Source: a virus (Duplodnaviria > Caudoviricetes). From it: DNA of 64,000 bases. This document shows positions 1 through 64,000 of this stretch, piece by piece. The DNA lies in IMG/VR virus record IMGVR_UViG_3300005805_000070, positions 14,857 through 78,856 of that record; one strand, 5' to 3'. The notes beneath the pieces were generated by a model that was not told where the DNA came from, made no database searches, and saw only the letters and a list, made by a program, of their open reading frames with translations. Within the stretch, counting starts at the first letter, position 1. Each line of letters starts with the position of its first letter. A program made the position numbers and the translations under genes.

Positions 1-68
1 CAGGAGTGCCAGAGTCCATACTTTTTTTCAGCAACATAGAAGCATTCATCAATTAGTTTCGGTTCCAT
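1..68 (-). CDS. hypothetical phage protein (5' part only, runs off window)
   Basis: Manual translation MEPKLIDECFYVAEKKYGLWHS...; start overlaps the end of the upstream ORF. Confidence 0.55.
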   Translation of the reverse strand, partial: MEPKLIDECFYVAEKKYGLWHS

Positions 69-273
69 TCTTTTTATTAAATCCAAAGGGTAGATTCTCT
101 GCTTCTTTTTCAGTACGAAGTTTTTGTGCTAGGGTACAAACATTCTCAGCAACTTTGAGAATGTCTTCTACCTTAGTGTCATCAGGCAGACGACCTTTCA
201 CATACTCATAGATGGGAAAGAATACATCTGCTGCTTCAGCAACTTCTTCAACTGTCAGTGGTTTTGTATTCAT
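49..273 (-). CDS. hypothetical phage protein, 74 aa
   Basis: ORF track; fits the contiguous minus-strand gene array. Confidence 0.7.
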   Translation of the reverse strand: MNTKPLTVEEVAEAADVFFPIYEYVKGRLPDDTKVEDILKVAENVCTLAQKLRTEKEAENLPFGFNKKNGTETN

Positions 274-418
274 TGGGTCGTTTCAAATCAGGATGTTGTG
301 AGTATAGTGGACCTTGATAGTCACCAGAATGAAGTTTTTTGAGTGCTTCAACAACTTCGGGAGTTTCTTCCCAATTCCACTCATTTCCATTCTTGTCTGT
401 AAAAGTTCTAATCGTCAT
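248..418 (-). CDS. hypothetical phage protein, 56 aa
   Basis: Manual translation MTIRTFTDKNGNEWNWEETPEVVEALKKLH...; fills gap in array. Confidence 0.65.
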   Translation of the reverse strand: MTIRTFTDKNGNEWNWEETPEVVEALKKLHSGDYQGPLYSQHPDLKRPNEYKTTDS

Positions 419-581
419 ACTTGTAACTCAGTTTAATTTCATTCTTTTTGAGTTTGTAACGCTCAATGTGCTTCTTACGATGTTCTTCACTTTGAAAATA
501 ACACTTGCGAGTTTCTTTTCCATCTTTATGAACGAGTTTCCAGGGAAACTGATCAAATGGAAATTCTTCTGTGTAGTCCAT
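408..581 (-). CDS. hypothetical phage protein, 57 aa
   Basis: Manual translation MDYTEEFPFDQFPWKLVHKDGKETRKCYFQSEEHRKKHIERYK... Confidence 0.65.
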   Translation of the reverse strand: MDYTEEFPFDQFPWKLVHKDGKETRKCYFQSEEHRKKHIERYKLKKNEIKLSYKYDD

Positions 582-742
582 TACCTTGGTTGTTCACGCC
601 TTTGATCATAGCAAAGATCAAAGATTTCGTCAAGCACGGCACTACACTCCCAATATTCTTTGGTATCGTGAAGGCATTTTTCAAGTTGATAACGACGAAC
701 GGCAGTTTGAATTAACCGCCACTGATCTGCTCTTAATTTCAT
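581..742 (-). CDS. hypothetical phage protein, 53 aa
   Basis: Manual translation MKLRADQWRLIQTAVRRYQLEKCLHDTKEYWECSAVLDEIFDLCYDQRREQPR; 1-nt overlap with next gene. Confidence 0.6.
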   Translation of the reverse strand: MKLRADQWRLIQTAVRRYQLEKCLHDTKEYWECSAVLDEIFDLCYDQRREQPR

Positions 743-909
743 TTTTTACCTACAATAAAATTTTTACCTTCATCAAATCCCAAATTATAAGCAATTTCCA
801 ACCATTTTTGTATGATTTTAGATTTTTCAAATGGATCTGGGCAATTGAATTCCGTCCTAACTTTCGGTTGAATTTCATCAAACCAAGTTTGAAAATTTTT
901 ATAGTTCAT
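739..909 (-). CDS. hypothetical phage protein, 56 aa
   Basis: Manual translation MNYKNFQTWFDEIQPKVRTEF...KWLEIAYNLGFDEG; ATGA overlap; resembles 5509..5736. Confidence 0.6.
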   Translation of the reverse strand: MNYKNFQTWFDEIQPKVRTEFNCPDPFEKSKIIQKWLEIAYNLGFDEGKNFIVGKK

Positions 910-912
910 TTT

Positions 913-1422
913 TTAAAAATAATTAAAGTTTATAACAACTCTAACTTTTTCGTCAGTGCAAGTTGATCCTGTATGCATCAATCTAGAATCAAATATAGCC
1001 ATTCTATTTTCAACACTGTCAACAACTGCACCATCCTCAAAAGCAGTATAACCATTATTTGTATTCATATACAAAATGGCAGTTTTGGATTTATTATCTT
1101 CTTTTAAGTTTAAAATATCAATATGATATCCATGCTCGATGTGCCTTTCTGTCCTAGTCAATAGATTTGCCTTGATACGCATAATAGAAGTTGGATTGAT
1201 AACTTCTATTATGGGTACTATCTCATTATAATATTGGCTTCTGGGGGAAAACCCATCATAAAAAGTATGGGTGAATTGATAATTATTTGGGTGTTGATCA
1301 TTATCATCAACTACACCATCATTATAATACCAAGGGAAATCACTTCCATTGATCATCAGGGTCTGAAGTTCTTTGAAATATTCTTCACTCAAATAATCAT
1401 CGATTACTTTTATTAAGTCCAT
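913..1422 (-). CDS. 2OG-Fe(II) oxygenase superfamily protein
   Basis: HxD (GYHID), distal His (LMHTGS) and C-terminal Arg (RVVINFNYF) motifs. Confidence 0.8.
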   Translation of the reverse strand: MDLIKVIDDYLSEEYFKELQTLMINGSDFPWYYNDGVVDDNDQHPNNYQFTHTFYDGFSPRSQYYNEIVPIIEVINPTSIMRIKANLLTRTERHIEHGYHIDILNLKEDNKSKTAILYMNTNNGYTAFEDGAVVDSVENRMAIFDSRLMHTGSTCTDEKVRVVINFNYF

Positions 1423-1428
1423 ATTTTA

Positions 1429-1614
1429 TTAATGTAATTTTAGATAAACTGGTTTATCAGTATCGAATGTCGTCCACTTTGCTATTTTAAGGCACATTAG
1501 CAAAGTTTGGTGTTCACGATTATATAGTTCCCAATCACCTTTGCACATAGCATTATATCTACGTTGATAGGCACACTGCCAAACATTACGAAATATCTTA
1601 TCTTTTTCAGTCAT
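1429..1614 (-). CDS. hypothetical phage protein, 61 aa
   Basis: ORF track; array context. Confidence 0.65.
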   Translation of the reverse strand: MTEKDKIFRNVWQCAYQRRYNAMCKGDWELYNREHQTLLMCLKIAKWTTFDTDKPVYLKLH

Positions 1615-1942
1615 TGTCCCAAGGTGCTTTACGGTTCATAAGTTCTCTAACTCTCTCCACTATAGCAGGATCTGGTGGTTGATTCAAACGTTCCACAAGA
1701 GCATCAAAGTCTTTTTGTGGCAATACAATCCTCTCAGGTTTTGCACCTTTACCCCAGAATTGTTCAAATGCCCATTGATAATTCATATCAAGATATCCAC
1801 CATTCAATGAACTCCAGAATGAATTCCAAATATAGTAATCATCAAAACGGAATCCCTGATGAGACATTAACCTATACCACCACCAAAATGGCGTATAACG
1901 AAGAAACCTATTTGAGATAATCCACTTGTTGATTAAGACCAT
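1607..1942 (-). CDS. hypothetical phage protein, 111 aa
   Basis: ORF track; overlaps both neighbours. Confidence 0.65.
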   Translation of the reverse strand: MVLINKWIISNRFLRYTPFWWWYRLMSHQGFRFDDYYIWNSFWSSLNGGYLDMNYQWAFEQFWGKGAKPERIVLPQKDFDALVERLNQPPDPAIVERVRELMNRKAPWDND

Positions 1943-2163
1943 CTACCCAACCTCAACTTGCGTTCAGGTGAAATATAAGGATTATATGGATCATCATAAG
2001 GAAAAATATACTCACACATCCATCCCCAACTGAGTGCCTCCCAGAAGTCATCATATCCAAAATGATCCATTGTAACACGACAATCAATAATATACTCAAT
2101 ATGACGAAAACCCTCAATAAACCATTCCCATTTGGTCATCTGCCAGTATTCTTTCCAGGTCAT
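1933..2163 (-). CDS. hypothetical Trp-rich phage protein, 76 aa
   Basis: ORF track; ATGA overlap. Confidence 0.65.
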   Translation of the reverse strand: MTWKEYWQMTKWEWFIEGFRHIEYIIDCRVTMDHFGYDDFWEALSWGWMCEYIFPYDDPYNPYISPERKLRLGRWS

Positions 2164-2381
2164 TTTTTACCCTCCAAGATGTCAAGTTGTTCAGAAGCAT
2201 AAGAACAAAAGTCATACTCATCACCAACATCACATCGTCCTGCGGCAACATCAACATCAATCAGATAGTCATCAAATGCCAGAAATACCTGAATGGCACG
2301 GCGTTTGTCGTGCTCTGTGATGGCAGTATGAGGAGATGCAATAATTTTGGTTACAATCTCAAAAAGTTCTTTTTTATCCAC
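2160..2381 (-). CDS. hypothetical phage protein, about 73 aa
   Basis: Start corrected to GTG at 2381 (VDKKELFEI...); the longer ORF-track start overlaps the upstream gene. Confidence 0.6.
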   Translation of the reverse strand: MDKKELFEIVTKIIASPHTAITEHDKRRAIQVFLAFDDYLIDVDVAAGRCDVGDEYDFCSYASEQLDILEGKK

Positions 2382-2556
2382 AATTAGGCATCCAGAGTGT
2401 AGAGAGTTTGTTCTTCTTTGCAGTGATGTTGAAGTGGTCAACCTGACCATTTTTATGATAGATTCCACACCAGAGGAACCCATCATCCATCATCTCAAAG
2501 TGTATCATATCTATGTCCTTGACGACAATCTCATCAGGGTTCTTTTCGTCGTTCAT
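2374..2556 (-). CDS. hypothetical phage protein, 60 aa
   Basis: ORF track; ATGA overlap. Confidence 0.65.
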   Translation of the reverse strand: MNDEKNPDEIVVKDIDMIHFEMMDDGFLWCGIYHKNGQVDHFNITAKKNKLSTLWMPNCG

Positions 2557-2702
2557 TGTTTTTCCATCGCAGCATTCTGGACAATCTGTGAGAGTTCCAT
2601 CAGTTCCTGTTTCATTTCAGGTGTAGATGTCTTTGCGACCTCATCATAAAACACTGTGAGTGCCGTTGTCAAGAGAATTAGTTGTCGGTATGTGAGGTTC
2701 AT
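2553..2702 (-). CDS. hypothetical phage protein, 49 aa
   Basis: Manual translation MNLTYRQLILLTTALTVFYDEVAKTSTPEMKQELMELSQIVQNAAMEKQ; ATGA overlaps at both ends. Confidence 0.6.
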   Translation of the reverse strand: MNLTYRQLILLTTALTVFYDEVAKTSTPEMKQELMELSQIVQNAAMEKQ

Positions 2703-2965
2703 TGATAAGGATTCTTGAGATTATCTAGAATTGCACCAAAGAAAGCAATACGATCTTTGTCGTATTCTACATCAACTGAATGAGAATTGCAAAAATCTAC
2801 AATAGATTTTTCAGTTTGAGTTGGAGAATAAGATTCACGGAACCTAGAATAAGTGATGTGTTCCTTAAACTCCCTTCGCATAATTTCAAAAAGAGTATGC
2901 AGTTCTTGTTGCGAGAGTTCTACTTCTCGTTCGGTTGGCGAATGCCCTTTGAATTTGATATTCAT
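2699..2965 (-). CDS. hypothetical phage protein, 88 aa
   Basis: ORF track; ATGA overlap. Confidence 0.65.
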   Translation of the reverse strand: MNIKFKGHSPTEREVELSQQELHTLFEIMRREFKEHITYSRFRESYSPTQTEKSIVDFCNSHSVDVEYDKDRIAFFGAILDNLKNPYQ

Positions 2966-3225
2966 TTCAGTTCTCCATAAAGTTCCAGAATACGACGAGC
3001 AACAACGATAGAAAGTTGTTTGTTGCCGATAGACATATCTTCAGTAATGTTTTTAGAACCTTCTTCGTGTCTTTGTTCACTGGACTTGATATAAACTCCA
3101 CCATTATCAGCATTGAGTTCTACACGATAAGTCATTCCTTCCACTTCGTCACAAAGTTCATAAACATCAGTTAAACTATGAAGAATGTCGGTTCCAGGAA
3201 CAATGTTGTAGGGTTGAAAAATCAT
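2962..3225 (-). CDS. hypothetical phage protein, 87 aa
   Basis: ORF track; first gene after the promoter at 3251. Confidence 0.7.
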   Translation of the reverse strand: MIFQPYNIVPGTDILHSLTDVYELCDEVEGMTYRVELNADNGGVYIKSSEQRHEEGSKNITEDMSIGNKQLSIVVARRILELYGELK

Positions 3226-3250
3226 CGTAATAATGGGTGTTTATGGGTGT

Positions 3251-3308
3251 ATTATAGGGTATTAACAAGGTTTGTGGAGTTCCCGTGTGCCAGTTTAGAA
3301 AGTGTCCT
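3251..3308 (-). promoter_or_regulatory. early-type promoter: TATAAT -10 plus upstream 22-bp imperfect palindrome
   Basis: TATAAT at 3251-3256; palindrome gtgccagtt-taga-aagtgtcct at 3287-3308; no consensus -35. Confidence 0.6.
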
Positions 3309-3699
3309 ATGAGAGGTTAAAGTGTAAATGAGTTTGCCAAGTTCCAATAGTTTTATCCCGAAGCATATTTGCAATCAGGTGAGGAATAAATCGCGTATAC
3401 TTATCCAGAAACTCTCGCTCTGTAAGTTCATCACATCCGCGTAGATAATGATCATAACGAACAAAGTTTGCAAATCTTTCATACTCATAATCTCTTTCTC
3501 CATTAAGGTCATAACGGCAGATTTGTAACCAAATAGATCTACCTTCACCAGTCGCACAGTAATCAATCGCAAAGAAACGATAGAGTGGTTGTTCCCTTTC
3601 TTGTCGTTCAATTTCTGCAAGTTCTTTCATAGCATCATCATACTTGTGAATTGCTTCCATTCCACATTCAAGTGCTTTCTTCCGTGATTCTTCGTTCAT
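3307..3699 (-). CDS. hypothetical phage protein, 130 aa
   Basis: ORF track; N-terminal helix shared with 3668..4213. Confidence 0.7.
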   Translation of the reverse strand: MNEESRKKALECGMEAIHKYDDAMKELAEIERQEREQPLYRFFAIDYCATGEGRSIWLQICRYDLNGERDYEYERFANFVRYDHYLRGCDELTEREFLDKYTRFIPHLIANMLRDKTIGTWQTHLHFNLS

Positions 3700-4213
3700 T
3701 GTTTTGTCTCACTCGTTCAAGATATTCATTACCCTGTTGATGCAATGCTTCAATCAGTGCGTTGATGTCATCAATAGAAACTACATCAAACTCATCATTG
3801 AGGTTCTCACACCGTATGGCATCAAGCATACATTCAAGTGTCATTGCCTGCATATGTTCTGGTGTGATTGGTGTCCCGTGAGGAAGAGAAGCACATTCAT
3901 CATTGTAGAAGGCATTATATCGTGAAAGAACTGTTCTACTTCTTTCCTCTCGTTCCCATTGATCCTTCTCAATTTCAGCAAGACGAAGCATAGCATCACC
4001 GTGCTTCTCATAGAGTTCATCAAGAGCATCAAGAGCCTTGCGTTCTGCTTCACGGCGTTCAGCTTCCTCAAACATTGCATCAGGGTATGGTTCTTGATTT
4101 CTCATAAGTTCTCTCAGCTTCTGTTTGCCGTATTCCGTTAATTCGTGTTTTTTGTTGCGGAGTTCTTCTACTTCCTCTTGTGTGAGATTGACCCACGGCA
4201 TATCATCGTTCAT
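3668..4213 (-). CDS. hypothetical phage protein, about 181 aa
   Basis: Start corrected to MNDDMPWV (4213) because 4203..4361 occupies the extension. Confidence 0.65.
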   Translation of the reverse strand: MNDDMPWVNLTQEEVEELRNKKHELTEYGKQKLRELMRNQEPYPDAMFEEAERREAERKALDALDELYEKHGDAMLRLAEIEKDQWEREERSRTVLSRYNAFYNDECASLPHGTPITPEHMQAMTLECMLDAIRCENLNDEFDVVSIDDINALIEALHQQGNEYLERVRQNNERRITEEST

Positions 4214-4361
4214 TTGAGAAACTCTCCTGAAATGCTTTCCATCCTTCATCTAATTGTTTCTCTGCCCATCCCCATTGCCCGTGCTCAAATCCATCAATCT
4301 GGGCACATTCAATCTCATCTTTAATGAGACGGCGGAGCATTGTAATTTGTTCTTCAGTCAT
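4203..4361 (-). CDS. hypothetical phage protein, 52 aa
   Basis: Manual translation MTEEQITMLRRLIKDEIECAQIDGFEHGQWGWAEKQLDEGWKAFQESFSNER. Confidence 0.6.
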   Translation of the reverse strand: MTEEQITMLRRLIKDEIECAQIDGFEHGQWGWAEKQLDEGWKAFQESFSNER

Positions 4362-4633
4362 CGCAACATCTCCTTCATTTTACGCAAACAATCGTTGAAA
4401 CCATCCACAAGCAATTCAACATCTACATTTTGCGATCCAGCAGCAGATTGTTGTTCAGGCAACCATTGTTCAACGGCATCTACAATCTCATCACACATAT
4501 CAATAGAGAAACCAAGTTTGTCTCTCATAATGTACCAAAGCTTTTGTGCCTTAAATTTCTCAACTTGTTTGAGGATTACGAGTTTATCTTGAAGAGTTTT
4601 GATCTCTACTTCTAGTTTTTCAATTTCAGTCAT
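4358..4633 (-). CDS. hypothetical coiled-coil protein, 91 aa
   Basis: ORF track with start at MTEIEKLE; shares modules with the next two genes. Confidence 0.7.
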   Translation of the reverse strand: MTEIEKLEVEIKTLQDKLVILKQVEKFKAQKLWYIMRDKLGFSIDMCDEIVDAVEQWLPEQQSAAGSQNVDVELLVDGFNDCLRKMKEMLR

Positions 4634-5063
4634 ACTTTCCACCTTTTACCTCATTAAACCACAATCCTTCAAGAAGTCGTTCAGTTTCTTTATCAGTAAT
4701 CATTACAAGTCTTGAAGTATCATCTTGTTTTTCTCGTCTCCACCACACAACATATCCAAACTCATCAGTATATTCAATACGATAATAAGTTTTCTTATTA
4801 TAAAAGACAATATGAACTTCACCAGACCTTTCTGCTTCCATTCTTGGTTGAGATTTATGTGTTTCAATCTCTTTGAGGAGGTCAAGTTTCTTTTGAAGCA
4901 CTTTGATTTCTGCTTCTGTCTTTTCAATATCAGATTGGAAAGTCATTTGTTTAAGATAAGGAGTAGCATCCATCACACCATCTTTCATTGCTTGTCTAAA
5001 AGCATTACGAAGTCCATCAGCAACTTGTTCTGGTGTTTGTGGTTTTGGTTGAAAGTCAGTCAT
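4626..5063 (-). CDS. hypothetical coiled-coil protein, 145 aa
   Basis: ATG at 5063; DIEKTEAEIKVLQKKL module. Confidence 0.7.
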   Translation of the reverse strand: MTDFQPKPQTPEQVADGLRNAFRQAMKDGVMDATPYLKQMTFQSDIEKTEAEIKVLQKKLDLLKEIETHKSQPRMEAERSGEVHIVFYNKKTYYRIEYTDEFGYVVWWRREKQDDTSRLVMITDKETERLLEGLWFNEVKGGKYD

Positions 5064-5356
5064 CAAAACCTCTCCTTCATTTCTTTGATTGCTGTATTAT
5101 ATCCTTGAAGAACATCAGAGTGATACTTATTCACCAAAGGTTCTGGAATATTATCTTTAATCAAATCCATAACCCTATCAGTCAGTTGATCACAATCAAT
5201 ACCATATCCTACTTTCTTCCCAAGTTCTTCCCAGAGTTTATCATAGAAACTTTTGGGTTCTACTACTTTCTGATACTTTTCTCCGTGATAGTAAATATGG
5301 TCATCATATTTGAGAATAAGTGAGGGGTCAATTTGATCCATTTTCAGTTCCACCAT
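5063..5356 (-). CDS. hypothetical phage protein, 97 aa
   Basis: ORF track. Confidence 0.65.
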   Translation of the reverse strand: MVELKMDQIDPSLILKYDDHIYYHGEKYQKVVEPKSFYDKLWEELGKKVGYGIDCDQLTDRVMDLIKDNIPEPLVNKYHSDVLQGYNTAIKEMKERF

Positions 5357-5519
5357 AATAATGTTGTGCGTTGAGTGTTCTCCACATTATAATCTGTTCA
5401 AAACATTCCCCAAGATTACGACAAACAAAACTGTCTTCATCCACCCCATCTGGACCATCCCAGATAGTTGCAGTATATCCTTTCGTGGGATGTGGAGTAT
5501 AAGTAATTTCAATTCTCAT
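5328..5519 (-). CDS. hypothetical phage protein, 63 aa
   Basis: ORF track. Confidence 0.65.
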   Translation of the reverse strand: MRIEITYTPHPTKGYTATIWDGPDGVDEDSFVCRNLGECFEQIIMWRTLNAQHYYGGTENGSN

Positions 5520-5736
5520 CGGTCTTGGAGCATCTCCCAGTATTATAACCCGTCAAGAAGGCAGAATGCAACCACTTTCTCAACAAATCCTCACGGGTTT
5601 TCAGGTCTTCTACGGCACAATCACCATAGAACCATTCACAACGAAAGGTAAAAGGAGTATAAAGGTCGTTAAACCATTCCTGAAATGCGACTTCGGCAGT
5701 GTCTTCCCACTCCCAATCGTTTGCTGGATGAGTCAT
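5509..5736 (-). CDS. hypothetical phage protein, 75 aa
   Basis: Start corrected to MTHPANDW (ATGA overlap with the upstream stop). Confidence 0.65.
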   Translation of the reverse strand: MTHPANDWEWEDTAEVAFQEWFNDLYTPFTFRCEWFYGDCAVEDLKTREDLLRKWLHSAFLTGYNTGRCSKTDEN

Positions 5737-5918
5737 AGGTCTAATGGTTGTTGTGGATCTTTCTTCCAAACTTCTTTGTATGTGATCCATCGTTCTACAC
5801 CAGTTTCTTGTTGTGCAGTCCAATGGTATCCATTTTCATCAATCGCATCAAGATAATGAATACGGGTCTTGGGGCAGATGGTGCGGGTAATATGTGTGAA
5901 TTTTACTCTTTCAGTCAT
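5733..5918 (-). CDS. hypothetical phage protein, 61 aa
   Basis: ORF track. Confidence 0.65.
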   Translation of the reverse strand: MTERVKFTHITRTICPKTRIHYLDAIDENGYHWTAQQETGVERWITYKEVWKKDPQQPLDL

Positions 5919-6114
5919 TTAGAAACTCCCATTTACTATTGAAGAATACTCGTGTCCAAAATCGGATCCAACGATTAGGAATAAGATTATTCTCTGTAAA
6001 GTGAATACAAAATTGCCCTCCACCAAAGAAATCACAGGTACAAATGTATTTTACGATTGGTTGAATGTTCATCGCACTTAAACGATCCCAATCAAAACGT
6101 TTATCGTCAGTCAT
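5911..6114 (-). CDS. hypothetical phage protein, 67 aa
   Basis: Start at MTDDKRF preceded by GGAGG. Confidence 0.6.
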   Translation of the reverse strand: MTDDKRFDWDRLSAMNIQPIVKYICTCDFFGGGQFCIHFTENNLIPNRWIRFWTRVFFNSKWEFLND

Positions 6115-6153
6115 TTCTCCTCCACCCATAAACAATCAAAACAAAACCGAACA

Positions 6154-6309
6154 TTAGAGTGCCTCCCGATTGCTAATAAAAACTTTGAGAGTTCTTCCAT
6201 CATCTTGAAAGGACAACTCTACCTTATTGTTGTCGTCCCAATTTACATAAGACCTTCCATCTTGGTCAATTACTTCTACTCGGGTTACTTTATCGGTTGA
6301 GTAAGTCAT
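6154..6309 (-). CDS. hypothetical phage protein, 51 aa
   Basis: Manual translation MTYSTDKVTRVEVIDQDGRSYVNWDDNNKVELSFQDDGRTLKVFISNREAL; ATGA overlap. Confidence 0.65.
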   Translation of the reverse strand: MTYSTDKVTRVEVIDQDGRSYVNWDDNNKVELSFQDDGRTLKVFISNREAL

Positions 6310-6575
6310 TTCAGTTCCTCTTCTTCTTTCTCAATATCAAAAATAGCATTTAGAAACTCCAGAGCATACTTACCTACAACCCAAGCGTCTTTATCCTCAA
6401 AGAACCTATCACCTATGGTTCTCATATCATAACCCTCTTTGTCTTTATCAAAGAAAGCAATCACATAACAATACTCTCTTTCTTCACAAGCATCTACCTC
6501 TGCTTTATACCACTTGACGAGTTCATACTTCTTGTTGCAGTTGCTCCAACGGAACTCTATGTTACGAAATCTCAT
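6306..6575 (-). CDS. hypothetical phage protein, 89 aa
   Basis: ORF track; ATGA overlaps. Confidence 0.7.
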   Translation of the reverse strand: MRFRNIEFRWSNCNKKYELVKWYKAEVDACEEREYCYVIAFFDKDKEGYDMRTIGDRFFEDKDAWVVGKYALEFLNAIFDIEKEEEELK

Positions 6576-6769
6576 TCATCAATCTCCATGATCTCTATGA
6601 TAGATTTAATCTTTTCTAGATCTTCTAATCGTTGACTATGCTCTTCATACTCTTGTTTGAAGTCATCAAGATAAGTCTCATCTTTACAGTTTTTAATCTC
6701 CCAACTAACATCACCACAACGTTGTTTTGTGTCGTCAATGAAGTATTCTATTGTATCAATTATTGCCAT
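6572..6769 (-). CDS. hypothetical phage protein, 65 aa
   Basis: ORF track. Confidence 0.65.
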   Translation of the reverse strand: MAIIDTIEYFIDDTKQRCGDVSWEIKNCKDETYLDDFKQEYEEHSQRLEDLEKIKSIIEIMEIDE

Positions 6770-6926
6770 CTTTCACAATACAAGATGTGGTACATTTTAG
6801 ATCACCAGAGGATCCAGAGACGGTAGATGTATGGTGTTGCGTCTTTTCTGGTGTAAGGTTATAGTATACCATACCACCAATACAAACTCCAATAAGAGTG
6901 AAAAAGATAAGATTACAGATTTTCAT
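6756..6926 (-). CDS. hypothetical membrane-anchored protein, 56 aa
   Basis: Start MKICNLIFF; hydrophobic N-terminal helix. Confidence 0.55.
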   Translation of the reverse strand: MKICNLIFFTLIGVCIGGMVYYNLTPEKTQHHTSTVSGSSGDLKCTTSCIVKDGNN

Positions 6927-7098
6927 AGTTTTCCTCAAAATCAAACCAAGTATCAAGAGAATTCATAATTTCGGACACAATAGCATCGGCGGCAACATCT
7001 ACATCTGGATTGGGATTGTGTTTATGTGCGCGATTCCATCCAAAACGGACTCCTTCTTCAAGTGCCATTTCAAGTACAGTGCGAAATTTGGGTTTCAT
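6913..7098 (-). CDS. hypothetical phage protein, 61 aa
   Basis: ORF track. Confidence 0.7.
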   Translation of the reverse strand: MKPKFRTVLEMALEEGVRFGWNRAHKHNPNPDVDVAADAIVSEIMNSLDTWFDFEENYENL

Positions 7099-7589
7099 TT
7101 TTTTAATTTATATGCGATGGTAATTCTTAAATCTGTAAAGTTTTTAGAAGGAGATTTTCCACAATGCCACCAATTTGAAGGGAACATTATAGCACTATTT
7201 GGAAATGGAGTTATGCTATTAATTTTACCATCTGGTTCAAGAATTACAGTTTCTCCGCCCCAATCTAAACTCCAAGTTTTCATTGGATAATAAAGAAAAG
7301 TATATGCGTTTTCATCGGAATCGTCAATGTGAAAATCTCCATCTAAACCAAAGGTTTGACCATTTGCATAAACTCTTTCAATAGAAAAATCTTCACCAAT
7401 TGTATTTTTTATACTTTTAAAGAGATTTTCAGTGAAGAAAGGATTATCTTGTAACTGCATACACCAAAAAAAGTTTTTAGAATCTATAGTGCTAGATTGC
7501 CAAAATTCCCATTTTGGTTGAGATAGAAAATCCCAAATAATTTCTACTTGCCTCTCATCAAATACTTCCAAATACCTGGTTAATGGCAT
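7095..7589 (-). CDS. 2OG-Fe(II) oxygenase (prolyl-4-hydroxylase-like)
   Basis: GDFHID, TFLYY, GGET, MFPSNWWHCG, RITIAYKL motifs. Confidence 0.85.
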   Translation of the reverse strand: MPLTRYLEVFDERQVEIIWDFLSQPKWEFWQSSTIDSKNFFWCMQLQDNPFFTENLFKSIKNTIGEDFSIERVYANGQTFGLDGDFHIDDSDENAYTFLYYPMKTWSLDWGGETVILEPDGKINSITPFPNSAIMFPSNWWHCGKSPSKNFTDLRITIAYKLKK

Positions 7590-7590
7590 A

Positions 7591-7740
7591 CTATTTTAAA
7601 TATAGATGAGGTTTGTTGTAGATCATATGATCTAAGATCATTCCAATCTTTTGGGCATAAGTTTCGTCATCATTTTTTACACATTCTTGATATGCATCAA
7701 ATAGTTTAAGGTAAAGTTGCTCAAAGTGCTGTTTGGTCAT
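7591..7740 (-). CDS. hypothetical phage protein, 49 aa
   Basis: Manual translation MTKQHFEQLYLKLFDAYQECVKNDDETYAQKIGMILDHMIYNKPHLYLK. Confidence 0.6.
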   Translation of the reverse strand: MTKQHFEQLYLKLFDAYQECVKNDDETYAQKIGMILDHMIYNKPHLYLK

Positions 7741-7934
7741 TAGATCACCTCCCATTCAGTTTCCCAGAAGTCGTTGATATTCACCCAGAAGAAGTATTTG
7801 CCGTTCTCTGATGCGAGAAACAGCATACCATCACCCCTGTCCTGTTCCACAATACAGATAGGATTGTTGTCCATTACATTACACAGACGGTTTTTCGCTT
7901 TCTTGCTTTTCGGTCTTACGGTTACTCTTCTCAT
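7740..7934 (-). CDS. hypothetical phage protein, 64 aa
   Basis: ORF track, start MRRVTVRPKSKKAKNRL. Confidence 0.7.
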   Translation of the reverse strand: MRRVTVRPKSKKAKNRLCNVMDNNPICIVEQDRGDGMLFLASENGKYFFWVNINDFWETEWEVI

Positions 7935-8151
7935 TTGCAATCTCCAGTTTCAGTTTGCGAATACCAGTAATAAAGTAAGCAAAGTCTCTTGTTTCAGTAA
8001 TGGGTTTGATTTGCTCACACACATCACACTTAGACTCATAAACAGAGGAGCAACCTACGGAATAAACACCATAAGTTTTTCCACAGTCAAAACAAGTGTT
8101 GTAAGCAGTCTCAAGTTTCTTCAGAAGTGCTTTCTTCTCTTTGAGAGTCAT
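7879..8151 (-). CDS. hypothetical Zn-finger-like protein
   Basis: CFDC...CDVC Cys pairs. Confidence 0.65.
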   Translation of the reverse strand: MTLKEKKALLKKLETAYNTCFDCGKTYGVYSVGCSSVYESKCDVCEQIKPITETRDFAYFITGIRKLKLEIANEKSNRKTEKQESEKPSV

Positions 8152-8302
8152 CGCCAAGTCCTACGGGGAGTTGTTTGTCTATGAGGTAATCATACAGCAT
8201 CTGGGCGAACCCGTAGTGGGGTCTTGTGCCAGTTTCGATACTGGTTGAGGTCGCCACCGTCCACATAATATCCAAGTCAAATTTATCAGGTAGTGGTTTC
8301 AT
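8111..8302 (-). CDS. hypothetical phage protein, 63 aa
   Basis: ORF track. Confidence 0.6.
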   Translation of the reverse strand: MKPLPDKFDLDIMWTVATSTSIETGTRPHYGFAQMLYDYLIDKQLPVGLGDDSQREESTSEET

Positions 8303-8465
8303 TAGAATTTTTCATAATAATGAGTTTTCCAGTAAGCATTCCATAGAATATTTCACACACTTTATCTTCACAAGACTTCATTTTCTCTTTAGAGAGAGAA
8401 ATGAGAGCATTGAGTTCTTTTTCGCTTAAATTCCAGTCGGTTAAATTATGTTCAGTTACTTTCAT
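8286..8465 (-). CDS. hypothetical phage protein, 59 aa
   Basis: ATG at 8465 (ATGA overlap). Confidence 0.6.
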   Translation of the reverse strand: MKVTEHNLTDWNLSEKELNALISLSKEKMKSCEDKVCEIFYGMLTGKLIIMKNSNETTT

Positions 8466-8689
8466 CGCCAATTACGTGCAAATAGATCAAAATCAAAACC
8501 AAATTTGTATGCCCAGAAAAGAGCTCCCATTAATCTACCATTACCGAAATGAATTTGAAGATAGGGAAGACCCATAAAATCTGACCAATTTATCACTAAT
8601 TGCAAAAGGGAATATTTTTTCCCTTTAAGGATATAAAAATAAAAATCGTGTCCAAAATCATTTTCATATTTGAATTCAAATAGTTTCAT
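8462..8689 (-). CDS. hypothetical phage protein, 75 aa
   Basis: ORF track. Confidence 0.65.
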   Translation of the reverse strand: MKLFEFKYENDFGHDFYFYILKGKKYSLLQLVINWSDFMGLPYLQIHFGNGRLMGALFWAYKFGFDFDLFARNWR

Positions 8690-8695
8690 AAAACC

Positions 8696-9172
8696 TCACA
8701 TTTCTCCTAGGGTATGAATTACGGGTTTTTCGTGTGCAAGAATTCGGTAAAGGTCTTCGTTTTGTGCTGCTGATATAGGAATAAATTCTGTCTTATCATC
8801 AAATTCATCATCCCGAATAGCCTGGTTAATTACGATAGATCCCTCTTCACCCGACCAAGAACGGTGATATGTTTTCTGAGGAATAACTAGAGCACCAGAG
8901 CTACGATTAAGATGAACAATATGATAAGGATATCTCCATTCGGGATTCACAAGTTCAAATGTGCGGATACCTGAAAGGACACGGTTATGATCAATTTGAT
9001 GATAGTGAATATAAAACTGTTTTGCACCAACAATATCATCAGGGGGAGAAATTGCTGGACCTTCGTGAACTACAAGATCAGATGCATTAGATCCTTCTAC
9101 TGAAATATCATAGAAGATAACTGACTGAGTTTCACGGAATACTCTATGTTTTTTAAAAGTTACTTCGCTCAT
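8696..9172 (-). CDS. RmlC-like cupin protein
   Basis: Cupin motif 1 (HYHQIDHNRVLSG) and motif 2 (LVIPQKTYHRS). Confidence 0.7.
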   Translation of the reverse strand: MSEVTFKKHRVFRETQSVIFYDISVEGSNASDLVVHEGPAISPPDDIVGAKQFYIHYHQIDHNRVLSGIRTFELVNPEWRYPYHIVHLNRSSGALVIPQKTYHRSWSGEEGSIVINQAIRDDEFDDKTEFIPISAAQNEDLYRILAHEKPVIHTLGEM

Positions 9173-9366
9173 CAGTCGTAGGTGTTTTGCTCCTGGTTCA
9201 ATCTATCTATATGAAAATATATTGTAGCATCTGAATATTCAAATTCTTCAAATCTTTGAGGTTTTTTCTCCTTCATTTTAGTTAACATATTGATCCAATC
9301 GTAGCGTTTGTCTACAACCCACCCATAACGACGTTCATCTTGATCTAAATCAAAAATTGTTTTCAT
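9172..9366 (-). CDS. hypothetical phage protein, 64 aa
   Basis: ORF track. Confidence 0.65.
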   Translation of the reverse strand: MKTIFDLDQDERRYGWVVDKRYDWINMLTKMKEKKPQRFEEFEYSDATIYFHIDRLNQEQNTYD

Positions 9367-9884
9367 TTTTCGTTCATTACAATATTACCAGCTAAAGAAA
9401 TTCTCTCATCGGGAAATTTTTGTTCAGGAACAAAATGGTTTAGATGAGATGGGAATAGAATTAGTTTACCCTCCTCTGGTTTTATTTTTAGTTCACTAGT
9501 AACAAAACATAGTGGTGAAGAATCCTCAGAACACTTTGTATAGTAAACAAAAGAATAATATGCGGGAGTATGGTTATGAGGTCTTGCATGATGATTTTTC
9601 CTCATCACAATTCCCCAAAAACAAGAAAACGAAAAAGAGCAAGTAAGATGGTGTGGATTTAAACTGTATAAATTTCTTAAGATCCAATCTTTTAAATTTT
9701 CTATTTCTGGAGAAGTTATACTCCAATCTGTCATTTCTGCTTGAACATTGGTTGAATAATTCTGCTTATCCCCAATACTCAAAACATATTCAGATATTTT
9801 AGAATTTACTTTATGAGCGTAAGGATATTTTGCAATCAAAACTTTGACATCATCAGATCTGATGGTCAATTCATCAATGATCAT
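9363..9884 (-). CDS. putative 2OG-Fe(II) oxygenase (TIGR02466-like)
   Basis: PHNH...SFVYY, LILFPSHLNHFV, ERISLAGNI. Confidence 0.8.
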   Translation of the reverse strand: MIIDELTIRSDDVKVLIAKYPYAHKVNSKISEYVLSIGDKQNYSTNVQAEMTDWSITSPEIENLKDWILRNLYSLNPHHLTCSFSFSCFWGIVMRKNHHARPHNHTPAYYSFVYYTKCSEDSSPLCFVTSELKIKPEEGKLILFPSHLNHFVPEQKFPDERISLAGNIVMNEK

Positions 9885-9900
9885 TTAAAAAAAATTCAGA

Positions 9901-10104
9901 TTAGTAAGACAGGGATTTAATACCATCTAAAACTTCTTGAAATCTTTCTGCACGACTTTTGTGATGATTTACATTTTCTTCAAGAATACCCACAATATCA
10001 TCCAGAATAACGTCTAGAGAAGCATTAGTATCAAAATATTGTTGGATTGCTTCAGCAAGATACCTCCGCCTACTCCATTCCATACTATAAGGTTTGTAAT
10101 CCAT
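9901..10104 (-). CDS. hypothetical phage protein, 67 aa
   Basis: Start corrected to MDYKPYSMEWSRRRYL, directly downstream of the consensus promoter. Confidence 0.7.
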   Translation of the reverse strand: MDYKPYSMEWSRRRYLAEAIQQYFDTNASLDVILDDIVGILEENVNHHKSRAERFQEVLDGIKSLSY

Positions 10105-10126
10105 AATAATGGGTGTATATGGGTGT

Positions 10127-10155
10127 ATTATAGGGTGTTTACTTCTGATTGTCAA
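10127..10155 (-). promoter_or_regulatory. sigma70 consensus early promoter
   Basis: TTGACA-N17-TATAAT exact. Confidence 0.85.
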
Positions 10156-10294
10156 GATCTTGCAAATACTTAATCCACCAATCTGGATCTTTTTGCATCT
10201 GCCATCTGGGAACAGGAAGTCCTTTCTCAAAGTAATATTGCCAGATAGCCTGTTCAATTATTTCCTTTGTCTCAAGAATCTTCGCCTTCTTCAT
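10139..10294 (-). CDS. hypothetical phage protein, about 51 aa
   Basis: Start MKKAKILETKE; 3' end encodes the -35 box of the next promoter. Confidence 0.55.
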   Translation of the reverse strand: MKKAKILETKEIIEQAIWQYYFEKGLPVPRWQMQKDPDWWIKYLQDLDNQK

Positions 10295-10460
10295 CAAGGT
10301 CTCCATATGGGTCTTCCACATAAGGTCCGTGTGGTCGTTTGGCATCCTCTCTGACATAAGTTTGTTCTTCGTTGACGGCAGCAATCCATAAAGATAGTTT
10401 CATCACCAACCATATCGTAACCAAAGGTAAAAAGCAAGCGATCAGGATTAAAGGTTTCAT
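10272..10460 (-). CDS. hypothetical membrane protein, 62 aa
   Basis: N-terminal TM helix, acidic tail. Confidence 0.7.
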   Translation of the reverse strand: MKPLILIACFLPLVTIWLVMKLSLWIAAVNEEQTYVREDAKRPHGPYVEDPYGDLDEEGEDS

Positions 10461-10657
10461 TCATCAACCTCCCAGCACTTTTCGAACTTATCTCTTAACT
10501 CATTCAGTTTCACCTGGTGTTGAAACTCCATAATGTGATCTTTTATTTCCTTCTCCTCTTCTGTAAAGTCCATACGATATTTGAGTTTAGTATCAACAAG
10601 ACGCACCATTTCCATATAGAACTGAGTGCCTTTATGAATAAACTCTTCGTAGGTCAA
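10457..10657 (-). CDS. hypothetical phage protein, 66 aa
   Basis: ORF track; ATGA overlaps. Confidence 0.7.
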   Translation of the reverse strand: MTYEEFIHKGTQFYMEMVRLVDTKLKYRMDFTEEEKEIKDHIMEFQHQVKLNELRDKFEKCWEVDE

Positions 10658-10980
10658 TCTCTCTGCCTCCAGTCATCGGGTTTATCCCTATCTTCCGTCC
10701 ACCAATCAACCATATCATCAACACTATCAAAACCACGCTTACCAAAGCGTTCGTGACCCAGACCACCAATATCAAGTTGGTTTAAAAAATCATCCATATC
10801 TCCTTCTTGCATATCAGGATTCTCTGCGGTCCTTCTTGCCTGACGAAGCATTGTAGCAGCAGAACGATTTGCTTTTGCAAGTTTTTCTGCCCAAATCATA
10901 TCTTCAAGACTGACCTCTTCGTGCAATGCAATCTTGTTGCAAATACCTTCCAAGCGTAAGCGATATTGTGTAGAGAGCAT
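10654..10980 (-). CDS. conserved hypothetical cyanophage-type protein, 108 aa
   Basis: ORF track; GGAG SD upstream. Confidence 0.75.
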   Translation of the reverse strand: MLSTQYRLRLEGICNKIALHEEVSLEDMIWAEKLAKANRSAATMLRQARRTAENPDMQEGDMDDFLNQLDIGGLGHERFGKRGFDSVDDMVDWWTEDRDKPDDWRQRD

Positions 10981-11000
10981 AAACTCCTCCGAGTATGTGA

Positions 11001-11237
11001 TTATTTATTTTTGTCAAAATATTTTTGTAACTCTTTAGCGAGTTTCATAGATCGACGCCACATAAAGTATTTTACCACAGGATTTTTGGGATTGTTAAAA
11101 ATCCACCATTTAATTTTTTCATATTGAAATTTTAGAAATTTAGTTCCATAATGAACCATCTTGGCAACACTATCATCTGTTATGATAAAATATGCTGCTA
11201 CAACAAAAAGAAAAAACCAAAAATAATAGATTTCCAT
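11001..11237 (-). CDS. hypothetical membrane protein, 78 aa
   Basis: N-terminal TM helix. Confidence 0.7.
   Translation of the reverse strand: MEIYYFWFFLFVVAAYFIITDDSVAKMVHYGTKFLKFQYEKIKWWIFNNPKNPVVKYFMWRRSMKLAKELQKYFDKNK
11002..11008 (-). promoter_or_regulatory. T4-type late promoter
   Basis: ATAAATA 22 nt upstream of the 10980 start. Confidence 0.5.
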
Positions 11238-11238
11238 T

Positions 11239-11796
11239 TTAATCCCACCAGTGTTCTAAACATTTAATGGCATGATATAACTGCTCAGAATAGTATGTAT
11301 CGGGATTTTCTATTTCTCTGAGTTCTTCTATGTATTGAATTATGCCTTTTGTAACAGAATTAATCTTGAAATACTCATAAAACTGGAAGCAATCAAACTT
11401 TTCAATATACTTAAACATACTATTCCAGTTCTCTTGATAACCATTTGTATATACATCTTCTCTTTCTAAATTATTTTCATTCACAAATTTGATTGGAATA
11501 TATTTTCTCTTATCTAATTCCTTTTCTTCTTCTGTTCTTCTCTCACTAAGAATTTCTCTGCCAGTATCGGCATCTAACATTCTTAATCCATCTCTATATT
11601 TCTCATAGAGAGAAAGGTCAGTAACGATTTCTGTTTTTTTCCACTCATTACATTCATCCAGAAATCTCTGTTTCATATAAGGATAATCTTCAACATCCCA
11701 AATACGAAAAATAAGATTCAAGTTATAGCAACCATCTTCATGATAAGATTTCCAATGGCGATAGGAAAAATGAGTAATTTCAAAAGACTTATTCAT
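11239..11796 (-). CDS. hypothetical phage protein, 185 aa
   Basis: ORF track. Confidence 0.7.
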   Translation of the reverse strand: MNKSFEITHFSYRHWKSYHEDGCYNLNLIFRIWDVEDYPYMKQRFLDECNEWKKTEIVTDLSLYEKYRDGLRMLDADTGREILSERRTEEEKELDKRKYIPIKFVNENNLEREDVYTNGYQENWNSMFKYIEKFDCFQFYEYFKINSVTKGIIQYIEELREIENPDTYYSEQLYHAIKCLEHWWD

Positions 11797-11963
11797 TAGG
11801 TTCTCCGTAGTCTTTTTAGATATTCTAACACGTTTTCCCTAACTGCCATTAATTCATTATAGCACTTTTGATTATGAGCACATTGCCTCAATTCATTATC
11901 TGGTTTATGAACACTTTCAATAAAAAGATCCAATCCTCTGTTCCATTTTTCATTATCATTCAT
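11796..11963 (-). CDS. hypothetical phage protein, 55 aa
   Basis: Manual translation MNDNEKWNRGLDLFIESVHKPDNELRQCAHNQKCYNELMAVRENVLEYLKRLRRT. Confidence 0.7.
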   Translation of the reverse strand: MNDNEKWNRGLDLFIESVHKPDNELRQCAHNQKCYNELMAVRENVLEYLKRLRRT

Positions 11964-11986
11964 TTTTTTAAGACCTAATTCAAATA

Positions 11987-12214
11987 CTATTTAAAGCCTT
12001 TTTTATCAGTATCTTTTTTCTTACTACTTTTTTTATCCTTAATAATCACAACATTAAGATAATTGGGTATTTGATAATGATCTCTCCAATAACCCATCAA
12101 ATCTTGATAATATTCAAATGTAATGGTCTTACCGTTAAAAAGTTTTAATTCATAGTAATGATTGTCATATGGTTCTAAAGAAGTGTGAGTAAAACTAGGA
12201 ACCTCGTTTGACAT
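11987..12214 (-). CDS. hypothetical phage protein, 75 aa
   Basis: ORF track. Confidence 0.65.
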   Translation of the reverse strand: MSNEVPSFTHTSLEPYDNHYYELKLFNGKTITFEYYQDLMGYWRDHYQIPNYLNVVIIKDKKSSKKKDTDKKGFK

Positions 12215-12455
12215 TTTTCTTTGGATTTTTAGATGTTGATTTTGAAGATTTTATTTCTTTTTGAATATAAGTTTTAGCAGATGCATAGTTGTTTGCGGTA
12301 TGAACTTGCTGCCCATTGTGAATGATTACAAATTTTTTTCCCCAAGGAACTGCTGCCCACATACCATCATTGGTTACATAACCCTGTGGATCTCCTGGTG
12401 TGGGATCAAGAATACCAGGTCGATCGATGAAAGGTTTCTGAAAACGTTCGCTCAT
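12195..12455 (-). CDS. hypothetical phage protein, 86 aa
   Basis: ORF track. Confidence 0.7.
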   Translation of the reverse strand: MSERFQKPFIDRPGILDPTPGDPQGYVTNDGMWAAVPWGKKFVIIHNGQQVHTANNYASAKTYIQKEIKSSKSTSKNPKKNVKRGS

Positions 12456-12595
12456 CCGAATACAGCGGTTACGCCAACAACTTTAGCACTGGGATTACGT
12501 GCCAGAGCGGTCCTCTTAGCATCTTCATAATCACGTGCCTCAACAATTTCGTCAAAAACTTTACCAGCGACGTAGAGTTGAACTTTGCAGCGCAT
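12452..12595 (-). CDS. hypothetical phage protein, 47 aa
   Basis: Manual translation MRCKVQLYVAGKVFDEIVEARDYEDAKRTALARNPSAKVVGVTAVFG; AGGAGG SD. Confidence 0.75.
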   Translation of the reverse strand: MRCKVQLYVAGKVFDEIVEARDYEDAKRTALARNPSAKVVGVTAVFG

Positions 12596-12621
12596 TGGGG
12601 GATTCCTCCTTGTGTGTAAAT

Positions 12622-12650
12622 AGTTTAGCAGAAAAATCAGCGTTTGACAA
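12622..12650 (-). promoter_or_regulatory. sigma70-like promoter
   Basis: TTGTCA-N17-TAAACT. Confidence 0.55.
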
Positions 12651-12656
12651 CGCTGA
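12632..12656 (-). terminator. intrinsic terminator at the helicase stop
   Basis: TCAGCGTT-gtca-AACGCTGA followed by TTTTT. Confidence 0.6.
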
Positions 12657-13866
12657 TGGCGGGTTGCCCCTGGTTGAACACGGTATCCACTACCGCTTGC
12701 ACCTTCTTAGCGGTGCTGATGCCCACAGAAGAGTAGACAGGGATGCAGACCAGTCCAAAGGACTTGGTGTAGTCCTGAAGGGCACCAGGGGCGATCCTGC
12801 CGCTGCTGAGACCCTCTGCGTCGTCCTTGTGCAGGCGGATCACCCGACCGATGGTCTGGGAGATGCCAATGTAATCCATAGACCGCATAAACAGCACTGC
12901 CTCCAAACCAGAAACGTTGATGCCCTCGCTAAGAATGCTGTGATGCAGAACCACAAACTTCTTGTCGTTGTCCTTACCCCAGGCACTCAGAGTGTCAAAG
13001 AACACCTCACGGTTGACCTTCTGCCCATCAATCACGGCACCAGTCTTGGAAGTGATATACATCCAAGAGAACCCACGATCTTCCAGTTGCTGACAGAAAT
13101 CGGTCTGAGAAACCAGAGAAACGATCTGTTTGGTTGCCTTAGAGCAGATGAGAACCTTGCCCACTTCCTGAGCATCGATAGTCTGAATCAGATTCTCACA
13201 GTCAACATCAGCAACGATCTGACCCTTACCAAGCATCTCAAACTTCTGCACCACAACCTTAGGAGGAACAATGAAACCACCATCCACCAGTTCGGGAGCG
13301 GGCACATTGCAGATCACCTGCCCATAAACTTGGGAATCGTTCATCCCAGGTTTGGAAATAGTAGCAGAATGCTTAGGAGTAGCAGTGAAGAAATAGCAGC
13401 GGTCAGCAGTAGAAGCGAAATGCTCGGTGGCAGGGAAGAAATGGCGCTGGACAGAGTTGTGTGCTTCATCAAAGTAAATAGTATCAACGTGAATATCTGC
13501 CTGCTGAAGGCGCTGCAGAGAGTTGTAGGTGGTGAAGATAAGTTGGTGCTTGTAGGCACGACGAGACCAGTTGTAAATCTCAGCAGGTTTCGTGGTGCTT
13601 TGGTGATGAGTCTCACCACTATGAACGTGCAGAACAGCAACGTTAGTGATAAACTCAAGGTACTCAGCAGACAACTGCTCCGCCAGGAGGATTCTTGGAC
13701 AGCACACCACAATGGTCTTTGGGGCATCGGACTGAAACTCACGGAGAGCATCACAAATTCCCACAAGGGTTTTACCCCCACCAGTTGGGATGACCACCTG
13801 ACCTTTCAGGTACTTGGCAAGGGCATCCAGAGCACGTTGTTGGTGAGGTCGAAGTTGAATCATCAT
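12637..13866 (-). CDS. SF2 (DExH) helicase, type III Res-like, 409 aa
   Basis: LRPHQ, IPTGGGKT, FDEAH, TATP, LSEGINV, QTIGRVIR; start corrected to MMIQLRPHQ. Confidence 0.9.
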   Translation of the reverse strand: MMIQLRPHQQRALDALAKYLKGQVVIPTGGGKTLVGICDALREFQSDAPKTIVVCCPRILLAEQLSAEYLEFITNVAVLHVHSGETHHQSTTKPAEIYNWSRRAYKHQLIFTTYNSLQRLQQADIHVDTIYFDEAHNSVQRHFFPATEHFASTADRCYFFTATPKHSATISKPGMNDSQVYGQVICNVPAPELVDGGFIVPPKVVVQKFEMLGKGQIVADVDCENLIQTIDAQEVGKVLICSKATKQIVSLVSQTDFCQQLEDRGFSWMYITSKTGAVIDGQKVNREVFFDTLSAWGKDNDKKFVVLHHSILSEGINVSGLEAVLFMRSMDYIGISQTIGRVIRLHKDDAEGLSSGRIAPGALQDYTKSFGLVCIPVYSSVGISTAKKVQAVVDTVFNQGQPAISVVKR

Positions 13867-13885
13867 CAGGCGTTTCAATACAGAT

Positions 13886-13944
13886 ATTATACAGCAAAAA
13901 ACAAGGGGACCGAAGCCCCCTTGTGCCACTAGAAGAACTGTTCC
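13886..13944 (-). promoter_or_regulatory. early-type promoter with upstream palindrome
   Basis: TATAAT 13886-13891; gtgccacta-gaag-aactgttcc 13923-13944. Confidence 0.6.
13896..13922 (-). terminator. intrinsic terminator with cUUCGg tetraloop
   Basis: AAGGGGGC-TTCG-GTCCCCTT then GTTTTTT, right after the stop of 13929..14330. Confidence 0.8.
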
Positions 13945-14330
13945 ACTCCCACAGGATTTCCAAAGGAGTAATCATATGTAAGTGCATCATGGCAAACATA
14001 ATGTGGATGGTCAAGTGGAATACCAATTCTTTGACACATCTCTTTATGATTATCTTCCATCAACTCAACAGAATAAACCATATTATCAATCACATATTGA
14101 CGATCATGGTATTCGGAAAGTTTATCAATTAATGCAATAACAAAATTTCCAGATCCAGCAGAATTATCAATAAATGTTGAAGATGGATCTCTCAACATAT
14201 GCTCTGATATTTCAGAAACCATTTTTTCACAAAGTTCTGTTGGGGTGAATACTTCTTGAGTTTCTGCGATTCTTTCATCAGAACGTTCAATGTTAGATCC
14301 AACATCTTGATTATGTTTATTTTTACTCAC
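13929..14330 (-). CDS. stand-alone SAM-binding (N-terminal) part of an adenine DNA methyltransferase, 133 aa
   Basis: EVFTP (motif X), FIDNSAGSGNF (I), YSVEL (II), HDAL (III); motif IV degenerate (FGNPVG); no TRD. Confidence 0.8.
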   Translation of the reverse strand: MSKNKHNQDVGSNIERSDERIAETQEVFTPTELCEKMVSEISEHMLRDPSSTFIDNSAGSGNFVIALIDKLSEYHDRQYVIDNMVYSVELMEDNHKEMCQRIGIPLDHPHYVCHDALTYDYSFGNPVGVEQFF

Positions 14331-15099
14331 CTTTGTCCTCCAAGCATTTGATGTAAGTTGTAATCAAATCATTTTTGCCAAAATGATAGCGTCCATTGCA
14401 CTGATTTGCAACTTCCCTAAACCTATCAGCAAATTCTAGAAAATTTTGAATTACTTGAGGGTCACGTACTTTAATAAAATGATGTCCCTTTGCATAATGA
14501 GTGAAATTTTCGGTTTTTACTCTACCACTCGGTCCACAACCATACTCTCCAATAAAAACATCTGCATCAAATCTTTTTTCATAAGCAAGAAATTCAAAAT
14601 CTGGGTGAGATGTGTGCATATGAATTTTTTCACGTTTCTCATCCTTCACAACCCAACGTTGTTTTACTGCATTGATTCCACCAGGAAAAGTTTTAGGATC
14701 ACAGTCTACATCTTCAATGCAATGAAGATTGGGTGAAATTTTATTCAAAGAAGATGGTTTACGCACAGAAGTGGGTAAAACAAATCGAATGTCATCAGTA
14801 AGTTCTGATGTTTTATTCAGAAATTTGATTGCAAGATTTCCACCAACACCATATGGAGGATTGCCAATTGCCAATGTAAAACGCATCTTCTGTTGAATTA
14901 ATAGATCTAGATCTTTTACTATGTTTATTTTAGCATGTTGTTGACGAATTGCATAGATGTGCGCTTCGTTATCTTCCCAAACCCAAATATTTTCTGGTTT
15001 AAATCCTTTTTTAAGGGATCTAAGAATATGTGAACCTACAGGATCACCAACTACAAGAATTTTACTTGTAATAGTTTGGAATGAAATTGTTGATTGCAT
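14323..15099 (-). CDS. adenine DNA methyltransferase-like protein (Eco57I-type motif IV), 258 aa
   Basis: FTLAIGNPPY, FVLP; non-canonical motif I (VVGDPVG). Confidence 0.8.
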   Translation of the reverse strand: MQSTISFQTITSKILVVGDPVGSHILRSLKKGFKPENIWVWEDNEAHIYAIRQQHAKINIVKDLDLLIQQKMRFTLAIGNPPYGVGGNLAIKFLNKTSELTDDIRFVLPTSVRKPSSLNKISPNLHCIEDVDCDPKTFPGGINAVKQRWVVKDEKREKIHMHTSHPDFEFLAYEKRFDADVFIGEYGCGPSGRVKTENFTHYAKGHHFIKVRDPQVIQNFLEFADRFREVANQCNGRYHFGKNDLITTYIKCLEDKGE

Positions 15100-16057
15100 C
15101 CTTTTGCTGTTGGTTCAAACCATAATACTCCATAATGCTATCATCTGTCCATTTCTGATCCAGTGGTGGAAGTGGCACATTCTCAATGTAACGGGAAACA
15201 TTATTACGATTGGTTGCTTTATTCAAAGCAAGAGCAAATCTTGCATACTTTGTCTTCAAATAAGAAACCAAACTATCTCTCTCCTCTTCAGAATTCAATG
15301 AATAGAACTTTCCTTCATTATTTTCCGATGTATAAATGTTGCTGTTGTGATAAAAAAATGTGTAGAAATCGTCAGCAAACAGCTTATTCTCATTGTTAAC
15401 TACTGGATGCCCACAAATAGTGGGGAGATTGAGAGGTACAGAATTTATATTTGATGTTCTAATGGACAGTAAATTTGTTTTGGAAGATTCTGCTCTTATT
15501 AAATCTCTCAATTCATAATTTAGTTCTGTTGGTTCCCAATATCCACTTGGGAAATCCTCAAGAGAATTAATATAGTATGTATTTCCTGTGGTTTTATAAA
15601 AAACCTCAATAGGACCTGTATGATTTTCCTTTGCCTTTGTGATTACAAGAGGTGCCTGGAACTGTGCATTAAAGACAGGATTTCCATTAAAAATAGTAAG
15701 TTTACAAACCCTATTCTTAAGAGATTTTCTTACATCTTTTTCTATCTGTTTTTCAGATCGAGTCAACCATCCAGATGGGTGAATCAGATTAACGTTTTTT
15801 GACCTTTCAAGAGCAATTTGAAGGAATTCAAGATGAAGTTGCCCCTTAAATGGGGGATTTCCTATGGTTAACGTGAAATCCATATCTATATTTTTATAAT
15901 CCTCCACAATATTAATTCTATCATCAATTTGTTTAATTGAATACAGATGAGTTGGATCATTCTCCCAAACGTATATATTCTCTGGATTAAATCCCTTTTG
16001 AATCGATCTAAGAGAATGAATCCCATTTGGATCCCCAAAAATGCAGAGATTAGACAT
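15062..16057 (-). CDS. adenine DNA methyltransferase-like protein with C-terminal TRD, 331 aa
   Basis: FTLTIGNPPF, LIHPSGW; C-terminal SYLKTKYARF...VPLP...WTDDSIMEYYGL; non-canonical motif I (IFGDPNG). Confidence 0.8.
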   Translation of the reverse strand: MSNLCIFGDPNGIHSLRSIQKGFNPENIYVWENDPTHLYSIKQIDDRINIVEDYKNIDMDFTLTIGNPPFKGQLHLEFLQIALERSKNVNLIHPSGWLTRSEKQIEKDVRKSLKNRVCKLTIFNGNPVFNAQFQAPLVITKAKENHTGPIEVFYKTTGNTYYINSLEDFPSGYWEPTELNYELRDLIRAESSKTNLLSIRTSNINSVPLNLPTICGHPVVNNENKLFADDFYTFFYHNSNIYTSENNEGKFYSLNSEEERDSLVSYLKTKYARFALALNKATNRNNVSRYIENVPLPPLDQKWTDDSIMEYYGLNQQQKDAINNFIPNYYK

Positions 16058-18183
16058 TAGAAAAAATCGCCCAGAAGATCATCAATCAATTCTACAGGCA
16101 TCGACTGCTGACTCTGCCGTGAGCAGGACAGTTTCTCAAGTGTCTTACACTCATCAATGTTCATAGAATGTTGAATGTCTACGACTGCTTGATTGATTCG
16201 ATAAGAAAAAGATTTTGCATCAATAACTTCATCAAAAACCAATTCCTCAATGATCTTTTCCGTATCAAGAGTGTTATAAATGTAGTGATCTGTATTAATC
16301 AGACTATGAACACTATTAGGAATAACCCCACTCTTAATGCAGTGGTAAATCGTAAGAGGAACTCTCTCTAGAATTGCACGAATCGTCTCTTTTTTAGTAA
16401 GAACAAGTGAATTATCTTGTTTTTCGGAGGATTCACCATCGCGTTGAATGTTTCCTTTACCATTAGCACCATTGTCGTTCACCACTCTCTTACTACCATT
16501 GTTCTTTTCTTTTGAACGAAGGGAGAAATTGAATTGATAATTTGCAAGTTTTTCCATATCCATGCTGTTCACGATGTTAGAAATCAGGGATATGGTGTTA
16601 GTGGCATCAGAAGCAAGAATTGAAGCGATCTGATCTTGAGACATAATCTCAAAACCATTTGCCCACTCAACAATCGAAACAAAATCGAGCATAATGTACT
16701 CTGAAATCATTGGATTGTTTTCACACGCAGCAATATAAATCTCACGGAGAGTTTTAAGACAACGTTGTGGACAAAAATCAATCACATCCCAATCACGATC
16801 AGAGGATCCACCACGGAAAGCAAATTGAGTCCAAAAATTAATCGACTCACCTTCACTAGCATTGATAACAGTATCAATTTCAGGAATGGTAACGCCAAGA
16901 ACATTAGCAGAAACAGTCAGAATAATAGTGTATTCATTCTCTGCAATGTGCTTTTTAATCGTGTCAGCATCTTCTTTTGTGTCTCCAGTTACAACTAAAG
17001 GAGCAAACTTAGTCTTCTCCAAATACTTAACAGAAGCATGGCAAGATGCAACAGAAGGAAGTGTCATAAAGATATGAAACTTACCATTCAAAAGTCGATC
17101 TTTTGGTTTTAGGTGCTTTTGATCTCCAAAGGTTTCGGAGTAGAAGTCCTGCACCAGAGAAGGTTCGACAAAATCAGTCTCATCCTTTCTAATGGAAAAA
17201 AGATTCTTCATCGCATCAGGATCATCTCCAAACAACTTCTTGTATGCATCCGACTCATACTTTCGAAGAATAACTCTCATCGCAGGGGCATTATTCAAAC
17301 CCAGTTTCTTATTCAGTTGCTCTTCAAAATAAGAGTAGGTATAAGAATTAGACTCGGAGAAGTCCCAAACCATAGAAAAAGCAGTACCAGTTACATACAG
17401 AACCTGACAATCAAACTTCTTACGGAGTTTCTTAAATTGAGTTGAATTGTAACCCTGGTGTGCTTCATCATAGACGATCAGATCTACATCACATGGAATC
17501 TTGCTCCAGCGATTGTTACCCTGAATCGTGGTCCACAAAACCAGTTGTTTGTCAGTATTATACCAATATTCAATCTGCTCCAGATAGTCTTTATCTGCGA
17601 GATTGATGAATACAATATTGTTGAAATCTGAAAAGTTTTTACTATCTGCTCTCCAGGATTGAATTGGAGAAGTGTAACGAGAAACAATCAAACTTACCTT
17701 AATACCTTTACGTGCAATTGCTGACAAAACCATGATGGACTTACCAGCACGGCACTTAGCAAACAGAAGAAATTCTTTCCACTCTTCCCAAGTAGATAGG
17801 ACCTTATTAATAAATTCTTGTTGATGCTTTTTGAGAGTCAGATTCTTTTTCTTCGGAGAATTCTTAGAGAAAAAAGTTTCTTGAATGAATTGAGTGACCT
17901 TTTCATGAGTCATCCCAAAACCAGTAATCTCAAAAGATTCTGTACCAACCTGCTTGATTCCAGGAAGTTTTGCAACCTCTTTATGAATCTGCTTATCACG
18001 ACCGTCAAAACCTTCCCAGAAAGCAAACTCCTTATAAATGATGCCCGCATCACGTGCTTTGTTGTAATCAGCACCACGACGAGGAATACCATACTCCTCA
18101 ATCATCAAAGGACCATCAGTCTGACCAATACCAAACCAATTAGGATTGTTATTATGACCGACGTGATAAATGTTCGTTGCCAT
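16057..18183 (-). CDS. restriction-like nuclease-helicase: N-terminal GIY-YIG/T5orf172-like domain plus SF2 helicase, 708 aa
   Basis: IY...IGQT...RR...D.QIH...GTESF N-terminus; AKCRAGKS, YDEAH, VTGT, QFAFRGGS. Confidence 0.8.
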   Translation of the reverse strand: MATNIYHVGHNNNPNWFGIGQTDGPLMIEEYGIPRRGADYNKARDAGIIYKEFAFWEGFDGRDKQIHKEVAKLPGIKQVGTESFEITGFGMTHEKVTQFIQETFFSKNSPKKKNLTLKKHQQEFINKVLSTWEEWKEFLLFAKCRAGKSIMVLSAIARKGIKVSLIVSRYTSPIQSWRADSKNFSDFNNIVFINLADKDYLEQIEYWYNTDKQLVLWTTIQGNNRWSKIPCDVDLIVYDEAHQGYNSTQFKKLRKKFDCQVLYVTGTAFSMVWDFSESNSYTYSYFEEQLNKKLGLNNAPAMRVILRKYESDAYKKLFGDDPDAMKNLFSIRKDETDFVEPSLVQDFYSETFGDQKHLKPKDRLLNGKFHIFMTLPSVASCHASVKYLEKTKFAPLVVTGDTKEDADTIKKHIAENEYTIILTVSANVLGVTIPEIDTVINASEGESINFWTQFAFRGGSSDRDWDVIDFCPQRCLKTLREIYIAACENNPMISEYIMLDFVSIVEWANGFEIMSQDQIASILASDATNTISLISNIVNSMDMEKLANYQFNFSLRSKEKNNGSKRVVNDNGANGKGNIQRDGESSEKQDNSLVLTKKETIRAILERVPLTIYHCIKSGVIPNSVHSLINTDHYIYNTLDTEKIIEELVFDEVIDAKSFSYRINQAVVDIQHSMNIDECKTLEKLSCSRQSQQSMPVELIDDLLGDFF

Positions 18184-18215
18184 TGGGAGTCTTCTAGGAA
18201 CTCTGAATAAGGGTT

Positions 18216-18271
18216 ATTATAGCAGAAAAGGAACCCTTGTGAGGTTCCTTATCCACTTTATAAACTGTCAC
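18216..18271 (-). promoter_or_regulatory. early-type promoter with upstream palindrome
   Basis: TATAAT 18216-18221; tatccactt-tata-aactgtcac 18250-18271. Confidence 0.6.
18226..18250 (-). terminator. intrinsic terminator
   Basis: AAGGAACC-tcacaag-GGTTCCTT then TT, downstream of 18333..20402. Confidence 0.6.
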
Positions 18272-18332
18272 AGCCCTTGTTTCCAACGACCACAAAGGTA
18301 TTTTAGCGATAATTATGGGGTCTTGTCAAGTA

Positions 18333-20402
18333 TTAGAATAGGAGCAATGAAGTTGCTCCAACACCAGCAACTGTAAATACAATTCTTGCAGGTGATGTTG
18401 CATATGAAATTTGAATACCATCAGAACCACTTGAATTGAATCCACCAGTTGCTGTCAATACAGCAGTGTTTGCATTGTATGCAAGGTTGCCATTATCAAT
18501 TAATGGTTGTTGAGCACCAGTTGCGTTATTTGGTGCCAACATTGGATATGTTGTTGTATCTGTTGATGTAGTTGCACTGATGTTTACGTTAGTTGCAATA
18601 CCAGCAGTCGCAGCATATCCAATATTTGTTAGATCTCTCCAAATAGATCCATTATGAATTTGGTGAGAGTTTGTTGTACTGTTAAATATAAGTGCTCCAG
18701 GATTCAAACTCAAACTATTTCTTTGAGCTCCTGTTACTGTTGGTGGGATTAAATATCTACCAGTGTCATCAACACCTCTTCCTGCAGAAGAGAAGTCTGC
18801 ATAAGATAGTGGGGTCGTAGATCCAACACCAACACCACCAAGTAAACAGAATACTTGATTTGCATCAAAACCAGATCCAAATGAAAGTTCAGTTGTTCCA
18901 ATACCAACTCCACCCTCACTGATGAAAACTGAGTTAACGATGCCTGGTTGACCAACTTGAATTGGATAGATTGGATTATTATTTCTAATACCAATTTTAT
19001 CAGTAACAGTAACTTTTCCTTCAACTTGAAGGTCATTCACCGTTGAAATTCCAGTCAGAACATAAACGTTTTTTCCAGAAATATCAATATCGTTCGCCCC
19101 AGTAACTGATAAACCACCAAGTACTGTTAATGATTGTTTAACGGTTAAATTTTGGTCAATAAAAGTATTACCAGTAATTGATGTTACGCCAACAACTTTT
19201 AATTTTTCTGGTGCATTACTTACTCCAATACCAAGATTTCCTGTATAGGAAAGTGTCATTAATGGTGTAAGAGGATCTTTACCCCAGAGCCAATTGAATC
19301 CGCCAGTTGCTACTCCAGTTGTTGATCCAAAGTGCAAATAACTATTGATATTTCCTCGATCATAGTTTATAATATCAAAAGAATTTGTATTACTATATGG
19401 ATAAATGATGCTAGAATTACCAAATTTAAGTCCAGCGGTATTTGCCAATTGGTTTACACTTCTACCCAATGTAAAAGTAGATTCCGTAGTTCCAGTAAGT
19501 TGAATCGATGAAATTCCTGTCTTTGTGATATGAATATCACTTTGAGGACTTAATGTGTTAAATCCGATTCTTCCAGTAATATTCGCTCTTGTTGGTACAG
19601 TAAGAATACCCGCATTAATAACATTAGCAGTAAAACTATTAATTCCAAGATTAGTAGTTGCTGGAAGTGTAATTGCAGTTGATGCAATACCAATAACATT
19701 ACCAGTAACGTTACCAGTTAAATTACCACTAAATCCAGAAAGTGCAGTTATTACACCAACAACTTCGAAAGAATCTGGAATTTTTGCTGGAGGAATAACT
19801 GGTAATCTATCAGAACTGATTGTTCCTGTTGCAATATTTGCTGCTGCAATATTTGTTACATTTGCACCATTTCCAGAGAAAAATCCAGCAGTTATAATTC
19901 CAGTAGCAACAATACCACCTGCGGAATTAATTCCTACCCCATTTTGGAAGAATACAGTACTGTTATTACCACCAATTTGAAGAACAAATCTTGGATCATT
20001 AGTTGCAATACCAACAAATCCTTGGGCATATATGCTAGTAAATCCAAGACCTACATCAACATCTAACCATTGAGATGTTGGTAGGTTTAAAAGTCTTCCA
20101 CCATCTCCAAAATAAGTAATTACTCCTGATGTTGAAGTTGCGGTTACGATTCCACTAGATGTAACTGATAAAATTCCAATGGAAGCAGATCTTACCGTGG
20201 CAAATCCAGTTGCGATTAGATCATTAGTATAATATTGAGATGCAGTGATAACACCGACAACCTTAACTGTACCCCTAACGTCCAGTGCTTCTGTTGGAAC
20301 AGTCGTGCCAATTCCAACCAGACCTAACGGGTTTACAATTAGATTATCGTCATCAACTTGAACACCATTACGAAAATTAAAGGTCTTTCTGATATTTGCC
20401 AT
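18333..20402 (-). CDS. virion structural / tail-fibre-like protein, 689 aa
   Basis: Repeated VGIGT / IGIN beta-strand units; Gly/Thr/Ser rich; late promoter upstream. Confidence 0.75.
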   Translation of the reverse strand: MANIRKTFNFRNGVQVDDDNLIVNPLGLVGIGTTVPTEALDVRGTVKVVGVITASQYYTNDLIATGFATVRSASIGILSVTSSGIVTATSTSGVITYFGDGGRLLNLPTSQWLDVDVGLGFTSIYAQGFVGIATNDPRFVLQIGGNNSTVFFQNGVGINSAGGIVATGIITAGFFSGNGANVTNIAAANIATGTISSDRLPVIPPAKIPDSFEVVGVITALSGFSGNLTGNVTGNVIGIASTAITLPATTNLGINSFTANVINAGILTVPTRANITGRIGFNTLSPQSDIHITKTGISSIQLTGTTESTFTLGRSVNQLANTAGLKFGNSSIIYPYSNTNSFDIINYDRGNINSYLHFGSTTGVATGGFNWLWGKDPLTPLMTLSYTGNLGIGVSNAPEKLKVVGVTSITGNTFIDQNLTVKQSLTVLGGLSVTGANDIDISGKNVYVLTGISTVNDLQVEGKVTVTDKIGIRNNNPIYPIQVGQPGIVNSVFISEGGVGIGTTELSFGSGFDANQVFCLLGGVGVGSTTPLSYADFSSAGRGVDDTGRYLIPPTVTGAQRNSLSLNPGALIFNSTTNSHQIHNGSIWRDLTNIGYAATAGIATNVNISATTSTDTTTYPMLAPNNATGAQQPLIDNGNLAYNANTAVLTATGGFNSSGSDGIQISYATSPARIVFTVAGVGATSLLLF

Positions 20403-20421
20403 CGTATATGGGATTTTTAGT

Positions 20422-20428
20422 TATTTAT
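20422..20428 (-). promoter_or_regulatory. T4-type late promoter
   Basis: GGATAAATAACTAAAAA, identical context to 55124-55140. Confidence 0.7.
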
Positions 20429-20429
20429 C

Positions 20430-20918
20430 CTATTTTTGTATCTGAACTTCTGAATTCTTTTTAACATCAATCATTAAAAACTCCATAGGTTGATCAGATA
20501 GATTTCCACCATCATGAATATGGTCCATTACTGGGAATACTTGAGAAACTCCTTCTTCCCAATAAATTTTTTCACCCTGCCAAGTCATATAACATTTTTC
20601 TCTATCTGGAATTATTAATGGTATTTGAATTCTCTTATATGGTTCTCTATAAACATTAGGATCACGATGTGGTTTTAATATCGTTCCCTCAGAAAAAACT
20701 GAATAAGTTGCATACAAAATATCCTCATTTTCAAATATATGATAAACCATATCAGTCATTAATTTTTTACGGATGTTGACAGTTTTGCCAACACCCTTTA
20801 ACCAGGAAATAAAGATATCTTTATTAGTATACCCTTCCGTTGTTGGTGCTTTTTTTAGAGGAAATTCAGTTTGTTTTGCCCAATTATAAAGAATATTTAA
20901 ATCTTTTTCCGTAATCAT
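20430..20918 (-). CDS. aspartyl/asparaginyl beta-hydroxylase-like 2OG oxygenase
   Basis: LKPHRDP, RIQIPLIIP, WEEG, HIHDGGN, LMIDV. Confidence 0.8.
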   Translation of the reverse strand: MITEKDLNILYNWAKQTEFPLKKAPTTEGYTNKDIFISWLKGVGKTVNIRKKLMTDMVYHIFENEDILYATYSVFSEGTILKPHRDPNVYREPYKRIQIPLIIPDREKCYMTWQGEKIYWEEGVSQVFPVMDHIHDGGNLSDQPMEFLMIDVKKNSEVQIQK

Positions 20919-21445
20919 TACCAGTGTCCTACTTGACTGAATAAAATTAGAGTATCATTCTCATTTAAAATTAATTTATAATCTTGTTCTGGGTGAACGT
21001 GAGAATAATCATATCTTTTAAATCTTTTCATATTTACAATTGGATTTCCATTTAAACAAACTAGATATGATTTTAAATACATCACTTCCAATTTACTTTC
21101 ATTTTTATCTATTACTCTAGCTTCCCATTTGATCCTTTTATCTGAAGTATTAAATCCTACAATATAAAAGTCTTCCGTTGCCTCAAATAGAACCTTATCA
21201 TTAACATATTTTTGCACATCTACAACTTCATTTTTTGAAGAATCTAGAATTATTGGATCTTCTTTATCAAATACTCTACCAAAAATTCCAGATCCATAAA
21301 TGCCATAATAAAAAATAGTATATCTTTCATTAGGATGTTCTGCTAAAACATATCCCTTTTCTCCCATATTTACACACAGATTAAAATCATCACACTGGCG
21401 AAAAAATCTTTTACACTTTGGGTCTTTTAGTTCGTACATAATCAT
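20918..21445 (-). CDS. hypothetical phage protein, 175 aa
   Basis: ORF track; overlaps both neighbours. Confidence 0.7.
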   Translation of the reverse strand: MIMYELKDPKCKRFFRQCDDFNLCVNMGEKGYVLAEHPNERYTIFYYGIYGSGIFGRVFDKEDPIILDSSKNEVVDVQKYVNDKVLFEATEDFYIVGFNTSDKRIKWEARVIDKNESKLEVMYLKSYLVCLNGNPIVNMKRFKRYDYSHVHPEQDYKLILNENDTLILFSQVGHW

Positions 21446-21774
21446 AAACTTATCTGATTAAGGGGGAAAGATTCAGTATATTCATTTTCAACTACAATAT
21501 CGACAAGATCATCAAGTTCAATTGTATCGATGGGTTTTTGTTGAATATTACTTTCTAATACGGGTTCTTTCTCAAATTGTTGGTCTACAATACCAACTCC
21601 ACAATCTGATATACTGTTTACCAAACTTTGATAATTTGAAAAATCTAAATTTCTATAACTTATGGCATAAGAATCATACTCATCAATGGGTTTTGGTGCA
21701 TTTTTTCTACAATACTTGATTAATATTTGTTGGTTTTCTGGTAAATTTTTTATAATTTTAAAAATAATTTTCAT
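21442..21774 (-). CDS. hypothetical phage protein, 110 aa
   Basis: ORF track. Confidence 0.7.
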   Translation of the reverse strand: MKIIFKIIKNLPENQQILIKYCRKNAPKPIDEYDSYAISYRNLDFSNYQSLVNSISDCGVGIVDQQFEKEPVLESNIQQKPIDTIELDDLVDIVVENEYTESFPLNQISL

Positions 21775-21779
21775 AAAAG

Positions 21780-22751
21780 TTACTGCGGATCTTGATTGAC
21801 TGTTCCTCCATAAACAGTTCCATTGTTTGTGTAGGAGACAAAAGATCCAGAAGCAGAAATAACAAAGGCTCTTCCTCCTCCGCCTCCTCCACCACCAGGA
21901 TTTCCACTTTGTCCACCATTACCATTTGATCCCCCAGGACCACCAGGACCAGCTTCGGTTCCTCCTCCGCCTCCTCCACCACCATTGGTGAATCCACCAG
22001 GAGAACCATCTGAACCTGCGCTACCTCTTCCAGTTACACCGCTATTTGTGCTATTTCCACCAGTTCCAAATGGATATCCAGAACCTCCACCTCCTCCACC
22101 ACCAGTGGAATACGAATAAACACTAGATTTTTTACCAGTTTGTACATTTCTACCACGTGCATCACCGCCGCCGCCACCGCCGCCGCCAGCCTGTATATAA
22201 CCAAGATTTCTAAAGATTAGTGGATATTCAATGCCAATTGCACTTGTTCCATTAGAACCTCCACCACCATTTGCATTTCCCCCATTACCACCAGCACCAA
22301 AAATTTGTCCACTTGGACCGACTTCCAATCTTAAATCTGTATTTGCATCCCAATTTCCAGTTCTTAATGCAACGTTATTGATATTTCCCTTTGCCGATCC
22401 TAATCTTGTATTAACATTAATAAAAACTTTTATATTACTAGAGTTTGTTGGTCTTCCCCTAAAATTACCGACAACAACTACATTTTGATTATCGTATCTG
22501 TTTCTAGCATTTACTCTTGTCGATAAATCTGCAATACTGAAAAAATCGACAACAACATTGAGACTTTTGCTATAAAAATCACTAAACCTTATAGTTCCAG
22601 ATTGTGGAATTCCAGCATCTAGAGGTAAATTGGGTAGAGATCCTACAGTTTGACTAACTCTAAACGCACCTAAGTTTTTATTAGGCGGAAGACCAAATTC
22701 TGCAGTTATATCCGAAAAAGAAATTGGATTTCCCGATGCTTGAAGTGCCAT
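21780..22751 (-). CDS. glycine-rich tail adhesin-like protein (T-even gp38-like)
   Basis: GAGGNGG...IQAGGGGGGGG polyglycine tracts; MALQASGNPISFSDITAEFG N-terminus. Confidence 0.65.
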   Translation of the reverse strand: MALQASGNPISFSDITAEFGLPPNKNLGAFRVSQTVGSLPNLPLDAGIPQSGTIRFSDFYSKSLNVVVDFFSIADLSTRVNARNRYDNQNVVVVGNFRGRPTNSSNIKVFINVNTRLGSAKGNINNVALRTGNWDANTDLRLEVGPSGQIFGAGGNGGNANGGGGSNGTSAIGIEYPLIFRNLGYIQAGGGGGGGGDARGRNVQTGKKSSVYSYSTGGGGGGGSGYPFGTGGNSTNSGVTGRGSAGSDGSPGGFTNGGGGGGGGTEAGPGGPGGSNGNGGQSGNPGGGGGGGGRAFVISASGSFVSYTNNGTVYGGTVNQDPQ

Positions 22752-22770
22752 TTATAACTTCTTTTATTTT

Positions 22771-22777
22771 TATTTAT
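22771..22777 (-). promoter_or_regulatory. T4-type late promoter
   Basis: ATAAATA 20 nt upstream of the 22751 start. Confidence 0.6.
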
Positions 22778-22782
22778 TTGTA

Positions 22783-23505
22783 TTAAACAAATTTTTTCCA
22801 ATATTTCTCGTTTATGTATCCGTAAGAATATGAAAGATATTCCTCTTTTAATACTAAAGTAATATCTCCAACTATTGCCAACCTTTCTCCTTTAAAATAT
22901 TCGCACGCAGATTTTGTACAGTGTGGTATTTTACTTGGGAATAAAACTAAATTTCCTTCAAACGGAGTTAAACCGAAAATTTCTGCATTTGTTTGGGTAA
23001 ATTCTTCAACAATATTGTATTCCTCACCAGATGGATCATCAAAAAATAAAGATTTAAAAAATGCATTTGGGGAATTTTCGTTTGAAAATTCTAAAATATG
23101 AGAGTTTTCTGGAATATTCAGATAATAAACGAATGATATGTGACTAGTTGAGTGAATATGCCAAGGAATCTCATGATCTGATTCTCTAGATCTAGATATC
23201 CAACTTTTAGTAAATACAATATCAAAAACGTCCTTTAACCTAAGAACTTCTTGGCAATAAGATTTTGCGTGTCTAGAAATCTCAGCAAATAGAGGTGCTA
23301 AACTATCTTCTAAATGAATTAAAGGATTACCCTCATTCTCACTAATCGTATTAATAGTTTTAATATTTCCTTGCTTATTTAATTTTACTTGAGGGTAATC
23401 AAACTTAGTATATACCTTATAAAATTCTTCTTTGTGCCGATCATGATCTTCCATCTTCCCAACATAAATGGTAGTTGGGAAGATGTTTACTGTTTCAAAC
23501 TTCAT
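22783..23505 (-). CDS. putative 2OG-Fe(II) oxygenase (TIGR02466-like)
   Basis: PWHIHSTSHISFVYYL, LVLFPSKIPHCT, ERLAIVGDI. Confidence 0.8.
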   Translation of the reverse strand: MKFETVNIFPTTIYVGKMEDHDRHKEEFYKVYTKFDYPQVKLNKQGNIKTINTISENEGNPLIHLEDSLAPLFAEISRHAKSYCQEVLRLKDVFDIVFTKSWISRSRESDHEIPWHIHSTSHISFVYYLNIPENSHILEFSNENSPNAFFKSLFFDDPSGEEYNIVEEFTQTNAEIFGLTPFEGNLVLFPSKIPHCTKSACEYFKGERLAIVGDITLVLKEEYLSYSYGYINEKYWKKFV

Positions 23506-23523
23506 AACAATTACATAACTAAG

Positions 23524-26500
23524 TTATTTAGATCCCTTCAGTTCATCAATTTCTGCTTTGAGTTCCTTAATTGCTTCAATAAGTAGAGGAACAAGTTTTT
23601 CATACTTAACAGTTAAGTAATCTCCATTTACAGGTGCAGGAGCAACTGCTTCAGGAAGAACTGCTTGAACTTGTTGAGCAGAAACACCAACATGTCTATC
23701 TTTGGTATAGAATCCTAGGGATTCACCAAGTTCATTGAAGTTGTATGTAAATCCACTAAGGCTTAGAACTTTGTTTAGAGCACCTTCAATTGGTTCGATA
23801 TTAGTTTTTAATCTTTCATCAGAAGCAAATGCTGTGATGTCACCAGTTGATGTGATTTCACCAGTGATAGAAATGCCAGTATTTGTAGTTGCAAATTTCT
23901 GAGAATTATCAAAGAACAATTGAACAGAACTATTTTCATTGAAAATAGCGTAATTTTCTGTTGCAAGAGGAGATGTAATTCTTACTGCACTTGATCCCTG
24001 TAGGTATAGATCTCCAGTTCCAGTGTCTTTGATAATACTATTAGAACCATCATGAACAATTTCTAAATCATCATTGTTCCCTAAGAACAGGCTATCATTA
24101 TCTTCAAGTCTAACATCATTCTGGAAATAAGCATTTCCAACATATGTTGAAACTCCAGTTACATTAAGATTTCCACCAATGTAAACATTCTTCTCAATAC
24201 CAACTCCACCTTCAAATATAATAGATCCAGTATCTTTACTGTTTGATTGTAGAGTATTTGTGCAAGTTACAACACCAGTAATGTTGAGATTTCCACCAAT
24301 GTAAACATTCTTCTCAATACCAGCACCACCATCTAAGATAAATGCTCCCGTATCTTTACTGTTAGACTGTGTGCCATCAGTAATTTCTACAGTATTGTTT
24401 ACCTTTAAGGTATCATTCATAATAGTTGAATCATTAATCTTCAACTCTTTATTGAATGTTACAGGACCATCAAATTGAGATAGAACAGTTCCTGAGTTAC
24501 CACCTTCAACAAGAAGTCTTTCTTTGATGATAACCTCATCATAAACGACACTCAAACGAGAAGGATCTTGTCCAGTTACAGTTGAAACGGGAATTGCAAA
24601 CGTAACTTGTTGACCAGATGATGCAGAATACTTGGTGTTACCCACGAAGAAATCACCATCACTATTCATACCAGTGTAGATAGCACTACCGCAAGAACTA
24701 CTTTGTGCCTGTGCTAAGAAATCCTCTCTTTCGTTGAGTGTTCTATTTTGGATCTGTGGTAAACCTGTAGAATAGTTACCAGGACCATAACCAAGATATT
24801 CAAATGTATGACCTGATGCGCGAAGGACAGAAGGTCTGCGAAGTTCAACTGGAAGAGGTCTAATCTTTTTAATTAATGAAGTCGCACCGTGATTTTCAAT
24901 TAATGTTCCTAGAGATCCTCTGATTACAGTAATTTCATTATTACCTGATCCAGATAAAGTACTGGATACAATTCTCATTATTTCATTATCGACTTGAATA
25001 TATGAACCTAATTCAAATCTTCTTGTTGTTCCAATTCCAGAGTTAGGAACTCGAATTGGGAAACTTGTTTGGCTAGTAATATCTGATAGTAGTATTGCCG
25101 TTTCATTTTGATAGAATGAAACAGATCTTGATCCTAGATTCTCTCCAGATGAGTCTGCGGTTAGCTCATTTGAAGATAAAACATTTTTAAGAACAAATTT
25201 TACTGATCCAACATTTTTACCAGTTACAGAAGTAAATGTATTAATTCCTACTTTTTCATCGACCAAGAAAGATCCAACATTATTATTATTTGAATCTAAT
25301 ACATCAAATCTATTACCAGAAACTAATCCATGAGCTGAAGCACAAACAAAGGTTGTTACCCCAGTTAATGTGTCATATGTGTTAGAATTTACAACGATTG
25401 ATGGACCACCATTTATAATATATTGACCAACAACTGGGGATCCATCACCAGCTGTTTTTGCAATTGATATTGTTGTTGATGATGGAACTGAAGTTATTCT
25501 ATAATGATTACTTGCGGTTGTTCCAATACCAGTTAATTGAACAACATTTCCAACTGAGGTAGAAATACCTGCAGTTGTAATAGTCATTCTACCACTTGGA
25601 GTTCCACCAATTTGTGTACTGTCAAAATATAGAGTTTCTCCAGTAGCATATGCTGATCCACCAGTAATTACGTCAGCTGATGTTACAGCACCTGAAGAAT
25701 TAACTGTTACTCTTGCAGTGGCACCTTTCCAACTTGTTAAGATGCTATCACTATAGAGTTTAACATTCTGGTATGTTCCTTGTGAATGTCCACTTCCACC
25801 GATCAGTGAAGTATAAGTCACAACTCCAGATAAACCGTGCTCTCTGCTAAAAGTAAGAGTTGCTGAAGTACCACTATCTGATACACCAGATACAATGGGA
25901 ACAATTCCAAAATAAGTATGAATTTTATCAGCAGTTTCTCTGGTAATACTCTTCTTAAGATCACTGGTAACTACATCACCAAGAGGAGCTCTTTTTGCAA
26001 AGGATGCTGCAGCAGGTGGATTATCATCAATATTGTCATTATCCAATTGTGGATATAGATCAACGATACTTTGACTAAATTTTAGATCTGTAAATTCTTC
26101 TGGTACTGCATTAGAAGAGTTTACAACATACAGGTAGTATACACCATCTTGTACACTGTAAATATATGGTGTAATAGTTTCATTACGATAAATGTAGAAA
26201 TTACCTTTATGATCTTTTCTTTCAAATCTAGGTAAAGTAGTACTCCTGTTTGTTACATTATTTGTAAATACTCCAGGAACATGTAAAACATCAAAAATAT
26301 CTGTTGAAGAATGTGTAAATGTTTTATCGTTGGTTATTGATAGAACTTTAAATGTTCCATTATAACCTTTATTTAATGTTGCGGGAGTATTTGTTGTACT
26401 AGATACATTCTTAATTGCAATAATATCATTAACTTTGAGATTATGTGGAATTTCAGAAGTAACTGTAATAATATTAGTTACTGCATTAAACGAGCAAGTT

Positions 26501-29067
26501 GAAATAAATCTTGGATTTCTATTATAAAGGTAATCACTTGTCGTTAAAGAACCAAGTGTGAAATCAGAATCGCTTCTTGCACCAGTTGCACTAGATTCCT
26601 GGATTACAAAAGCTTCATTTGGATCTCTTGCATTTACAACTTCCTTAGGAATTACAAGTCTAACTTTATAAATTTTCTCATCCAAACTTCTTGGATCATT
26701 AAATCTCTTGAAGAATGAAACCTGAGTTCTTTCAGTTAGTACAGATGGTCCTAGAATATTAATAGTTTGATAAATTTGGTTTCCAGCATTTACGTGCAAG
26801 TACCAAGCAGAATTGGGAATATCAAATTGAATTGGGGAACCAACATCACCTGGATTTTTATCTGATACTCTACTTACAATCTTTAGCTTTGTTCCCTTAT
26901 AAATTGTAAGAGTTACTGGAGTTGCCGCCTCAGCATTAGTTCTTGAAGATGCAATTTTAATCTGGTTGGCATTAAGTCTAACCGCATAGTAAACCGTATT
27001 TTCTTCAACGTTTTCTGGTAAATCTCCATCATCACTAATGATTCTAATTTTTTCACCAGTCTGAATATCGTGTGCTGGGATGGTAAAAATACTACTGGAA
27101 GGTTCAGAAGTTGGATATAGTTTTTCTGAATTAATGGTTCCTAACGCAACAGTTGATCCTGCTCCGATTAGGTTATTTACCATGTAAACGTTTGCTTCAC
27201 TAATTCCGTATCCAACATTAGTGGAGAAATCTACATAGAGTTTATCATTTTTTCTTGCACCAACTCTATATCCCTGTGTAATGACAGGTGGTGGAACATC
27301 AGAATTATTAAATCCAAAGAGATATAAGTGACTTGAAATACCTACTGTTTTTGTTTTATTAACATCGAGAGCAATCCAGTCAATATTATTTTCTACTAAA
27401 GTAATTGCTCTTGGTGGAATAATTGATGTAATGAAAGCTTTATTATCTTTATCAAATGCATCTGCTTTGAATCCATCTGCAGAAAGTGAGAATTGACCAA
27501 AGTTTGAGTTTGAGTTGGTAATCGATGCGTCACCACCAGATCTTACATCGAAGTGTTTGTTAAATCCAATAGCAAAAACAGAAACGACCTGAATGAATGA
27601 ATCGTTCGAAATTTTAATATGGCTTGGTTGCCAACCCTCTCTATAAACTGCTTCAGAATCTAAGTGATAAACCGTATTAATATTGGTAGAAGAAGATTGT
27701 GCAGAAAGATCAGCTCCTGTTACTTTTGTGACTGTAATTCCATCATATACTCTATTTGATTCATTATATTTTACAAATGCACGGTCGTCTTTTTGTAGAG
27801 ACACAGCAGTAAACTGTGCAACAACCATAGAACGGAAACCTGATGCTTTACTACCATCGGCATGCATACCCTGCATACCCCAAACAGATCTTAGAGATAC
27901 GTTAAAGACATATGGTGATGCACCAGATACAGTATCAGTTTCAATAGTAACTGATGCGGATGCGGCACTTAATCCTGCTGCAGATCCTGCAGGAAGATTA
28001 TCTCTTACGAATGGTAATAGATATGTGAATTTCTTAGGATCATTATCATCGACAGTTGCGACTTTTGTTGAGATATTATAATCGTCTACGTTTACTCCAC
28101 GAATCTTAATTGGTGTTCCAGCGGTTAATCCATGAGCAACTGCAGTTGTAACAGTAACAATTTGCCCAGGTGTTGCACCATCACCAGAGATGATTGCAGA
28201 AATGTTTACTGGGTCTGTTGCAAATGCACCAACAATTTCCCATTCTGGGCGCTGTTTTGCAAATCCACCCGATTGGTTTGGATACTTTTGATCAATATCT
28301 CTACCAGATGCCAAGTTAAAAGCATTTGATAGTTTGCTATAGTACATATCAAGATCAGTGATGTCATATCCAGTTGGGATATTGACACCATCAGCATACT
28401 CAAAGCAAGTTAGCTTATGGTGAGAGAATGTTGGTGTTGATTGATTATTTTCTGAAAAATCAATAGGGTCAGTATAAACTAAACCACTTTCATTACCATC
28501 AAAAATAGAGAACTGCCAGAAATAACAAGCACCAGTAATTCTGAAAATGCAACTAGGATCAACTATAGAATCAGTTGGATTTGGTACATATTTTGCACGA
28601 ATTTTTGTTTTTCTTAAGTCTAATCCAACAAGAGAAGTTCCACGTGGAACTACAATACCACCATATATGCTATTAAACTTATAAAGAATATTAGAAGACT
28701 GGTTTAAATCAAAATTAGAAGTGAGGGTTAAACTTAATTCATCTGAAGCAACTGTTTCTGATCCATTAGGAGCAACTGCTTTAGCAACACCAGAAACCGA
28801 TTTAATACCATAACCAGGTCTGTTATCAATTACGTGTTCTCCTGGGAACAAGAGAATTGTTGTTTTTTCGGTAACGTCGTTATCGTTACCTCTAAAATAT
28901 GAAAATCTTGCCGATTCTAAAAGAGCTCTTTGAATCGTTTTGAAAGGTTTCGTTAATGAGTTGCCCTGATTATCAATACTGTCAGTAGCATCGAGGTCAT
29001 TAGGATTTACATAAAGAATACGTCCTTCTGTATTCTTAATAAAGTTCTCTAGTTTATTCAGTGGCAT
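23524..29067 (-). CDS. large tail-fibre/structural protein with C-terminal peptidase S74 chaperone, 1847 aa
   Basis: C-terminal ASDERLKTNI...GVSAQQVQAVLPEAV...KYEKLVPLLIEAIKEL; N-terminal ILYVNPNDLDATD...PFKTIQRAL. Confidence 0.85.
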   Translation of the reverse strand: MPLNKLENFIKNTEGRILYVNPNDLDATDSIDNQGNSLTKPFKTIQRALLESARFSYFRGNDNDVTEKTTILLFPGEHVIDNRPGYGIKSVSGVAKAVAPNGSETVASDELSLTLTSNFDLNQSSNILYKFNSIYGGIVVPRGTSLVGLDLRKTKIRAKYVPNPTDSIVDPSCIFRITGACYFWQFSIFDGNESGLVYTDPIDFSENNQSTPTFSHHKLTCFEYADGVNIPTGYDITDLDMYYSKLSNAFNLASGRDIDQKYPNQSGGFAKQRPEWEIVGAFATDPVNISAIISGDGATPGQIVTVTTAVAHGLTAGTPIKIRGVNVDDYNISTKVATVDDNDPKKFTYLLPFVRDNLPAGSAAGLSAASASVTIETDTVSGASPYVFNVSLRSVWGMQGMHADGSKASGFRSMVVAQFTAVSLQKDDRAFVKYNESNRVYDGITVTKVTGADLSAQSSSTNINTVYHLDSEAVYREGWQPSHIKISNDSFIQVVSVFAIGFNKHFDVRSGGDASITNSNSNFGQFSLSADGFKADAFDKDNKAFITSIIPPRAITLVENNIDWIALDVNKTKTVGISSHLYLFGFNNSDVPPPVITQGYRVGARKNDKLYVDFSTNVGYGISEANVYMVNNLIGAGSTVALGTINSEKLYPTSEPSSSIFTIPAHDIQTGEKIRIISDDGDLPENVEENTVYYAVRLNANQIKIASSRTNAEAATPVTLTIYKGTKLKIVSRVSDKNPGDVGSPIQFDIPNSAWYLHVNAGNQIYQTINILGPSVLTERTQVSFFKRFNDPRSLDEKIYKVRLVIPKEVVNARDPNEAFVIQESSATGARSDSDFTLGSLTTSDYLYNRNPRFISTCSFNAVTNIITVTSEIPHNLKVNDIIAIKNVSSTTNTPATLNKGYNGTFKVLSITNDKTFTHSSTDIFDVLHVPGVFTNNVTNRSTTLPRFERKDHKGNFYIYRNETITPYIYSVQDGVYYLYVVNSSNAVPEEFTDLKFSQSIVDLYPQLDNDNIDDNPPAAASFAKRAPLGDVVTSDLKKSITRETADKIHTYFGIVPIVSGVSDSGTSATLTFSREHGLSGVVTYTSLIGGSGHSQGTYQNVKLYSDSILTSWKGATARVTVNSSGAVTSADVITGGSAYATGETLYFDSTQIGGTPSGRMTITTAGISTSVGNVVQLTGIGTTASNHYRITSVPSSTTISIAKTAGDGSPVVGQYIINGGPSIVVNSNTYDTLTGVTTFVCASAHGLVSGNRFDVLDSNNNNVGSFLVDEKVGINTFTSVTGKNVGSVKFVLKNVLSSNELTADSSGENLGSRSVSFYQNETAILLSDITSQTSFPIRVPNSGIGTTRRFELGSYIQVDNEIMRIVSSTLSGSGNNEITVIRGSLGTLIENHGATSLIKKIRPLPVELRRPSVLRASGHTFEYLGYGPGNYSTGLPQIQNRTLNEREDFLAQAQSSSCGSAIYTGMNSDGDFFVGNTKYSASSGQQVTFAIPVSTVTGQDPSRLSVVYDEVIIKERLLVEGGNSGTVLSQFDGPVTFNKELKINDSTIMNDTLKVNNTVEITDGTQSNSKDTGAFILDGGAGIEKNVYIGGNLNITGVVTCTNTLQSNSKDTGSIIFEGGVGIEKNVYIGGNLNVTGVSTYVGNAYFQNDVRLEDNDSLFLGNNDDLEIVHDGSNSIIKDTGTGDLYLQGSSAVRITSPLATENYAIFNENSSVQLFFDNSQKFATTNTGISITGEITSTGDITAFASDERLKTNIEPIEGALNKVLSLSGFTYNFNELGESLGFYTKDRHVGVSAQQVQAVLPEAVAPAPVNGDYLTVKYEKLVPLLIEAIKELKAEIDELKGSK

Positions 29068-29100
29068 TGGAATATATTATTCTGGAGGATGTCTATCCTT

Positions 29101-29107
29101 TATTTAT
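29101..29107 (-). promoter_or_regulatory. T4-type late promoter
   Basis: ATAAATA upstream of 29067. Confidence 0.6.
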
Positions 29108-29409
29108 CAAGTCAGATCTTCCTCATCATAGACATAATAATCATCGTCGGGCATATCTTCTGGGTTCTCCAACTCAATTGAAAAAAGGCAAGGATGTACC
29201 TGTTCGTCTATAAGATAAAAAGAGTTTTTATATAGATCATCTGGTTCAAATGTGCGATTCTTATCTGCTTCTCTACAAAGATCTTGATCGTACAAATGTC
29301 CGTCAGGAAGTTCGTCAAACGTGAAAGGAACGTGATTGATAAAGTACATCTTCACAATCATACTGCCGTTATTGTACCAGCAGTATGCGTGATCGATACG
29401 ATAAGACAT
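29107..29409 (-). CDS. conserved hypothetical protein, 100 aa
   Basis: Start corrected to MSYRIDHAYCWY; the longer start lies inside tRNA-Leu. Confidence 0.75.
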   Translation of the reverse strand: MSYRIDHAYCWYNNGSMIVKMYFINHVPFTFDELPDGHLYDQDLCREADKNRTFEPDDLYKNSFYLIDEQVHPCLFSIELENPEDMPDDDYYVYDEEDLT

Positions 29410-29429
29410 AGGAAACTTCCCATATCTTA

Positions 29430-29436
29430 TATTTAT
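29430..29436 (-). promoter_or_regulatory. T4-type late promoter
   Basis: ATAAATA 21 nt upstream of the 29409 start. Confidence 0.55.
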
Positions 29437-29442
29437 TTTTGA

Positions 29443-29517
29443 TAGCGGTGGCGAGATTCGAACTCGCACTGTATTGATTTTAAGTCAACTGCCTGCTGCC
29501 GATTGGGCTACACCGCC
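29443..29517 (-). tRNA. trnL-UAA: tRNA-Leu(UAA), short variable loop, no encoded CCA
   Basis: Acceptor GGCGGTG/CACCGCT-A; anticodon arm GTTGA-CT TAA AA-TCAAT; T arm GCGAG-TTCGAAT-CTCGC. Confidence 0.9.
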
Positions 29518-29526
29518 GATGGGACC

Positions 29527-29555
29527 ATCATAACTCTTGGAGTCGTAATGGTCAA
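29527..29555 (-). promoter_or_regulatory. sigma70-like promoter for tRNA-Leu
   Basis: TTGACC-N17-TATGAT, 10 nt upstream of the tRNA 5' end. Confidence 0.7.
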
Positions 29556-29556
29556 G

Positions 29557-29629
29557 TGCCCGTTGCGTGGATCGAACACGCCTAAATTCGATTATGAGTC
29601 GAGTCCTTTCACCAGATAGGTAAACGGGC
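29557..29629 (-). tRNA. tRNA with CAU anticodon (elongator Met or lysidine-type Ile2)
   Basis: Acceptor GCCCGTT/AACGGGC-A; TCGA-CT CAT AA-TCGA; T arm GCGTG-TTCGATC-CACGC; lacks initiator features. Confidence 0.85.
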
Positions 29630-29632
29630 AGG

Positions 29633-29720
29633 TACGAGTGCCTGGATTCGAACCAGGTCAAAGCCGCTAATCTGGCGGAAAGAGTTTATAAGACTCCTCT
29701 GACTACCAAGTCTCACTCGC
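29633..29720 (-). tRNA. atypical tRNA(-like) RNA with UAU anticodon and long variable arm
   Basis: Acceptor GCGAGTG/CACTCGT-A; T arm CCTGG-TTCGAAT-CCAGG; GGAGT-CT TAT AA-ACTCT; extra hairpin CCGC/GCGG; reduced D arm. Confidence 0.75.
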
Positions 29721-29728
29721 TTCTGCGT

Positions 29729-29902
29729 TTATGATGCTTCGTTATTACACTCAGTGTGTATTCGTACAAAGTCATCATCCGCAGGTATCATAACTGCTGC
29801 CTGCCCATTCTCGTTGATTATACCTAATCGCTCTCCGTTCTCAACACGTTCCATCAGTTCATCAAACCTCTCTTGAAATTCTTCCACCGTGAAAACTTCC
29901 AT
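29729..29902 (-). CDS. Phd/YefM-like antitoxin-fold protein, 57 aa
   Basis: Manual translation MEVFTVEEFQERFDELMERVENGERLGIINENGQAAVMIP... follows the Phd beta-alpha-alpha-beta-beta pattern. Confidence 0.65.
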   Translation of the reverse strand: MEVFTVEEFQERFDELMERVENGERLGIINENGQAAVMIPADDDFVRIHTECNNEAS

Positions 29903-29917
29903 TCGTTTCTTTTTCGA

Positions 29918-29925
29918 TATTTATA
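29918..29925 (-). promoter_or_regulatory. T4 late promoter (exact TATAAATA)
   Basis: TATAAATA 16 nt upstream of 29902; overlaps a TATAAT. Confidence 0.7.
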
Positions 29926-29933
29926 TTATAGCA

Positions 29934-30134
29934 TCACTCGCCGTAAATGGCAAGATCAGCATACTCAATCTGTTCAGGGTCAAGTTGAGCAGTGACAACT
30001 TCCAGTACGTTCATAAACTCTTCAACAGTATCACATTCAACCAGGCGCTCATTACCTTCATCACTAATCAGTAGGAAAGTACGAGTACAAACATCAATTA
30101 CAATACCCAGTACGCTTTCTTGTGTGATGCTCAT
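29934..30134 (-). CDS. hypothetical phage protein, 66 aa
   Basis: ORF track; directly after a consensus promoter. Confidence 0.75.
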   Translation of the reverse strand: MSITQESVLGIVIDVCTRTFLLISDEGNERLVECDTVEEFMNVLEVVTAQLDPEQIEYADLAIYGE

Positions 30135-30160
30135 TAGGTGGTTCCGTTGATTACCCCCAT

Positions 30161-30189
30161 ATTATAGAGGGTCTTGGGTGAGGTGTCAA
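30161..30189 (-). promoter_or_regulatory. sigma70 consensus early promoter
   Basis: TTGACA-N17-TATAAT exact. Confidence 0.85.
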
Positions 30190-30193
30190 GTCT

Positions 30194-30910
30194 TCAGTTA
30201 AGAGCTTTAACTTCAACGGCAAAGTCCAACGCATCAGCACCTGGTTCGTTAATAGTCACCACTTGAGTTGTATTATAGTTTCTATAATAATCTCTCCAAG
30301 CACCACCACTAAAAATAAATCCATTAGTAACAGTTCTCCAAGATCCCAAATGAAAAACATTATTTGTAGTTATAGTTCTCCATGCACTTAGGTGAAAAAC
30401 AAATAAACCTCTTTTTATCCTCTGCCCAAAAACTGAAGCAGCATAAGGATATAAAGTAGCTCCACCCAAAACTGTTGATCCTGCATTGATTGTTGCTTGG
30501 GCAGCTTGTGGATTTAATGGCGAAAAAGAAGCAATTGGAAATGGATTAGCAATTGGATTAACAAGACCTTGAAATCGAATATCTTGCCATTCAATAACAT
30601 AGTCTGTATTTGTGGTTGCAGTAACGTTAACTTCAGTTCCAGTAAATCTTGTTGGTGAATTATTTCTCTGTGGTGCTGGATCTGGTAAAACACTTATGTT
30701 TGTTGTGTAATGAGATGTTCCAGTAGCACTACTTGCATCAACATAATTTTTGTAAATATTATAAGTCGTACCACCAGGTCCTAATCCCTGAAACCCCATT
30801 CGATAAAAATTACCAGCACTACTACAAGCAGAAAATCGAATGCTAGTTGTTCCAGCGTTAACTCTTAATCTAAAGTTACCTGCTGTTGGTTCGTAAAAAA
30901 ATGCTGCCAT
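30194..30910 (-). CDS. hypothetical (probably virion) protein, 238 aa
   Basis: ORF track; in fibre operon; duplicated GLFVFHLSAWRT-like unit. Confidence 0.7.
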   Translation of the reverse strand: MAAFFYEPTAGNFRLRVNAGTTSIRFSACSSAGNFYRMGFQGLGPGGTTYNIYKNYVDASSATGTSHYTTNISVLPDPAPQRNNSPTRFTGTEVNVTATTNTDYVIEWQDIRFQGLVNPIANPFPIASFSPLNPQAAQATINAGSTVLGGATLYPYAASVFGQRIKRGLFVFHLSAWRTITTNNVFHLGSWRTVTNGFIFSGGAWRDYYRNYNTTQVVTINEPGADALDFAVEVKALN

Positions 30911-30912
30911 TA

Positions 30913-31494
30913 TTAAACGTAATAATTTTCAGGAGATGGTTCTTCTGGCCAAAAAGCATCATCTATTTGCCATTCATATTCATCAATATTAATCGTTTCT
31001 GGCATATCTCTTAATGCCTGGCGATAATTTTTAAATTCTTCACTTAATGTTAATCCCTTTTCTAATGCTACGGTGACAACCCAATCAGTTGAATTCAACA
31101 AAAGTAGTCTTTTTGATTTTATAACTTCAATTTTAGTAATTCTTTCTTGAATTTTTTCTTCTTCAGTGAATTCGACATGAGAATATGTTTTTGTAACACT
31201 ATTATCTGAATTAATAATCCATTCTTCAAATGGATTAGTCACGATTTTATATCCTTTTCTTTGCTCTATGTGAGACTCGTGAATTCTTCTCCACCCCTCA
31301 TTATAGAAGAGGTAGTCATCACAAACATAAGCTTTATTTTCGTAATACCATCCAGGATGTGGTAATTCTTTTTCTTGTTCTGGATTCCAATAAAATTTAG
31401 AACCTTGTTCGTAATTATATTCTTGAGTATATGCTGGGAGAATATCTGGTTTCCAATATTTTTGTTGTAATTGTTGATCAAACTGCCAAGACAT
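30913..31494 (-). CDS. tail-fibre assembly chaperone-like protein
   Basis: C-terminal R..LL.STDW...F..YRQALRDMP motif; downstream of the fibre gene. Confidence 0.7.
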   Translation of the reverse strand: MSWQFDQQLQQKYWKPDILPAYTQEYNYEQGSKFYWNPEQEKELPHPGWYYENKAYVCDDYLFYNEGWRRIHESHIEQRKGYKIVTNPFEEWIINSDNSVTKTYSHVEFTEEEKIQERITKIEVIKSKRLLLLNSTDWVVTVALEKGLTLSEEFKNYRQALRDMPETINIDEYEWQIDDAFWPEEPSPENYYV

Positions 31495-31523
31495 TTATAT
31501 ACCTCAAAATTATAATTTTAACA

Positions 31524-31530
31524 TATTTAT
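31524..31530 (-). promoter_or_regulatory. T4-type late promoter
   Basis: ATAAATA between the collagen and chaperone genes. Confidence 0.55.
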
Positions 31531-31540
31531 TGAATAAAAA

Positions 31541-34500
31541 TCAATACTGATACCAAATATCACCATTGTTTCCACCACTTGCACCTGCTGTAGAAACCGT
31601 TCTTGTTCCGTAAGCATTACTTGTTGATGCAATATTAATGGTTGTTCCAGAAGAAACAGTAATTGGGTTTGTTCCACCATAACTGGTTTGGTTAACTGTA
31701 ATCGTAACGTTTGTTGAACCTTGTAGACCCTGGTTTCCAAATGATCCCTGAGCACCTTGAGTTCCTTGTCCACCAACTCCACCAAAAGCACCTTGTAAAC
31801 CTTGAAGACCTTGACGTCCTTGAGTTCCTTGAGCACCTTGAGCACCATTTCCACCAAATAAACCTTGAGTACCTTGAGCACCTATTCTTCCTTGAGCACC
31901 TTGAGCACCTTGTGCTCCAGTGCCACCAAATTGGCCTTGAATACCCTGAGCACCTATTAAACCTTGAGCACCTTGAGTTCCTTGTCCACCAACTCCACCA
32001 AAAGCACCTTGAAGTCCTTGAGCACCTATAGAACCTTGAATACCTTGAGCACCTTGTGCTCCAGTGCCACCAAATTGGCCTTGAATACCTTGTCTTCCTT
32101 GAGCACCTTGAGCACCTTGAGCACCTTGAGCACCAGCACCTGGAGATCCTTGTAAACCTTGTCTACCTTGAGCACCCTGAAGTCCTTGAATTCCTTGAGC
32201 ACCTTGAGCACCAGAACTACCAAGTATGCCTTGAAGTCCCTGTAATCCTTGAGTTCCTTGAGCACCCTGAGCACCAACACCACCAAACGTTCCTTGAACA
32301 CCTTGAAGACCTTGAGCACCTTGAGCACTTAAACCACCTTGCAGTCCCTGAGCGCCTTGTCTCCCCTGAGCACCTTGAGCACCTGCACCTTGAAGACCTT
32401 GTAATCCTTGACGTCCTTGAAGACCTTGAGCACCTTGGGTTCCTTGAGCACCAATATTTCCTTGAATACCCTGAGCACCTTGAGTGCCCTGAGCACCTTG
32501 GGCACCCACACCACCAAATGTTCCCTGAGCACCTTGTAAACCTTGAGAACCTTGAGCTCCCTGTGCTCCCTGTGCTCCCTGAACACCCGAACCTTGTACA
32601 CCTTGAGCACCCTGTCTTCCTTGAAGACCCTGAGCACCTTGAGTGCCCTGAGCACCTTGAGCACCACCAGATCCAGATAAACCTTGAAGACCTTGTAAAC
32701 CCTGAGATCCTTGTGCTCCTTGGGCTCCTTGAATGCCTTGAGCACCCTGTCTTCCTTGAAGACCTTGAGCACCTTGGGTTCCTTGAGAACCTTGCATTCC
32801 TTGAGTTCCTTGAGCACCTTGCCCACCAACACCACCAAATTGCCCTTGGATACCTTGAGCACCCTGTAGACCTTGGGTTCCCTGCAATCCTTGAATGCCT
32901 TGAGCACCCTGTCGTCCTTGAAGACCCTGAGCACCTTGAGTTCCTTGAGCACCTTGTAGTCCTTGTGTGCCTTGAGCACCCTGGGCACCTACACCACCGA
33001 AAGTTCCTTGTAATCCTTGAGCACCCTGTAGACCTTGAGTTCCTTGAGCGCCTTGTGCTCCTTGAGTTCCTTGTGCTCCTTGAGTTCCTTGGAGTCCCTG
33101 GAAACCTTGAGTTCCTTGAAGACCCTGCAATCCTTGGCGACCTTGAGCACCCTGTAAACCTTGAGATCCCTGAAGACCCTGTAATCCTTGAAGACCTTGA
33201 GTTCCCTGAGCACCTTGAGCACCTATAGAACCAAAAGTACCTTGTGATCCTTGAGCACCTTGAAGTCCTTGATTTCCTTGTAACCCCTGAGTTCCCTGAG
33301 CACCTTGGGTTCCCTGCAATCCTTGTAATCCCTGATTTCCTTGTAAACCTTGAGTACCTTGAGCGCCTTGAGCACCAGTTCCACCAAAAGTGCCTTGAGT
33401 TCCCTGTAAACCTTGCAATCCCTGAGTTCCCTGGGCACCCTGCAATCCTTGGCGACCTTGAGCACCCTGTAAACCTTGAGTTCCCTGAGCACCTTGTAGT
33501 CCTTGCAACCCTTGAGTTCCCTGAGCACCTTGGGCACCAGTAGTACCATCTGTTCCTTGTAAACCTTGTCTACCTTGTAAACCTTGTAATCCCTGAGTTC
33601 CCTGAGCACCCTGAAGTCCTTGAGTTCCCTGCAATCCCTGGAATCCTTGAGTTCCCTGAAGACCCTGCAAACCTTGGCGACCTTGAGAACCCTGAAGACC
33701 TTGAGTTCCCTGCAATCCTTGGAAACCTTGGACTCCTTGGAGACCTTGGAGACCTTGGAGACCTTGGGTTCCCTGTAATCCTTGTAATCCCTGATTTCCT
33801 TGTAAACCTTGAGTTCCTTGAGCACCTTGGGCACCAGTTCCACCAAAAGTTCCCTGTAAACCTTGAGCACCCTGTAAACCTTGAGAACCCTGAAGTCCCT
33901 GTAATCCTTGAAGACCTTGAGTTCCTTGAGTTCCTTGCAATCCTTGGAAACCTTGAACACCTTGAAGTCCCTGTAATCCCTGAAGACCTTGAGTTCCTTG
34001 TAATCCTTGTGCTCCTTGTAAACCTTGAACACCTTGCAATCCTTGGGCACCTTGAGAACCTTGAAGACCAGTAAATCCGCTAAGACCTTGAGTTCCTTGA
34101 GCACCTTGCAATCCTTGAATGCCTTGTAATCCCTGAAGACCCTGAGTTCCCTGAGCCCCTTGTGTTCCTTGAGCTCCTTGTAGCCCCTGAGAACCTTGAA
34201 GTCCTTGTAATCCCTGAAGACCTTGAGTTCCTTGAGTACCCTGTAATCCTTGGGCGCCTTGAGTTCCCTGAGCACCTTGTGTTCCTGTATCTCCACCTAG
34301 ACCTTGAGTTCCTTGAAGACCTTGTAAACCTTGGGTTCCTTGTAAACCTTGAGTTCCTTGTAAACCTTGAGTTCCTTGAGCGCCTTGTGCTCCCTCCATT
34401 CCTTGAACACCTTGTGTTCCTTGAGCACCTTGCGCTCCCTCCATTCCTTGAACACCTTGTGTTCCCTGAAGACCTTGTAAACCTTGTAAACCTTGTGCTC

Positions 34501-36973
34501 CCTGGAGACCTTGACCAGCGAATAATCCATCAAGACCCTGGACACCTTGCAATCCCTGGATTCCTTGTAAACCTTGAATTCCCTGCAATCCCTGAACACC
34601 TTGGGCACCTTGAAGACCAGTTTCTCCGAGTGCTCCTTGAAGACCCTGTAGACCTTGAATTCCCTGCAATCCCTGAACACCCTGGCCACCCTGTAAACCA
34701 GTATTTCCAGATTCTCCTTGTACTCCAGTTCTTCCCTGAGTTCCTTGAAGACCTTGTGTTCCTTGCCCACCAACACCACCAAATAAACCTTGAGAACCTT
34801 GGAATCCAGCTAAACCTTGAGATCCCTGAGTTCCTTGTGCTCCTTGAGCTCCAACAGCACCAAAAGTTCCTTGAGAACCTTGAGCACCTATAGATCCCTG
34901 TAAACCTTGAGCACCTACACCACCAAAAGTTCCTTGATTCCCCTGTAAACCTTGGGTTCCTTGTCTACCTTGAGTTCCTTGAGCACCCTGAGCACCTACA
35001 CCACCAAATAATCCTTGAATTCCCTGAAGACCTTGAGTTCCTTGAGTTCCTTGAGCGCCTTGTGCTCCAGTGCCACCAAAAGCACCTTGAAGACCTTGTA
35101 AACCTTGAAGACCTTGAGTTCCTTGAGCCCCAACACCACCAAATAAACCTTGAGTACCTTGAGCACCCTGTGTTCCTTGTGCTCCTTCTGTTCCTTGAGT
35201 TCCTCCAGCACCTTCTGTTCCTTGAATTCCTGTTCTACCCTGAACACCTTGAGTTCCTTGGGTTCCTTGTGCGCCTTGAGCTCCACTATCTCCAAAAGTT
35301 CCTTGAAGACCTTGGGCACCTTGCATACCTTGTAGACCTTGAGTTCCCTGTGCTCCAAGAGCACCAGATAAACCCTGAGATCCTTGAGAACCTTGCAATC
35401 CTTGAGTTCCTTGTGCTCCTTGAGTGCCTTGTGCCCCAGTTCCACCAAAAGTACCTTGTGATCCTTGAGCACCTTGTGATCCTAAAGTTCCTTGGAGACC
35501 TTGCGTTCCTTGAGTTCCTTGGAGTCCCTGAAGACCTTGAGCACCTTGTAATCCCTGAACACCTTGAGTTCCTTGAGTACCTTGTGCCCCAGTTCCACCA
35601 AAAGTACCTTGTGATCCTTGAGCACCTTGTAAACCTTGGCGTCCTTGTCCTCCCTGAAGACCTTGCAAACCTTGAACACCTTGAGTTCCTTGGGCACCTT
35701 GCATTCCTTGAGTGCCTTGAGTTCCCTGAGTTCCTTGTGAACCTGTTGAACCGCTAGAACCCTGAGTTCCTTGTCTTCCTTGAGTTCCTTGTAAACCTTG
35801 GTTTCCTTGAGTTCCTTGAGACCCCTGAGCACCGTCAGCCCCTTGTGTTCCCTGATTACCTTGTAATCCTTGAGCACCCTGACCACCAACTCCACCAAAT
35901 AATCCTTGAGATCCTTGAGTTCCTTGGGCACCCTGTAATCCTTGAGTGCCTTGAGCACCTTGCAAACCTTGCAGACCCTGAGTTCCTTGTCTTCCTTGCA
36001 ATCCTTGAAGACCTTGAACACCCTGAAGACCTTGAGCTCCCTGAAGACCTTGTAAACCTTGCAGACCTTGAACGCCCTGAGGACCAGGATCTCCAATATT
36101 TCCTTGGACACCTTGAGCACCCTGAATTCCTTGAGCTCCTTGAATACCTTGAGCACCCTGAGCACTTTGTGGTCCTTGAAGACCCTGAGTTCCCTGAAAA
36201 CCTATACCTTGAGAACCCTGTAAACCTTGAGCACCTTGTAAACCTTGAGTTCCTTGAGCACTTAATCCACCCTGAGTTCCCTGAGCACCCTGAGCACCTT
36301 GCAGACCCTGTAATCCTTGGAGGCCAGTCCCGCCAAATTGACCTTGAGTTCCTTGGGCGCCCTGTAAACCTTGCCCAGCAAAATCACCAGGAATACCTTG
36401 AGCACCCTGGGTTCCTTGCCCACCTTGCGCTCCTTGTGCTCCTTGTGCTCCTTGAGCACCCTGCGCTCCTTGAATACCTTGTGCGCCTATCCTCCCCTGC
36501 GCTCCTTGTGCTCCTTGTGCTCCTTGTGTTCCTTGAGTACCCTGACCTGCAAATTCACCAGGAATACCTTGAGCACCTTGGGTTCCCTGTGCTCCCTGCG
36601 CCCCAGCAGAACCTTGAGTACCCTGAGCACCCTGACGACCTTGAATACCTTGTGCGCCTTGAGCACCTTGTGTACCTTGTGCTCCTTGTGTACCTTGAGC
36701 ACCCTGCGTTCCCTGTAGACCTTGAACCGTTAGTTCTAAACTAGGAACCCAATATCTTTTTCCAGTATAAAAATTATTATTTGTACCATCATCAACTGCA
36801 GTGAGAACATACTGATCTCCTGCAGGATATGGATTTGCTCCAACAGAAGATACTCCAACACGAGGATCTCCTAAGTCTGGTTCTGCTTGTTCCAGGCCAA
36901 GAAATTCGTATCTATCCGAAGTGATACCTGTTTGTGGTAATCTTTTTTCTCTTCCAGAAACAAGTCTTCCCAT
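31541..36973 (-). CDS. collagen-like (Gly-X-Gln) fibre protein, 1810 aa
   Basis: About 550 Gly-X-Y triplets between short non-repetitive ends; C-terminal GDIWYQY. Confidence 0.9.
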   Translation of the reverse strand: MGRLVSGREKRLPQTGITSDRYEFLGLEQAEPDLGDPRVGVSSVGANPYPAGDQYVLTAVDDGTNNNFYTGKRYWVPSLELTVQGLQGTQGAQGTQGAQGTQGAQGAQGIQGRQGAQGTQGSAGAQGAQGTQGAQGIPGEFAGQGTQGTQGAQGAQGAQGRIGAQGIQGAQGAQGAQGAQGAQGGQGTQGAQGIPGDFAGQGLQGAQGTQGQFGGTGLQGLQGLQGAQGAQGTQGGLSAQGTQGLQGAQGLQGSQGIGFQGTQGLQGPQSAQGAQGIQGAQGIQGAQGVQGNIGDPGPQGVQGLQGLQGLQGAQGLQGVQGLQGLQGRQGTQGLQGLQGAQGTQGLQGAQGTQGSQGLFGGVGGQGAQGLQGNQGTQGADGAQGSQGTQGNQGLQGTQGRQGTQGSSGSTGSQGTQGTQGTQGMQGAQGTQGVQGLQGLQGGQGRQGLQGAQGSQGTFGGTGAQGTQGTQGVQGLQGAQGLQGLQGTQGTQGLQGTLGSQGAQGSQGTFGGTGAQGTQGAQGTQGLQGSQGSQGLSGALGAQGTQGLQGMQGAQGLQGTFGDSGAQGAQGTQGTQGVQGRTGIQGTEGAGGTQGTEGAQGTQGAQGTQGLFGGVGAQGTQGLQGLQGLQGAFGGTGAQGAQGTQGTQGLQGIQGLFGGVGAQGAQGTQGRQGTQGLQGNQGTFGGVGAQGLQGSIGAQGSQGTFGAVGAQGAQGTQGSQGLAGFQGSQGLFGGVGGQGTQGLQGTQGRTGVQGESGNTGLQGGQGVQGLQGIQGLQGLQGALGETGLQGAQGVQGLQGIQGLQGIQGLQGVQGLDGLFAGQGLQGAQGLQGLQGLQGTQGVQGMEGAQGAQGTQGVQGMEGAQGAQGTQGLQGTQGLQGTQGLQGLQGTQGLGGDTGTQGAQGTQGAQGLQGTQGTQGLQGLQGLQGSQGLQGAQGTQGAQGTQGLQGLQGIQGLQGAQGTQGLSGFTGLQGSQGAQGLQGVQGLQGAQGLQGTQGLQGLQGLQGVQGFQGLQGTQGTQGLQGLQGLQGSQGLQGAQGLQGTFGGTGAQGAQGTQGLQGNQGLQGLQGTQGLQGLQGLQGVQGFQGLQGTQGLQGSQGRQGLQGLQGTQGFQGLQGTQGLQGAQGTQGLQGLQGRQGLQGTDGTTGAQGAQGTQGLQGLQGAQGTQGLQGAQGRQGLQGAQGTQGLQGLQGTQGTFGGTGAQGAQGTQGLQGNQGLQGLQGTQGAQGTQGLQGNQGLQGAQGSQGTFGSIGAQGAQGTQGLQGLQGLQGSQGLQGAQGRQGLQGLQGTQGFQGLQGTQGAQGTQGAQGAQGTQGLQGAQGLQGTFGGVGAQGAQGTQGLQGAQGTQGAQGLQGRQGAQGIQGLQGTQGLQGAQGIQGQFGGVGGQGAQGTQGMQGSQGTQGAQGLQGRQGAQGIQGAQGAQGSQGLQGLQGLSGSGGAQGAQGTQGAQGLQGRQGAQGVQGSGVQGAQGAQGAQGSQGLQGAQGTFGGVGAQGAQGTQGAQGIQGNIGAQGTQGAQGLQGRQGLQGLQGAGAQGAQGRQGAQGLQGGLSAQGAQGLQGVQGTFGGVGAQGAQGTQGLQGLQGILGSSGAQGAQGIQGLQGAQGRQGLQGSPGAGAQGAQGAQGAQGRQGIQGQFGGTGAQGAQGIQGSIGAQGLQGAFGGVGGQGTQGAQGLIGAQGIQGQFGGTGAQGAQGAQGRIGAQGTQGLFGGNGAQGAQGTQGRQGLQGLQGAFGGVGGQGTQGAQGSFGNQGLQGSTNVTITVNQTSYGGTNPITVSSGTTINIASTSNAYGTRTVSTAGASGGNNGDIWYQY
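31718..36721 (-). repeat. coding 9-nt periodic repeat (Gly-X-Gln codons)
   Basis: + strand ccttgagca / ccttgagtt / ccttgaaga units over 5 kb. Confidence 0.95.
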
Positions 36974-36982
36974 ATTTACCTA

Positions 36983-37336
36983 TTATTGCTTTGCTGTTTC
37001 AAGAACACTCAAAACGAGTTCTAATACATTATTAGCATTACACTGAATCTTTATAACATCATTAGTTTCTAAAACAAGTCTTCCATCAGGAACTAAATTT
37101 AAACTATCACTAGCTGGAATTGGTGCAGAACTAGCAAATTTATAATCCGCTTTTGGCTCTGAACTTCTAGAATGTACCGCAGTTACATTAAATGTAGTAC
37201 CTGCAGTTGATACATTTGTTACTTGTGAAAGAATAATAATTGAAGCAACACCAATAGGGCAAGTATAAATTCCAACAAGGTCTGTTGTAACTCCTACTCT
37301 AAGTGTTCTAAATTTATTAAGTGCAATTGCTGCCAT
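36983..37336 (-). CDS. small structural protein, 117 aa
   Basis: ORF track; beta-rich; between fibre genes. Confidence 0.75.
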   Translation of the reverse strand: MAAIALNKFRTLRVGVTTDLVGIYTCPIGVASIIILSQVTNVSTAGTTFNVTAVHSRSSEPKADYKFASSAPIPASDSLNLVPDGRLVLETNDVIKIQCNANNVLELVLSVLETAKQ

Positions 37337-37337
37337 A

Positions 37338-40300
37338 TTATCTACTTAATCCAAGAATTAAAGGTGTTACTGTATTTAATAGACTTTGACTAAATGCTCT
37401 ACCAGAAATAGTACCTGTTAATTGGTTAATAACGATATCATCTCCAATTTGGAAGTTTCCTGCTTGGTTTGTACTTGTATAAACAACTTGACCACCGTTT
37501 ACTTTTGTTACTTCATTTTCTTGAATTGTAACTCCACCCAGAGCAGGTTTTGCTGTGAAGATATTTGTTCCAGCACCAACCCACTCAAGTGATATAGAAG
37601 TTGCAATTTGAAGACTTAATCTAGAAAAATAAACTGTAGTTCCAGCACCTAGTGTATTATTTAGATTGGTATTCAGAACGATAGTGGAGATACCAGCACT
37701 AGGTAAAGTTGCAGATTCAATAGTATAATAAATTGGACTCATTATAGATGTAGCAGCTGCTCCTACACCACCTCCACCAGTAAAAGTAACTATTGGTGGA
37801 TTTAAATATTGATTACCTGTACTAATTACATCAACCGAAACCACTCTTCCAGTCTCATCAATATTAGAAACAGCTTCTGCAGTAATTCCATTAGGACCTT
37901 CTGGAGCAGAAAGTGTTACATTTGGTGGAGTTGTATATCCACTACCACCATCATTAACCTTTACACTTTGAACAGAATAGAATAAGTCCCCAAAATAAAG
38001 TGCTTGTCCGTCATATGGTCTTTGTGATCCTATTCCTGTAACAACTATTACATCTTGTTCTAATTCCGCTTCTTGGACAATTTCGCCAGTATAACGATAT
38101 ATTGACTTAGTGTTACTATCTCCAACACCATTTGAGTATAGACCATAATTTCCAAAAGATGCGTTTGAGTTTGTAATATCGCATTGTCCACCAGATGATG
38201 TGTAAATTGCAATATCATCACAAATAGTAAAGATGGAAACCAACTGAGAATATGCACCGTTGGTAATTGAAACTCCAATACCACCTTGATTGTATTGAGT
38301 GTAAGAGTCAACTGACATTGTTCCAGTAACACCAATATCAGTTTCATCGCCAGGTTCTGCATTAAAACCATCAACTTTCATTCCAATACTATCTTGGATA
38401 AAATTAGTTGCGTTTCTAATATATGGACCTTGCGTAATTGGACCAACACCTTTTGAGAATGGAGGATACACAACACCACCAGCAACATAAGTATGTGGAA
38501 TTGTAGAAGCACCAACTCTTACTGTGAACTCATCTATTCCTGGAGTTTTCAGAACTTCAAACGCATATCCTTCGTTACCTGTAGGATATATTGTTGTAGT
38601 TCCTGCACCACTTGAGCAAGCAAACTCAAGATTATAGAGAGTCATAAAGTCACCCTTTCTAACTCTAATACCAGGTGCCGTAACTGTTGTTAATCCAGTA
38701 ATATGATCGTATTGTGCATTGAATACATCAAATGCTCTATTAACAACATATCCACCATATTCATAAATGTGTGGAATTGTTGAAACACCAACGTAAATAT
38801 CAAAAGAACCGTCTGGATATAGTTTTTCTACATAAAACTCATATCCGTTTGCTCCCGATGGGAATGCTTGAGTTGAAGTTGTAATTCCATTTGAAGAGCA
38901 GGAGAATATTAAATCTCTTATTTCAACAACATCACCTTTCTTGACGTAGAAGTTGGGGCAGAAAACTTGCGTTCTTCCACTTGTATTATCATAATATGCA
39001 GTAGAAACTCCAGCAACTCTTTCAAATCCAGCGCCACGATTTCCTGGATATGAAGTTGTGATGCCTGCTTCAGATCCCAGTCCAACAATTGTTGTAACAA
39101 CCCCAACACAAGAACGTAATGCAGATGTTACATCTTGGCAAGAATTAATTGCATTATTAAATCCTGTAAGAGGATCTGCTTGCATTGCAAGATCTTTGAC
39201 TTGGAAGAATTCTTTCTGGAAGTTTTCATACTTTTGAACAGTTCCACCAGAAAGATATGCATGAGGAATTACTGTCTTACCACCAACAAAACTAAATGTA
39301 TTTGGTCCAACTACAGATTTAACTGGGAATACATATCCAAATGTTCCGTCTGGGAAAATATTAGTTGTATAATTTGCAATTAGTTCACCACCAGTGACAT
39401 AATTATGTGCTATAGAAGAAACTCCAACGTTGATTTTAACCTTATTAGAAGTATAAAGAGTTGGGAAACTACTTAAGTTACCGTTGGTAATAGTATTTGT
39501 AAGAATACCAATTAGATTATCAATATTGCTTCTGACATCAGCACAAGATGCAGGATCTGTATTAAATCCAGTTGCTGGATCTGGTGTAATGGTTAGATCT
39601 TTTTTGTTAAGGAGATTATTGATTGCCAATTTGGCATAATCCCTAACAGCATTAAATGCTGTAATTGATTCCGCTTCTTCTCCAACTAAACCATTAGAAA
39701 TTGGAGACCCGTTGGCATCAAAATATGCTCTAGCTGCTTCACGAATATGCTTATTAGTTCCAAACCTAAGATCTTTTATAAGAGCATCAACAATGTATCC
39801 AATATCCCTTCTACACTTATTTTCACCAGCAACAAAAATACCACGATTGATTGTGATGCCATTTAGATAAGTTGTTGTACCATAGAACAGAGTATTAGTA
39901 ACAATTTCAGTTAAAGTATTCAGAGCTGCTTGAACGTTTGCACAAGAAGATGGGTTTACATTACTGTTTGTTAATGGATCTGGAGTGATGGTTAAATCTT
40001 TAATTGTCAATTGATTAGTGAGAGCTTGTTTCATCAACTCCCTAGCTTGGGCAAAAGCATAGTTTGATTCTGTCACTTCTCCTTGCAAACCATTGGAAAT
40101 TAAATTGCCAGTTGTTGCATTAAAATACTGCTTAATAAACTCAATAGTGTAAGAATTACCACCAGTAAATAGGTCTATTGATAGTGCATCAACAAAATAT
40201 CCAAGATCTCTCTTACACTTATTTTCTGTTGTGCCAATTGATGGATAGTTTGCAACAGTTGCATTCCAAGCACTGTTTACAATCTCAGTTTTATTTTGCT

Positions 40301-43300
40301 GAATTAATCTATAAGCATCTCTATATCTGGAGAATCTTGTAGTTTGAACATCATTTGGGAAATAGAAATCTGAATGAGCAATGGCAATTGCTGCCAGTGA
40401 TTTATCCATAATCTCAATTTTGTTCGCTTGAATCAAATTAGAAGCATCAACATACCTATTATCATTTGTGGCAATTACTTGGAAATCATATCCATTGTTA
40501 CCTGATGGGAAGTATGAAGTTGAAGGTCCGCCGCCACTATCACAAACCCAAACAAGATTTTCAATTCTAACTTTCTTACCTGGTTCAATATACATTCCTG
40601 GGTCAGTATTTGTCCCCAATCCAACAGTTACAATAGTAGTGATTCCTGTTGATGCATCATAAGATGCTGTGGAAATTCCAAACTTGGGAGTGTAAACTCT
40701 AGCGGCGGTTCCACCAGTTACATAAGTATGAGGCAATGTAGAAGTTCCTACATTAACAGTAAATGTATTTGAATCAATAATATCAAGAACTGTAAAATCA
40801 TAACGATAGTTTCCTGATGGGAAGTATGAAGTTGAAGGTCCGCCACCACTATTACATTCAAAGACTAAATTCTCTAATTTAACTCTATTACCAGATTGAA
40901 TTGGTAATGGGCTTTCTGTAGTAATAGAAGTAATCCCAGAAATTTCATTATAAACTGCGGTTACAACTCCAATAGATATTCCTGGAGAATTTTCTGGGCA
41001 GTGGAACAGTAAATTCTCAATTTTAACAGGGTTATTAACAGACAATCCGTGATTAATTGCAGTGATTGTAGTAATACCAGTTGCAAAATCGTAGGTGGCA
41101 TCTACAACAGTTGTTCCTAAGCCAACAGGATAACCACCCCAAGTACAATTATTAATAACAGCTCTTGCAACATTGAAAGAATAATCAAAAGTTGCGATTG
41201 TTTGGTCAACTTCACCAGGATTTTTGAGGATCTGTGGGATTAAATTCCAATTATCATCAAAATATGATTTTGCTGCCCCAACACACTTAGAATTACCACC
41301 TCTAGTAATATCAAAAATTACTGCTTTCCAAACATCTTTTACATCATCCGAACAATCTTTACTTTCTAGTGTAACTCCAAAACGTACACCTGGAGCAACA
41401 GATGTTGATGCTGCCCCAATCATTTCTGTTACAATTCCAACCAATTGCTTAACAGTTGTTCCAACACCAACACATCCACCAGAAACTTGAATAACTGATG
41501 GGTTCTTAAATTGTGTAATACTACCAACTCCAGATTGATAAGAAATTGTTGGGGTTAGGTTATTAATAACATGAGTTGCAATACCAGCAGCATAGTCAAG
41601 TGCAGCAATAGTTGCTTGTTGAGTTGCAATTCCAGTAATATGAATTAAACCACCACTGCTATTAAAATATGAATATCCAGCACCAATAGATTTTTTGTTA
41701 CTATTTGCCTTAAGGTCGTTTGATACTGCAGTAAAAACACTTACAATATCTTCTTTGCAGTTAGTATAATCACCACTCGAAAGAGTGAATCCATATCCAA
41801 CTGGAGATGTTAAGAATCCGACTGCCTCTGCTGCAATATAATTTAAGTTATTATCAATTAATCTAGCAGCATCCTGCTCTCTGTGACTACCTGCAAAACC
41901 ACTGAATCCACTTGTTAGGAATCCAACTGATTCTCTAGCGATGTAATCAAGATTCAAACGAAGCATTCTAGCACCATCAAAGAATCTATCGGTTGCCACA
42001 CCAGAAAGTGCTTGAAGAGCAATAATAGCGGCACCATTAGTCATTGGTTGACCAATAAAACTTACGTCAGTAATATGGCACCCATTGTTTACATAGAAGA
42101 AATCTCTATCTGGGAATCTTGGGGTTAATACACAGTTACGGAGTTCAGTACCTTCAACAGCAACTGTTTTTTTAAGAACAATCGGATTATCTTCAATGTA
42201 AGTTCCTGGGAAAACTTTAATCGTGTCTGCAAACTGTGCAACTGCCGCTGCTGCTTTAATAGTTCTCTTTGGATAATTTTCGGCTAAACCAGTGTTATTA
42301 TCATTACCAGTCTGAGAAACATAAATTGTTTTTCCAACTGGGCGATAAGCATCTACTTTTACAACACCCTTTCCTGGATTTTGAGTTCCTGTAATATCAA
42401 CACCGATCCCAGGAACTAATTGTGTAACAATGCCAACTAAATTAACACCATCTCCAAAATATGCATTAGCCTGTACATTATTTCTAGATTCTAATTCACC
42501 AGCGATGATTAAACCTGTTGCATCCACTTGTACTGCTTCTACAGTAGAGACTGTTGAAGGTCCAGTAACACTTAATTGTGTTACAGATGCAATACCACCA
42601 ATAACATCAATAGATGTGGAAGCAATACCAACTAAAGATCCAACAAACTGTGAAGCAGTTGCAACTCCAGTTAATGATAATGAAGTTGCGTTAATAATAT
42701 TTTGAGTAGATACTCCACTTACACTTAAGGAAGTGACAGATGCAATACCACCAATAACATTAACAGATGTTAAAGCAGTTCCTGCAAGATTTCCGACAAA
42801 GTTTGTTGCGGTTACTACACCAGAAACATTAATTCCTGTTGCGTTAGTTGCGGTTAAAGTTGAAACACCACTTACGTTTAGACCAACTACATCAGCAACT
42901 CCACCAATAACATTAATCGATGTTAATGCAGTTCCTGCAAGATTTCCAACAAATTCTGTTGCAGTTACTACACCAGAAACATTAATGCCAGAAGATTCAA
43001 CTGCAGTTAATGTACTTACCCCAGATACGGTTAATTCTGATACATATGCTACTCCACCAATAACATCAATAGAAGTAGTTGCCGTTCCTACAAGATCACC
43101 ATAGAATTGTTGTGCAGTTGCAATTCCAGTTACAAATAATTCAGAAGCTGTAGTTAATCCTAAAGTTGTAACTCCACTAACACTTAATTGAGTTACTGAA
43201 GCAATGCCACCAATAACATCTATTGCTGTTGAAGCAATACCAACAAGATTGCCATAAAATTGAGATGCTGTGGCAATACCTGTTACAAATAATTGAGATG

Positions 43301-45074
43301 CTGTAGTTAATCCTAAGGTCGTAACTCCACTAACACTTAATTGAGTTACTGAAGCAATGCCGCCAATAACATTAATCGATGTAGTTGCAGTCCCAAGAAG
43401 ATTGAAAGCATCAATTGCAGTTAATGCTGTGCCTACAAGATCTCCATAGAATAAAGATGCAGTTGCAACCCCACTTATAAAAAGTTGATTTGCACTTGCA
43501 ATCCCAAGTGTAGAGAAACCAGATACATTTAGATTTGTTATATCAGCAAATCCACCAATAACATCTATTGCTGTTGAAGCAATACCAACAAGATTGCCAT
43601 AGAAATCTTGTGCTGTAACTATTCCTACAAAGAAACCGTTATTTCCTACATCTAAATTATCACCAACATCCAAACTATTGCCAACATTTAAGAAGTTTGC
43701 AATATTCGCACTTCCACCAATGTTTAAATTCTTTTCAATGCCAACACCACCCTCTACAACTAAGGCACCAGTGTCTTTATCAATTGATTGAGTTACGCTC
43801 TCAACTTTTGTATCACCAGTAACTCTCAATATATCATCAATGATTGTAATTCCTGATGTGGAGTTTAGATTAAGATCTCCAATACTAGTATCAATAGTGT
43901 TATCGTTACCAACACCTATTCTTATATTACCAATATATGATTCACTAAATGGGAGTCCATTAATACCAAGATATGCCCCATATGCAGTATCTGGAATAAT
44001 TCCTGTAGCAAAAGTAACTTGCTGAGTAAATGTAGATATACCAGCAACGGTTAGATTTGTTAAAATATTAGTTTCATTTTCAGAAGAATTGAGAACCAAA
44101 TTGCCATTTGAAGTCGTAATGACATTTGGGTCGAATCCAACACCTAACTGAAGATCTGCAGCATATACACCTTTATCTGCATAAACTTCATTATTAAATG
44201 TTCCAACTCCAGCTACATTTAAATTCCCAGTTACATCAAGACTATCATCAATTAAAGTTAATCCGCCAATATAAGTTTCACCTTTAATCGAAGCACCAAG
44301 ACCAACTCTAAGTGAAGCTCCAATAATTGCTGCTCCACCAACATCAAGGTTTGTGGAAAATCTACCATCACCAATAACTTCTAATGAATATTGTGGGTTA
44401 TTGGTGTTAATACCAACGTTAGAAAATCTGTAAACGTTTAATCCATTGTAATCCCAATAATCTGTTACAAGGATATCAGCAATGTCTACATTTGATGGAT
44501 TTACAAAAGCCTCTACACTATCTATTGAGACTCCATTACTTCTTCCCGTTCTAAAATTTAATCCCCTATAAGAAGAAATTCCAAGTAAAATTCCATCATT
44601 GTAAACAAAAATACCCTGGTTAATTGATGGAGTAATAGTTGTCCATCTGATTCCATTGGAATCTTTTGATAGATAGGCACCAATAACACCATCATCATTA
44701 GAAGAATCGAAAATATCATTTTTAATTTTTATACTTCCACCAATATCCAGATTTTGTTCTGGATTTGTCGAACCAATGCCAACCTTACCAGTTAGACCAT
44801 CAGCATTAAATTTTGAAATTCCTCCTTTTGGTCCTACTGTAAATAATTCAGATACATTTAAAAGTCTAACTGCTAAACTATCATCAATCGTTACATCATT
44901 TTGGAAAAAAGCATTTCCTTGGAATGTTGCAATTCCAGAGACGTTAATATTATTGAACCTTGTCTGCTCTTCTTTTTCAAAGTCATAATATAATCTACCG
45001 TAAATATAAACGTCTTTATAAAAACGGGAATTTTCGTTGAAAAATGTTTCTTGACCAAAAGTAGATTCTGCCAT
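37338..45074 (-). CDS. very large tail-fibre/structural protein, 2578 aa
   Basis: 50-aa Gly/Thr/Val repeats, KTIYVSQTGNDNNTG...KRTIKAA beta-helix start, repeated helical and beta-barrel domains. Confidence 0.85.
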   Translation of the reverse strand: MAESTFGQETFFNENSRFYKDVYIYGRLYYDFEKEEQTRFNNINVSGIATFQGNAFFQNDVTIDDSLAVRLLNVSELFTVGPKGGISKFNADGLTGKVGIGSTNPEQNLDIGGSIKIKNDIFDSSNDDGVIGAYLSKDSNGIRWTTITPSINQGIFVYNDGILLGISSYRGLNFRTGRSNGVSIDSVEAFVNPSNVDIADILVTDYWDYNGLNVYRFSNVGINTNNPQYSLEVIGDGRFSTNLDVGGAAIIGASLRVGLGASIKGETYIGGLTLIDDSLDVTGNLNVAGVGTFNNEVYADKGVYAADLQLGVGFDPNVITTSNGNLVLNSSENETNILTNLTVAGISTFTQQVTFATGIIPDTAYGAYLGINGLPFSESYIGNIRIGVGNDNTIDTSIGDLNLNSTSGITIIDDILRVTGDTKVESVTQSIDKDTGALVVEGGVGIEKNLNIGGSANIANFLNVGNSLDVGDNLDVGNNGFFVGIVTAQDFYGNLVGIASTAIDVIGGFADITNLNVSGFSTLGIASANQLFISGVATASLFYGDLVGTALTAIDAFNLLGTATTSINVIGGIASVTQLSVSGVTTLGLTTASQLFVTGIATASQFYGNLVGIASTAIDVIGGIASVTQLSVSGVTTLGLTTASELFVTGIATAQQFYGDLVGTATTSIDVIGGVAYVSELTVSGVSTLTAVESSGINVSGVVTATEFVGNLAGTALTSINVIGGVADVVGLNVSGVSTLTATNATGINVSGVVTATNFVGNLAGTALTSVNVIGGIASVTSLSVSGVSTQNIINATSLSLTGVATASQFVGSLVGIASTSIDVIGGIASVTQLSVTGPSTVSTVEAVQVDATGLIIAGELESRNNVQANAYFGDGVNLVGIVTQLVPGIGVDITGTQNPGKGVVKVDAYRPVGKTIYVSQTGNDNNTGLAENYPKRTIKAAAAVAQFADTIKVFPGTYIEDNPIVLKKTVAVEGTELRNCVLTPRFPDRDFFYVNNGCHITDVSFIGQPMTNGAAIIALQALSGVATDRFFDGARMLRLNLDYIARESVGFLTSGFSGFAGSHREQDAARLIDNNLNYIAAEAVGFLTSPVGYGFTLSSGDYTNCKEDIVSVFTAVSNDLKANSNKKSIGAGYSYFNSSGGLIHITGIATQQATIAALDYAAGIATHVINNLTPTISYQSGVGSITQFKNPSVIQVSGGCVGVGTTVKQLVGIVTEMIGAASTSVAPGVRFGVTLESKDCSDDVKDVWKAVIFDITRGGNSKCVGAAKSYFDDNWNLIPQILKNPGEVDQTIATFDYSFNVARAVINNCTWGGYPVGLGTTVVDATYDFATGITTITAINHGLSVNNPVKIENLLFHCPENSPGISIGVVTAVYNEISGITSITTESPLPIQSGNRVKLENLVFECNSGGGPSTSYFPSGNYRYDFTVLDIIDSNTFTVNVGTSTLPHTYVTGGTAARVYTPKFGISTASYDASTGITTIVTVGLGTNTDPGMYIEPGKKVRIENLVWVCDSGGGPSTSYFPSGNNGYDFQVIATNDNRYVDASNLIQANKIEIMDKSLAAIAIAHSDFYFPNDVQTTRFSRYRDAYRLIQQNKTEIVNSAWNATVANYPSIGTTENKCKRDLGYFVDALSIDLFTGGNSYTIEFIKQYFNATTGNLISNGLQGEVTESNYAFAQARELMKQALTNQLTIKDLTITPDPLTNSNVNPSSCANVQAALNTLTEIVTNTLFYGTTTYLNGITINRGIFVAGENKCRRDIGYIVDALIKDLRFGTNKHIREAARAYFDANGSPISNGLVGEEAESITAFNAVRDYAKLAINNLLNKKDLTITPDPATGFNTDPASCADVRSNIDNLIGILTNTITNGNLSSFPTLYTSNKVKINVGVSSIAHNYVTGGELIANYTTNIFPDGTFGYVFPVKSVVGPNTFSFVGGKTVIPHAYLSGGTVQKYENFQKEFFQVKDLAMQADPLTGFNNAINSCQDVTSALRSCVGVVTTIVGLGSEAGITTSYPGNRGAGFERVAGVSTAYYDNTSGRTQVFCPNFYVKKGDVVEIRDLIFSCSSNGITTSTQAFPSGANGYEFYVEKLYPDGSFDIYVGVSTIPHIYEYGGYVVNRAFDVFNAQYDHITGLTTVTAPGIRVRKGDFMTLYNLEFACSSGAGTTTIYPTGNEGYAFEVLKTPGIDEFTVRVGASTIPHTYVAGGVVYPPFSKGVGPITQGPYIRNATNFIQDSIGMKVDGFNAEPGDETDIGVTGTMSVDSYTQYNQGGIGVSITNGAYSQLVSIFTICDDIAIYTSSGGQCDITNSNASFGNYGLYSNGVGDSNTKSIYRYTGEIVQEAELEQDVIVVTGIGSQRPYDGQALYFGDLFYSVQSVKVNDGGSGYTTPPNVTLSAPEGPNGITAEAVSNIDETGRVVSVDVISTGNQYLNPPIVTFTGGGGVGAAATSIMSPIYYTIESATLPSAGISTIVLNTNLNNTLGAGTTVYFSRLSLQIATSISLEWVGAGTNIFTAKPALGGVTIQENEVTKVNGGQVVYTSTNQAGNFQIGDDIVINQLTGTISGRAFSQSLLNTVTPLILGLSR

Positions 45075-45075
45075 A

Positions 45076-45630
45076 TTAGAAAAGTTTCAAAGCTCCGCCT
45101 GTTAATTCCCCAATAATATCTGCACCCACATAAGTTCCAGCAAAAACTTGCTCTAAAAATGTAGATCCTTTTGGTGCAAGATTTCCCGTTAAAGCATCAC
45201 ACGATGCTTCATTTCCTTGTATTAGAAATCTTCCACCAGTCTTTATTTTTACATCCTTACCAGCATTTAAATTGATATCTTCATCAGCATCAATTGCAAT
45301 TTTACTTCCCCTAATTCTAACCTGCCCATTTTTTTCTGCTGTTATACAAATATCACCATTTCTACCAACAATGGTGATATCAACACCAGTTGATTTCGAT
45401 TTTTGACCAGCAATGATTTCAATCGATTGGTCATTATAGATTTTATACAGTCCCCCTTCACTTAAACCAGTAATACAAACATCTTTGTTATCAGTAACCG
45501 CATATAAGTTATAAATGTCAGTACCATTTGCCCCCATAGAGGGATTATTCATGTCCAACCTAAATTTTGGACCAAAAGATTGTATACTTCTTTGATGCCA
45601 ATTTTGTTTTGATAGGGGTCTTTGTGCCAT
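45076..45630 (-). CDS. gp5-associated baseplate spike-like protein, 184 aa
   Basis: Adjacent to gp5; repeated I.I.A...I.L.AG beta-strand pattern. Confidence 0.6.
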   Translation of the reverse strand: MAQRPLSKQNWHQRSIQSFGPKFRLDMNNPSMGANGTDIYNLYAVTDNKDVCITGLSEGGLYKIYNDQSIEIIAGQKSKSTGVDITIVGRNGDICITAEKNGQVRIRGSKIAIDADEDINLNAGKDVKIKTGGRFLIQGNEASCDALTGNLAPKGSTFLEQVFAGTYVGADIIGELTGGALKLF

Positions 45631-47640
45631 TTATTTCGTAATACAATCGATAACTTGTTTGATATCTCCTTGGGGTTTTGTATCAAGATTTGGTTTAAGT
45701 ATTGCCCCAGTTCCAGTTGCACTTAACACTGTAAGTACTGGAGAATCATTTAGATCTACAGTATTTATTGGAGTAACTTTAATGATAGAACCATTAAAGA
45801 TTTGAGCACTATAAGTATTTCCAAGATTATCAATTACACTATCCCCATCACCATATCCACTACCAGGATCAATAACATCAACACCTGTTACAACATACGA
45901 ATCAACATCTCCAACTGGATAATTTTCTCCTTCAGAAATTAGGTAAATTGCAACTACTTTTCCATTATCATCAATAATAGATCTTGCAACCGCGCCATAT
46001 CCTTGATTGCAATTATCAACAATTTCAACAAATGGTGGGAACTCGTAACCAGATCCAGAATTAGTTACTCTTATTCCAATTAAACTACCAGTTCTATTTC
46101 TACCTGTTCCAACGATAGCACCTAATAATGGAATCGCAGTACATCCTTCTCCACCCCCACCAAAGATATTAATAGTTGGTGGACTACAAACTAATGGCGG
46201 TCCAGTGTAGCATCCACCAAGAGGACTAGTGGTTTTTGGATTTTTAGTTCCAGAATTAAATATATCAAATCCCGAAGTTAAGCTAGAAGCAGCATTGGCG
46301 GCAGAAGATGCTAACGATGCTGCAGTGTTAGCACTTTTGAGAATCTCAGAAAAAGGTGTTGGTGGAACATTTTTTGGACCAGACCCAATAACCCATTGAG
46401 AAACTCCCCCTCCACCTGATTTTGAAGCAGATTGACCACAATTTAGGGCATCTGAAATACCAGCGATTCCTCCAATCCCAGATCTTAATGTATTTCCAAC
46501 ACTAAATCCACCAAAGAATTTTAAAATATTTTGAACTCCACCGATTGCTGAAGATAATCCACTTGAAATCTTTCCAATAATATCATTAATCATTGATCCA
46601 ACAAATTGATTTGCGGCACACGTAACAAAGTTTGAAACATTATCAACCAGTGATTTCAAGATAGATTTAACAACATTACCTAATCCACCAATAATTGAAT
46701 TTGTTATACAGGGTATTGTTCCTTCCAATGCTTTTACAGGAGGAACCATTGCAGTTTGTGCAGCAACACCAGCTAAATGAGCAGCTGCTGGATTTGCTGT
46801 AGCAGCAAGAACAATTGCATAAACTTGCTTGTAAAGAAGTTGCAACCCTTTATTTAATAGTGGAGCGATCTTTTTGAAAAGATCATTTACCATTCCACCA
46901 ACCAACCCACTTGCAATACCTTGAATTTTTGTGGTTACTCTATCAATTTCTCTATTGATAACTCCTTTAACATAATCAACAGAATTTGAAATATTTGTAG
47001 TTAAATTTTGAACAGTGTTTATTAAACTACTAACTTCAGATCCAATTTTATTCACTGCAGAAGGTGCGGTGCTTGCCAACTGTACTGTATCACCAATGGC
47101 ACTAAAATATGAAATTTCACCTTGCCCTAAAGATGATGCTTGTTTTGGTGAAACGTGTCGTGGTGATTTTTGAGAATCTGCATTCTGCTCATTTGATTCA
47201 CCTTTCTTCAAAGTTCCATTTGGTGCTTTTATTTTATCAGTGTAACCAGTAAAAGCTTGGAATGGATTTGCATAATCTTTTGATGGAACTTGGGAAGTTC
47301 TACCAAAGGTTCCCATAATAACTGGCAATTGTGCATTATCACCATCTAAGAAAAATCCAAATACAACATCTCCTGGTTGCAATTTAACGTCTGTTGCCAC
47401 GTTTGCTGCACCAGACCCAGCGGTTGTGGGAATCAAGCATTGTGCATATGGCAGATCTTCATTTGGTAAATCTACTTCACTATATGGATGATATCCCATA
47501 ATGCGAACTTTATATCTATTCCCCCACCCAGATCCAGATGCTTGCCCTCCCTGAGATCCTATAGGTGGAATTTGACCGATCCACCAACGAAACCCGTCTC
47601 TTCCTAAAAAATTACTTTTAAGCAGCGATTCATCAATCAT
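45631..47640 (-). CDS. gp5: baseplate hub subunit gp5 (OB-fold N-terminus; no lysozyme domain seen)
   Basis: GFRWWIGQI, RYKVRIMGYH, LQPGDVVFGFFLDGDNAQLPVIMG. Confidence 0.85.
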   Translation of the reverse strand: MIDESLLKSNFLGRDGFRWWIGQIPPIGSQGGQASGSGWGNRYKVRIMGYHPYSEVDLPNEDLPYAQCLIPTTAGSGAANVATDVKLQPGDVVFGFFLDGDNAQLPVIMGTFGRTSQVPSKDYANPFQAFTGYTDKIKAPNGTLKKGESNEQNADSQKSPRHVSPKQASSLGQGEISYFSAIGDTVQLASTAPSAVNKIGSEVSSLINTVQNLTTNISNSVDYVKGVINREIDRVTTKIQGIASGLVGGMVNDLFKKIAPLLNKGLQLLYKQVYAIVLAATANPAAAHLAGVAAQTAMVPPVKALEGTIPCITNSIIGGLGNVVKSILKSLVDNVSNFVTCAANQFVGSMINDIIGKISSGLSSAIGGVQNILKFFGGFSVGNTLRSGIGGIAGISDALNCGQSASKSGGGGVSQWVIGSGPKNVPPTPFSEILKSANTAASLASSAANAASSLTSGFDIFNSGTKNPKTTSPLGGCYTGPPLVCSPPTINIFGGGGEGCTAIPLLGAIVGTGRNRTGSLIGIRVTNSGSGYEFPPFVEIVDNCNQGYGAVARSIIDDNGKVVAIYLISEGENYPVGDVDSYVVTGVDVIDPGSGYGDGDSVIDNLGNTYSAQIFNGSIIKVTPINTVDLNDSPVLTVLSATGTGAILKPNLDTKPQGDIKQVIDCITK

Positions 47641-48989
47641 TTACTCTCTCTTGCCTCTACGTTTTGCCCAAAAGTATCACGAACTAATTTCAACGAAGTA
47701 TATGAATTTTCAGTGTCAAAATGATGACACAATTCCTTTATCATATATAGACCGCTTTGCTCCTTGTCGAATTCTTTTGCATCTGATCTAGAGACTCTGG
47801 GAAATTGACATTCAATAATATCACCTGCTCTCAAATTAGTATTTAATGGGACCATCATATTAAGAGTTTGTGTGAATAATGTGTTGTATCTCATCAATAC
47901 CTGAGATTGGTATTTAAATGGATCGCCGTTTGTATCAAAAGAAACATCTTTTTCTAAAGTTCCTACATCCAGGCATTGTGTAATAATCCTCGTTGGTACA
48001 TTACCCAAATCAACGTTCGCACTATTTGAAATTTTTGGAAGAACTATTTCTTGTCCTAATGTTTTACTTTTACCCTGATAGTCTTCTAACTTAAAAACTC
48101 CAAGTTTTTCATTTGTAAATTCAAAAGTTAATGGGTTGAAAAACATCCTGTAACTACAATATGTTCCCAATCTTAACTTCTCTATAAGATTTTGATTTTT
48201 CTCAGTTGAGTAGTTTAAAATTTTAAAATCGTTATTTGCTTTTTTATCCTTCTCATCGTATGATTGTTGAACTTCACTGTAAATATAAACTGCTTTTGGT
48301 TCTTGAAGTATTAATTTATCAATCGATCTAAATTGAAATCCATCTCGATTTTGAAAGAAAACAAATCCAGCACTAGCATCTTTAGAAATATCTGGAACTG
48401 CTTTTGATGCTAACCAAATTAGAACAGTAAATGGTTTTCTCTGATTACCAATAAAAGAATATGAATTTAAAGAAGGATCTATTGTGCCTATTTTTTCTGT
48501 CTTTAACACATCTTTTAATATTAACCTGATCGATTCTGATATTGGTGCTTTTTTATACTTCTTTACAACTCTTGAAGTCTCATTTGTAATTGCTTCTCTT
48601 GAAGTTAAGTGAAGAGTAAAACTTTCTCTTTGTGCTTCAGAAATAACATCTGTAATACTAGAAACATAAAAATAATCTCTTTGATTTTCAGAAAAATCAA
48701 ATGCTTGATTTGATTTACTATTAGCAGAGATTTTTAAAGCAACTCTTTCTCCACCTCTCAAAGGAAGACCATTATAAATGGACATTTTAGTACCATCTGC
48801 ATTCCCTTCGGAGTTTGGTGCAGATACGGTATTTCCAGTATTGATGACTTTAATTTTAGCAGTAACTGTGGGAGAGAATATATCTTCATAATATTCAACC
48901 GCAACAGTTCCACCCCTAATGTCAACTGTTCTTTTTTGATCATTAGATTCAACAAATAATGTTTCTATAACCGACTTTTTTATTGACAT
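47637..48989 (-). CDS. putative baseplate hub protein (gp27-like), 450 aa
   Basis: Directly upstream of gp5; YYEDIFSPT, FVFFQNRDGFQFRSIDKL, LRAGDII. Confidence 0.6.
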   Translation of the reverse strand: MSIKKSVIETLFVESNDQKRTVDIRGGTVAVEYYEDIFSPTVTAKIKVINTGNTVSAPNSEGNADGTKMSIYNGLPLRGGERVALKISANSKSNQAFDFSENQRDYFYVSSITDVISEAQRESFTLHLTSREAITNETSRVVKKYKKAPISESIRLILKDVLKTEKIGTIDPSLNSYSFIGNQRKPFTVLIWLASKAVPDISKDASAGFVFFQNRDGFQFRSIDKLILQEPKAVYIYSEVQQSYDEKDKKANNDFKILNYSTEKNQNLIEKLRLGTYCSYRMFFNPLTFEFTNEKLGVFKLEDYQGKSKTLGQEIVLPKISNSANVDLGNVPTRIITQCLDVGTLEKDVSFDTNGDPFKYQSQVLMRYNTLFTQTLNMMVPLNTNLRAGDIIECQFPRVSRSDAKEFDKEQSGLYMIKELCHHFDTENSYTSLKLVRDTFGQNVEARESK

Positions 48990-50890
48990 CAGAGATATGC
49001 TAGGTCTAAAAGTAATTTTTTCTTGATAAAGGTATTTAACACTTCACCTTCAGGCATCTCAATCATTTGTGGTTGAGATTGACCTCCACCATAAACAACA
49101 CTTGGTTCTGTAGCTTGTCTATCATCAATAAAGATCATTTTTCTTCCTTTTCTTTCTGGTGTAACTTCTTGTGCAATTTGTTGCCCAGTTGGAGAAGGTG
49201 TAGAAATTTGTGCAGATGGTATTGAAGTTTGTTGTCCTATAGCAGGTTTAGTAAATGACCCTTGATTGGGAGATCCTGTGAGTAATAATGCATTTACATA
49301 AGCACCAGGATTTCCAGATCCACCATAAGCACTACTACCTTTTTGAGTGGAGTATTCAAAGTGAATGTGGGGACCAGAAGATCTTCCTGTAGATCCAACT
49401 CTTGCAAAGGATGTTCCTGCTTTAATCTTTCCAGATCTAATTAGGATTGAACTTAAGTGGGCAAGTCTTAATTGAACTCCTAATTCAGGAACCCAAACAT
49501 CCATAAGATTTCCATAATCACCGTAAGGTCCAGCAGCAACAACCTCACAATCATATCTTAGAGCAATATAAGTACCGTTAGGTGCGGCAATATCTATTCC
49601 TTTATGAGTTCCACCTCTAGCACCATATGAATCTGTGATTTCAACATAACTGACACCTCTTCCTATAGTTTTAGTTAAAACATCACCAGATCTATATGTT
49701 CTTCCAGGTTGAATAGGAAGTTGAGAGACTGGTCCTGGTTGACCTGGTTGACTTTGTTGACCAATTAATGCTGGACCTGGTCCTTCTTTTTGAAGAAACT
49801 GATATGCTGTTTGAGAATACTCCCAACGTGCTCCGAGATCACCCCATCCAATGTATGCCTTTGATGCTCTTTTAAGTTCATCATCTGTAGCACTTGGATT
49901 CATAAAAACTTTAAGCAATCCATACTGTTTTAACTCTTCTTTAATCCAATCTATTTGTTCACCAGCACTTGCTTTCTCTAATGGTTTACCTAAGAATTTT
50001 TCAGCATTAGTAATTCTACTTCTATTCCAACTAATTAATCCTTTATTAGTTCCAGCACCATCACTTAAAACCCAAGGTTTTCTTTTTGCATCCCATCCAG
50101 ATTCTTGTTGAATATTTCCCGCCAAATATGCAGCACCTTTAGCAGGAAATCCCTTTTGCATTAAAAGTCTCGAACCCGTTTTCAAGTCTTTTGCTTCAGC
50201 ACCACCACCTCCAGAATATTCTGTAGGACCATATAAATCACTATCTTCTTGAGTTCCAGTTCCAGGAGCATTTTCTCCCAGTGGGGAAGATAGCATTTTA
50301 TAACCTTCTTCGATCTGGATACCCATCTGTTCCATTGCTGAATACAGTTCTGAGAAAGATGACTCAACTCTTCTTGAACTATCAAATAAATCAAATTGTA
50401 ATAAATTTTGCCCCATTGCACCCAATACATTCCCAAAAGAAGAAATTGCATCGTACATATTTTTGAAAATATTATTCATTATCTCAGCAGTTCTTTTAAC
50501 TCTCTGAACAAATTCTGTTCCTAGTGCAATCCAAGTTGGAAGATTTTCTAATAACCAACCTGCTGTAATATATCCAATGGCATCCAAAATACGACCTAGG
50601 AAACCTTTTGTACTTGCTTGAATTGATCTAAATGCAACTGCTCCTGGATTATTTTGAGCGATAGATCCTAGTTCCAATTCCTCTTCTATTTGTTGCCTCT
50701 TCGAATTCTCCAATCTTCTTGCTCTCAATACACTATTTCTAGAAAAAATAGAAGACTGAACTTTTGATTGAGTTAGCACTACTGTTTCAACTTTTTTAGC
50801 AGTCTGAGATGCACTATCAACCCCTCTTTGAGTTGAACCCAAACTAGATCTAATAGTGTCTACATTAATCCCAGATGAAATTACTGCCAT
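48989..50890 (-). CDS. tail-associated protein with phage lysozyme-like and peptidase M23 domains, 633 aa
   Basis: GAAYLAGNIQQESG...GLISW; HKGID...LAHLS...GSTGRSSGPHIHFE. Confidence 0.8.
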   Translation of the reverse strand: MAVISSGINVDTIRSSLGSTQRGVDSASQTAKKVETVVLTQSKVQSSIFSRNSVLRARRLENSKRQQIEEELELGSIAQNNPGAVAFRSIQASTKGFLGRILDAIGYITAGWLLENLPTWIALGTEFVQRVKRTAEIMNNIFKNMYDAISSFGNVLGAMGQNLLQFDLFDSSRRVESSFSELYSAMEQMGIQIEEGYKMLSSPLGENAPGTGTQEDSDLYGPTEYSGGGGAEAKDLKTGSRLLMQKGFPAKGAAYLAGNIQQESGWDAKRKPWVLSDGAGTNKGLISWNRSRITNAEKFLGKPLEKASAGEQIDWIKEELKQYGLLKVFMNPSATDDELKRASKAYIGWGDLGARWEYSQTAYQFLQKEGPGPALIGQQSQPGQPGPVSQLPIQPGRTYRSGDVLTKTIGRGVSYVEITDSYGARGGTHKGIDIAAPNGTYIALRYDCEVVAAGPYGDYGNLMDVWVPELGVQLRLAHLSSILIRSGKIKAGTSFARVGSTGRSSGPHIHFEYSTQKGSSAYGGSGNPGAYVNALLLTGSPNQGSFTKPAIGQQTSIPSAQISTPSPTGQQIAQEVTPERKGRKMIFIDDRQATEPSVVYGGGQSQPQMIEMPEGEVLNTFIKKKLLLDLAYL

Positions 50891-50891
50891 A

Positions 50892-52517
50892 TTATGTTAC
50901 CACATTGTATTGTAATTGTGAGTACATAACATAAAAATTATCTGGATTCGAAGATTTAATTAAAGGAACATCAGTTGAAGGTCCAGGATCAACTGGTATA
51001 TCTTGTTGCTGCTGTGCAGATCCAGTTTGTGCCATAATTATATCTGGTTTTGGTTCTGGTAAAGGACCAACTTGAAGTTGCTGTTTTGGTGGTGCTTGTG
51101 TTTGTGCAGTTGATGGAGTTGCTCTAATTTTTGGTGGTTCTTTTCCTGTCTCTGGTGAAGTTGCAGGCGATATCATAGAACTCATATCAACCATTCCATA
51201 TTCTGGTTTCTTAGAAAAATCAACCAGATTCATATCAGAAGAAAATGCTTTTGATGTATCAATATTCAAGGTCATTTCTGAAGATTGTGGTGCCATTGGC
51301 GTTTGGGGAACCACAGGTGGAGATTGCATTTGTTGAGTTGAAGAACTCATTGATGCTGGAGGAGTTAATGCTACCGAAACATTAGGTGAGACACTTGGTG
51401 TAGCTGCAGGTGCAGCAGAAACTGGTGCTGGTGCCGCTGCTGGAGATTTTGATCCCATTGCGGTCTGTTGTGGTTGAACAGTTGGAGTTGGTGTTGTAGC
51501 AGCACTTGTCTGACCCTTTTCTGGAATGACACCTTTCCCAAATAAATCTAACGCCTGTTCTGTCCAAAAAGCACCTTTTGCAATCTTTCCAGGAAGACCA
51601 GGGAGAAATGCAGCTGCACCTAGCCCTGCCTCCCACCAATTTCCTTGAGCACCTTCAACAATACTCTGTAAACCTGTTCCCAATCCCCCTGCTGGACCGC
51701 TACGTGGTTTTCCTCCAGAGGGTTTAGTTCCAGGTGCTGATCCAGGTTTTGATCCACCACCTACAACAGACCTTACAGCTGCTCCAGCTGCTTGGAAGGG
51801 TTTTAATACAATAGATCCTAATAATCCAGTAACTCTACCAGTGATGCCAGTAACTGCTCTAAGGATTCCCCCAATACCAAATCTAAGAGCAGAAATTGCT
51901 GTTATACCATACCCAATATTCTTAAGAATATTATTTTTAATCTCTTCTAATTTTTTAGTATTTCCCTCTTCAAGTGCTCTAAGAGTTTCTACTCCTTGGT
52001 TAGTTAACCACCCTAAGAACAAATATCCTAAGGATTCTTTAATCCTATCAAAAATAGAAGTTAATTTTGGTGCCAGTTGTTGAACTGGTTGTGTTGCCTT
52101 TGTTTGTATTCTTCTTTCTAACTCTCCTTCTTTTCCTGCTCTAATATTTTGCTCTTCTAATCTCCTATCTGCTTCTTGCTCTTGAAGGAGTCTAGCGTTT
52201 TCTTGTTGACTTGTTGTTTGTATTGCATTTGCAATACCATTTAATCCAGCATTTAATCCAATTATATCTGTTTTGATTGAAATAACTTGCTGCTGAATCG
52301 CAACCAAAGATTCTTGATTGCTTTTTACAATAGCTAAACTTTCACTATTATTGCTATTTCTGTTTATTGGTACTAAAGCACCCCCACCACCAAAAACAGA
52401 TGATGAAGTAATAGAACTACGTCTAAAAAGTGCTTTACGAACTTCTGAAGACAAGGGAGATCCTGTAACAGGGTCAACACCCGATTGAGCGATTGCTACA
52501 GGATCCATTTCAGCCAT
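50892..52517 (-). CDS. tape-measure / hub (gp29-like) protein, 541 aa
   Basis: Downstream of gp51; coiled-coil then Pro/Ser/Thr/Gln-rich; C-terminal DNFYVMYSQLQYNVV. Confidence 0.55.
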   Translation of the reverse strand: MAEMDPVAIAQSGVDPVTGSPLSSEVRKALFRRSSITSSSVFGGGGALVPINRNSNNSESLAIVKSNQESLVAIQQQVISIKTDIIGLNAGLNGIANAIQTTSQQENARLLQEQEADRRLEEQNIRAGKEGELERRIQTKATQPVQQLAPKLTSIFDRIKESLGYLFLGWLTNQGVETLRALEEGNTKKLEEIKNNILKNIGYGITAISALRFGIGGILRAVTGITGRVTGLLGSIVLKPFQAAGAAVRSVVGGGSKPGSAPGTKPSGGKPRSGPAGGLGTGLQSIVEGAQGNWWEAGLGAAAFLPGLPGKIAKGAFWTEQALDLFGKGVIPEKGQTSAATTPTPTVQPQQTAMGSKSPAAAPAPVSAAPAATPSVSPNVSVALTPPASMSSSTQQMQSPPVVPQTPMAPQSSEMTLNIDTSKAFSSDMNLVDFSKKPEYGMVDMSSMISPATSPETGKEPPKIRATPSTAQTQAPPKQQLQVGPLPEPKPDIIMAQTGSAQQQQDIPVDPGPSTDVPLIKSSNPDNFYVMYSQLQYNVVT

Positions 52518-52683
52518 TTGCGCCGTTCTTTAGATTTTCTTCTTCAATATACTGATGGAGAAGTGAAAGATATACTTCCCTTTCCCAAGGAATCATATTT
52601 TCTAATTCTGTCAAGCTATATTTATGATGCTGAACGAGAGCAAAATTTGTCTTATAATATGACGCAAGATCTTCATGCGCCAT
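52510..52683 (-). CDS. gp51: baseplate hub assembly catalyst
   Basis: Manual translation MAHEDLASYYKTNFALVQHHKYSLTELENMIPWEREVYLSLL...; follows gp26. Confidence 0.85.
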   Translation of the reverse strand: MAHEDLASYYKTNFALVQHHKYSLTELENMIPWEREVYLSLLHQYIEEENLKNGANG

Positions 52684-52685
52684 AC

Positions 52686-53405
52686 CTATGCGAAAAAAGA
52701 TGTTAATCCCTCCAAAAGAACTTCACTTTCAACTTTTGTTTCTGGATTTTTTACTTTAATTGTATGGGAAAGTTTTGGCATTGTTTCAAAAAACTTCTCA
52801 ACCTGCTTAAACTGATTCGAAGTTAATTGTTCGACAAATTCTACTAACTCTTTTTTAGTATAATCAGATGCTGCCCAGGATTCTTCTTCATTATAAACTT
52901 GCTCTATACAAGAGCAAATTAGATCAAACGTATCATCAACACTAATATCATTTTCATTGGTAAAATTATTTCTAATAAACTCTGCCATTGATGGATATCT
53001 CATCCTAATTGCCAGTGATTCATCAAGTTTAATATCTCTCGAATGATCTTTACCAGTTTGAACTTTAATATCATCTAGGTTAATAGTTAAAGGAACTTGA
53101 GTAACCCCATCATCTGGGCAAGTTACTAGAACATCAACAGTTTCTCCTACAGATTTTCCTCTAATATTAAGAAATAGATATTCAATATCAAAAGTAGAGA
53201 GATCTTCTACTTTAATACCTTTTGTTATAATACAATTTGAGATAACGGTTTTTAATGCCTCTGCTATCTGTGAAGTATCTTCACTTTCCATAGCAATGAT
53301 GAGAATTTTTTCTTCTTTAACTAGAAAAGGGCGATATTTGATTTTTTTCTTTAATGAAGGAATTTCCAACTCATATGTTGGTGTACTAATTGTTGGTAAA
53401 GGCAT
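52686..53405 (-). CDS. gp26: baseplate hub subunit
   Basis: MPLP...YRPFLVKEEKIL, DIEYLFLNIRGKSVGE, QFKQVEKFFETMPKL. Confidence 0.9.
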   Translation of the reverse strand: MPLPTISTPTYELEIPSLKKKIKYRPFLVKEEKILIIAMESEDTSQIAEALKTVISNCIITKGIKVEDLSTFDIEYLFLNIRGKSVGETVDVLVTCPDDGVTQVPLTINLDDIKVQTGKDHSRDIKLDESLAIRMRYPSMAEFIRNNFTNENDISVDDTFDLICSCIEQVYNEEESWAASDYTKKELVEFVEQLTSNQFKQVEKFFETMPKLSHTIKVKNPETKVESEVLLEGLTSFFA

Positions 53406-53430
53406 AATATGCAATGTTGTTCAGTAAATT

Positions 53431-53437
53431 TATTTAG
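53431..53437 (-). promoter_or_regulatory. T4-type late promoter (CTAAATA)
   Basis: 26 nt upstream of the gp26 start. Confidence 0.6.
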
Positions 53438-53451
53438 ACTACCAAATCAAA

Positions 53452-54318
53452 TCAAACTTTTCTTACCCAATCACTTTGAGAGTATGACACTCCCTTGTTA
53501 TTTGTTTGATTATTGTTGTTACTCAGAAGATCTTTTCCAGAAGCTGTAAATTTAATAGATGGATCTACACCGAAAGTATATAACTGTTGCTGTTGCCTGA
53601 TCTTATTTAATTCTTCGGCACTCAATTGTGGATCTTGATTCGGTCTGTATGATGGATCTAAGTTATTATTATTTCCAAGATATTCACTGAATGTTGAAAC
53701 TTTTCCAGCAACATAACGATCATACTGAAATGTTGCAGATGCTCTTAATATCTGAGAAGATTCATAACTTACCTGAATCGAATTCATATTAAGAGGAAAT
53801 AATCCAACGAAGTTATATTCAATATCTTTAATATAATCTCTATCAAATTTTACTATCTTTGTTGCGTTTGATTTATAATATGTTGGATATTGCATTCTAA
53901 AAAAATAATTTGTCACATTAGGAGTGACTGGGGTTTTTTCGTCAGTAATTCCAATTGGATATGACGATCCACTCGCAATAAACTCCATCCAAGATTCTAA
54001 AAATTTAATTGTTTTATAGTTCTTATCTACATAAAATTCTAAAGTAACAGGAGAGAATATTCTAGTATGAGCAAATTTTTCTTGCACTCCCATATAATTT
54101 CCAGTAATATCAGCAGTTGCTAACTGTGTTGTTGGCAACTGAGCAGAATAACAAAGTAATCCAGCTTCTCTAGTAATAAAATTATAATCAACTCCTTTTG
54201 ATTGAAGATATGATATTAATTGTGGTGGAAGTCCATTAAATTGAACCTCAAAGTGAGAACTTTGGGCAAGATTAGTAAAAAGTGGTTTTATATCTGATAT
54301 TCTACGAGGTGAAGGCAC
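53452..54318 (-). CDS. tail-tube-family baseplate protein (gp54/gp19-like)
   Basis: LLCYSAQLP, TLEFYVDKNY, FLESWMEFI, YNFVGLFP; GTG start; divergent from gp4. Confidence 0.65.
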   Translation of the reverse strand: MPSPRRISDIKPLFTNLAQSSHFEVQFNGLPPQLISYLQSKGVDYNFITREAGLLCYSAQLPTTQLATADITGNYMGVQEKFAHTRIFSPVTLEFYVDKNYKTIKFLESWMEFIASGSSYPIGITDEKTPVTPNVTNYFFRMQYPTYYKSNATKIVKFDRDYIKDIEYNFVGLFPLNMNSIQVSYESSQILRASATFQYDRYVAGKVSTFSEYLGNNNNLDPSYRPNQDPQLSAEELNKIRQQQQLYTFGVDPSIKFTASGKDLLSNNNNQTNNKGVSYSQSDWVRKV

Positions 54319-54319
54319 T

Positions 54320-54358
54320 CTAAATACCTATTATGAGAATTTTAGTATAACTATTTAG
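54320..54358. promoter_or_regulatory. divergent pair of late promoters
   Basis: CTAAATA on + (54320-54326) and on - (54352-54358) in the 40-nt gap. Confidence 0.7.
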
Positions 54359-54793
54359 ATGTCATATAAAGGAAAATATAAACCATCTTTTCCAGAAAAG
54401 TATAAAGGCGATCCAACAAATATCATTTACCGTTCTTTATGGGAAAGAAAATTTATGAGATATTGTGATTTGAATCAAACTATTCTTGAGTGGGGAAGTG
54501 AAGAAATTGCTCTACCATATAGATCACCAGTTGATGGTAGGGTTCATAGATACTTTCCAGATTTCTATATTAAAGTAAAAGAAAGTACAGGATCAATTAA
54601 AAAATATCTCATTGAAATAAAACCTAAAAAGCAGACAATTCCACCAACAAAACCAAAGCGACAAACAAAGGGTTATTTGTATGAGGCTTTTGAATATGCA
54701 AAAAATCAAGCAAAGTGGGCAGCTGCAAAAGATTATTGTAAAGATAGGTTGTGGGAATTTAAAGTTCTAACCGAGGACGATTTAGGAGTATGA
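54359..54793 (+). CDS. gp4: head completion protein
   Basis: YKGDPTNIIYRSLWERKFM, WGSEE, HRYFPDF, LIEIKP, NQAKW. Confidence 0.9.
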   Translation: MSYKGKYKPSFPEKYKGDPTNIIYRSLWERKFMRYCDLNQTILEWGSEEIALPYRSPVDGRVHRYFPDFYIKVKESTGSIKKYLIEIKPKKQTIPPTKPKRQTKGYLYEAFEYAKNQAKWAAAKDYCKDRLWEFKVLTEDDLGV

Positions 54794-55137
54794 GTAGAGT
54801 TAAATCAATTTTAGCTTCTATCAATGGTACTGAAGACCCTGATGATGTAATGCTAGAAATTCTAGATGCATTATCAGAAACTACCATTCTTCCTGAAGTA
54901 GGCAAATTTTACACTTTTGTCTATAAACCAAAAACTCCCGACATTCAATTTGACGAATTCCCTTTAGTTGGAGTCACTGATGTTTACAAGTGGGGATTTA
55001 GTGGAATAAATTTTCACTGGGGTAAAAAAAGAAATTATACTTGGGAAGAAGTAGTTGGAAAACTACATTTAGTATATAAATCGGAATTAAAAGATCTTAG
55101 AACTATTCCATATAAGAAAATACGGATAAATAACTAA
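54790..55137 (+). CDS. gp2: DNA end protector-like protein
   Basis: GKFYTFVYKPKT...FDEFPLV...GFSGINFH; follows gp4. Confidence 0.6.
   Translation: MSRVKSILASINGTEDPDDVMLEILDALSETTILPEVGKFYTFVYKPKTPDIQFDEFPLVGVTDVYKWGFSGINFHWGKKRNYTWEEVVGKLHLVYKSELKDLRTIPYKKIRINN
55126..55132 (+). promoter_or_regulatory. T4-type late promoter
   Basis: GGATAAATAACTAAAAA upstream of gp48. Confidence 0.7.
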
Positions 55138-55146
55138 AAAAGATAA

Positions 55147-56121
55147 ATGGCAGTCCCATCATTTAGTTCTAATGCAACTCTCGGGTTTAATCTTGCAAAA
55201 CAGGGAGTTAATTTAGCAAAAAAAGACCCTATATCATTGAGATATCCATTTAGTAAACTCACAGACCGAGACGATTATCTTAAAATTGAAATCATAGAAT
55301 ATAAAGCTCCAGGATTAGAAACTACTGGGGGTGCTAATTCTTTTGCATTAAGAACTAGTGATGAATCCTTATCAGATAGTAAAAAGAATCCAATAGCAAC
55401 TATAATTTTACCGATGCCACAAGGTGTTGGTGATAATAATTCAGTTTCTTGGGGTGAAGATTCTTTAAGTGCTCCCACAGGAGCATTGACTACTGCAGCT
55501 AGTGATATAATTAGTGGATCTGGTATGGGTCAAGCACTGAAAACTGGTAGTAATTTAGTTAGTAAAATTACTTCTGCTGCAACAGATGGTACTGGTCAAC
55601 AAGCTTTATCTGCCGCATTTGCAGGAGCTGCTGTAAATGCTTTACTTGGACAAGGTGCAAATATAAATTCACTGATCGCTAGAACAACAGGTGGAATTAT
55701 AAACCAAAACGTTGAATTACTATTCAATGCAGTTACAATTAGACCAGAATTTAATTTTACCTTTGAATTAGTTCCAAGATTTAAGAGAGAATCTGACGAA
55801 GTTAAAAAGATTATAAGACTCTTTAAACAAGCAATGGCTGCTAAAAGAGGAAGTTCTACAGAAACAGGTGGTGGATTTTTTGTTAAATCGCCAGATGTTT
55901 TTATCGTTCAATATATGAGTGGTGGAAAGGTTCATCCTTTCTTAAATAGATTTAAACCAATGGCATTAACTTCAATGTCAGTCAATTATACTGGATCTGG
56001 ACAGTATTCAACTTATTCAGATGCGACACCAGTTCATATGCAATTAACACTTGCATTTAAAGAACTAACTCCAATTTATGCTGAAGACTATACAGATAGT
56101 GTACCAGGAGTAGGATTCTAA
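55147..56121 (+). CDS. gp48: baseplate tail tube cap
   Basis: LPMP..V.DNN.V.W, NQNVELLFNAVTIR.F.FTF.L.P, MALTSMSVNYT, LAFKELTPIY. Confidence 0.85.
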   Translation: MAVPSFSSNATLGFNLAKQGVNLAKKDPISLRYPFSKLTDRDDYLKIEIIEYKAPGLETTGGANSFALRTSDESLSDSKKNPIATIILPMPQGVGDNNSVSWGEDSLSAPTGALTTAASDIISGSGMGQALKTGSNLVSKITSAATDGTGQQALSAAFAGAAVNALLGQGANINSLIARTTGGIINQNVELLFNAVTIRPEFNFTFELVPRFKRESDEVKKIIRLFKQAMAAKRGSSTETGGGFFVKSPDVFIVQYMSGGKVHPFLNRFKPMALTSMSVNYTGSGQYSTYSDATPVHMQLTLAFKELTPIYAEDYTDSVPGVGF

Positions 56122-56771
56122 TGAGTTACTTCAGAGAATTACCAAATTTAGAATATCAATCACCACTTAAAGATAGGAATGGATCCCTATCATATCTAAT
56201 TGTAAAGAATTTATTCCGTAGAGTAAAACTTCGTGATGATTTACAAAATGTTTTTACTCTTTTTAATAAGTATCAAATTCCTGAAGGTGCTAGACCAGAT
56301 ACAGTTGCGGAAGAACTATATGGAAGTTCCGAATACGATTGGGTGGTTCTTCTTTCTGCTGGAATTGTAAATGTCAGAGATCAATGGCCATTATCTGATA
56401 GAGATATTTACAGATTTGCTGAGAATAAGTATGGAGATACTCTTAATAATATAAAATATTATCAAACAACTCAGGTAAAAGATTCTAGAGGAAGATTAAT
56501 ACTGCCATCTGGAAAAATTGTTGATTCAAACTTTACTATTCCAAATCCAGATTTTCCATATTTGACACTAAATCCAGTTGTGGGTGTTACAAATTATGAG
56601 TATGAAGTATCAAAAAATAATGAAAAAAGGGCAATTTATATTTTAAAACCTATCTATCTACAACAATTTGTTACTGATATTCGCAGAGAACTACTTTATG
56701 ATAAATCATCACAATATATTAACTCAAGATTAATTAGAACAGAAAATACAAGAGTAAGTTCTCCCGAATAA
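56121..56771 (+). CDS. gp53: baseplate wedge subunit
   Basis: MSYFRELPNLEY, RPDTVAEELYG..EYDWVVL, DQWPL. Confidence 0.9.
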   Translation: MSYFRELPNLEYQSPLKDRNGSLSYLIVKNLFRRVKLRDDLQNVFTLFNKYQIPEGARPDTVAEELYGSSEYDWVVLLSAGIVNVRDQWPLSDRDIYRFAENKYGDTLNNIKYYQTTQVKDSRGRLILPSGKIVDSNFTIPNPDFPYLTLNPVVGVTNYEYEVSKNNEKRAIYILKPIYLQQFVTDIRRELLYDKSSQYINSRLIRTENTRVSSPE

Positions 56772-56797
56772 AAAAGGAGGGTTATTAACCCTCCTTT
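56770..56797. terminator. bidirectional intrinsic terminator between convergent gp53 and gp32
   Basis: aaaggagggtt-att-aaccctccttt, 11-bp stem. Confidence 0.85.
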
Positions 56798-56808
56798 ACT
56801 TTATAAGA

Positions 56809-57732
56809 TCACTCTTCTGCCAAACGGGCAAAGTAAGAGAGAGTATCATCATCTTCATCTTCATCAACAGAAGAACGACGAGATGGTTTCAAATTGTTGA
56901 GTTCTTCACGAAGATCACTTTCAAGTTCTTTTACAGAACCACGAGTATTATCTTCTTCTCCAAACTCATCAGGATCTTGAAGTTTGGGAGTTCCTTTCAA
57001 ACCGAGAGTGTAATCAAGACGCTTTCGAAGGTCTTCATAAGTCTTGAACTGATCTGCTGCAACAAACTCTGAGAGAGAATACTGCTTTTTCCAGAGTGCT
57101 TCTAGTTCGTCGTCATCATCAAGAAGAACACCAGCAGCAGCAAATTCACTGGAATCATAGTTACGATAACCAGCAACATTCTTTGCTTTCAGTTTGAAGT
57201 TAGCACCCTGCCAGAAGTCAAAGGCATTAATAGGAGTTTCATCCTCATATTCGGGTTGCATTGCTTCCATGATCTTATCAAAGATCTTTTTACCATACTT
57301 AAAGAGGAAGACTTTACCTTCATTTTCAGGATTTGCAGGATCCTTTACAACGTAGATATTACTAACATAAGTGAGTTTACGCTTTTGCTTCCGCGCAATC
57401 TCTTTATTGGCATCAATTCCAGAATTCCACAGTTGAGAATTGTGCTCACAAATTGGGCATTTCTGATTCACTGAAGTCAGGCAGTTATCAATCAACCAAC
57501 CACCAGGTCCTTGAAATGCGTGACTGTAAACCTTAACGAAAGGAAGATCTTCATTTTCAGGAGCAGGGAGGAAACGGATTACGGCATAACCATTGCCGCT
57601 TTTATCTACATCCAGTTTCCACAGACGGTCATCAGAAGAACCGCTAGTAGTATTCATTTTTTCAACTTCTTTCACCAGTTTCGCGGTGAGAGAACCAAGT
57701 TTAGACTGTTTCTTAAGATCGGCAAATGCCAT
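56809..57732 (-). CDS. gp32: single-stranded DNA-binding protein
   Basis: MAFADLKKQS, GNGYAVIRFLPAP, NCLT...CPICE, FDFWQGANFKLK, acidic tail DDDTLSYFARLAEE; start corrected. Confidence 0.95.
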   Translation of the reverse strand: MAFADLKKQSKLGSLTAKLVKEVEKMNTTSGSSDDRLWKLDVDKSGNGYAVIRFLPAPENEDLPFVKVYSHAFQGPGGWLIDNCLTSVNQKCPICEHNSQLWNSGIDANKEIARKQKRKLTYVSNIYVVKDPANPENEGKVFLFKYGKKIFDKIMEAMQPEYEDETPINAFDFWQGANFKLKAKNVAGYRNYDSSEFAAAGVLLDDDDELEALWKKQYSLSEFVAADQFKTYEDLRKRLDYTLGLKGTPKLQDPDEFGEEDNTRGSVKELESDLREELNNLKPSRRSSVDEDEDDDTLSYFARLAEE

Positions 57733-57759
57733 TTGGATACCTCGGATACGTTGGATACG
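57733..57759 (-). repeat. three 9-nt direct repeats abutting the gp32 start codon
   Basis: CGTATCCAA CGTATCCGA GGTATCCAA ATG. Confidence 0.8.
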
Positions 57760-57785
57760 GGGGATGTACTTGTGTGTACTTGGAT

Positions 57786-57814
57786 AGTATAGCAAAGAAT
57801 CTTGGGTTAGTCAA
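57786..57814 (-). promoter_or_regulatory. sigma70-like promoter for gp32
   Basis: TTGACT-N17-TATACT. Confidence 0.75.
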
Positions 57815-58136
57815 GATTGTTTTTGAGAGTCTCAATTGTTTTGGTCATACTACTAAACAAAATTGACATATCAGTGTCTGGTGGAAACCCCATAATTGCA
57901 ATTGATTTTTTCAAATTTTCTTTGAGTTCGACTGCTTGAGGATCATCAGATAAAGAAAGGCGTGTATACATTACGCGCTGCTTTTCAAGTAATTGAGACA
58001 TTTTTTCAATGTTTTCCACTTTCTCTTCTTTTGTCATATATCCAAAAGTAAGAATTGTCCCATAAAGTTGTTGTTGAAGATTTTGAATTTCCTCCAACTC
58101 TTTCTGAATAATTTCAGAATCAAAAAAACTACTCAT
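57807..58136 (-). CDS. DUF1825-family protein
   Basis: FFDSEIIQKE...LLEKQRVMYTRLSLSDDP; usual position between gp59 and gp32. Confidence 0.75.
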   Translation of the reverse strand: MSSFFDSEIIQKELEEIQNLQQQLYGTILTFGYMTKEEKVENIEKMSQLLEKQRVMYTRLSLSDDPQAVELKENLKKSIAIMGFPPDTDMSILFSSMTKTIETLKNNLD

Positions 58137-58728
58137 GGATTATACTCCTAAGAATTTTTTTGTAATGGAATACATCAATATTTAGAAATGGATTATATTT
58201 TTTTATTTTTAAACTTACGGTTTCCCACACTGGATCTAAAAGTTTTTTATCAAACTCCTTTGAAAAACCAAATATTTTTTCGTAAATTGTGAATGTTTCT
58301 AGCGACAACTTCCCGCTTAGATATTTTTTTAGGAGAACTGGATGTCCCTTGGAACAGTTGAATACATCCTCTAATTCGTTCTCCGAGAACAATTCGTTGC
58401 TTTGCTCTTTGAACAAGTATGTCAAACTCTGTTGGCGCCGCATCCAGTCGGCGTAAGTTCTTTCGCCAGAATTGATAATTTCTCCAATCCATAGGTTTTG
58501 TGGGTTATCGGCGGATACAAAGTTTGATACGAGAAAATCTACTACTTCTTTATTATTATACTTACGACTTGTCTTTTCAAACCAGTATTTATCCTTGCGT
58601 TTATTGAATGATGTTACACTGGCACGGGTTTTTGATCCATATTTAAAAAAATCATATTTTGGGTTTGTAAAATGATTTTTTAATGACAAATAATGTTGGT
58701 AGGTTTCAAACGGGGTCACTTTCAGCAT
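58129..58728 (-). CDS. gp59: helicase loader
   Basis: YLSLKNHFT..KYDFFKY, SFNKRKDKYWFEK, ISLET-like LSLET, KKYNPFL. Confidence 0.9.
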   Translation of the reverse strand: MLKVTPFETYQHYLSLKNHFTNPKYDFFKYGSKTRASVTSFNKRKDKYWFEKTSRKYNNKEVVDFLVSNFVSADNPQNLWIGEIINSGERTYADWMRRQQSLTYLFKEQSNELFSENELEDVFNCSKGHPVLLKKYLSGKLSLETFTIYEKIFGFSKEFDKKLLDPVWETVSLKIKKYNPFLNIDVFHYKKILRSIIHE

Positions 58729-58906
58729 CGACTAACTCAAGATCTTCAATACAATCAACAGTAACTTCGTGTTCGGCAATACGATACCAGTGTTTATCTA
58801 CACCAAGAGTATCTGGATAGAAACCCAGATACTCAATGTCATCACATTTATTTTCACGCAACCATGCTTGAAGGCGATGGTGCATTAAATCATCACGAGA
58901 AATCAT
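58706..58906 (-). CDS. hypothetical phage protein, 66 aa
   Basis: ORF track; between gp33 and gp59. Confidence 0.75.
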   Translation of the reverse strand: MISRDDLMHHRLQAWLRENKCDDIEYLGFYPDTLGVDKHWYRIAEHEVTVDCIEDLELVDAESDPV

Positions 58907-59163
58907 AATGGTAGTTTTGCTTTAGAAGTTCTTTTCATAAAGTTGAGACGAGTTGCATCCCACTTTAATCGCTCTTTCAAAGGTTTCGAAATGAGCTTCG
59001 TTACTGATTCTACCTCAAGACTATTAATTTCACAATAGTGAACTATTGCATCAATGTAGTTAAAATTCTCTTCTGCAACAATCTTTTCGATTTCCAGAGC
59101 AAACTTGGAAGGCGTTAGAAATTTATTTTGTATTACCTGTTCTAATTCTTTATTTGGTTCCAT
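58903..59163 (-). CDS. gp33: late transcription co-activator
   Basis: FALEIEKIV...YIDAIVHYCE...LISKPLKERLK.DA..LNF; start corrected to MEPNKEL. Confidence 0.9.
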   Translation of the reverse strand: MEPNKELEQVIQNKFLTPSKFALEIEKIVAEENFNYIDAIVHYCEINSLEVESVTKLISKPLKERLKWDATRLNFMKRTSKAKLPL

Positions 59164-59830
59164 AGAGTTCCAGTTTATCTCTAACAAACTTTCTAATGTA
59201 TTCCGTGAGAAGTTTGATGTATTTTGATTTGTTTCGTTCTTCATAGACGACGCATTCTCCATTTTCACAAGCCATAATGATTACAAGTTTTTTGACTGAA
59301 ATACCAGTCAGTTCGTACAGCATACAACCATATGCCATACATTGAACAAAATAGTGTTCGATCCACTCTCTTGGTTTAGGTTTTTTAGAAGTCTTAAAGT
59401 CGATTATTGCTAACTCGCCGTCATATTCAGCGATACAGTCAACAGTCCCAGCAATACCTAGTTGCTTACTATATAGGGACCCTTCAAGGGCGTATATATT
59501 ATTTATCTTTTTTAAATCCGCTTTCGCAATCTTAAAAAGAAAATCCGCCATAGGCGCAACTGGCGGTAAATTTTTATTGTAAAGATAATTCTCCACAAGA
59601 GAATGCATGTCCGTGCCGCGAGAAGTAGCCGCTTTAGTAATCTTTTGCGCCGCATCCTCACCAATCTTTTTGCGCCAGTTATCGAAGATTTCACGATTAA
59701 AGTGACTGGTAACTGAAGTAATAGAAACTAATCTTAGAAGTTCTTGTTCATCTGGAATTTTATAATAACGAACACCATCTATAGTTTCTCTCTCAAGTTG
59801 AGGGAGAGTCAAATCAACATGTTTAAACAT
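59150..59830 (-). CDS. PD-(D/E)XK exonuclease
   Basis: SITSV, RGTDMH, AGTVDCIAEYDGELAIIDFKTS, YFVQ..AY. Confidence 0.85.
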   Translation of the reverse strand: MFKHVDLTLPQLERETIDGVRYYKIPDEQELLRLVSITSVTSHFNREIFDNWRKKIGEDAAQKITKAATSRGTDMHSLVENYLYNKNLPPVAPMADFLFKIAKADLKKINNIYALEGSLYSKQLGIAGTVDCIAEYDGELAIIDFKTSKKPKPREWIEHYFVQCMAYGCMLYELTGISVKKLVIIMACENGECVVYEERNKSKYIKLLTEYIRKFVRDKLELYGTK

Positions 59831-60588
59831 TACATACCTGCTTCCATTTTTGCAATAATATATTCTTTAACAATACCAGAACGAACAATATCATTAACGT
59901 CAAATTCAATAACATCAAAAGATGGCATTGATCTAACAATCTTCATAAAATCAATAATTCCATTTTTGTCATTGGTTTTTTGCAAATCTGATTGAGTTGC
60001 ATCACCACAGAACATTATTTTAGAATTTTCACCTACACGTGTAATTATACTATCCAACTCATGAAATGTCAAATTTTGAAATTCATCTACTATGATAATA
60101 GAATTATCTAGTGTTGTTCCTCTAATGAAAGAAGTTGACCAAAATTTGATAGTTTCTTGTGCCTTAAGATTCCCATACAGCATTTCAAAATCTGCATCAG
60201 ATGGCATTTGAAACATATACTTCACCATATTCTTATACGGAATTTGATATAGTGAAGATTTATCTTCATGATCTCCTGGAAGAAACCCAATCTCTCTAGT
60301 TGCTACTAATGAACGAACTATGTAAATTTGATCGTATGGAGTTCTTTCATCCAAAACATCGCAAATTGAGTTGTAAAGAGTAATAAAAGTTTTACCTGTT
60401 CCAGCACAACCATAAGCAATCAAATGTTTTCCAGATTCATATGAATCAAAAAGTCTTTTCTGATTATCTGTAAGTGGTTCAATATCCACAAGATAATCAG
60501 AGCTTAAAGGCTTTCTTCTTTTCATCTGTTTTGCGGTCATCCCGACACCAATTGGTTGGTCAACAGATCCTCTTTTTCTTCGTGCCAT
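59830..60588 (-). CDS. phoH: PhoH-family ATPase
   Basis: GCAGTGKT, RSLVATREIGFLPG, RGTTLD, DEFQN, GDATQSD, RSGIVKEY. Confidence 0.95.
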   Translation of the reverse strand: MARRKRGSVDQPIGVGMTAKQMKRRKPLSSDYLVDIEPLTDNQKRLFDSYESGKHLIAYGCAGTGKTFITLYNSICDVLDERTPYDQIYIVRSLVATREIGFLPGDHEDKSSLYQIPYKNMVKYMFQMPSDADFEMLYGNLKAQETIKFWSTSFIRGTTLDNSIIIVDEFQNLTFHELDSIITRVGENSKIMFCGDATQSDLQKTNDKNGIIDFMKIVRSMPSFDVIEFDVNDIVRSGIVKEYIIAKMEAGM

Positions 60589-60594
60589 AAGATG

Positions 60595-60837
60595 TTAGAT
60601 TTTTTTTACTTTTGATCCTGGCATTTTAGATGCACGTCCAAGCACATCATTCCACCCAGGATTTTTTTGGATAAGTTTATTCTGCCAATCACCGACTTCG
60701 CCTGGTGTTGCACAGCCTTCAGACCAATCCCTTTTCCACTCAGGATTGTCTTTATACCACTGCATAATATCGTTGACGCTCATTTCAACGACTTTCTTTT
60801 CACCTGTTTCTACATGAACAATTGGATAAATCGCCAT
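60595..60837 (-). CDS. hypothetical phage protein, 80 aa
   Basis: ORF track; between thyX and phoH; CTAAATA at 60860-60866 upstream. Confidence 0.75.
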   Translation of the reverse strand: MAIYPIVHVETGEKKVVEMSVNDIMQWYKDNPEWKRDWSEGCATPGEVGDWQNKLIQKNPGWNDVLGRASKMPGSKVKKI

Positions 60838-60862
60838 AAATTATCAATTCAAGATATATTAT

Positions 60863-61498
60863 TTAGACCCATTCAAGAGCTTCTGCAACTGATGGAAACT
60901 GTTGCTTGAACACTTCTTTGCAAGCAAGTGCAATATCCATATGCTCTTTTTGAGTTCCGTTTGCAGATCGCAGATTAATATAATGAATCCAGGAACGACA
61001 GGATCCTGTCATATAAATTCGAGTCGGAGTTGCTAAGGGCAGCACAAAGCGAGCGCACTCCTTTGCAATACCCTCATCAAGCATAGTTTGGTACAATGCC
61101 ATAGCGTCCCTAAAGTGATCTTGGATGATCATTTCATACTTCTTAATCACAAAAGGATCAATATCATCAATTGAGTTCTGGCGATTTTTAGTATCTTGAC
61201 GACGCAGTTCTGGAACTGGAATCTTTTCTGCAAGCAAAGAAGAATCTGCATAACGTTGAGAAAACTCTTGGAACGTAAAACTACGATGGCGAAGAATTTG
61301 TGCCGCGATACCACGAGTAGTCTCAATCTCTAGAGTCATAGTAGATTGCTCAAACACAGACCAATGATTATGCTTAATACAATAAGCAAGCAACTTGGAA
61401 TAGTTTTCGTTGTCTTGATTCGCAGGATTGCTAACTCGTGCAATAAACGCCATTGTTTTTTCTGCATCGGGAGTTACCGAAATAAGTTTTACTGTCAT
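60863..61498 (-). CDS. thyX: FAD-dependent thymidylate synthase
   Basis: HWSVFEQ, RHRSFTFQEFSQRY, ECARFVLP, SWIHYINLR. Confidence 0.95.
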   Translation of the reverse strand: MTVKLISVTPDAEKTMAFIARVSNPANQDNENYSKLLAYCIKHNHWSVFEQSTMTLEIETTRGIAAQILRHRSFTFQEFSQRYADSSLLAEKIPVPELRRQDTKNRQNSIDDIDPFVIKKYEMIIQDHFRDAMALYQTMLDEGIAKECARFVLPLATPTRIYMTGSCRSWIHYINLRSANGTQKEHMDIALACKEVFKQQFPSVAEALEWV

Positions 61499-61656
61499 TT
61501 TTTTCCAAATCCTTTGTAACTTTTTGCTTCAACTTCTTTATAATGATCCTCAACAATTTTCAATTGTTGTTTCATGTATTTTAATTCTTCATCAGTATAA
61601 AGGTAATCCTCTTTGATCGCCTTTTTTAAAATGTTAATCGCTCGTTTTCCTCTCAT
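61495..61656 (-). CDS. hypothetical phage protein, 53 aa
   Basis: Manual translation MRGKRAINILKKAIKEDYLYTDEELKYMKQQL...KGFGKK; ATGA overlap with thyX. Confidence 0.7.
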   Translation of the reverse strand: MRGKRAINILKKAIKEDYLYTDEELKYMKQQLKIVEDHYKEVEAKSYKGFGKK

Positions 61657-61658
61657 AA

Positions 61659-62234
61659 TTACTCAATCCAATCTTTAAAAATTTTAAGAGACTCATCCCA
61701 GGTAATTATACCACTATCTGTTTCAGTTGTGTGAGGCATGAAACAAAGTGTCCATCTACCTTGATCTGTTGGATTATATGTTCCGTGAAGAACTCCAACA
61801 TTAACTAAACTCGGTTTGTTAGTATTTGCCTCATACAAAAAAGTACAATCTTCTTCATTAGCCCAAAGATTGTCGTGATGATCTGATGTATATCCTGGAA
61901 GTTGTCCTTTAATTTGTCTTCTCTGAACTATATCAGACTTCCACCACTGAATAACTCCTTCTTCTGGTCCCCAACTTGTGTTTATCTTAATGTGATCACT
62001 ATACTCACCAAAGTCAGTATGAATTGGAATTTTTCCGAAAGGTGGAGTATAGAAAACATCTACTCTACCACAAAACATTCCATATCCCAAAGATCTAAAC
62101 CATTCATCTACTTCTGGATAATCTGCATCGTGTAAAAATTGATGATATGGAGTATCACCACAAGTTTCAAACATTTCTAGTTTTTTAACTTCAAATGGTA
62201 ATTTCAAATATCTATGAAATCTATTTTCCATCAT
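61659..62234 (-). CDS. putative 2OG/cupin-type oxygenase
   Basis: IPIHTD, LVNVGVLHG, RWTLCF. Confidence 0.6.
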   Translation of the reverse strand: MMENRFHRYLKLPFEVKKLEMFETCGDTPYHQFLHDADYPEVDEWFRSLGYGMFCGRVDVFYTPPFGKIPIHTDFGEYSDHIKINTSWGPEEGVIQWWKSDIVQRRQIKGQLPGYTSDHHDNLWANEEDCTFLYEANTNKPSLVNVGVLHGTYNPTDQGRWTLCFMPHTTETDSGIITWDESLKIFKDWIE

Positions 62235-62389
62235 CCATCATCATCTTCAAAAATTTCATCATAATCCAATTCTTTTGGGCGCACATCTTTATATTTGTAC
62301 GCTTGAACATCAGAATAAACCTCTGCTTTTAAATTATCCAAGAGAATTTCCATATTTCTCACAAGTAACTTGAGTTTATCTCTATCCAT
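62231..62389 (-). CDS. hypothetical phage protein, 52 aa
   Basis: Manual translation MDRDKLKLLVRNMEILLDNLKAEVYSDV...DYDEIFEDDDG. Confidence 0.75.
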   Translation of the reverse strand: MDRDKLKLLVRNMEILLDNLKAEVYSDVQAYKYKDVRPKELDYDEIFEDDDG

Positions 62390-62391
62390 AG

Positions 62392-63168
62392 TTATTTAAA
62401 CATTCTCCCAATAGATTTTCTAAATTTTCTGTAAATGTCATCATTAAATTTAATATGATGAGTATTGTTATTTTGTAAAAAATGATAGCGATTAAATTCG
62501 GATTTCTCAACATATTTTACTTGAGAATCGAACTTCTTTCTATAAAATGGAATAATCAACATTATTGGGTCATTTTTTTCAATTACTTGATCATCAACTG
62601 ACATAGTCTCTAAATCCATACCAGATTTAATTTTATAATTCCACTCAAAAAACCAAGGAAGATGTAATGGCGATTTATCTGTGTGAAAAATTCCAGTAGA
62701 AGTAGTAAATTTTTTACTTCTATGCCAAACTGGATGTGTAATTAAACAAGAGACTCCTGGAGAAGTTTTGATTACCCAAGGTGTAATTATTTTTCCAAAA
62801 TGATTATATGGTGGTGGATTATCCATAGATGGGAATTGTTCCCAAGAATGACAATAATAATCAGTCTCAATTGGATTTTCTATCCAATTTACATACAAAG
62901 AATTATTATCTTCCCTAAAAATAAAATTAGACCAGGATGGTATAATATAACCTGTTTTTAAAAAATCTTGTATTCCCAAACATCCTTTTATACCAAGTTT
63001 GCTATCATATTCAATATCGTATATTGAACTTTTAAAACTAAAAGGACATTTAGAAATCTTTTTAGGTAAGTTTTGATACCACTTAGGGAAAAATTTATCT
63101 GCAGGGATTGGTTCTGGAATAATATCTCTAAAATCTTTTTGGGATATGAATTCAATCTTTAAAGACAT
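62392..63168 (-). CDS. conserved hypothetical phage protein, 258 aa
   Basis: PEPIPA.KF.PKWY, CLGIQDFLKTGYIIP, PWVIKTSPGVSCL. Confidence 0.75.
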   Translation of the reverse strand: MSLKIEFISQKDFRDIIPEPIPADKFFPKWYQNLPKKISKCPFSFKSSIYDIEYDSKLGIKGCLGIQDFLKTGYIIPSWSNFIFREDNNSLYVNWIENPIETDYYCHSWEQFPSMDNPPPYNHFGKIITPWVIKTSPGVSCLITHPVWHRSKKFTTSTGIFHTDKSPLHLPWFFEWNYKIKSGMDLETMSVDDQVIEKNDPIMLIIPFYRKKFDSQVKYVEKSEFNRYHFLQNNNTHHIKFNDDIYRKFRKSIGRMFK

Positions 63169-63194
63169 TAATCATTTTATCATCCTATATTGAA

Positions 63195-63223
63195 ATTATA
63201 CACAAAAAAAGAGGGGTAGTCAA
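63195..63223 (-). promoter_or_regulatory. sigma70-like promoter
   Basis: TTGACT-N17-TATAAT. Confidence 0.75.
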
Positions 63224-63230
63224 CCCCTCT
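63204..63230 (-). terminator. intrinsic terminator overlapping the promoter
   Basis: AGAGGGGT-tgact-ACCCCTCT then TTTTTT. Confidence 0.8.
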
Positions 63231-63387
63231 TATTATAAATTGCTTCAATATCTAGAACCTGTTCAAACCACTCTCGAAGATGTATACGGTAACAAGACCA
63301 ATATTTACAACCACGATATGTAAGTTGATAACAAGCAGGTGCTCTATTATCTTTATCCATATCGTCCCAGTGGTAATGATAGTCCAT
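63220..63387 (-). CDS. short peptide with LTYRG motif (DUF4278-like), 55 aa
   Basis: Manual translation MDYHYHWDDMDKDNRAPACYQLTYRGCKYWSCY... Confidence 0.6.
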   Translation of the reverse strand: MDYHYHWDDMDKDNRAPACYQLTYRGCKYWSCYRIHLREWFEQVLDIEAIYNKRG

Positions 63388-63473
63388 TACTTATACAACC
63401 ACTGAATGTAGAAAGACAATAACATTGTAGTTAAAGCAATCGCAGCAGTTGAAGAAATAATGATTTGCATCAT
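63387..63473 (-). CDS. small single-TM peptide, 28 aa
   Basis: MMQIIISSTAAIALTTMLLSFYIQWLYK; translationally coupled at both ends. Confidence 0.55.
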   Translation of the reverse strand: MMQIIISSTAAIALTTMLLSFYIQWLYK

Positions 63474-63583
63474 TTCTTCGCTCCTGTAGTACAGTGACCT
63501 GCGCTACAGAGAGATGCTTGATGACGACGCTCTTCTTTTTGTTTTTTCTCTTTGATAATTTGTAGGAAGTTTAGCTTTTGCAT
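63470..63583 (-). CDS. small basic peptide, 37 aa
   Basis: MQKLNFLQIIKEKKQKEERRHQASLCSAGHCTTGAKK; GGAGG SD, coupled. Confidence 0.6.
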   Translation of the reverse strand: MQKLNFLQIIKEKKQKEERRHQASLCSAGHCTTGAKK

Positions 63584-63711
63584 CACTTCGCCTCCTTTAC
63601 AAACTTGACGCCACGATAGACTTCATTTTGTTGTTGAGGTTGTTGTTGCGCCTGCTCTTGGCGGCGAACTTCGGTGTCATAAGCAACACCACGATATACG
63701 ACTTGTGACAT
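63583..63711 (-). CDS. DUF4278-family peptide, 42 aa
   Basis: MSQVVYRGVAYDTEVRRQEQAQQQPQQQNEVYRGVKFVKEAK; two YRGV motifs; AAGGAG SD. Confidence 0.8.
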   Translation of the reverse strand: MSQVVYRGVAYDTEVRRQEQAQQQPQQQNEVYRGVKFVKEAK

Positions 63712-63741
63712 TAGGTTTTCTCCTTAATTTTGAGGCTAAAG

Positions 63742-63917
63742 AGCGTTCCTTCAGTCGGCTTTTGCGTCTATGGGACAGTTTTTTGGTGAGACCTGTTTAA
63801 TCTCCCAAATTAAATCATTCTTTTCTTGATAAGACAAGGATGGATTTTTATAAATCTTACCTGCCAACAATTGTGCTTGAATACAAGTTAGAATGAGTAC
63901 TTCCATAGATGAACGAT
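63742..63917 (-). ncRNA. glutamine-riboswitch-like RNA (glnA/Downstream-peptide family) with expanded P2 loop
   Basis: 5' ATCGTTCA; P2 TCTATGG/CCATAGA; 3' GACGCAAAAGCCGACTGAAGGAACG; upstream of DUF4278. Confidence 0.7.
63751..63906 (-). CDS. 51-aa ORF embedded in the riboswitch
   Basis: MEVLILTCIQAQLLAGKIYKNPSLSYQEKNDLIWEIKQVSPKNCPIDAKAD; checked codon by codon. Confidence 0.6.
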   Translation of the reverse strand: MEVLILTCIQAQLLAGKIYKNPSLSYQEKNDLIWEIKQVSPKNCPIDAKAD

Positions 63918-63950
63918 CCGTTCCGAGTCGGCTTACTTCCGTCCTATTTA
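63918..63950 (-). ncRNA. 3' half of a second, tandem glnA-like riboswitch
   Basis: ATAGGACGGAAGTAAGCCGACTCGGAACGG abutting the next ATCGTTC; 5' half not in window. Confidence 0.55.
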
Positions 63951-63955
63951 ATTGT

Positions 63956-64000
63956 TTAGCACTTAAGTTTCACAACATCCTTTCGGAGTTCTGATAGCAA
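63956..64000 (-). CDS. 3' end of an ORF entering from outside the window
   Basis: ...LLSELRKDVVKLKC-stop in frame with the window edge. Confidence 0.4.
   Translation of the reverse strand: MLSELRKDVVKLKC

What the first reader, a model, noticed from the sequence alone, without database searches (positions are those of the whole stretch)
13929..18183. Phage-encoded four-gene restriction-modification-like operon, insulated as a cassette
Coupled genes in order: nuclease-helicase (708 aa), MTase (331 aa, NPPF), MTase (258 aa, NPPY), SAM-binding subunit (133 aa). An early-type promoter/terminator element sits at each end, and a second SF2 helicase follows immediately. Lytic T4-like phages usually carry orphan methylases, not a Res-like ATPase with a nuclease domain. 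Possible roles (inference): degrading unmodified host DNA, excluding co-infecting phages, or shielding from host RM.
Basis: partly seen in the sequence, partly recalled or inferred. Interest (0 to 1): 0.8.

Follow-up and report, generated by a model that had tools for sequence, protein, structure and literature searches.

The report
Cyanophage motor-nuclease with split methylase genes
A T4-like cyanophage carries a tight four-gene operon that looks like an ATP-driven restriction-modification enzyme taken apart, and its smallest gene belongs to a split DNA methylase that is widespread in marine phages and has not been studied.

Summary
Four overlapping minus-strand genes (708, 331, 258 and 133 aa) lie at 13929-18183 between two similar hairpin/T-run/TATAAT elements. 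All four are under purifying selection (dN/dS 0.07-0.28).

The module recurs in 30 viral contigs and in three groups of isolates: S-CAM7, MA01-type phages and some ACG-2014f isolates.

- **The two middle genes** are compact M.TaqI-like adenine methylases with a shared 70-aa head and unrelated recognition domains.
- **The 133-aa protein** is the motif X/I/II/III half of a methylase, cut exactly before strand beta-4.

In most cyanophages this half pairs with a headless NPPY body and no motor is present. Heads appear only where a motor or nuclease-like domain is linked. In one clade motor and methylase are fused, giving the domain order of Type ISP enzymes.

Best reading (about 0.5): a phage-borne, Type ISP-like restriction-modification system with swappable specificity subunits. 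Nuclease activity, methylation and the role of the 133-aa half beside head-bearing methylases are all untested.

First-stage notes on an overlapping window of this same genome had flagged the same genes. I rate it a new variant of a known kind.

The parts
16057..18183 (-). P0001, 708 aa: motor protein. It has an N-terminal GIY-YIG/T5orf172-like domain (residues 1-105), an SF2 ATPase core (about 112-470), an all-helical C-terminal region (472-708) and a motif-X-like tail (PVEL).
17869..18183 (-). N-terminal domain of P0001 (residues 1-105), the candidate nuclease.
   Evidence: N4, Y6, F17, G20, T22, D39, K42, D63 and E82 are invariant in 20 loci. Model secondary structure is beta-beta-alpha-alpha-beta-alpha. 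The top Atlas clusters are T5orf172/MUG113 at 0.89-0.90. Homologue P0112 has Pfam T5orf172 at this position. The Pfam models do not hit P0001 itself.
15062..16057 (-). M1 (P0002), 331 aa: methylase-like protein. It has a head (motifs I-III, residues 1-58), NPPF at 67-70 and a type-A C-terminal body/recognition domain.
   Evidence: phrog_11371 covers residues 59-311. The head is 43% identical to that of M2.
14323..15099 (-). M2 (P0003), 258 aa: compact gamma-class adenine-methylase-like protein. It has a head, NPPY at 80-83 and a type-B C-terminal domain (about 165-258).
13929..14330 (-). P0004, 133 aa: free-standing methylase N-half carrying motifs X, I, II and III. It ends just before where strand beta-4 would start.
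   Evidence: phrog_4376 E 6e-72. 633 representative proteins at E <= 0.001. The half occurs alone, at the N-terminus of contiguous methylases (P0139) and at the C-terminus of permuted ones (P0124, P0152).
18216..18329 (-). Upstream control region: TTGACA-18-TAAAAT (18329-18300), then a hairpin, a T-run and TATAAT (18275-18216).
13886..13930 (-). Downstream element: a 10-bp GC-rich hairpin, a T-run and TATAAT, lying between P0004 and the next helicase gene.

Best explanation
The operon encodes an ATP-dependent, Type ISP-like restriction-modification machine in separate pieces.

- **Shown.** Gene order, coupling, conservation, the ATPase motifs, the methylase folds and the exact split point of the 133-aa half.
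- **Inferred, step 1.** P0001 is the motor-nuclease. A GIY-YIG/T5orf172-like domain cuts DNA, an SF2 ATPase translocates on double-stranded DNA, and a helical C-terminal region ending in a motif-X-like tail docks onto the head of a methylase subunit.
- **Inferred, step 2.** M1 and M2 are alternative M.TaqI-like N6-adenine methylases. Their unrelated C-terminal domains read two different DNA sequences, so they set the specificity of both methylation and motor loading.
- **Inferred, step 3.** P0004 is the trans-acting SAM-binding half of the same methylase family. In most cyanophages it completes a headless NPPY body to give a two-subunit methylase. In this operon it probably supports a motor-independent modification enzyme, perhaps with headless products of M1/M2 started at a conserved internal Met.
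- **Inferred, step 4.** Phage DNA is methylated and so spared. Unmethylated DNA of the host or of co-infecting phages is cut.
For: - **Conserved module.** Motor, then one or two M genes, then the 133-aa gene in 30 viral loci and 8 isolate records. Genes are joined by ATGA/TGATG coupling. All four are under purifying selection.
- **Natural fusions.** A clade has motor and M fused in one protein of about 1050 aa: L019-L025, L028, L029, L031-L033 and MA01. The resulting order (nuclease-like domain, ATPase, helical region, methylase, recognition domain) is the order that defines Type ISP enzymes (PMC4666363).
- **Motor fold.** Closest to double-stranded-DNA translocases, among them LlaBIII, SauUSI and HsdR. 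The ATPase motifs are invariant.
- **Nuclease candidate.** The N-domain keeps Y6, F17-x-x-G20-x-T22, an Arg, D63/H67 and E82 in 20 loci. [quoted passage not shown]
- **Methylase fold.** The M2 model is a full Rossmann methylase plus a second domain. Only gamma-class DNA adenine methylases match it end to end.
- **The 133-aa half.** Its family occurs contiguous, permuted or split at one and the same point.
- **Headless bodies.** They dominate the relatives, are always followed by the 133-aa gene and have no ResIII-type motor gene directly upstream.
- **Heads.** They occur only with a motor. A different head goes with a different, distantly related motor.
- **Cellular relative.** The only one found sits next to an Eco57I-family methylase.
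Against: - No nuclease activity or methylation has been measured.
- The nuclease domain is not detected by the Pfam T5orf172 or MUG113 models, by PDB profiles or significantly by hhalign. Its fold was not searched on its own.
- PADLOC has no match for the motor.
- The M proteins fall below Pfam's Eco57I threshold (17.4 against 25.3 bits).
- AF2 shows that M2 already has its own N-half in cis, so the role given here to P0004 is not explained by structure.
- One motor locus (L014) has no 133-aa gene nearby.
- The most common form of the island has no motor or nuclease. Methylation alone may therefore be the main function.
Confidence: 0.5

Rival explanations
1. A motor-assisted methylation device with no restriction. 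P0001 only translocates and carries M1/M2 along phage DNA, so that the genome is methylated quickly and shielded from host restriction. This is similar in spirit to the methylase-helicase protein DarB of phage P1. On this reading the N-terminal domain binds DNA rather than cutting it.
For: The island's commonest form is a methylase only, so protection by methylation is the shared function. The N-domain is the least conserved part of P0001 and is not recognised by nuclease family models. Aravind's group discusses T5orf172 in a recombination context rather than restriction (PMC7824862).
Against: The GIY-YIG-type residue set, including the Glu, is invariant across motors that are 39-82% identical overall. 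A T5orf172-like N-terminus also appears fused directly to a head-bearing methylase without any ATPase in S-SKS1. That reading rests on motifs only. The domain order equals that of true restriction enzymes.
Confidence: 0.22
2. A selfish mobile cassette. The T5orf172-like domain acts as a homing-type endonuclease that spreads the motor-methylase cassette between related cyanophages during co-infection. The methylases protect the carrier genome from its own nuclease.
For: T5orf172 genes are typical phage homing endonucleases and mark recombination boundaries (PMC10448857). Near-identical ACG-2014f isolates differ at exactly this place: motor plus M in C24 against another cassette in C90. The module lies in a variable region beside tail-fibre genes.
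Against: Homing endonucleases are small and free-standing. Here the domain is always fused to a conserved ATPase whose motifs are invariant. This reading overlaps with, rather than excludes, a restriction-modification system, since those are themselves selfish.
Confidence: 0.1
3. An RNA-directed system. M1/M2 are RNA m6A methylases and P0001 is an RNA helicase, acting on host or phage RNA.
For: The best Foldseek and VIA scores of the M2 Rossmann domain are to the rRNA and tRNA adenine methylases KsgA, ErmC', METTL5 and TrmN.
Against: Those matches cover only residues of about 9-155. The only end-to-end matches are the DNA methylases CamA, M.TaqI and M.BseCI. Sequence profiles point to Type II/IIG DNA methylases. 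The motor resembles DNA translocases more than DEAD-box RNA helicases.
Confidence: 0.05

Closest known systems
[quoted passage not shown]
   Different: The nuclease-like domain is GIY-YIG/T5orf172-like, not Mrr. In the window the enzyme is split into separate genes. There are two alternative methylase subunits and an extra free N-half methylase gene. The system is carried by a lytic-type phage, not a plasmid or chromosome. There is no detectable sequence similarity outside the ATPase core.
Type III restriction-modification systems (Mod plus Res, e.g. EcoP15I)
   Same: A separate methylase/specificity subunit plus an SF2 'ResIII' motor subunit (Pfam PF04851).
   Different: By my knowledge of the family, Res proteins carry a C-terminal PD-(D/E)xK nuclease and Mod is a beta-class enzyme encoded upstream of res. 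Here the nuclease-like domain is N-terminal, the C-terminus is all-helical, the methylases have gamma order and the motor gene comes first.
Gamma-class N6-adenine DNA methylases M.TaqI, CamA and M.BseCI; Pfam Eco57I family
   Same: A two-domain build (Rossmann methylase plus C-terminal recognition domain) and an NPPY/NPPF catalytic motif. These give the end-to-end structural matches of M2. There are weak Eco57I and Type II methylase profile hits.
   Different: M1/M2 are much smaller (258-331 aa). They have an unusual motif I (GDPxGxH) and no motif X of their own.
Naturally split or permuted DNA methylases (M.AquI and M.EcoHK31I two-subunit C5 enzymes; permuted amino-methylase classes), recalled from the literature and not tested here
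   Same: The conserved motifs are distributed over two polypeptides, or re-ordered, around one fold.
   Different: Here an amino-methylase is cut between motifs III and IV. The gene for the catalytic half comes first. The same family also exists in contiguous and single-chain permuted forms. The N-half gene stays even where the body has gained a cis N-half.
T5orf172 nucleases of phage ICP1 (e.g. Odn)
   Same: A GIY-YIG-related domain with a catalytic Glu, common in lytic phages (PMC8263062, PMC10448857).
   Different: Those are small homing-type or DNA-binding-domain fusions. Here the domain heads an SF2 ATPase and is too divergent for the Pfam model.

Membership tests
Type ISP restriction-modification enzyme | All activities in a single polypeptide | tested here: not met
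   The window has four separate genes. Relatives fuse motor and methylase but still keep the 133-aa gene apart.
Type ISP restriction-modification enzyme | N-terminal Mrr-family PD-(D/E)xK nuclease | tested here: not met
   No Mrr or PD-(D/E)xK profile hit. The conserved residues follow a GIY-YIG/T5orf172-like pattern instead.
Type ISP restriction-modification enzyme | SF2 helicase-like ATPase followed by coupler, gamma-class adenine methylase and recognition domain | tested here: met
Type ISP restriction-modification enzyme | ATP-driven translocation and cleavage on collision of two enzymes | not testable with these tools
   This needs biochemistry.
Type III restriction-modification system | Res subunit with a C-terminal PD-(D/E)xK nuclease | tested here: not met
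   The C-terminal 240 residues are predicted all-helical with no nuclease profile hit. The nuclease-like domain is N-terminal.
Type III restriction-modification system | Beta-class Mod methylase encoded upstream of res | tested here: not met
   M1 and M2 have motif order I-II-III-IV-recognition domain and lie downstream of the motor gene.
GIY-YIG / T5orf172 nuclease domain | Match to the family profile (PF10544, PF13455) | tested here: not met
   No hit for P0001. One family member, P0112, hits PF10544 at E 7.2e-05 in the same position. hhalign of the N-domain profile against P0112 gives E 0.064, which is not significant.
GIY-YIG / T5orf172 nuclease domain | Conserved Tyr, (Y/F/K)-x-x-G-x-T, Arg and catalytic Glu | tested here: met
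   Y6, F17, G20, T22, D63 and E82 are invariant, H67 is nearly so, and an Arg is present in every sequence, across 20 loci.
GIY-YIG / T5orf172 nuclease domain | GIY-YIG fold | tested here: inconclusive
   The model shows beta-beta-alpha-alpha-beta-alpha at pLDDT of about 70-88. The fold searches were filled by the ATPase core, so residues 1-110 were barely tested. The language-model search points to T5orf172 at 0.90.
Gamma-class N6-adenine DNA methylase (M.TaqI-like, Pfam Eco57I) | (N/D)PP(Y/F) catalytic motif after strand beta-4, with motifs I-III upstream and a recognition domain downstream | tested here: met
   NPPF at 67-70 and NPPY at 80-83. N80, P81, P82 and Y83 are invariant. Seven-strand fold plus a second domain. 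CamA, M.TaqI and M.BseCI align over residues 6-258.
Gamma-class N6-adenine DNA methylase (M.TaqI-like, Pfam Eco57I) | Score above the Pfam gathering threshold | tested here: not met
   M2 scores 17.4 bits against 25.3. M1 has no hit. PADLOC Type II methylase models hit M2 at E 1.3e-09.
Gamma-class N6-adenine DNA methylase (M.TaqI-like, Pfam Eco57I) | Transfers methyl to adenine N6 in DNA | not testable with these tools
   This needs a methylome or an enzyme assay.
Two-subunit (split) methylase | The conserved motifs of one fold are divided between two adjacent genes, and single-chain relatives join at the same point | tested here: met
   Headless bodies start at M-(K/R)-F-T-L-A-I-G-N-P-P-Y and are followed by the X/I/II/III gene. 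P0139 is contiguous, while P0124 and P0152 are permuted, all at the same junction. In the window the bodies also carry a cis head, so the split is only partial there.

The most novel reading that the evidence does not exclude
The head of M1/M2 and the free 133-aa protein are two alternative N-halves for the same catalytic body.

- With the cis head, clamped by the motif-X-like tail of the motor, the body would serve the motor-nuclease as its DNA-reading subunit.
- A headless product, started at the Met kept 7 residues before GNPPY in nearly all such genes, would pair with the 133-aa half as a free methylase.

One gene would then feed both restriction and modification, with the balance set at the level of translation initiation or subunit exchange. 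In addition, the stand-alone N-half family (633 representative proteins) would define a large class of two-subunit amino-methylases in marine phages.
Probability: 0.15. Interest if true: 0.8.

Novelty: new variant of a known kind. Interest (0 to 1): 0.62.

Why it matters
T4-like cyanophages control the most abundant marine phototrophs, yet little is known about how they compete with each other or handle host DNA. A phage-borne, ATP-driven restriction-modification machine with swappable specificity subunits would be a weapon against host or rival DNA, not just a shield against restriction.

The split methylase is common in ocean metagenomes: single 90%-identity clusters hold more than 300 sequences. 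It would be a natural example of one Rossmann fold assembled from two genes, useful for understanding methylase evolution and for engineering specificity.

The module can be tested directly in cultured phages such as S-CAM7, MA01, ACG-2014f and P-SSM2.

Tried and rejected
The heptamer is absent from 19 other split loci, which use ATGA/TGATG overlaps instead.
- **Downstream helicase as a component.** It is present next to the island with or without the motor, lies 4 kb upstream in L009-L011, and is separated here by a terminator/promoter element.
- **Known defence systems.** PADLOC gives nothing for the motor or M1. NCBIfam gives nothing for the motor, M1 or M2.
- **PDB by sequence.** Nothing for P0001, for its family profile or for its N-domain profile. 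Only chance-level hits for M1, M2 and P0004.
- **Pfam T5orf172 and MUG113 run directly on the genome.** No hit.
- **hhalign of the N-domain profile against P0112.** Not significant.
- **C-terminal 'GNPVG' of P0004 as a degenerate motif IV.** Rejected. In the contiguous relative P0139 this stretch is the linker before the true beta-4/NPPF.
- **Shine-Dalgarno signal before the internal Met of M genes.** Neither the true starts nor the internal Met show one, so this is uninformative.
- **Nuclease nature of neighbouring proteins in other phages.** No family hit for the ACG-2014f C90 200-aa protein or the 373-aa neighbour of P0124, and only a sub-threshold DpnI_C hit (E 0.014) for the P-SSM2 462-aa protein.
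- **Literature.** No paper on this module was found.

Full report
**1. What is in the window**

The minus strand of 13929-18183 holds four ORFs of 708, 331, 258 and 133 aa at exactly the reported coordinates. Here they are called P0001, M1 (P0002), M2 (P0003) and P0004.
- The stop of P0001 overlaps the start of M1 (TAATG).
- M1 and M2 overlap by 38 nt.
- M2 and P0004 overlap by 8 nt.

GC content is 34-37%, like the rest of the contig. The contig is a 78.9-kb fragment of a virus, estimated 35% complete. It carries long tail and baseplate-type ORFs and three tRNA genes. Its nearest isolates are Kyanoviridae, the T4-like cyanophages.

Upstream of P0001 lies a TTGACA-18-TAAAAT site, then a hairpin, a T-run and TATAAT. 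Downstream of P0004 lies a second hairpin, T-run and TATAAT of the same build. Both hairpins fold at about -18 kcal/mol with z near -3.2. Whether the elements act as terminators and promoters is untested.

**2. The motor protein**

P0001 matches Pfam ResIII (E 9.8e-08) and, almost end to end, the uncharacterised phrog_22930. Across 34 relatives the following are invariant:
- Walker A, A-K-C-R-x-G-K
- D-E-A of the DEAH box
- G-T-A of motif III
- Q-F-A-F-R-G-G-S

An AlphaFold model (pLDDT 81.4) matches double-stranded-DNA translocases best:

|---|---|
| RadD | 24.2 |
| INO80 | 22.8 |
| FANCM | 22.3 |
| Type ISP enzyme LlaBIII | 20.7 |
| HsdR fragment | 17.0 |

Foldseek also lists LlaBIII, SauUSI, ZorD and HsdR. 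After the ATPase core the protein is all-helical, with a disordered stretch at 560-590.

**3. The candidate nuclease domain**

In 20 loci, whose motors are 39-82% identical overall, residues N4, Y6, F17, G20, T22, D39, K42, D63 and E82 never change. H67 is nearly invariant, and an Arg is present in every sequence. This is the pattern of GIY-YIG and T5orf172 domains.

T5orf172 is a GIY-YIG subfamily. In at least one case its nuclease activity was shown to depend on a glutamate (PMC10448857; PMC8263062).

Supporting points:
- A language-model search with residues 1-110 returns T5orf172/MUG113 clusters as its three best hits, at 0.89-0.90.
- One family member, P0112, has a Pfam T5orf172 hit at this position.

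Points against:
- The Pfam models do not hit P0001.
- A profile comparison with P0112 is not significant.
- PDB profiles find nothing.
- The fold searches did not test this domain.

I therefore treat the nuclease as probable, not shown.

**4. The two methylase-like genes**

M1 and M2 share a head of about 70 residues:
- GDPxGxH in place of motif I
- V-W-E as motif II
- I-N-x-x-x-D as motif III
- GNPP(F/Y) as motif IV

After the head they become unalignable. Across the related loci at least five body types follow the same head.

The M2 model (pLDDT 87.6) has all seven strands of a class I methylase, with the head forming strands 1-3, plus a C-terminal domain. Many RNA and small-molecule methylases match the Rossmann part. 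Only the gamma-class DNA adenine methylases match residues of about 6-258:

|---|---|---|
| CamA | 13.0 | 242 |
| M.TaqI | 12.3 | 232 |
| M.BseCI | 11.5 | 242 |

 PADLOC Type II methylase models hit M2 at E 1.3e-09. Pfam Eco57I hits it only below threshold.

Some relatives carry two or three tandem copies of the C-terminal domain of about 95 residues. This fits a recognition module.

**5. The 133-aa protein**

P0004 has motif X (VFTP), motif I (DNSAGSGNF), a motif II Glu and a motif III Asp. Then it ends.

A search of 1.84 billion representatives finds 633 relatives at E <= 0.001, most of them 120-200 aa. The same half also occurs in two other settings:
- At the N-terminus of ordinary contiguous methylases. 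In P0139 the sequence runs straight on into beta-4 and NPPF.
- At the C-terminus of circularly permuted ones. P0124, P0152 and P0193 begin with GNPP(F/Y) within their first 13 residues.

So P0004 is a methylase N-half cut exactly before strand 4.

**6. The module is one state of a variable island**

P0004-like genes are in 66 phage records, far more than the 8 that have the motor.
- In P-SSM2 the gene before it is a 193-aa headless body that starts at the beta-4/NPPY strand. It is 73% identical to residues 72-256 of M2.
- Among 205 relatives of M2, headless bodies of 185-205 aa are the large majority of those listed. Some 90%-identity clusters hold more than 300 sequences.
- In each headless case examined, the 133-aa gene follows with an overlapping start and no ResIII-type motor gene lies directly upstream.
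- Head-bearing bodies always had the motor upstream.
- A second, unrelated head lacking SAM-type residues goes with a second, distantly related motor. hhalign aligns the N-domain motifs, Walker A and the DEAD box at E 3.3e-04.
- In S-SKS1 a head-bearing body is fused to an N-terminal region with a similar GIY-YIG-like motif and no ATPase. This rests on motif reading only.
- In one clade (L019-L025, L028, L029, L031-L033 and MA01-type isolates) motor and methylase are one protein of about 1050 aa.
- Near-identical ACG-2014f isolates carry different cassettes at this place.
- In 185,579 species genomes only one distant relative of the motor turned up. It is coupled to an Eco57I-family methylase.

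**7. How it most likely works**

The fused forms have the order nuclease-like domain, SF2 ATPase, helical region, gamma-class methylase, recognition domain. That order is the definition of Type ISP restriction-modification enzymes (PMC4666363).

The motor ends in a PVEL-containing tail that resembles motif X of P0004. In the fusions this tail lies about ten residues before the head's motif I. The tail may therefore complete the SAM pocket of M1 or M2 and tie motor to methylase.

I propose the following:
- P0001 with M1 or M2 forms an ATP-dependent restriction complex with two alternative specificities.
- Methylation by the same family protects phage DNA.
- Unmethylated host or rival-phage DNA is the target.

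This fits the purifying selection on all four genes and the repeated linkage of heads to nuclease-like partners.

The weakest point is P0004. Structure prediction says M2 already has a cis N-half, yet P0004 is kept (dN/dS 0.08-0.25). A Met seven residues before GNPPY is kept in nearly all head-bearing genes and fusions. That could allow a headless product which pairs with P0004. I could not test this.

**8. Rivals**

- **Methylation-only device with a motor (0.22).** It fits the fact that most islands have no nuclease. It does not explain the invariant GIY-YIG-type residues.
- **Homing-type selfish cassette (0.10).** It fits the patchy distribution. It does not fit the constant fusion to a conserved ATPase.
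- **RNA-directed system (0.05).** It rests only on partial fold matches.

**9. Comparison and novelty**

The system works like a Type ISP enzyme but is not a member. It is not a single polypeptide in the window and lacks the Mrr nuclease. It also fails the Type III definitions: position of the nuclease, class of methylase and gene order.

GenBank records give relatives generic names such as 'type II restriction-modification system restriction subunit' and 'Eco57I'. I found no paper that studies them.

I rate it a new variant of a known kind. The motor-nuclease type, the carriage by lytic-type cyanophages and the split, permutable methylase with a free N-half are the new aspects. First-stage notes on an overlapping window of the same genome had flagged the same genes. 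Their frameshift idea is not supported.

Noticed in passing
window 12637-13866 (minus strand): The helicase gene after the operon is 45.6% GC against 34-37% around it. It is 71.8% identical at the DNA level to the helicase of the unrelated cyanophage S-SKS1. It is a conserved neighbour of the methylase island in many cyanophages.
   Followed up: partly
window 31541-36973: A stretch of 49-51% GC (32-36 kb) lies inside an 1810-aa ORF and throws up many long shadow ORFs on both strands. It may be a repetitive structural protein.
   Followed up: no
window 29443-29720: Three adjacent tRNA genes on the minus strand: Leu(taa), Met(cat) and Ile(tat).
   Followed up: no
window 18333-20402 and 20430-20918: A tail-protein gene (phrog_3269) lies directly upstream of the operon. 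Its N-terminal 200 residues are conserved, but its length varies from 516 to 1697 aa in related loci. Next to it is an Asp/Asn beta-hydroxylase-like gene (PF05118).
   Followed up: partly
P0292, P0382, P0393 (L043:5001-6308), L004:8070-9083: Relatives of M2 carry two or three tandem copies of the C-terminal domain of about 95 aa (HPDFEF...GRVKTENF...GKNDLI). These may be methylases with several recognition modules.
   Followed up: partly
window 14884-14886 (Met72 of M2) and 15881-15883 (Met59 of M1): A Met seven residues before GNPP(Y/F) is kept in nearly all head-bearing methylase genes of every body type and in the motor fusions. It is the start codon of the headless genes and may be an internal start.
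   Followed up: partly
L041:3985-5817 (ACG-2014f isolate C90) versus L004:5998-9083 (isolate C24): Isolates of one phage species carry different cassettes at the same place after the 133-aa gene. One has a 200-aa protein with a GVDG...QIK motif (Mrr-like by eye, no profile hit) plus a 393-aa methylase. The other has the motor plus a methylase.
   Followed up: partly
L039:4044-5432 (P-SSM2 gene 038): A 462-aa protein next to the split methylase of P-SSM2 has a weak hit to the DpnI C-terminal domain (E 0.014), which binds methylated DNA in DpnI.
   Followed up: no
L045:2741-7760 (Bacilli MAG): This is the only cellular relative of the motor found. It is a 1083-aa ResIII protein translationally coupled to a 588-aa Eco57I-family methylase.
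   Followed up: partly

Follow-up and report, generated by a model that had tools for sequence, protein, structure and literature searches.

By its motifs and homology, a 133-aa protein (p133) encoded by a T4-like cyanomyovirus is a conserved, free-standing SAM-binding half of the gamma-class/Eco57I-like adenine-methyltransferase (MTase) lineage. As a family, p133 is well supported as a putative trans-acting SAM-binding subunit that can serve more than one catalytic/specificity subunit. Two candidate partners, p258 and p331, are encoded directly before it, and we put the chance that p133 serves both of them, with the N-terminal heads of these proteins acting as pseudo-halves for docking a helicase, at roughly 60%. 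The DNA analyzed, here called the window, is a 64,000-nt stretch (positions 14,857-78,856) of IMGVR_UViG_3300005805_000070, a 78.9-kb fragment with a completeness estimate of 35% from a marine member of the Kyanoviridae. Its nearest public phages are S-CAM7 and P-SSM2, with 65-70% nucleotide identity to the window.

The genes form one unit, a cassette on the minus strand in the order p708, p331, p258, p133, with overlaps of 1, 38, and 8 nt, respectively (Table 1). An earlier note, made from the letters of this DNA, had described a 133-aa protein and two larger ones as an apparently split methyltransferase. All three open reading frames (133, 258, and 331 aa) are real; the interval it gave (13929-15099) covers p133 and p258 and leaves out p331 at 15062-16057. 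The 8-nt overlap between p258 and p133 involves different reading frames, and a Shine-Dalgarno-like hexamer, read directly from the sequence, lies within the end of p258, 5 nt from the GTG start of p133 (14330-14328). Together with the promoter match ahead of p708 and the hairpin after p133, this arrangement suggests that p133 would be translated from a shared operon and coupled to the preceding gene.

Table 1. Features of the methyltransferase cassette and its candidate signals (positions in the window).
Feature	Position	Strand	Description
p133	13929..14330	-	GTG start; free-standing putative SAM-binding half (motifs X, I, II, III and conserved linker tail YDYSFGNPVGVEQFF)
p258	14323..15099	-	Head, catalytic half, and C-terminal recognition-like module
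p258 head ("N-ext", residues 1-71)	14887..15099	-	GDPVG..VWED..IVKD; modelled as strands β1-3
p258 catalytic half (residues 72-162)	14614..14886	-	Begins M72-RFTLAIGNPPYG, the start site of orthologues lacking N-ext
p258 C-terminal module (residues 163-258)	14326..14613	-	Probable target-recognition domain (TRD)
p331	15062..16057	-	Head, catalytic half, and a recognition domain unlike that of p258
p331 head (residues 1-58)	15884..16057	-	
p331 residues 59-331		-	Catalytic half and the different recognition domain
p708	16057..18183	-	SF2 helicase-like; ResIII and Helicase_C
GGAGGA	14336..14341	-	Shine-Dalgarno-like hexamer inside the end of p258
Intrinsic-terminator-like hairpin	13901..13924	-	10-bp stem and T run, directly 3' of the p133 stop
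Sigma-70-like promoter match	18216..18243	-	10/12 with TG extension, upstream of p708; consensus match only

The next gene past p133, p430, encodes a DEAD-box helicase. Its listed open reading frame (12637-13929) begins within the p133 terminator, and the true start is probably a later ATG (around residue 23 of the listed frame), since homologues align from there. The block at 12-14 kb has a G+C content of 45.6%, compared to about 34% around it, and contains a 465-aa antisense open reading frame (12535-13932, plus strand) that is probably an artefact of composition. A second block at 32000-36000 has 49-51% G+C against a background of 33-39%, and may consist of host-derived or recently acquired genes.

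The identity of p133 was established with a profile built from 32 family members, which was run against the sequences of solved structures. The profile aligned with CamA (7lni, chain residues 24-160, E 5e-11) and M.BseCI (7qw5, E 2e-8), also matched HsdM of Type I systems, BrxX/PglX of BREX, and BsaXI, and matched LlaGI (E 0.09) and MmeI more weakly. In these alignments, motifs X, I, II, and III of the solved gamma-class adenine MTases are matched by the family segments EVFTP, FLDxSAGxGNF, YGVELMEDN, and IVCxDAL. The corresponding segments of p133 itself read EVFTP, FIDNSAGSGNF, YSVELMEDN, and CHDAL, which bears out the earlier description of p133 as keeping these four motifs. The family therefore has motifs X, I, II, and III in order as well as homology to the SAM half of gamma-class enzymes. 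Residues P30, G59, G61, and D93 are invariant, and E26, F28, T29, F63, and N94 are kept in at least 90% of members. The protein matches phrog_4376 over its full length (E 6e-72); searches of Pfam, NCBIfam, and PADLOC returned solely sub-threshold or generic MTase matches for p133, p258, and p331.

Behind motif III, p133 ends in a tail that includes FGNPVG, which the earlier note had read as a decayed motif IV. That reading was rejected. Among relatives the tail follows the pattern YDYSFG(E/N/Q/K/D)(P/L)(V/I)G(V/L/I)E.F(F/Y), with the consensus YDYSFGEPVG(V/L)EQFF and FGEPVG as its commonest form, so that the asparagine in the window is a minority variant of a conserved linker. Single-chain relatives with the canonical motif order (P0016, P0033, P0130, P0140, and P0091) also contain the F/YDY(S/W) segment, and 10-20 residues beyond it comes a true GNPPY; P0130, for example, reads YDYSFGNT...FDYIAGNPPY. 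A pairing of the head-family IGNP with the FGNP of p133 by hhalign was likewise set aside, as its statistics were not credible and it was contradicted by the canonical relatives. As p133 keeps the segment that precedes GNPPY in single chains, it ends just before strand β4, and partners without a head begin exactly there, with M-K/R-F-x-x-x-I-G-N-P-P-Y. The idea of complementary motif loss thus fails on one side, because p133 has not lost motif IV.

As p133 encodes just half a fold, it could in principle be a functionless fragment of a broken full-length MTase gene. We consider this extremely improbable. Relatives are encoded at full length in 220 IMG/VR stretches, and 632 cluster representatives match p133 at E<=1e-3, numbers that place its motif pattern far beyond chance. 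The match to phrog_4376 runs end to end, and the gene is equipped with a start of its own, preceded by a Shine-Dalgarno-like sequence, and with a terminator. Estimates of dN/dS were about 0.16 where every adjacent partner bears a head and about 0.13 elsewhere, values that are rough because dS was saturated (about 1.5). In head-only contexts, all four motifs and the tail are intact. On these estimates p133 is under purifying selection, also beside head-bearing partners.

The neighborhood of p133 is equally conserved. In the 80 loci for which gene order was examined, p133 directly follows a gene carrying motif IV, frequently with an overlap. Among the 59 distinct loci with at least 1.5 kb of upstream sequence, such a gene lies directly upstream in at least 51. 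The commonest partner (24 of 59) is a single protein of about 190 aa that lacks the β1-3 region and begins with M-x-F-x-x-x-I-G-N-P-P-Y; NPPY is invariant or nearly so in this family. The other loci include partners of 440-490 aa with a longer N-terminus (11), helicase-MTase fusions (7), a single head-bearing partner (4), and two partners (5). Altogether, the split layout with its changed order of parts is kept in hundreds of phage contigs.

Several loci resemble the window closely. Locus L118 has the same order, with a helicase, a 272-aa p331-like gene, a 181-aa p258-like gene, and p133. Its two partners are 48% and 58% identical to p331 and p258, respectively, and both start at motif IV. Locus L119 is similar, with two head-less partners before one p133. 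In loci of this type, judged by their gene content, the one p133 is the sole SAM-binding half available for two predicted catalytic/recognition proteins. The complete genome of S-CAM7 contains two cassettes with one p133 copy each, and the copies are 75% identical. One copy lies behind a p708-like gene and a gene for a head-bearing MTase of 348 aa, the other behind a head-less partner of 205 aa. The layout extends to the Shigella T4-like phage PSD9 (L088:976-2941, ORF103 and ORF102), in which an MTase gene is followed by a p133-like gene. The 499-aa product of the former combines a LEM-3-like GIY-YIG domain (E 3.8e-9), a head-like region, NPPF, and a p331-like TRD; it overlaps the 160-aa p133-like gene by 17 nt, and both are annotated as hypothetical.

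One locus was counted against our main reading. At L115:8743-10819 (also in L116 and L117), three consecutive genes of 239, 179, and 272 aa all start at motif IV (MRFDVIVGNPPF, MTFDFIVGNPPY, and MRFDIIVGNPPY), and a p133-like gene was not found in the 10 kb flanking them on each side. The contig looks like that of a large, jumbo-like phage, with genes for ClpB, DnaJ, SOD, and clamp loaders. At L109:4001-6389, the gene after those for a 393-aa MTase with a long N-terminus and a 243-aa catalytic-only MTase encodes a DUF7717 protein of 126 aa (PF24835), not p133; the contig ends about 140 nt past this gene, and p133 could lie further on.

Natural fusions join the two halves in a single chain. Among the best 150 of the 632 representative matches to the p133 domain, 133 lack motif IV (mostly 58-230 aa), 11 have motif IV after the p133 domain in the canonical gamma order, and 5 have an N-terminal motif IV and a C-terminal p133-like domain. 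Canonical single-chain relatives include P0016, P0033, P0140, and P0379. Fusions of the last kind, with the order IV-TRD-X-I-III, were identified in P0001, P0029, P0062, P0070, P0114, and P0133; P0001 (462 aa), for instance, starts with MIQIDNMVGNPPF and ends with YDYSFGQPVGVESFF. The layout is shared by the profile of phrog_11371, in which p331 residues 59-311 match positions 2-248 and p133 residues 5-103 match positions 272-363. In a quick, weakly resolved tree of the p133 domain, the fusions were scattered among stand-alone forms, and well-supported branches forced at least 3 origins.

We used P0001 as a guide to how the halves may fit together. Its AlphaFold2 model has a mean pLDDT of 68 and a pTM of 0.58; the C-terminal domain is modelled well (81-97) and the recognition region poorly. 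From residue 1 to residues 425-462, the model superposes on beta-class MTases with Z-scores of 10-13: M.MboIIA (Z 13.2, rmsd 3.2 Å, 158 aligned), M.RsrI (Z 12.0), M.PvuII (Z 11.7), and CcrM (Z 11.5). Only one part of the model is matched by gamma-class enzymes (Z 6.4-7.7). As the superposition extends across both halves, these are modelled as one assembled MTase core. We infer contacts between β1 and β4 from this superposition on beta-class structures, with moderate confidence in the inter-domain packing of the model (pTM 0.58).

Taken together, three facts, namely invariant catalytic motifs without a cofactor half, fixed adjacency to p133, and natural fusions, are covered only by a split enzyme at the level of the family. 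In the mechanism we propose, the Rossmann fold would be divided such that strands β1-3 (motifs X and I-III) are provided by p133 and strands β4-7 (motifs IV-VIII) by the partner, with the catalytic/recognition half encoded first and the SAM-binding half last. The β1 edge of p133 would dock on strand β4 of the partner and place SAM beside the NPPY loop. The assembled enzyme would most likely be a DNA adenine-N6 methyltransferase whose target sequence is determined by the recognition module of the partner. DNA is the likely substrate, judging from the relationship to DNA MTases, the modules resembling TRDs, and the neighboring helicase. With one p133 for p258 and p331, two specificities would be obtained from one cofactor subunit. 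The proposal of the earlier note that one shared SAM-binding subunit complements two partners in trans is strongly supported for the family by comparative evidence, namely the head-less partners, loci L118 and L119, the fusions, the canonical single-chain relatives, and the P0001 model; for p258 and p331 themselves, we regard it as the likelier of two readings.

Both partners in the window carry the catalytic (N/D)PP(Y/F) motif of gamma-class N6-adenine MTases: GNPPY in p258 and GNPPF in p331. N80 and P82 of p258 are invariant across 72 aligned homologues, and M72, G79, P81, and Y83 are kept in at least 90%. Motif IV is preceded by GDPVG in p258 and GDPNG in p331, which the earlier note had called a noncanonical motif I, and by VWE and IVKD/IVED; the FxGxG motif I preceded by motif X in the same chain that is typical of gamma-class enzymes was found in neither. 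The Pfam model for Eco57I (PF07669) scores 17.4 and 15.0 bits for p258 and p331, under its gathering cut-off of 25.3, and several of their homologues do have a precomputed match to it. The module at p258 residues 163-258 spans about 95 residues (THPDFEF...GxGPSGxVKTENFxHYA...NGRxHxxK) and occurs in two or three tandem copies in P0170 (349 aa), P0260 (359 aa), and P0271 (435 aa), thus behaving as a repeatable unit that may read DNA.

What sets p258 and p331 apart from the commonest partners is their head of about 60-70 aa, with the consensus LLIVGDPSGxHSL..KGWKPENIWVWE(D/N)D..HxYAIKQ..KINIVED. It lacks motif X, and it reads GDPVGSH in p258 and GDPNGIH in p331. In 11 sequences with 49-76% identity to p258, residues D19, P20, G22, E36, N37, W41, E42, H47, and Y49 are invariant, and D19, P20, G22, and E42 correspond to the SAM-contacting ends of β1 and β2. 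The DPxGxH of the head may resemble motif I of M.TaqI. A profile of the head gave only chance-level matches to PDB sequences. Among close orthologues the head is dispensable, as a p258 homologue in L004 (86% identical, 189 aa) is head-less. In P0114 (447 aa), a permuted fusion, a truncated head lies ahead of motif IV (LFLFDDDPLHHRFAKRVLDPHNKYKINM...), and the β2 glutamate and strand β3 are lost; it looks like a decaying head in a chain with a C-terminal p133-like domain.

The head, as defined for p258 and p331, was found only beside, or fused to, a helicase of the p708 type; the helicase of L118, with its head-less partners, is of a different type. In several relatives (L043 and L100-L107), p708 and MTase form one chain of 1015-1063 aa, and phage MC09 has an annotated CDS of this kind of 1074 aa. 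The 1-nt overlap of p708 and p331 reads TAATG. The C-terminal QQSMPVELIDDLL of p708 aligns with a motif-X-like helix (QPVPDxLIxxL) of single-chain relatives, which is followed by a motif I that is not glycine-rich (VDAGC, FDAFL). Specifically, the last 15 or so residues of p708 (QQSMPVELIDDLLGDFF; 16057-16110) and the p331 head are colinear with the N-termini of these relatives, which suggests that a chain was split at this junction, with motif X' on one side and motif I' on the other. We propose that the heads of p258 and p331 would mainly dock p708, with the C-terminal helix of p708 supplying the missing motif-X-like element. Scanning Pfam with residues 1-110 and with the C-terminal 214 residues of p708 gave no match, and no nuclease domain was detected in residues 1-110. 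This leaves a GIY-YIG nuclease in p708 unsupported; an Mrr-type nuclease was not detected there either.

The same heads could instead be compact, working SAM-binding elements aided by the motif-X-like helix of p708, which would make p258 and p331 self-sufficient small gamma-class MTases and p133 a leftover of a locus with head-less partners or a SAM-dependent regulator. The earlier note had named SAM binding by the larger proteins as its alternative, and part of our evidence agrees with it. In the AlphaFold2 model of p258 (pLDDT 83.8; head 60-76), the head is modelled as β1-3, and residues 9-158 form a complete class I core that superposes on KsgA (Z 13.7, 2.5 Å, 140 aligned). The whole model aligns with M.TaqI (Z 11.4, 233 residues) and CamA (Z 11.2, 245 residues), TRDs included, and the order of SAM half, catalytic half, and C-terminal TRD is seen for p258 in this predicted model only. 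SAM binding by the heads themselves is favored by this model and by the invariance of acidic and glycine residues, E42 among them, where β1 and β2 end. Should the model be right and the head be a genuine β1-3 unit, the docking site for p133 would be occupied, which counts against our main reading. PADLOC models for small Type II MTases (269 positions) cover p258 between motif IV and a point close to its C-terminus, and the colinearity of p708 and the p331 head with single-chain N-termini fits self-sufficiency as well.

On the other side, p133 persists beside the heads. A search with the head returned 18 loci; p133 lies directly downstream in 17, including helicase-MTase fusions that p133 overlaps by 4 nt, and elsewhere on the contig in 1. 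The purifying selection on p133 in these contexts is the same, with its motifs all intact, and S-CAM7 retains a p133 next to its head-bearing MTase despite a second copy. Furthermore, no solved MTase gave a significant match to the head sequence, and the Pfam Eco57I score is sub-threshold. This persistence favors p133 serving p258 and p331, and we regard the self-sufficiency of the two proteins as doubtful, though it is the alternative with the most in its favor.

A further possibility, a variant of the main model, is that p258 and p331 are each made in two forms. Internal starts at M72 of p258 and M59 of p331 would yield head-less proteins that pair with p133, leaving the full-length forms to bind p708 for a helicase/nuclease mode. 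All 12 head-bearing genes that were examined have a methionine at this position, which serves as the start codon in head-less orthologues. No convincing Shine-Dalgarno sequence was found before the internal ATGs, however, and as the methionine is also present in the canonical single chains P0379 and P0140, it may be a structural residue. We consider two forms improbable. Our preferred reading remains that p133 serves p258 and p331. The data establish the domain identities, the gene order and its conservation, the head-less partners, the natural fusions, and purifying selection; from these we infer physical complementation, DNA as the substrate, and that the heads do not replace p133.

More broadly, T4-like phages may possess a modular MTase that works by fragment complementation, in which a constant p133 is combined with swappable, fast-evolving catalytic/recognition subunits, some of them docked to a helicase-nuclease through a degenerate pseudo-half that the C-terminal helix of the helicase completes. 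The canonical, split, and permuted-fused members would then be intermediates of a permutation from gamma to beta order. This synthesis is tentative, and we think it somewhat likelier to be wrong than right. Circular permutation of DNA MTases has long been explained by models, and intermediates have seldom been observed; in the lineage described here, canonical, split, and permuted-fused forms coexist. A shared cofactor subunit with interchangeable specificity subunits would, if true, offer phages a cheap way to diversify methylation targets. It would also be a natural scaffold in two parts on which targeted methyltransferases could be built. Since these genes abound in marine cyanomyoviruses and still carry hypothetical annotations, the result would improve annotation as well. 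In the literature searched, we found no description of this split enzyme, and to our knowledge no amino-methyltransferase naturally split within the Rossmann core has been described.

Among known systems, the Type ISP enzymes LlaGI and LlaBIII likewise combine a helicase-like motor with an adenine MTase and TRD in this order, as do the fused relatives of p708. In the window, however, the parts are separate genes followed by an additional gene for the SAM half, and a single chain with nuclease, SF2 motor, MTase, and TRD was not found. Another parallel is M.AquI, a naturally split C5-cytosine MTase with α and β subunits (cited in PMC5944983). It is one MTase assembled from two separately encoded polypeptides, as is predicted for p133 and its partners. 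Unlike M.AquI, the enzyme described here would be an amino-MTase that is cut inside the Rossmann core at the β1/β4 switch point, with a permuted gene order and with one SAM subunit facing several alternative partners.

In lineage, the proteins belong with the gamma-class N6-adenine MTases (M.TaqI, CamA, and M.BseCI; PF07669): the p133 profile matches their half from motif X to motif III, and the partners share NPPY/F and a C-terminal recognition domain, as reflected in the alignment of the p258 model with M.TaqI and CamA. They differ in having the SAM half as a polypeptide of its own, with its gene located behind that for the catalytic/TRD part, and in that the partners have no SAM half or a short, divergent one without motif X and FxGxG. 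In the order of its parts, the system instead resembles the beta class (M.MboIIA, M.RsrI, M.PvuII, CcrM, and Type III Mod), in which the motifs run IV-TRD-I (PMC7544214). The same order is seen in the genes of the window and in the chains P0001, P0029, P0062, P0070, and P0133. There is no sequence relationship to this class, whose motif IV is D/SPPY rather than NPPY/F, and the window proteins had no match to Pfam N6_N4_Mtase at E up to 1. Where beta-class enzymes are single polypeptides, the enzyme of the window would be the product of two separate genes. The gamma lineage seems to have undergone an independent permutation, with a split into two chains in the window.

Follow-up and report, generated by a model that had tools for sequence, protein, structure and literature searches.

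We analysed a window of 64,000 nucleotides taken from a freshwater cyanophage-like virus record (a contig of 78.9 kb with 37.7% G+C), whose nearest isolates are the Synechococcus phages S-SRM01 and S-SKS1. The minus strand of the window carries three tRNA genes in the order UAU, CAU and UAA, and these are the sole tRNAs of the contig. Here we are mainly concerned with the first of them, tRNA(UAU), for which a window coordinate equals 29721 minus the RNA position i. The features of the locus are as follows:

29925..29953, minus strand: promoter-like site TTGCCA-17-TATAAT with TG, identified by consensus match only, upstream of the Phd-like reading frame and the tRNAs
29902..29729, minus strand: Phd-like open reading frame of 57 aa just upstream of the tRNAs, named "Phd-like antitoxin" in S-SKS1
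29720..29633, minus strand: tRNA(UAU), 88 nt, from G1 (29720) to the discriminator A73 (29633), defined by ARAGORN, fold and covariation
29714..29720 with 29634-29640, minus strand: acceptor stem GCGAGUG/CACUCGU, 7 bp, with a G1.U72 wobble
29701..29712, minus strand: mini D arm GACU-UGGU-AGUC, 4 bp and a 4-nt loop, preceded by the single linker nucleotide A8
29679..29699, minus strand: anticodon arm with the loop CUUAUAA, 1 nt after the D arm, its stem extendable to 7 bp
29690..29688, minus strand: anticodon UAU, which reads AUA and is constant on this scaffold
29678..29664, minus strand: extra hairpin CCGC-CAGAUUA-GCGG, with GAU (29672..29670) at loop positions 3-5
29658..29663, minus strand: CUUUGA, the 6 nt between the extra hairpin and the T stem
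29641..29657, minus strand: T arm CCUGG-UUCGAAU-CCAGG
29556..29629, minus strand: tRNA(CAU), called Met by its anticodon (ARAGORN; Rfam, 48.7 bits)
29443..29517, minus strand: tRNA(UAA), 75 nt, of class I size with no long arm (ARAGORN; Rfam, 60.1 bits)

The original prediction for this locus was of a non-canonical tRNA that combines a UAU anticodon with a reduced D arm and an additional arm, and all of these elements are present on the minus strand. Each of the finer details given with it was also found, including the textbook acceptor and T arms, the one-nucleotide linker, the mini D arm and the anticodon stem that can be extended to 7 bp. ARAGORN called the gene as tRNA-Ile(tat) at 29631-29720. 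No match to tRNA(UAU) was reported in the window with the general Rfam tRNA model (RF00005), and the best match within the Rfam clan was to tRNA-Sec (RF01852), at 29.7 bits against a gathering score of 47. Among the features of a canonical tRNA, the 7-bp acceptor stem, the 5-bp T stem, a T loop of the UUCRANY type, the 7-nt anticodon loop, U33 and a purine at position 37 are all present, while those that failed are the two linker nucleotides (8 and 9), of which there is one here, the D loop of 7-11 nt, which is reduced to 4 nt, and the Rfam score. The gene does not encode CCA; CCU comes next and is followed by the second tRNA gene. The minimum-free-energy fold of the RNA corresponds exactly to the cloverleaf, with a free energy of -31.1 kcal/mol (z = -2.48) that was equalled by 4 of 200 shuffled sequences.

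The order UAU-CAU-UAA recurs in many phage contigs, and the Phd-like reading frame likewise adjoins the tRNA cluster in many contigs (62 tblastn matches). In S-SRM01 the UAU and CAU tRNAs are separated by an inserted HNH endonuclease gene (L002 1819-2238). The tRNA(CAU) could be a lysidine-type tRNA-Ile2, as has been proposed for T4-like phages (PMC1524935), in which case the phage would carry two decoders of AUA. The tRNA(UAA) of the window bears a Leu anticodon and has a 5-nt variable loop, G1.U72 and A73. Short tRNA(UAA) of 73-78 nt, represented by 27 distinct sequences, are widespread in phage clusters, where they lie beside normal tRNA-Leu(UAA) of 82-88 nt, and UUA codons remain Leu-like, with 44% of their partner codons being Leu. 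In addition to the window tRNA(UAA), G1.U72 is also found in the normal tRNA-Ile(UAU) and tRNA-Leu(UAA) of phage S-PM2 (L001), and is a recurrent trait of cyanophages.

Covariation and distribution of the tRNA(UAU) family

The check proposed together with the original prediction, namely a search for phage homologues followed by a covariation test, gave a positive result, with support for five helices in an alignment of 55 distinct homologues of the mini-D-arm type. In this alignment, 99.5% of the cells were paired and both sides had changed in 19 of the 28 pairs. The covariation score was 0.576 compared to 0.150 in shuffles, none of 500 shuffles reached this value, and slid partners scored 0.10 or less. 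Doubly compensated pairs were present in all five helices, those of the mini D arm and the extra hairpin among them. Changes on both sides occurred at every one of the seven acceptor pairs, double compensation was seen at four of the five pairs of the T stem, and two pairs of the mini D stem were doubly compensated in a subgroup of 12 sequences with GAAC-AGGU-GUUC in this place. In the anticodon stem the four inner pairs covary and the three outer ones (G.U/A-U/G.U) are invariant. The G1.U72 wobble was kept in 52 of the 55 homologues and A73 was constant throughout (55/55). We conclude that the window tRNA(UAU) is almost certainly a real and selected RNA of the tRNA family.

The alternative helix that had been suggested between GUCAGAG and CUUUGAC fared less well. 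The two segments are complementary in the window, but the outer pair is unpaired in 43 of the 55 homologues and the rest of the helix shows no real covariation; in addition, this fold competes with the D stem, which itself covaries. We also rejected a relationship to the tRNA-like domain of tmRNA. That domain has a D loop with no stem and a reading frame for the tag, and it lacks an anticodon arm, whereas here ARAGORN found no tmRNA, the anticodon arm and the D stem both covary, and the alternative helix is unsupported.

Pattern scans of IMG/VR, in which family counts refer to the matches listed only and are hence lower bounds, revealed at least 197 viral loci that carry a tRNA(UAU) with a GAU hairpin, comprising at least 114 distinct sequences. 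S-SRM01 has an identical copy, and in the S-SKS1 copy the stems of the acceptor, the extra hairpin and the T arm have undergone compensated changes; neither copy is annotated in its record. A relative from an Acinetobacter phage, which was found by BLAST and not by pattern, has the hairpin loop CAGAUAA. The UAU anticodon is invariant on this scaffold, and three scans that looked for this scaffold with a changed base at position 34, 35 or 36 returned only one degenerate copy, itself still UAU. In this copy (L168 6127-6215), which is likely a pseudogene, the anticodon stem has gained one base and the T arm is disrupted.

A second body type combines the same extra hairpin with a normal D arm (4-bp stem and 7-nt loop) and two linker nucleotides. 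In these relatives the hairpin starts 2 nt past the anticodon stem and is followed by an ordinary 5-nt variable loop, such that hairpin and T stem are 5 nt apart in 54 of 56 sequences; in the mini-D-arm type, CUUUGA occupies the place of this loop. Related cyanophages such as S-PM2 also have tRNA(UAU) with no hairpin, which is sometimes found in the same cluster as a hairpin-bearing copy.

The family extends to cellular genomes. A scan of prokaryotes, using one genome per species, gave 70 matches, 49 of which were confirmed as GAU-hairpin tRNA(UAU). These 49 loci belong mostly to Acidobacteriota (Pyrinomonadaceae, Blastocatellia), with few in Alphaproteobacteria and other groups, and where examined they lie in dense tRNA arrays of up to 24 tRNAs in 8 kb. 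In Pyrinomonadaceae arrays (L294 1-8000; L335), a tRNA-Ile(GAU) is found beside the hairpin-bearing tRNA(UAU). The dense arrays of this group may be mobile or phage-derived. A search for conserved chromosomal neighbours at the acidobacterial loci found none, the flanks being genes for penicillin amidase, HNH endonuclease, MacB/FtsX and radical SAM proteins; the HNH gene flanks the array at L308 (7505-7990). TilS scored above the curated cut-off in all five cellular carrier genomes tested, which rules out the idea that carriers lack TilS and indicates that in cells the tRNA(UAU) is an additional AUA-type tRNA and no replacement for TilS.

Finally, metatranscriptome contigs from three studies contain the tRNA(UAU) at 100% identity (X17 and X18, and X16 in part), a match that speaks for presence in RNA libraries only, says nothing of ends, strand or level, and is open to DNA carry-over. 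The flanks of these contigs diverge from the window, indicating that they come from related phages, and uncovered flanks carry no meaning.

An extra hairpin of anticodon-arm dimensions

Across the family, the extra hairpin consists of 4-5 bp and a 7-nt loop, and is placed 2 nt past the anticodon stem and 5-6 nt ahead of the T stem. Positions 3-5 of its loop are invariably GAU in the hairpin-bearing family, and GAU is the anticodon of the major tRNA-Ile. We additionally ran a scan in which the hairpin was left unconstrained and only a fixed UAU loop, a long spacing and a common T loop were demanded, the mini-D-arm group being excluded. Among the matches listed were 65 distinct, ARAGORN-confirmed tRNA(UAU) with a long region between anticodon and T arms, and 56 of these listed 65 had a 7-nt hairpin loop with GAU at positions 3-5, while a 57th had the GAU loop UAGAUAA on a stem with a mismatch. 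The bases flanking GAU vary within the set of 56, with C or U at the position equivalent to 32, A, C or U at 33, any of U, A, G and C at 37, and A, U or G at 38. The bodies of the GAU-hairpin set fall into 10 clusters below about 80% identity, again among the matches listed. When the loop was left free in a scan of the mini-D-arm group, the matches listed showed loop changes only at 33 and 37. The remaining 8 of the 65 listed long-region tRNA(UAU) are without a GAU hairpin, and this minority has a small conserved element, CC-CUAACAA-GG, with the loop variants CUAGCAA, CUCGCAA and UGAACAA.

The extra arms of Leu, Ser and Tyr tRNAs from the same loci look different. In 198 parsed Leu/Ser/Tyr arms the loops were mostly 3-4 nt long (GNRA/UUCG type), compared to 7 nt in 103 of 120 long-region tRNA(UAU). 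A GAU-centred 7-nt loop was present in 100 of these 120 tRNA(UAU) and in none of the 198 Leu/Ser/Tyr arms, and the arm is separated from the T stem by 1-3 nt in the latter and by 5-6 nt in the former. With its 7-nt loop and 5-6-nt spacing, the RNA is a class I-type tRNA into which a hairpin with the dimensions of an anticodon arm has been inserted. The "long extra arm" noted from the sequence at the outset is therefore present as an extra arm, but the term is misleading in its class II sense, given that loop size and placement differ from those of Leu, Ser and Tyr tRNAs.

Other over-long tRNAs in the loci that are not Leu, Ser or Tyr (Thr, Lys, Pro and Trp) carry arms with ordinary tetraloops and show no motif resembling a second anticodon. 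The phage clusters contain tRNAs of class II size (83-88 nt, with tetraloop arms) that bear Thr(UGU), Lys, Pro, Trp and Asn anticodons, and which are candidates for Ser/Leu-type bodies with foreign anticodons.

We also considered whether the hairpin loop could be held constant by pairing of its GAUU with AAUC in the T loop. However, positions 58-60 vary (AAU, AUU, UAA, AUA, ACC) while the hairpin loop is constant; the two loops do not covary, and internal pairing was rejected as the reason why the hairpin loop is conserved. A full-text search of the literature, in which the allo-tRNA(UAU) paper was covered by its main text, returned no description of a GAU-bearing extra arm on a tRNA(UAU).

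Isoleucine identity and the reading of AUA

In the host, AUA is expected to be rare from the base composition, and on the contig AUA makes up 17% of Ile codons (248 codons). We aligned the contig proteins to homologous genes of the phage loci and counted which codons face AUA; AUU and AUC were the most frequent. The residue profile of AUA had a Jensen-Shannon divergence of 0.055 from that of AUU/AUC, compared to 0.090 for Val, 0.103 for Met, 0.139 for Leu and 0.447 for Ser. At 65% identity or more, the partners of AUA were Ile in 49% and Leu in 16% of cases, and essentially never Ser. AUA in these phages thus evolves as an Ile codon, unlike Leu or Ser codons. This leaves recoding to Ser or Leu unsupported, and means that the tRNA, if it translates, should carry Ile. 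The Ser or Leu recoding at AUA raised by the original prediction is accordingly at odds with the exchange of AUA like AUU/AUC, and the discriminator is A73 and not the G73 of Ser.

The bacterial Ile identity set comprises A73, C4-G69, U12-A23, D-loop bases, C29-G41, G or lysidine at 34, A35, U36, t6A37 and A38 (PMC9976931). In TilS-bearing bacteria, IleRS recognises G34 or lysidine-34; for the E. coli enzyme, charging of tRNA-Ile2 is about 360-fold poorer with a UAU anticodon than with LAU (lysidine), and the Trp behind this poor charging of U34 is conserved in tilS-bearing species (PMC3575796). In the window, the true anticodon loop has A35, U36, A37 and A38 together with U34, a poor determinant, whereas the extra hairpin has the equivalents of G34, A35, U36, A38 and C29-G41, but U37. 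In the hairpin, the counterpart of 29-41 is C-G in 54/56 and 55/55 sequences of the two hairpin-bearing sets, with variable neighbouring pairs. In the true anticodon stem, C29-G41 is found in only 8/56 and 9/55 of these hairpin-bearing tRNAs, the window tRNA having A-U, and it is present in 8 of 9 hairpin-less phage tRNA(UAU) of 73-75 nt, a small sample from few lineages. Judging from these sequences, it seems that the hairpin has taken over the C29-G41 identity pair from the true anticodon stem. Together, hairpin and A73 match the anticodon-branch part of the Ile set, with the exception of position 37.

We propose that the RNA is a functional, TilS-independent tRNA-Ile that decodes AUA and that would owe its identity to a mimic of the GAU anticodon arm carried in cis, a reading for which we consider the chances to be evenly balanced. 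In this model the UAU anticodon, being of the unmodified type, would read AUA on the ribosome, such that modification of the anticodon by host TilS would be unneeded. The extra hairpin would show host IleRS the G34-A35-U36 triplet in a 7-nt loop, A38 and C29-G41, to which the body would add A73, and charging by IleRS via the hairpin would leave the true anticodon arm free for the reading of AUA. Either hairpin could stack under the D stem, as each abuts one canonical junction. A UAU tRNA with a GAU arm of its own might in this way bypass both the dependence on TilS and the poor charging of U34. We infer the charging through the hairpin, as well as this geometry, from sequence comparison.

It is conceivable, although we hold this more tentatively and with the balance slightly against it, that the RNA has two alternative anticodon arms, with IleRS reading the GAU hairpin, the ribosome reading the UAU arm, and the junction stacking either. 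In the mini-D-arm group, an invariant GAG that follows the D stem has two possible partners, namely UUU, which makes the UAU arm 7 bp long, and the CUU beyond the hairpin. The GAG-CUU state lies 5 kcal/mol above the GAG-UUU state and would put the GAU hairpin in line under the D stem. Since neither GAG pairing covaries, the switching of arms stays hypothetical.

Several observations speak against the proposed model. The hairpin loop mostly has A at 33 and U at 37, and the latter implies that the hairpin has no t6A37, a strong determinant for bacterial IleRS. A hairpin of 4-5 bp branches from the core, which puts its reach to the anticodon-binding domain of IleRS in question. Related phages have tRNA(UAU) with no hairpin, indicating that the hairpin is dispensable or that the two tRNAs differ in role. 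In addition, U34 should misread AUG too, a point on which the model is silent, and TilS is present in the five cellular carriers tested.

The same structural and codon evidence applies to a working AUA-decoding tRNA-Ile whose GAU hairpin serves another partner or purpose, for example as a handle for a U34/A37-modifying enzyme, a limiter of AUG misreading, a stabiliser of the core or a shield from tRNA-directed nucleases. A33 and U37 of the loop, which are poor IleRS features, as well as the hairpin-less tRNA(UAU) of related phages, speak for this explanation. We nevertheless regard it as rather unlikely, because it accounts neither for the invariance of GAU at 3-5 and of C-G at the 29-41 position over divergent bodies nor for the loss of C29-G41 from the true anticodon stem, and no co-occurring enzyme gene was noticed in an unsystematic look.

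A further alternative is that the RNA does not decode at all, and that it presents Ile-type loops as a decoy or sponge for IleRS, for an anticodon nuclease directed against tRNA-Ile or for another tRNA-sensing defence system or regulator. Two Ile-type loops on a single RNA, the unusual D arm, the failure of the Rfam tRNA model to find it and the joint presence of normal and hairpin-bearing tRNA(UAU) in some clusters are all consistent with such a role, as is the finding that six amber-recoded allo-tRNA(UAU) variants gave no reporter activity in E. coli (PMC5389517). In contrast, the acceptor stem, A73, the T arm and an anticodon loop of standard composition (C32, U33, A37, A38) are conserved as in a translating tRNA, the gene belongs to clusters that supply A/U-ending codons, and it occurs in cellular tRNA arrays too, making a pure decoy improbable.

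We consider it very improbable that the RNA is a mis-acylated recoding tRNA, recognised by LeuRS or SerRS via its long arm and leading to AUA being read partly as Leu or Ser. The long extra arm and A73, which is the Leu discriminator, would be compatible with this, and there are precedents in the nematode nev-tRNA-Ile(UAU), which is leucylated in vitro (PMC3333845, PMC4300185), and in allo-tRNAs. This idea conflicts, however, with the Ile-like substitution profile of AUA, in which Leu is the minor component and Ser essentially absent, with an arm that is unlike class II in loop length and placement, with a D arm that does not have the class II layout and with the lack of G73. That the gene is a decaying remnant, or was called in error by the tRNA finder, as the silence of the Rfam tRNA model, the missing annotation in S-SRM01 and S-SKS1 and the one degenerate copy might suggest, has next to no probability, being already contradicted by compensatory changes in every helix over 55 distinct sequences and by the identical sequence in metatranscriptome contigs of three studies.

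The solutions known for telling AUA from AUG are lysidine, agmatidine, pseudouridine and a changed IleRS. If charging through the GAU hairpin proves true, a tRNA that carries its own synthetase-recognition arm would be a new solution, and would give the phage an AUA decoder that requires neither host TilS nor a special IleRS. It would also be the first natural case in which an anticodon-arm mimic confers the amino-acid identity in cis, with synthetase and ribosome each inspecting a different anticodon. Such a tRNA could serve as a natural template for transplanting tRNA identity with the anticodon untouched, which would be useful in codon reassignment. The family further exposes a gap in annotation, as it is missed by the Rfam tRNA model and unannotated in two isolates, yet present in hundreds of viral contigs and in acidobacterial arrays. 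Because S-SRM01, S-SKS1 and their Synechococcus hosts are in culture, the model can be tested directly.

Comparison with known tRNAs

With the class II tRNAs (Leu, Ser and Tyr) and with tRNA-Sec, the tRNA(UAU) shares an extra stem-loop between the anticodon and T arms. Class II tRNAs have a short, unconstrained loop on an arm that ends 1-3 nt before the T stem, and a 3-bp D stem with a large loop. The tRNA(UAU) was not assigned to this class, as 6 nt follow its arm, the 7-nt loop is conserved and the D arm consists of 4 bp and a 4-nt loop. In tRNA-Sec, the acceptor/T branch has 13 bp, the D stem has 6 bp and the anticodon is UCA; here the branch has 12 bp, the anticodon is UAU and, as noted above, the match to the tRNA-Sec model stays below its gathering score.

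The allo-tRNA(UAU) described by Mukai et al. in 2017 come closer in appearance. They share a tRNA-Sec-like look, with a D stem closed by a tetraloop, a long anticodon stem and an extra arm, and they also share UAU as a predominant anticodon, an occurrence in Acidobacteria and phages, and a weak match to the tRNA-Sec model (PMC5389517). The defining features of allo-tRNAs, however, are an acceptor/T arrangement of 8/4 or 9/3 and, mostly, G73 or U73 with Ser identity (PMC5389517), whereas the window tRNA(UAU) is of the 7/5 type with covariation support, an eighth acceptor pair would be A.G, and A73 is invariant. The main text of that paper, on whose description this comparison is based, does not describe a GAU loop (PMC5389517). 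The nev-tRNA-Ile(UAU) similarly places UAU on a long-armed tRNA, but differs in being built on a eukaryotic tRNA-Leu body and in being leucylated in vitro (PMC3333845, PMC4300185).

The use of UAU for AUA has itself been described in bacteria, although tRNA-Ile(UAU) is still treated as a rare case in the literature of 2026 (PMC13752280). tRNA-Ile2/Ile3 with an unmodified UAU anticodon are known in Mycoplasma mobile, Bifidobacterium and Neorickettsia (PMC3575796). The tRNA of the Mycoplasma mobile type resembles the phage family in its lysidine-free UAU that reads AUA, in A73, in the loop CUUAUAA and in A37 and A38. It differs in being a class I tRNA of TilS-less bacteria in which IleRS itself has been altered (Arg865) to take U34 (PMC3575796), while the phage-family tRNA(UAU) has the extra GAU hairpin and occurs in phages and in genomes of TilS-bearing bacteria.

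Finally, T4-like phages usually supply a TilS-dependent CAU tRNA, the lysidine-type tRNA-Ile2 (PMC1524935). Like the tRNA(UAU), this is a decoder provided by the phage for AUA, which is a frequent codon of the phage. In the case of tRNA-Ile2(CAU), however, both codon and amino-acid specificity are converted by the TilS of the host, whereas the UAU route would bypass TilS.

Follow-up and report, generated by a model that had tools for sequence, protein, structure and literature searches.

We judge it fairly probable that the 64,000-nucleotide stretch of DNA analyzed here (the window) ends in the 3' two-thirds of a double glutamine-riboswitch leader belonging to a small cyanophage operon, with two interlocked aptamer cores, genes nested within the aptamers, and a mechanism in which glutamine turns expression on. 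This feature is on the minus strand and abuts the end of the IMG/VR cyanomyovirus contig (78,856 bp), which coincides with window position 64000. Solved structures of glutamine riboswitches contain a linchpin pair, formed by the nucleotide that follows the ACG linking strand and the one just 3' of P1 (PMC6698751; PMC6212724). The outer core in the window would join an off-contig first CGUUC to GAACG 63748-63744, with G63939:C63743 as its linchpin, while the inner core would be closed by a local hairpin of GAACG 63923-63919 and CGUUC 63915-63911, with the linchpin C63764:G63918. Two AGCCGACU elements would pair with each other, and each core would have its P2 helix closed around an entire small gene, the two genes being paralogues from one family with two cysteines (ORF-a in P2a of the first core, ORF-b in P2b of the second).

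The segments that can be read in the window are collected in the table. Off the contig lie the remainder of ORF-a and the 5' half of the first core, that is, CGUUCA and the 5' strand of P2a; relatives have UCCUAU, immediately following CGUUCA, as the partner strand of P2a. The ORF-a fragment (64000-63959) translates to LLSELRKDVVKLKC followed by the stop and is identical to the end of the 68-aa ORF-a of a related locus, L062; the phage of the window therefore carries both nested genes. The junction strands AAGUA and GAAG are each present in one copy and come together only in the outer core. At the E-loop positions of the inner core are AAA and CG, and this core is thus without the E-loop strands of canonical glutamine-I (GAAGUA and GAAG). 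Elsewhere in the window, two tRNA genes are found on the minus strand at 29443-29517 and 29557-29629 (Rfam, 60.1 and 48.7 bits).

Table. Segments of the putative double glutamine-riboswitch leader and downstream genes in the window
Feature	Position	Strand	Basis
ORF-a, C-terminal 14 codons and TAA stop (63958-63956)	63956..64000	minus	sequence read
P2a 3' strand AUAGGA (63947-63942), overlapping linking strand ACGG (63942-63939)	63939..63947	minus	
Linchpin nucleotide ls1 (G)	63939	minus	covaries with the nucleotide 3' of the last GAACG
Junction AAGUA (63938-63934), then first AGCCGACU element (63933-63926)	63926..63938	minus	sequence read
Segment order AUAGGACGG AAGUA AGCCGACU CG GAACG	63947-63919	minus	sequence read
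Inner P1 hairpin: GAACG 63923-63919, loop GAU 63918-63916, CGUUC 63915-63911	63911..63923	minus	sequence read
Linchpin partner x1 (G), in the GAU loop of the inner P1 hairpin	63918	minus	
CGUUC A	63915-63910	minus	sequence read
P2b 5' strand UCUAUGG, holding the ORF-b AUG (63906-63904)	63903..63909	minus	
ORF-b, 51-codon gene nested in the P2b loop	63751..63906	minus	intact in relatives, dN/dS, AF2 model
P2b 3' strand CCAUAGA (63773-63767), overlapping linking strand ACGC (63767-63764)	63764..63773	minus	
Linchpin nucleotide ls2 (C)	63764	minus	
Segment order CCAUAGA CGC AAA AGCCGACU GAAG GAACG C	63773-63743	minus	sequence read
Second AGCCGACU (63760-63753), junction GAAG (63752-63749), outer P1 3' strand GAACG (63748-63744)	63743..63760	minus	
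Linchpin partner x2 (C), 3' of the outer P1 GAACG	63743	minus	
Expression platform: helix CUCUUUAG / UUAAGGAG, starting at x2 (C63743)	63720..63743	minus	MFE fold
Downstream 42-aa YRG-repeat gene	63583..63711	minus	weak DUF4278 (IF17-like) match
Three further small ORFs (38, 28, and 55 aa)	63220..63586	minus	ORF list

To compare the element with its relatives, IMG/VR was scanned for the 3' core of the window, which gave at least 119 loci, with both halves of the element on the contig in 117 of those listed. Two further IMG/VR variant scans yielded 50 distinct compact elements, which were aligned. Rfam cmscan of the window itself, run at the gathering threshold and at E ≤ 10, returned no glutamine match, since the insert in P2 exceeds what the model tolerates; the original prediction had anticipated that the large insertion would hide the element from standard scans, and it does. 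Its assignment of the element to the glutamine riboswitches also gains support, as five relatives in which P2 is short and the 3' half is identical reach 34.6, 36.9, 38.1, 38.8, and 39.4 bits on the glutamine-I model RF01739, for which the gathering threshold is 35 bits. One of these five, L042, serves as a natural loop-deleted control: 5' of P2, none of the 38 bases compared differs from the window, and its 3' half is the same up to the downstream ATG, save for a small difference just before that ATG. On the glutamine-II model RF01704 (threshold, 33 bits), the relatives score 23.9 to 26.4 bits, below threshold and in every case below their own glutamine-I score. The nucleotides that contact the ligand in glutamine-I, C1, G2, G22, C58, and G59 (PMC6698751), are present in the inner core, as are those of the outer core that fall within the window. 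These matches support the element as a glutamine-riboswitch relative, and it would presumably bind glutamine. A circularly permuted glutamine-II aptamer, made of a 3' half, the linker, and the next 5' half, with P2 formed by the flanks, was also considered and rejected, as that P2 is unpaired where the first hairpin is canonical.

Directly 3' of the cores, a helix between C63743-G63736 and U63727-G63720 covers the Shine-Dalgarno sequence AAGGAG (63725-63720); the minimum-free-energy (MFE) fold of this platform, at -8.7 kcal/mol, accounts for 72% of the ensemble. Among the distinct platforms of the class with C at x2, x2 is paired and the Shine-Dalgarno is fully paired in 35 of 36. In Synechocystis, the glutamine-I riboswitch of gifB turns on translation of IF17, and according to the mechanism put forward by Klahn et al., the bound ligand withdraws the linchpin C and adjacent nucleotides from a helix that masks the ribosome-binding site (PMC6212724). 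Since the Shine-Dalgarno-hiding helix in the window starts exactly at C63743, as proposed for gifB, a glutamine ON switch is likewise suggested for the gene that begins at 63711: glutamine would stabilize the folded double core and free C63743 from the helix, turning this IF17-like gene on.

The gene in question is presumed to be the regulated one. A downstream DUF4278 gene had been predicted; a gene does stand at 63711-63583, but its match to Pfam PF14105 (DUF4278) is weak at 20.2 bits, below the cut-off of 25.3, and it matches PHROG family phrog_5049 with an E value of 1.5e-14. The start of each of the small ORFs that follow overlaps the preceding stop, and they are therefore probably part of the same operon. 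The 28-aa ORF MMQIIISSTAAIALTTMLLSFYIQWLYK (63387-63473, minus strand), whose start overlaps the preceding stop as ATGA, resembles a single transmembrane helix. The last, 55-aa ORF (63220-63387, minus strand) has a TYRGCKY motif and a weak phrog_5049 match (E = 6e-4) and may be a second YRG/DUF4278-like paralogue in the operon. In a sister clade with G at x2 (e.g., L004, L005, and L009), GGAU...GUCC and AAAGU...ACUUU hairpins precede AGGAG; the platform differs, with no clear Shine-Dalgarno-masking helix, and the switching mechanism may differ as well. Upstream, in a region that is off the contig in the window, most relatives (L005-L123) have a GTA-N8-TAC box 25 to 90 nt before the first CGTTCA, which we take to be the NtcA-site consensus. 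The box is followed by a TTGACT...TATAAT-like promoter and then by a small hairpin ending right at the first CGUUCA, an arrangement that points to transcription being under nitrogen control in addition to the riboswitch.

If glutamine sensing had been lost, the long-range helices would be kept for some other purpose, such as stabilizing the mRNA or coupling or masking the translation of the small genes. Such a loss would fit the second unit of the window and the first units of relatives, which fall below the Rfam thresholds, as well as an inner core without E-loop strands. We nonetheless consider it unlikely: the glutamine-contact nucleotides and the linchpin pairs are invariant or covarying across hundreds of contigs, the Shine-Dalgarno-hiding helix begins at precisely the linchpin nucleotide, as it does in the validated gifB switch, and the downstream gene belongs to a family under glutamine-riboswitch control.

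How the two cores are put together is read from pairs that flank P1, since the P1 strands CGUUC and GAACG are invariant in all relatives and leave their partners to be deduced from the pairs around them. The original prediction had paired CGUUC 63915-63911 with GAACG 63748-63744; both strands are there, but that pairing is probably wrong, the flanking pairs favoring crosswise partners. Most likely, given these pairs, CGUUC 63915-63911 pairs with the adjacent GAACG 63923-63919, and GAACG 63748-63744 with the off-contig CGUUC of the first core. In the window, the linchpins within each unit would be G.G and C.C, whereas the crosswise ones are G63939:C63743 and C63764:G63918. Over 55 distinct combinations, the ls1:x2 pair is G:C in 17 and C:G in 38, without exception. 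In the 50 compact relatives, 99.3% of cells are paired under the nested (interlocked) model: 40 have G:C at ls1:x2 and the other 10 have C:G, again with zero exceptions, and x1:ls2 is paired in 42 of 50 (G:C 41, C:G 1, unpaired 8). The same set shows the two AGCCGACU elements to be coupled, as the ends of the first covary with the ends of the second and not with each other, the u1p8:u2p1 pair being G:C in 27, U:A in 16, and A:U in 7, and the pair at the other end A:U in 39, C:G in 6, and G.U in 4. Joint switches of ls1 and x2 number at least 8 on the best ORF-b tree, 1 of them on a well-supported branch, which leaves the count of independent events uncertain. Nearly all relatives have a linker of 3 to 5 nt separating the first GAACG from the second CGUUC. 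At L057, the stretch from the first GAACG to the second CGTTCA is instead 26 nt with a small hairpin of its own, in effect an insertion within the inner P1 hairpin loop.

The same pairs bear on a simpler arrangement of two ordinary tandem glutamine aptamers side by side, the second of them self-contained (P1 63915-63911 / 63748-63744) and with a P2 loop that holds the ORF. There is precedent for glnA RNAs in tandem (PMC2864571), Rfam aligns the short-P2 relatives as a self-contained unit, second CGUUC to last GAACG, and the clade with C at ls1 and G at x2 satisfies the linchpins of both models. At the discriminating pairs, however, the side-by-side fit over the 50 compact relatives is only 20 to 28% (28% and 22% for the two within-unit linchpins and 20% for each of the two within-unit AGCCGACU end pairs), while crosswise partners pair in 84 to 100%, with compensatory changes, and the window's own linchpins would be mismatched. 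The discriminating pairs thus speak against the side-by-side model, and we hold this arrangement to be very unlikely; the interlocked one is preferred.

Within the interlocked leader, the P2b helix that surrounds ORF-b is a perfect 7-bp stem (UCUAUGG, 63909-63903, with CCAUAGA, 63773-63767) enclosing a 129-nt loop (63902-63774), at the coordinates originally given. An insert of 136 to 193 nt lies between CGTTCA and GACGC in 96 of the 117 listed loci, and a short hairpin takes its place in the other 21. The P2 pairs were counted from fixed anchors in the 89 distinct insert-bearing sequences among the listed loci, because the MAFFT alignment set the ATGs in register and so displaced the P2 5' strand. 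Pairs 1 to 5 are paired in 98.2% of cells; when partners were shuffled (1,000 times), the mean was 75.8% and the maximum 81.3%. Pairs 3, 4, and 5 each occur as three or four Watson-Crick or wobble types (U-A, C-G, A-U, and G-U). The pairing had been expected to be conserved and to covary across phage homologues, and such compensatory change indicates that the P2 stem is real. The MFE fold of 63917-63740 includes P2 (z = -2.2), and all three bases of the AUG lie within the contiguous P2 helix in 36 of the 89 sequences. P2 sits directly after CGUUCA and is closed by U-A and C-G, the feature of P2 in glutamine-I, with a loop of 129 nt versus about 4 nt there.

The ORF in this loop behaves as a gene. 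As predicted, the 51-codon ORF (63906-63751) starts at an ATG (63906-63904) in the 5' P2 strand and ends at a TGA (63753-63751) inside GCCGACTGAAGG, and its last codons are aptamer core: the 51-aa product ends in ...CPIDAKAD, the DAKAD tail and the stop being encoded by the conserved GCCGACUGAAGG core. In all 96 insert-bearing listed loci, an ATG stands 3 to 6 nt after CGTTCA, and in 90 of these 96, the ORF is intact with the same TGA inside the core. Relatives are 49 to 66 codons long, and the length differences are always steps of three. Median dN/dS is 0.21 to 0.25, third codon positions vary more than first and second positions, and the other two frames are closed in 22 of 22 and 21 of 22 sequences. 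Two cysteines, C8 and C44, are invariant. Purifying selection along its length thus indicates that ORF-b is a real gene, and the expectation that it would be conserved is borne out. The AF2 model, which is confident (pLDDT 86), has two helices, with the RNA-imposed DAKAD tail disordered.

The label of leader peptide that had been given to the ORF does not hold, as the product is predicted to be a folded two-helix, two-cysteine protein under purifying selection and not the usual leader peptide. Attenuation by a leader peptide (uORF) relies on a dispensable peptide with regulatory codons for the sensed amino acid, a description that does not fit ORF-b, and no conserved run of Gln codons was found across the ORF-b subfamilies. 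Searches with ORF-b found no family in Pfam, a weak match in PHROG to phrog_504, of unknown function, and, for the model in the PDB (Foldseek), no match with E ≤ 0.001. The 19 sequence homologues are all unnamed metagenome proteins except for one evident mislabel, the 51-aa P0007, which carries the JGI label "indole-3-glycerol phosphate synthase." The ORF-b frame is open upstream through the 3' half of the first core (window 63906-63994, minus strand), and some gene callers therefore give 74- to 81-aa versions that start inside the riboswitch (P0002, P0008, and P0016). That the insert is a mobile or accidental cassette which broke the riboswitch, its inverted repeat being a terminal repeat and the aptamer a relic, is barely credible: although the insert is present in some relatives and absent from others, paralogous ORFs occupy two different loops, and the flanks form an inverted repeat, the stem sequence changes between clades yet stays paired, it opens with U-A and C-G, the two pairs canonical for P2 of glutamine-I, neither aptamer half varies around the insert in 96 listed loci, and no transposase or nuclease signature was found in the ORF.

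The P2 of the first core is also long in 43 of 111 listed loci, where it holds an ORF-a of 62 to 69 aa. The ORF-a and ORF-b families are paralogous (hhalign probability, 92%; E = 6.7e-7), aligning from the first to the last cysteine. For the first and second core, respectively, P2 is short and long in 55 listed loci, long and long in 37 (plus 4 cut by the contig end), long and short in 6, and short and short in 13 (plus 2). The layout is thus found on at least 96 IMG/VR contigs, and BLAST against phage genomes places the same block in many T4-like cyanophages. Among cultured phages, P-HM1 (PHM1_179 and PHM1_180) and S-SRM01 have the layout with the ORFs annotated, and S-CREM1 has a compact version of the block, about 95 nt long, that bears a glnA riboswitch annotation. 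A gapped-pattern scan of genome contigs returned, among the matches listed, mostly chance hits in GC-rich bacteria together with five true elements, all five on contigs that look phage derived or mis-binned, a result that does not bear on cellular genomes. Metatranscriptome contigs from four studies bridge core 1, ORF-b, and the downstream start in relatives, a continuity that cannot prove transcription or map transcript ends. At L033, a manA RNA (RF01745, 174.9 bits; 1071-1268, minus strand) lies about 230 nt from the glutamine element; cis-regulatory RNAs of cyanophages appear to cluster.

Beyond the ON switch for the downstream gene, the nested genes have their start codons in the P2 strands, and the P1 strands fall in the zone where ribosomes land, so that initiation on a nested gene and folding of the sensor should be mutually exclusive. 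A nested gene occupied by ribosomes would keep the sensor unfolded, and a sensor already folded would impede initiation there. Only ribosome-free leaders would then be open to action by the sensor, and glutamine would shift output from the nested genes to the downstream genes. A further reading, in line with the original suggestion of opposite outputs, is that the interlocked double aptamer is a ribosome-gated, two-ligand switch giving reciprocal expression of the nested genes and the IF17-like operon; we put it forward tentatively and regard it as possible rather than probable. When glutamine is low or the leader is heavily translated, the two-cysteine proteins of the nested genes would be made and the IF17-like operon would stay silent; at high glutamine, the sensor would close over the nested start codons, and the downstream Shine-Dalgarno would open. 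Ribosomes terminating at UGA 63753-63751 would, however, melt the Shine-Dalgarno-hiding helix, so that translation of ORF-b could activate the downstream gene instead of opposing it.

Compared with glutamine-I (RF01739; gifB leader, PMC6212724; structure, PMC6698751), the element shares the CGUUC and GAACG strands of P1, the position of P2 directly after CGUUCA with its U-A and C-G closing pairs, the ACG linking strand followed by a nucleotide that is linchpin-paired to the one 3' of P1 (here crosswise), the AAGUA and GAAG junction strands (in its outer core), a DUF4278-type gene downstream, and a Shine-Dalgarno-masking helix beginning at the linchpin nucleotide. It differs in that the two cores exchange their 3' halves, a duplex of the two AGCCGACU elements replaces the P3 hairpin, the P2 loops of 129 to 200 nt encode proteins, and the Rfam model fails to detect the window. 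Pairs of consecutive glutamine cores are also seen in the tandem glnA RNAs of marine metagenomes (Weinberg et al. 2010, PMC2864571) and in the 99-nt "glnA" annotation of cyanophage S-CREM1 (PMC9964418), the latter a compact form of the same element; the accessible portions of these two sources give tandem occurrence only and make no mention of crosswise pairing or of genes inside P2. With glutamine-II (RF01704, the Downstream-peptide motif), the element has in common the ligand pocket nucleotides and a place upstream of short DUF4278-type ORFs, and the ACGC...GAACGG with C:G linchpin of that family is like the inner core here. In glutamine-II, however, the P1 equivalent is a pseudoknot, and the short ORF is downstream of the aptamer, not inside it. 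Group I introns carry protein genes in peripheral loops, the ORF usually being a homing nuclease and the RNA a self-splicing ribozyme. They share with the present element a complete ORF in a helix loop of a structured RNA that has to fold around it, where translation and folding can interfere; here, in contrast, the RNA is a putative metabolite sensor, and the ORF encodes a small two-cysteine protein without a mobility signature. A search of open-access full text turned up no paper in which genes are placed within a glutamine aptamer or tandem cores are paired crosswise.

Riboswitch aptamers are seen as compact noncoding domains upstream of the genes they control, whereas here whole genes lie inside the sensor. 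RNA folding would span 130 to 450 nt of translated sequence, and metabolite sensing and translation would therefore compete directly on one molecule. Because family-model scans miss the layout, riboswitch censuses in phages would undercount it. The element offers a tractable natural system for long-range cotranscriptional riboswitch folding, for cooperative double aptamers, and for the ways in which cyanophages read and manipulate the nitrogen status of the host. Should the reciprocal switch prove true, a single RNA would let the phage sense how much nitrogen its host has and alternate between two sets of small proteins.
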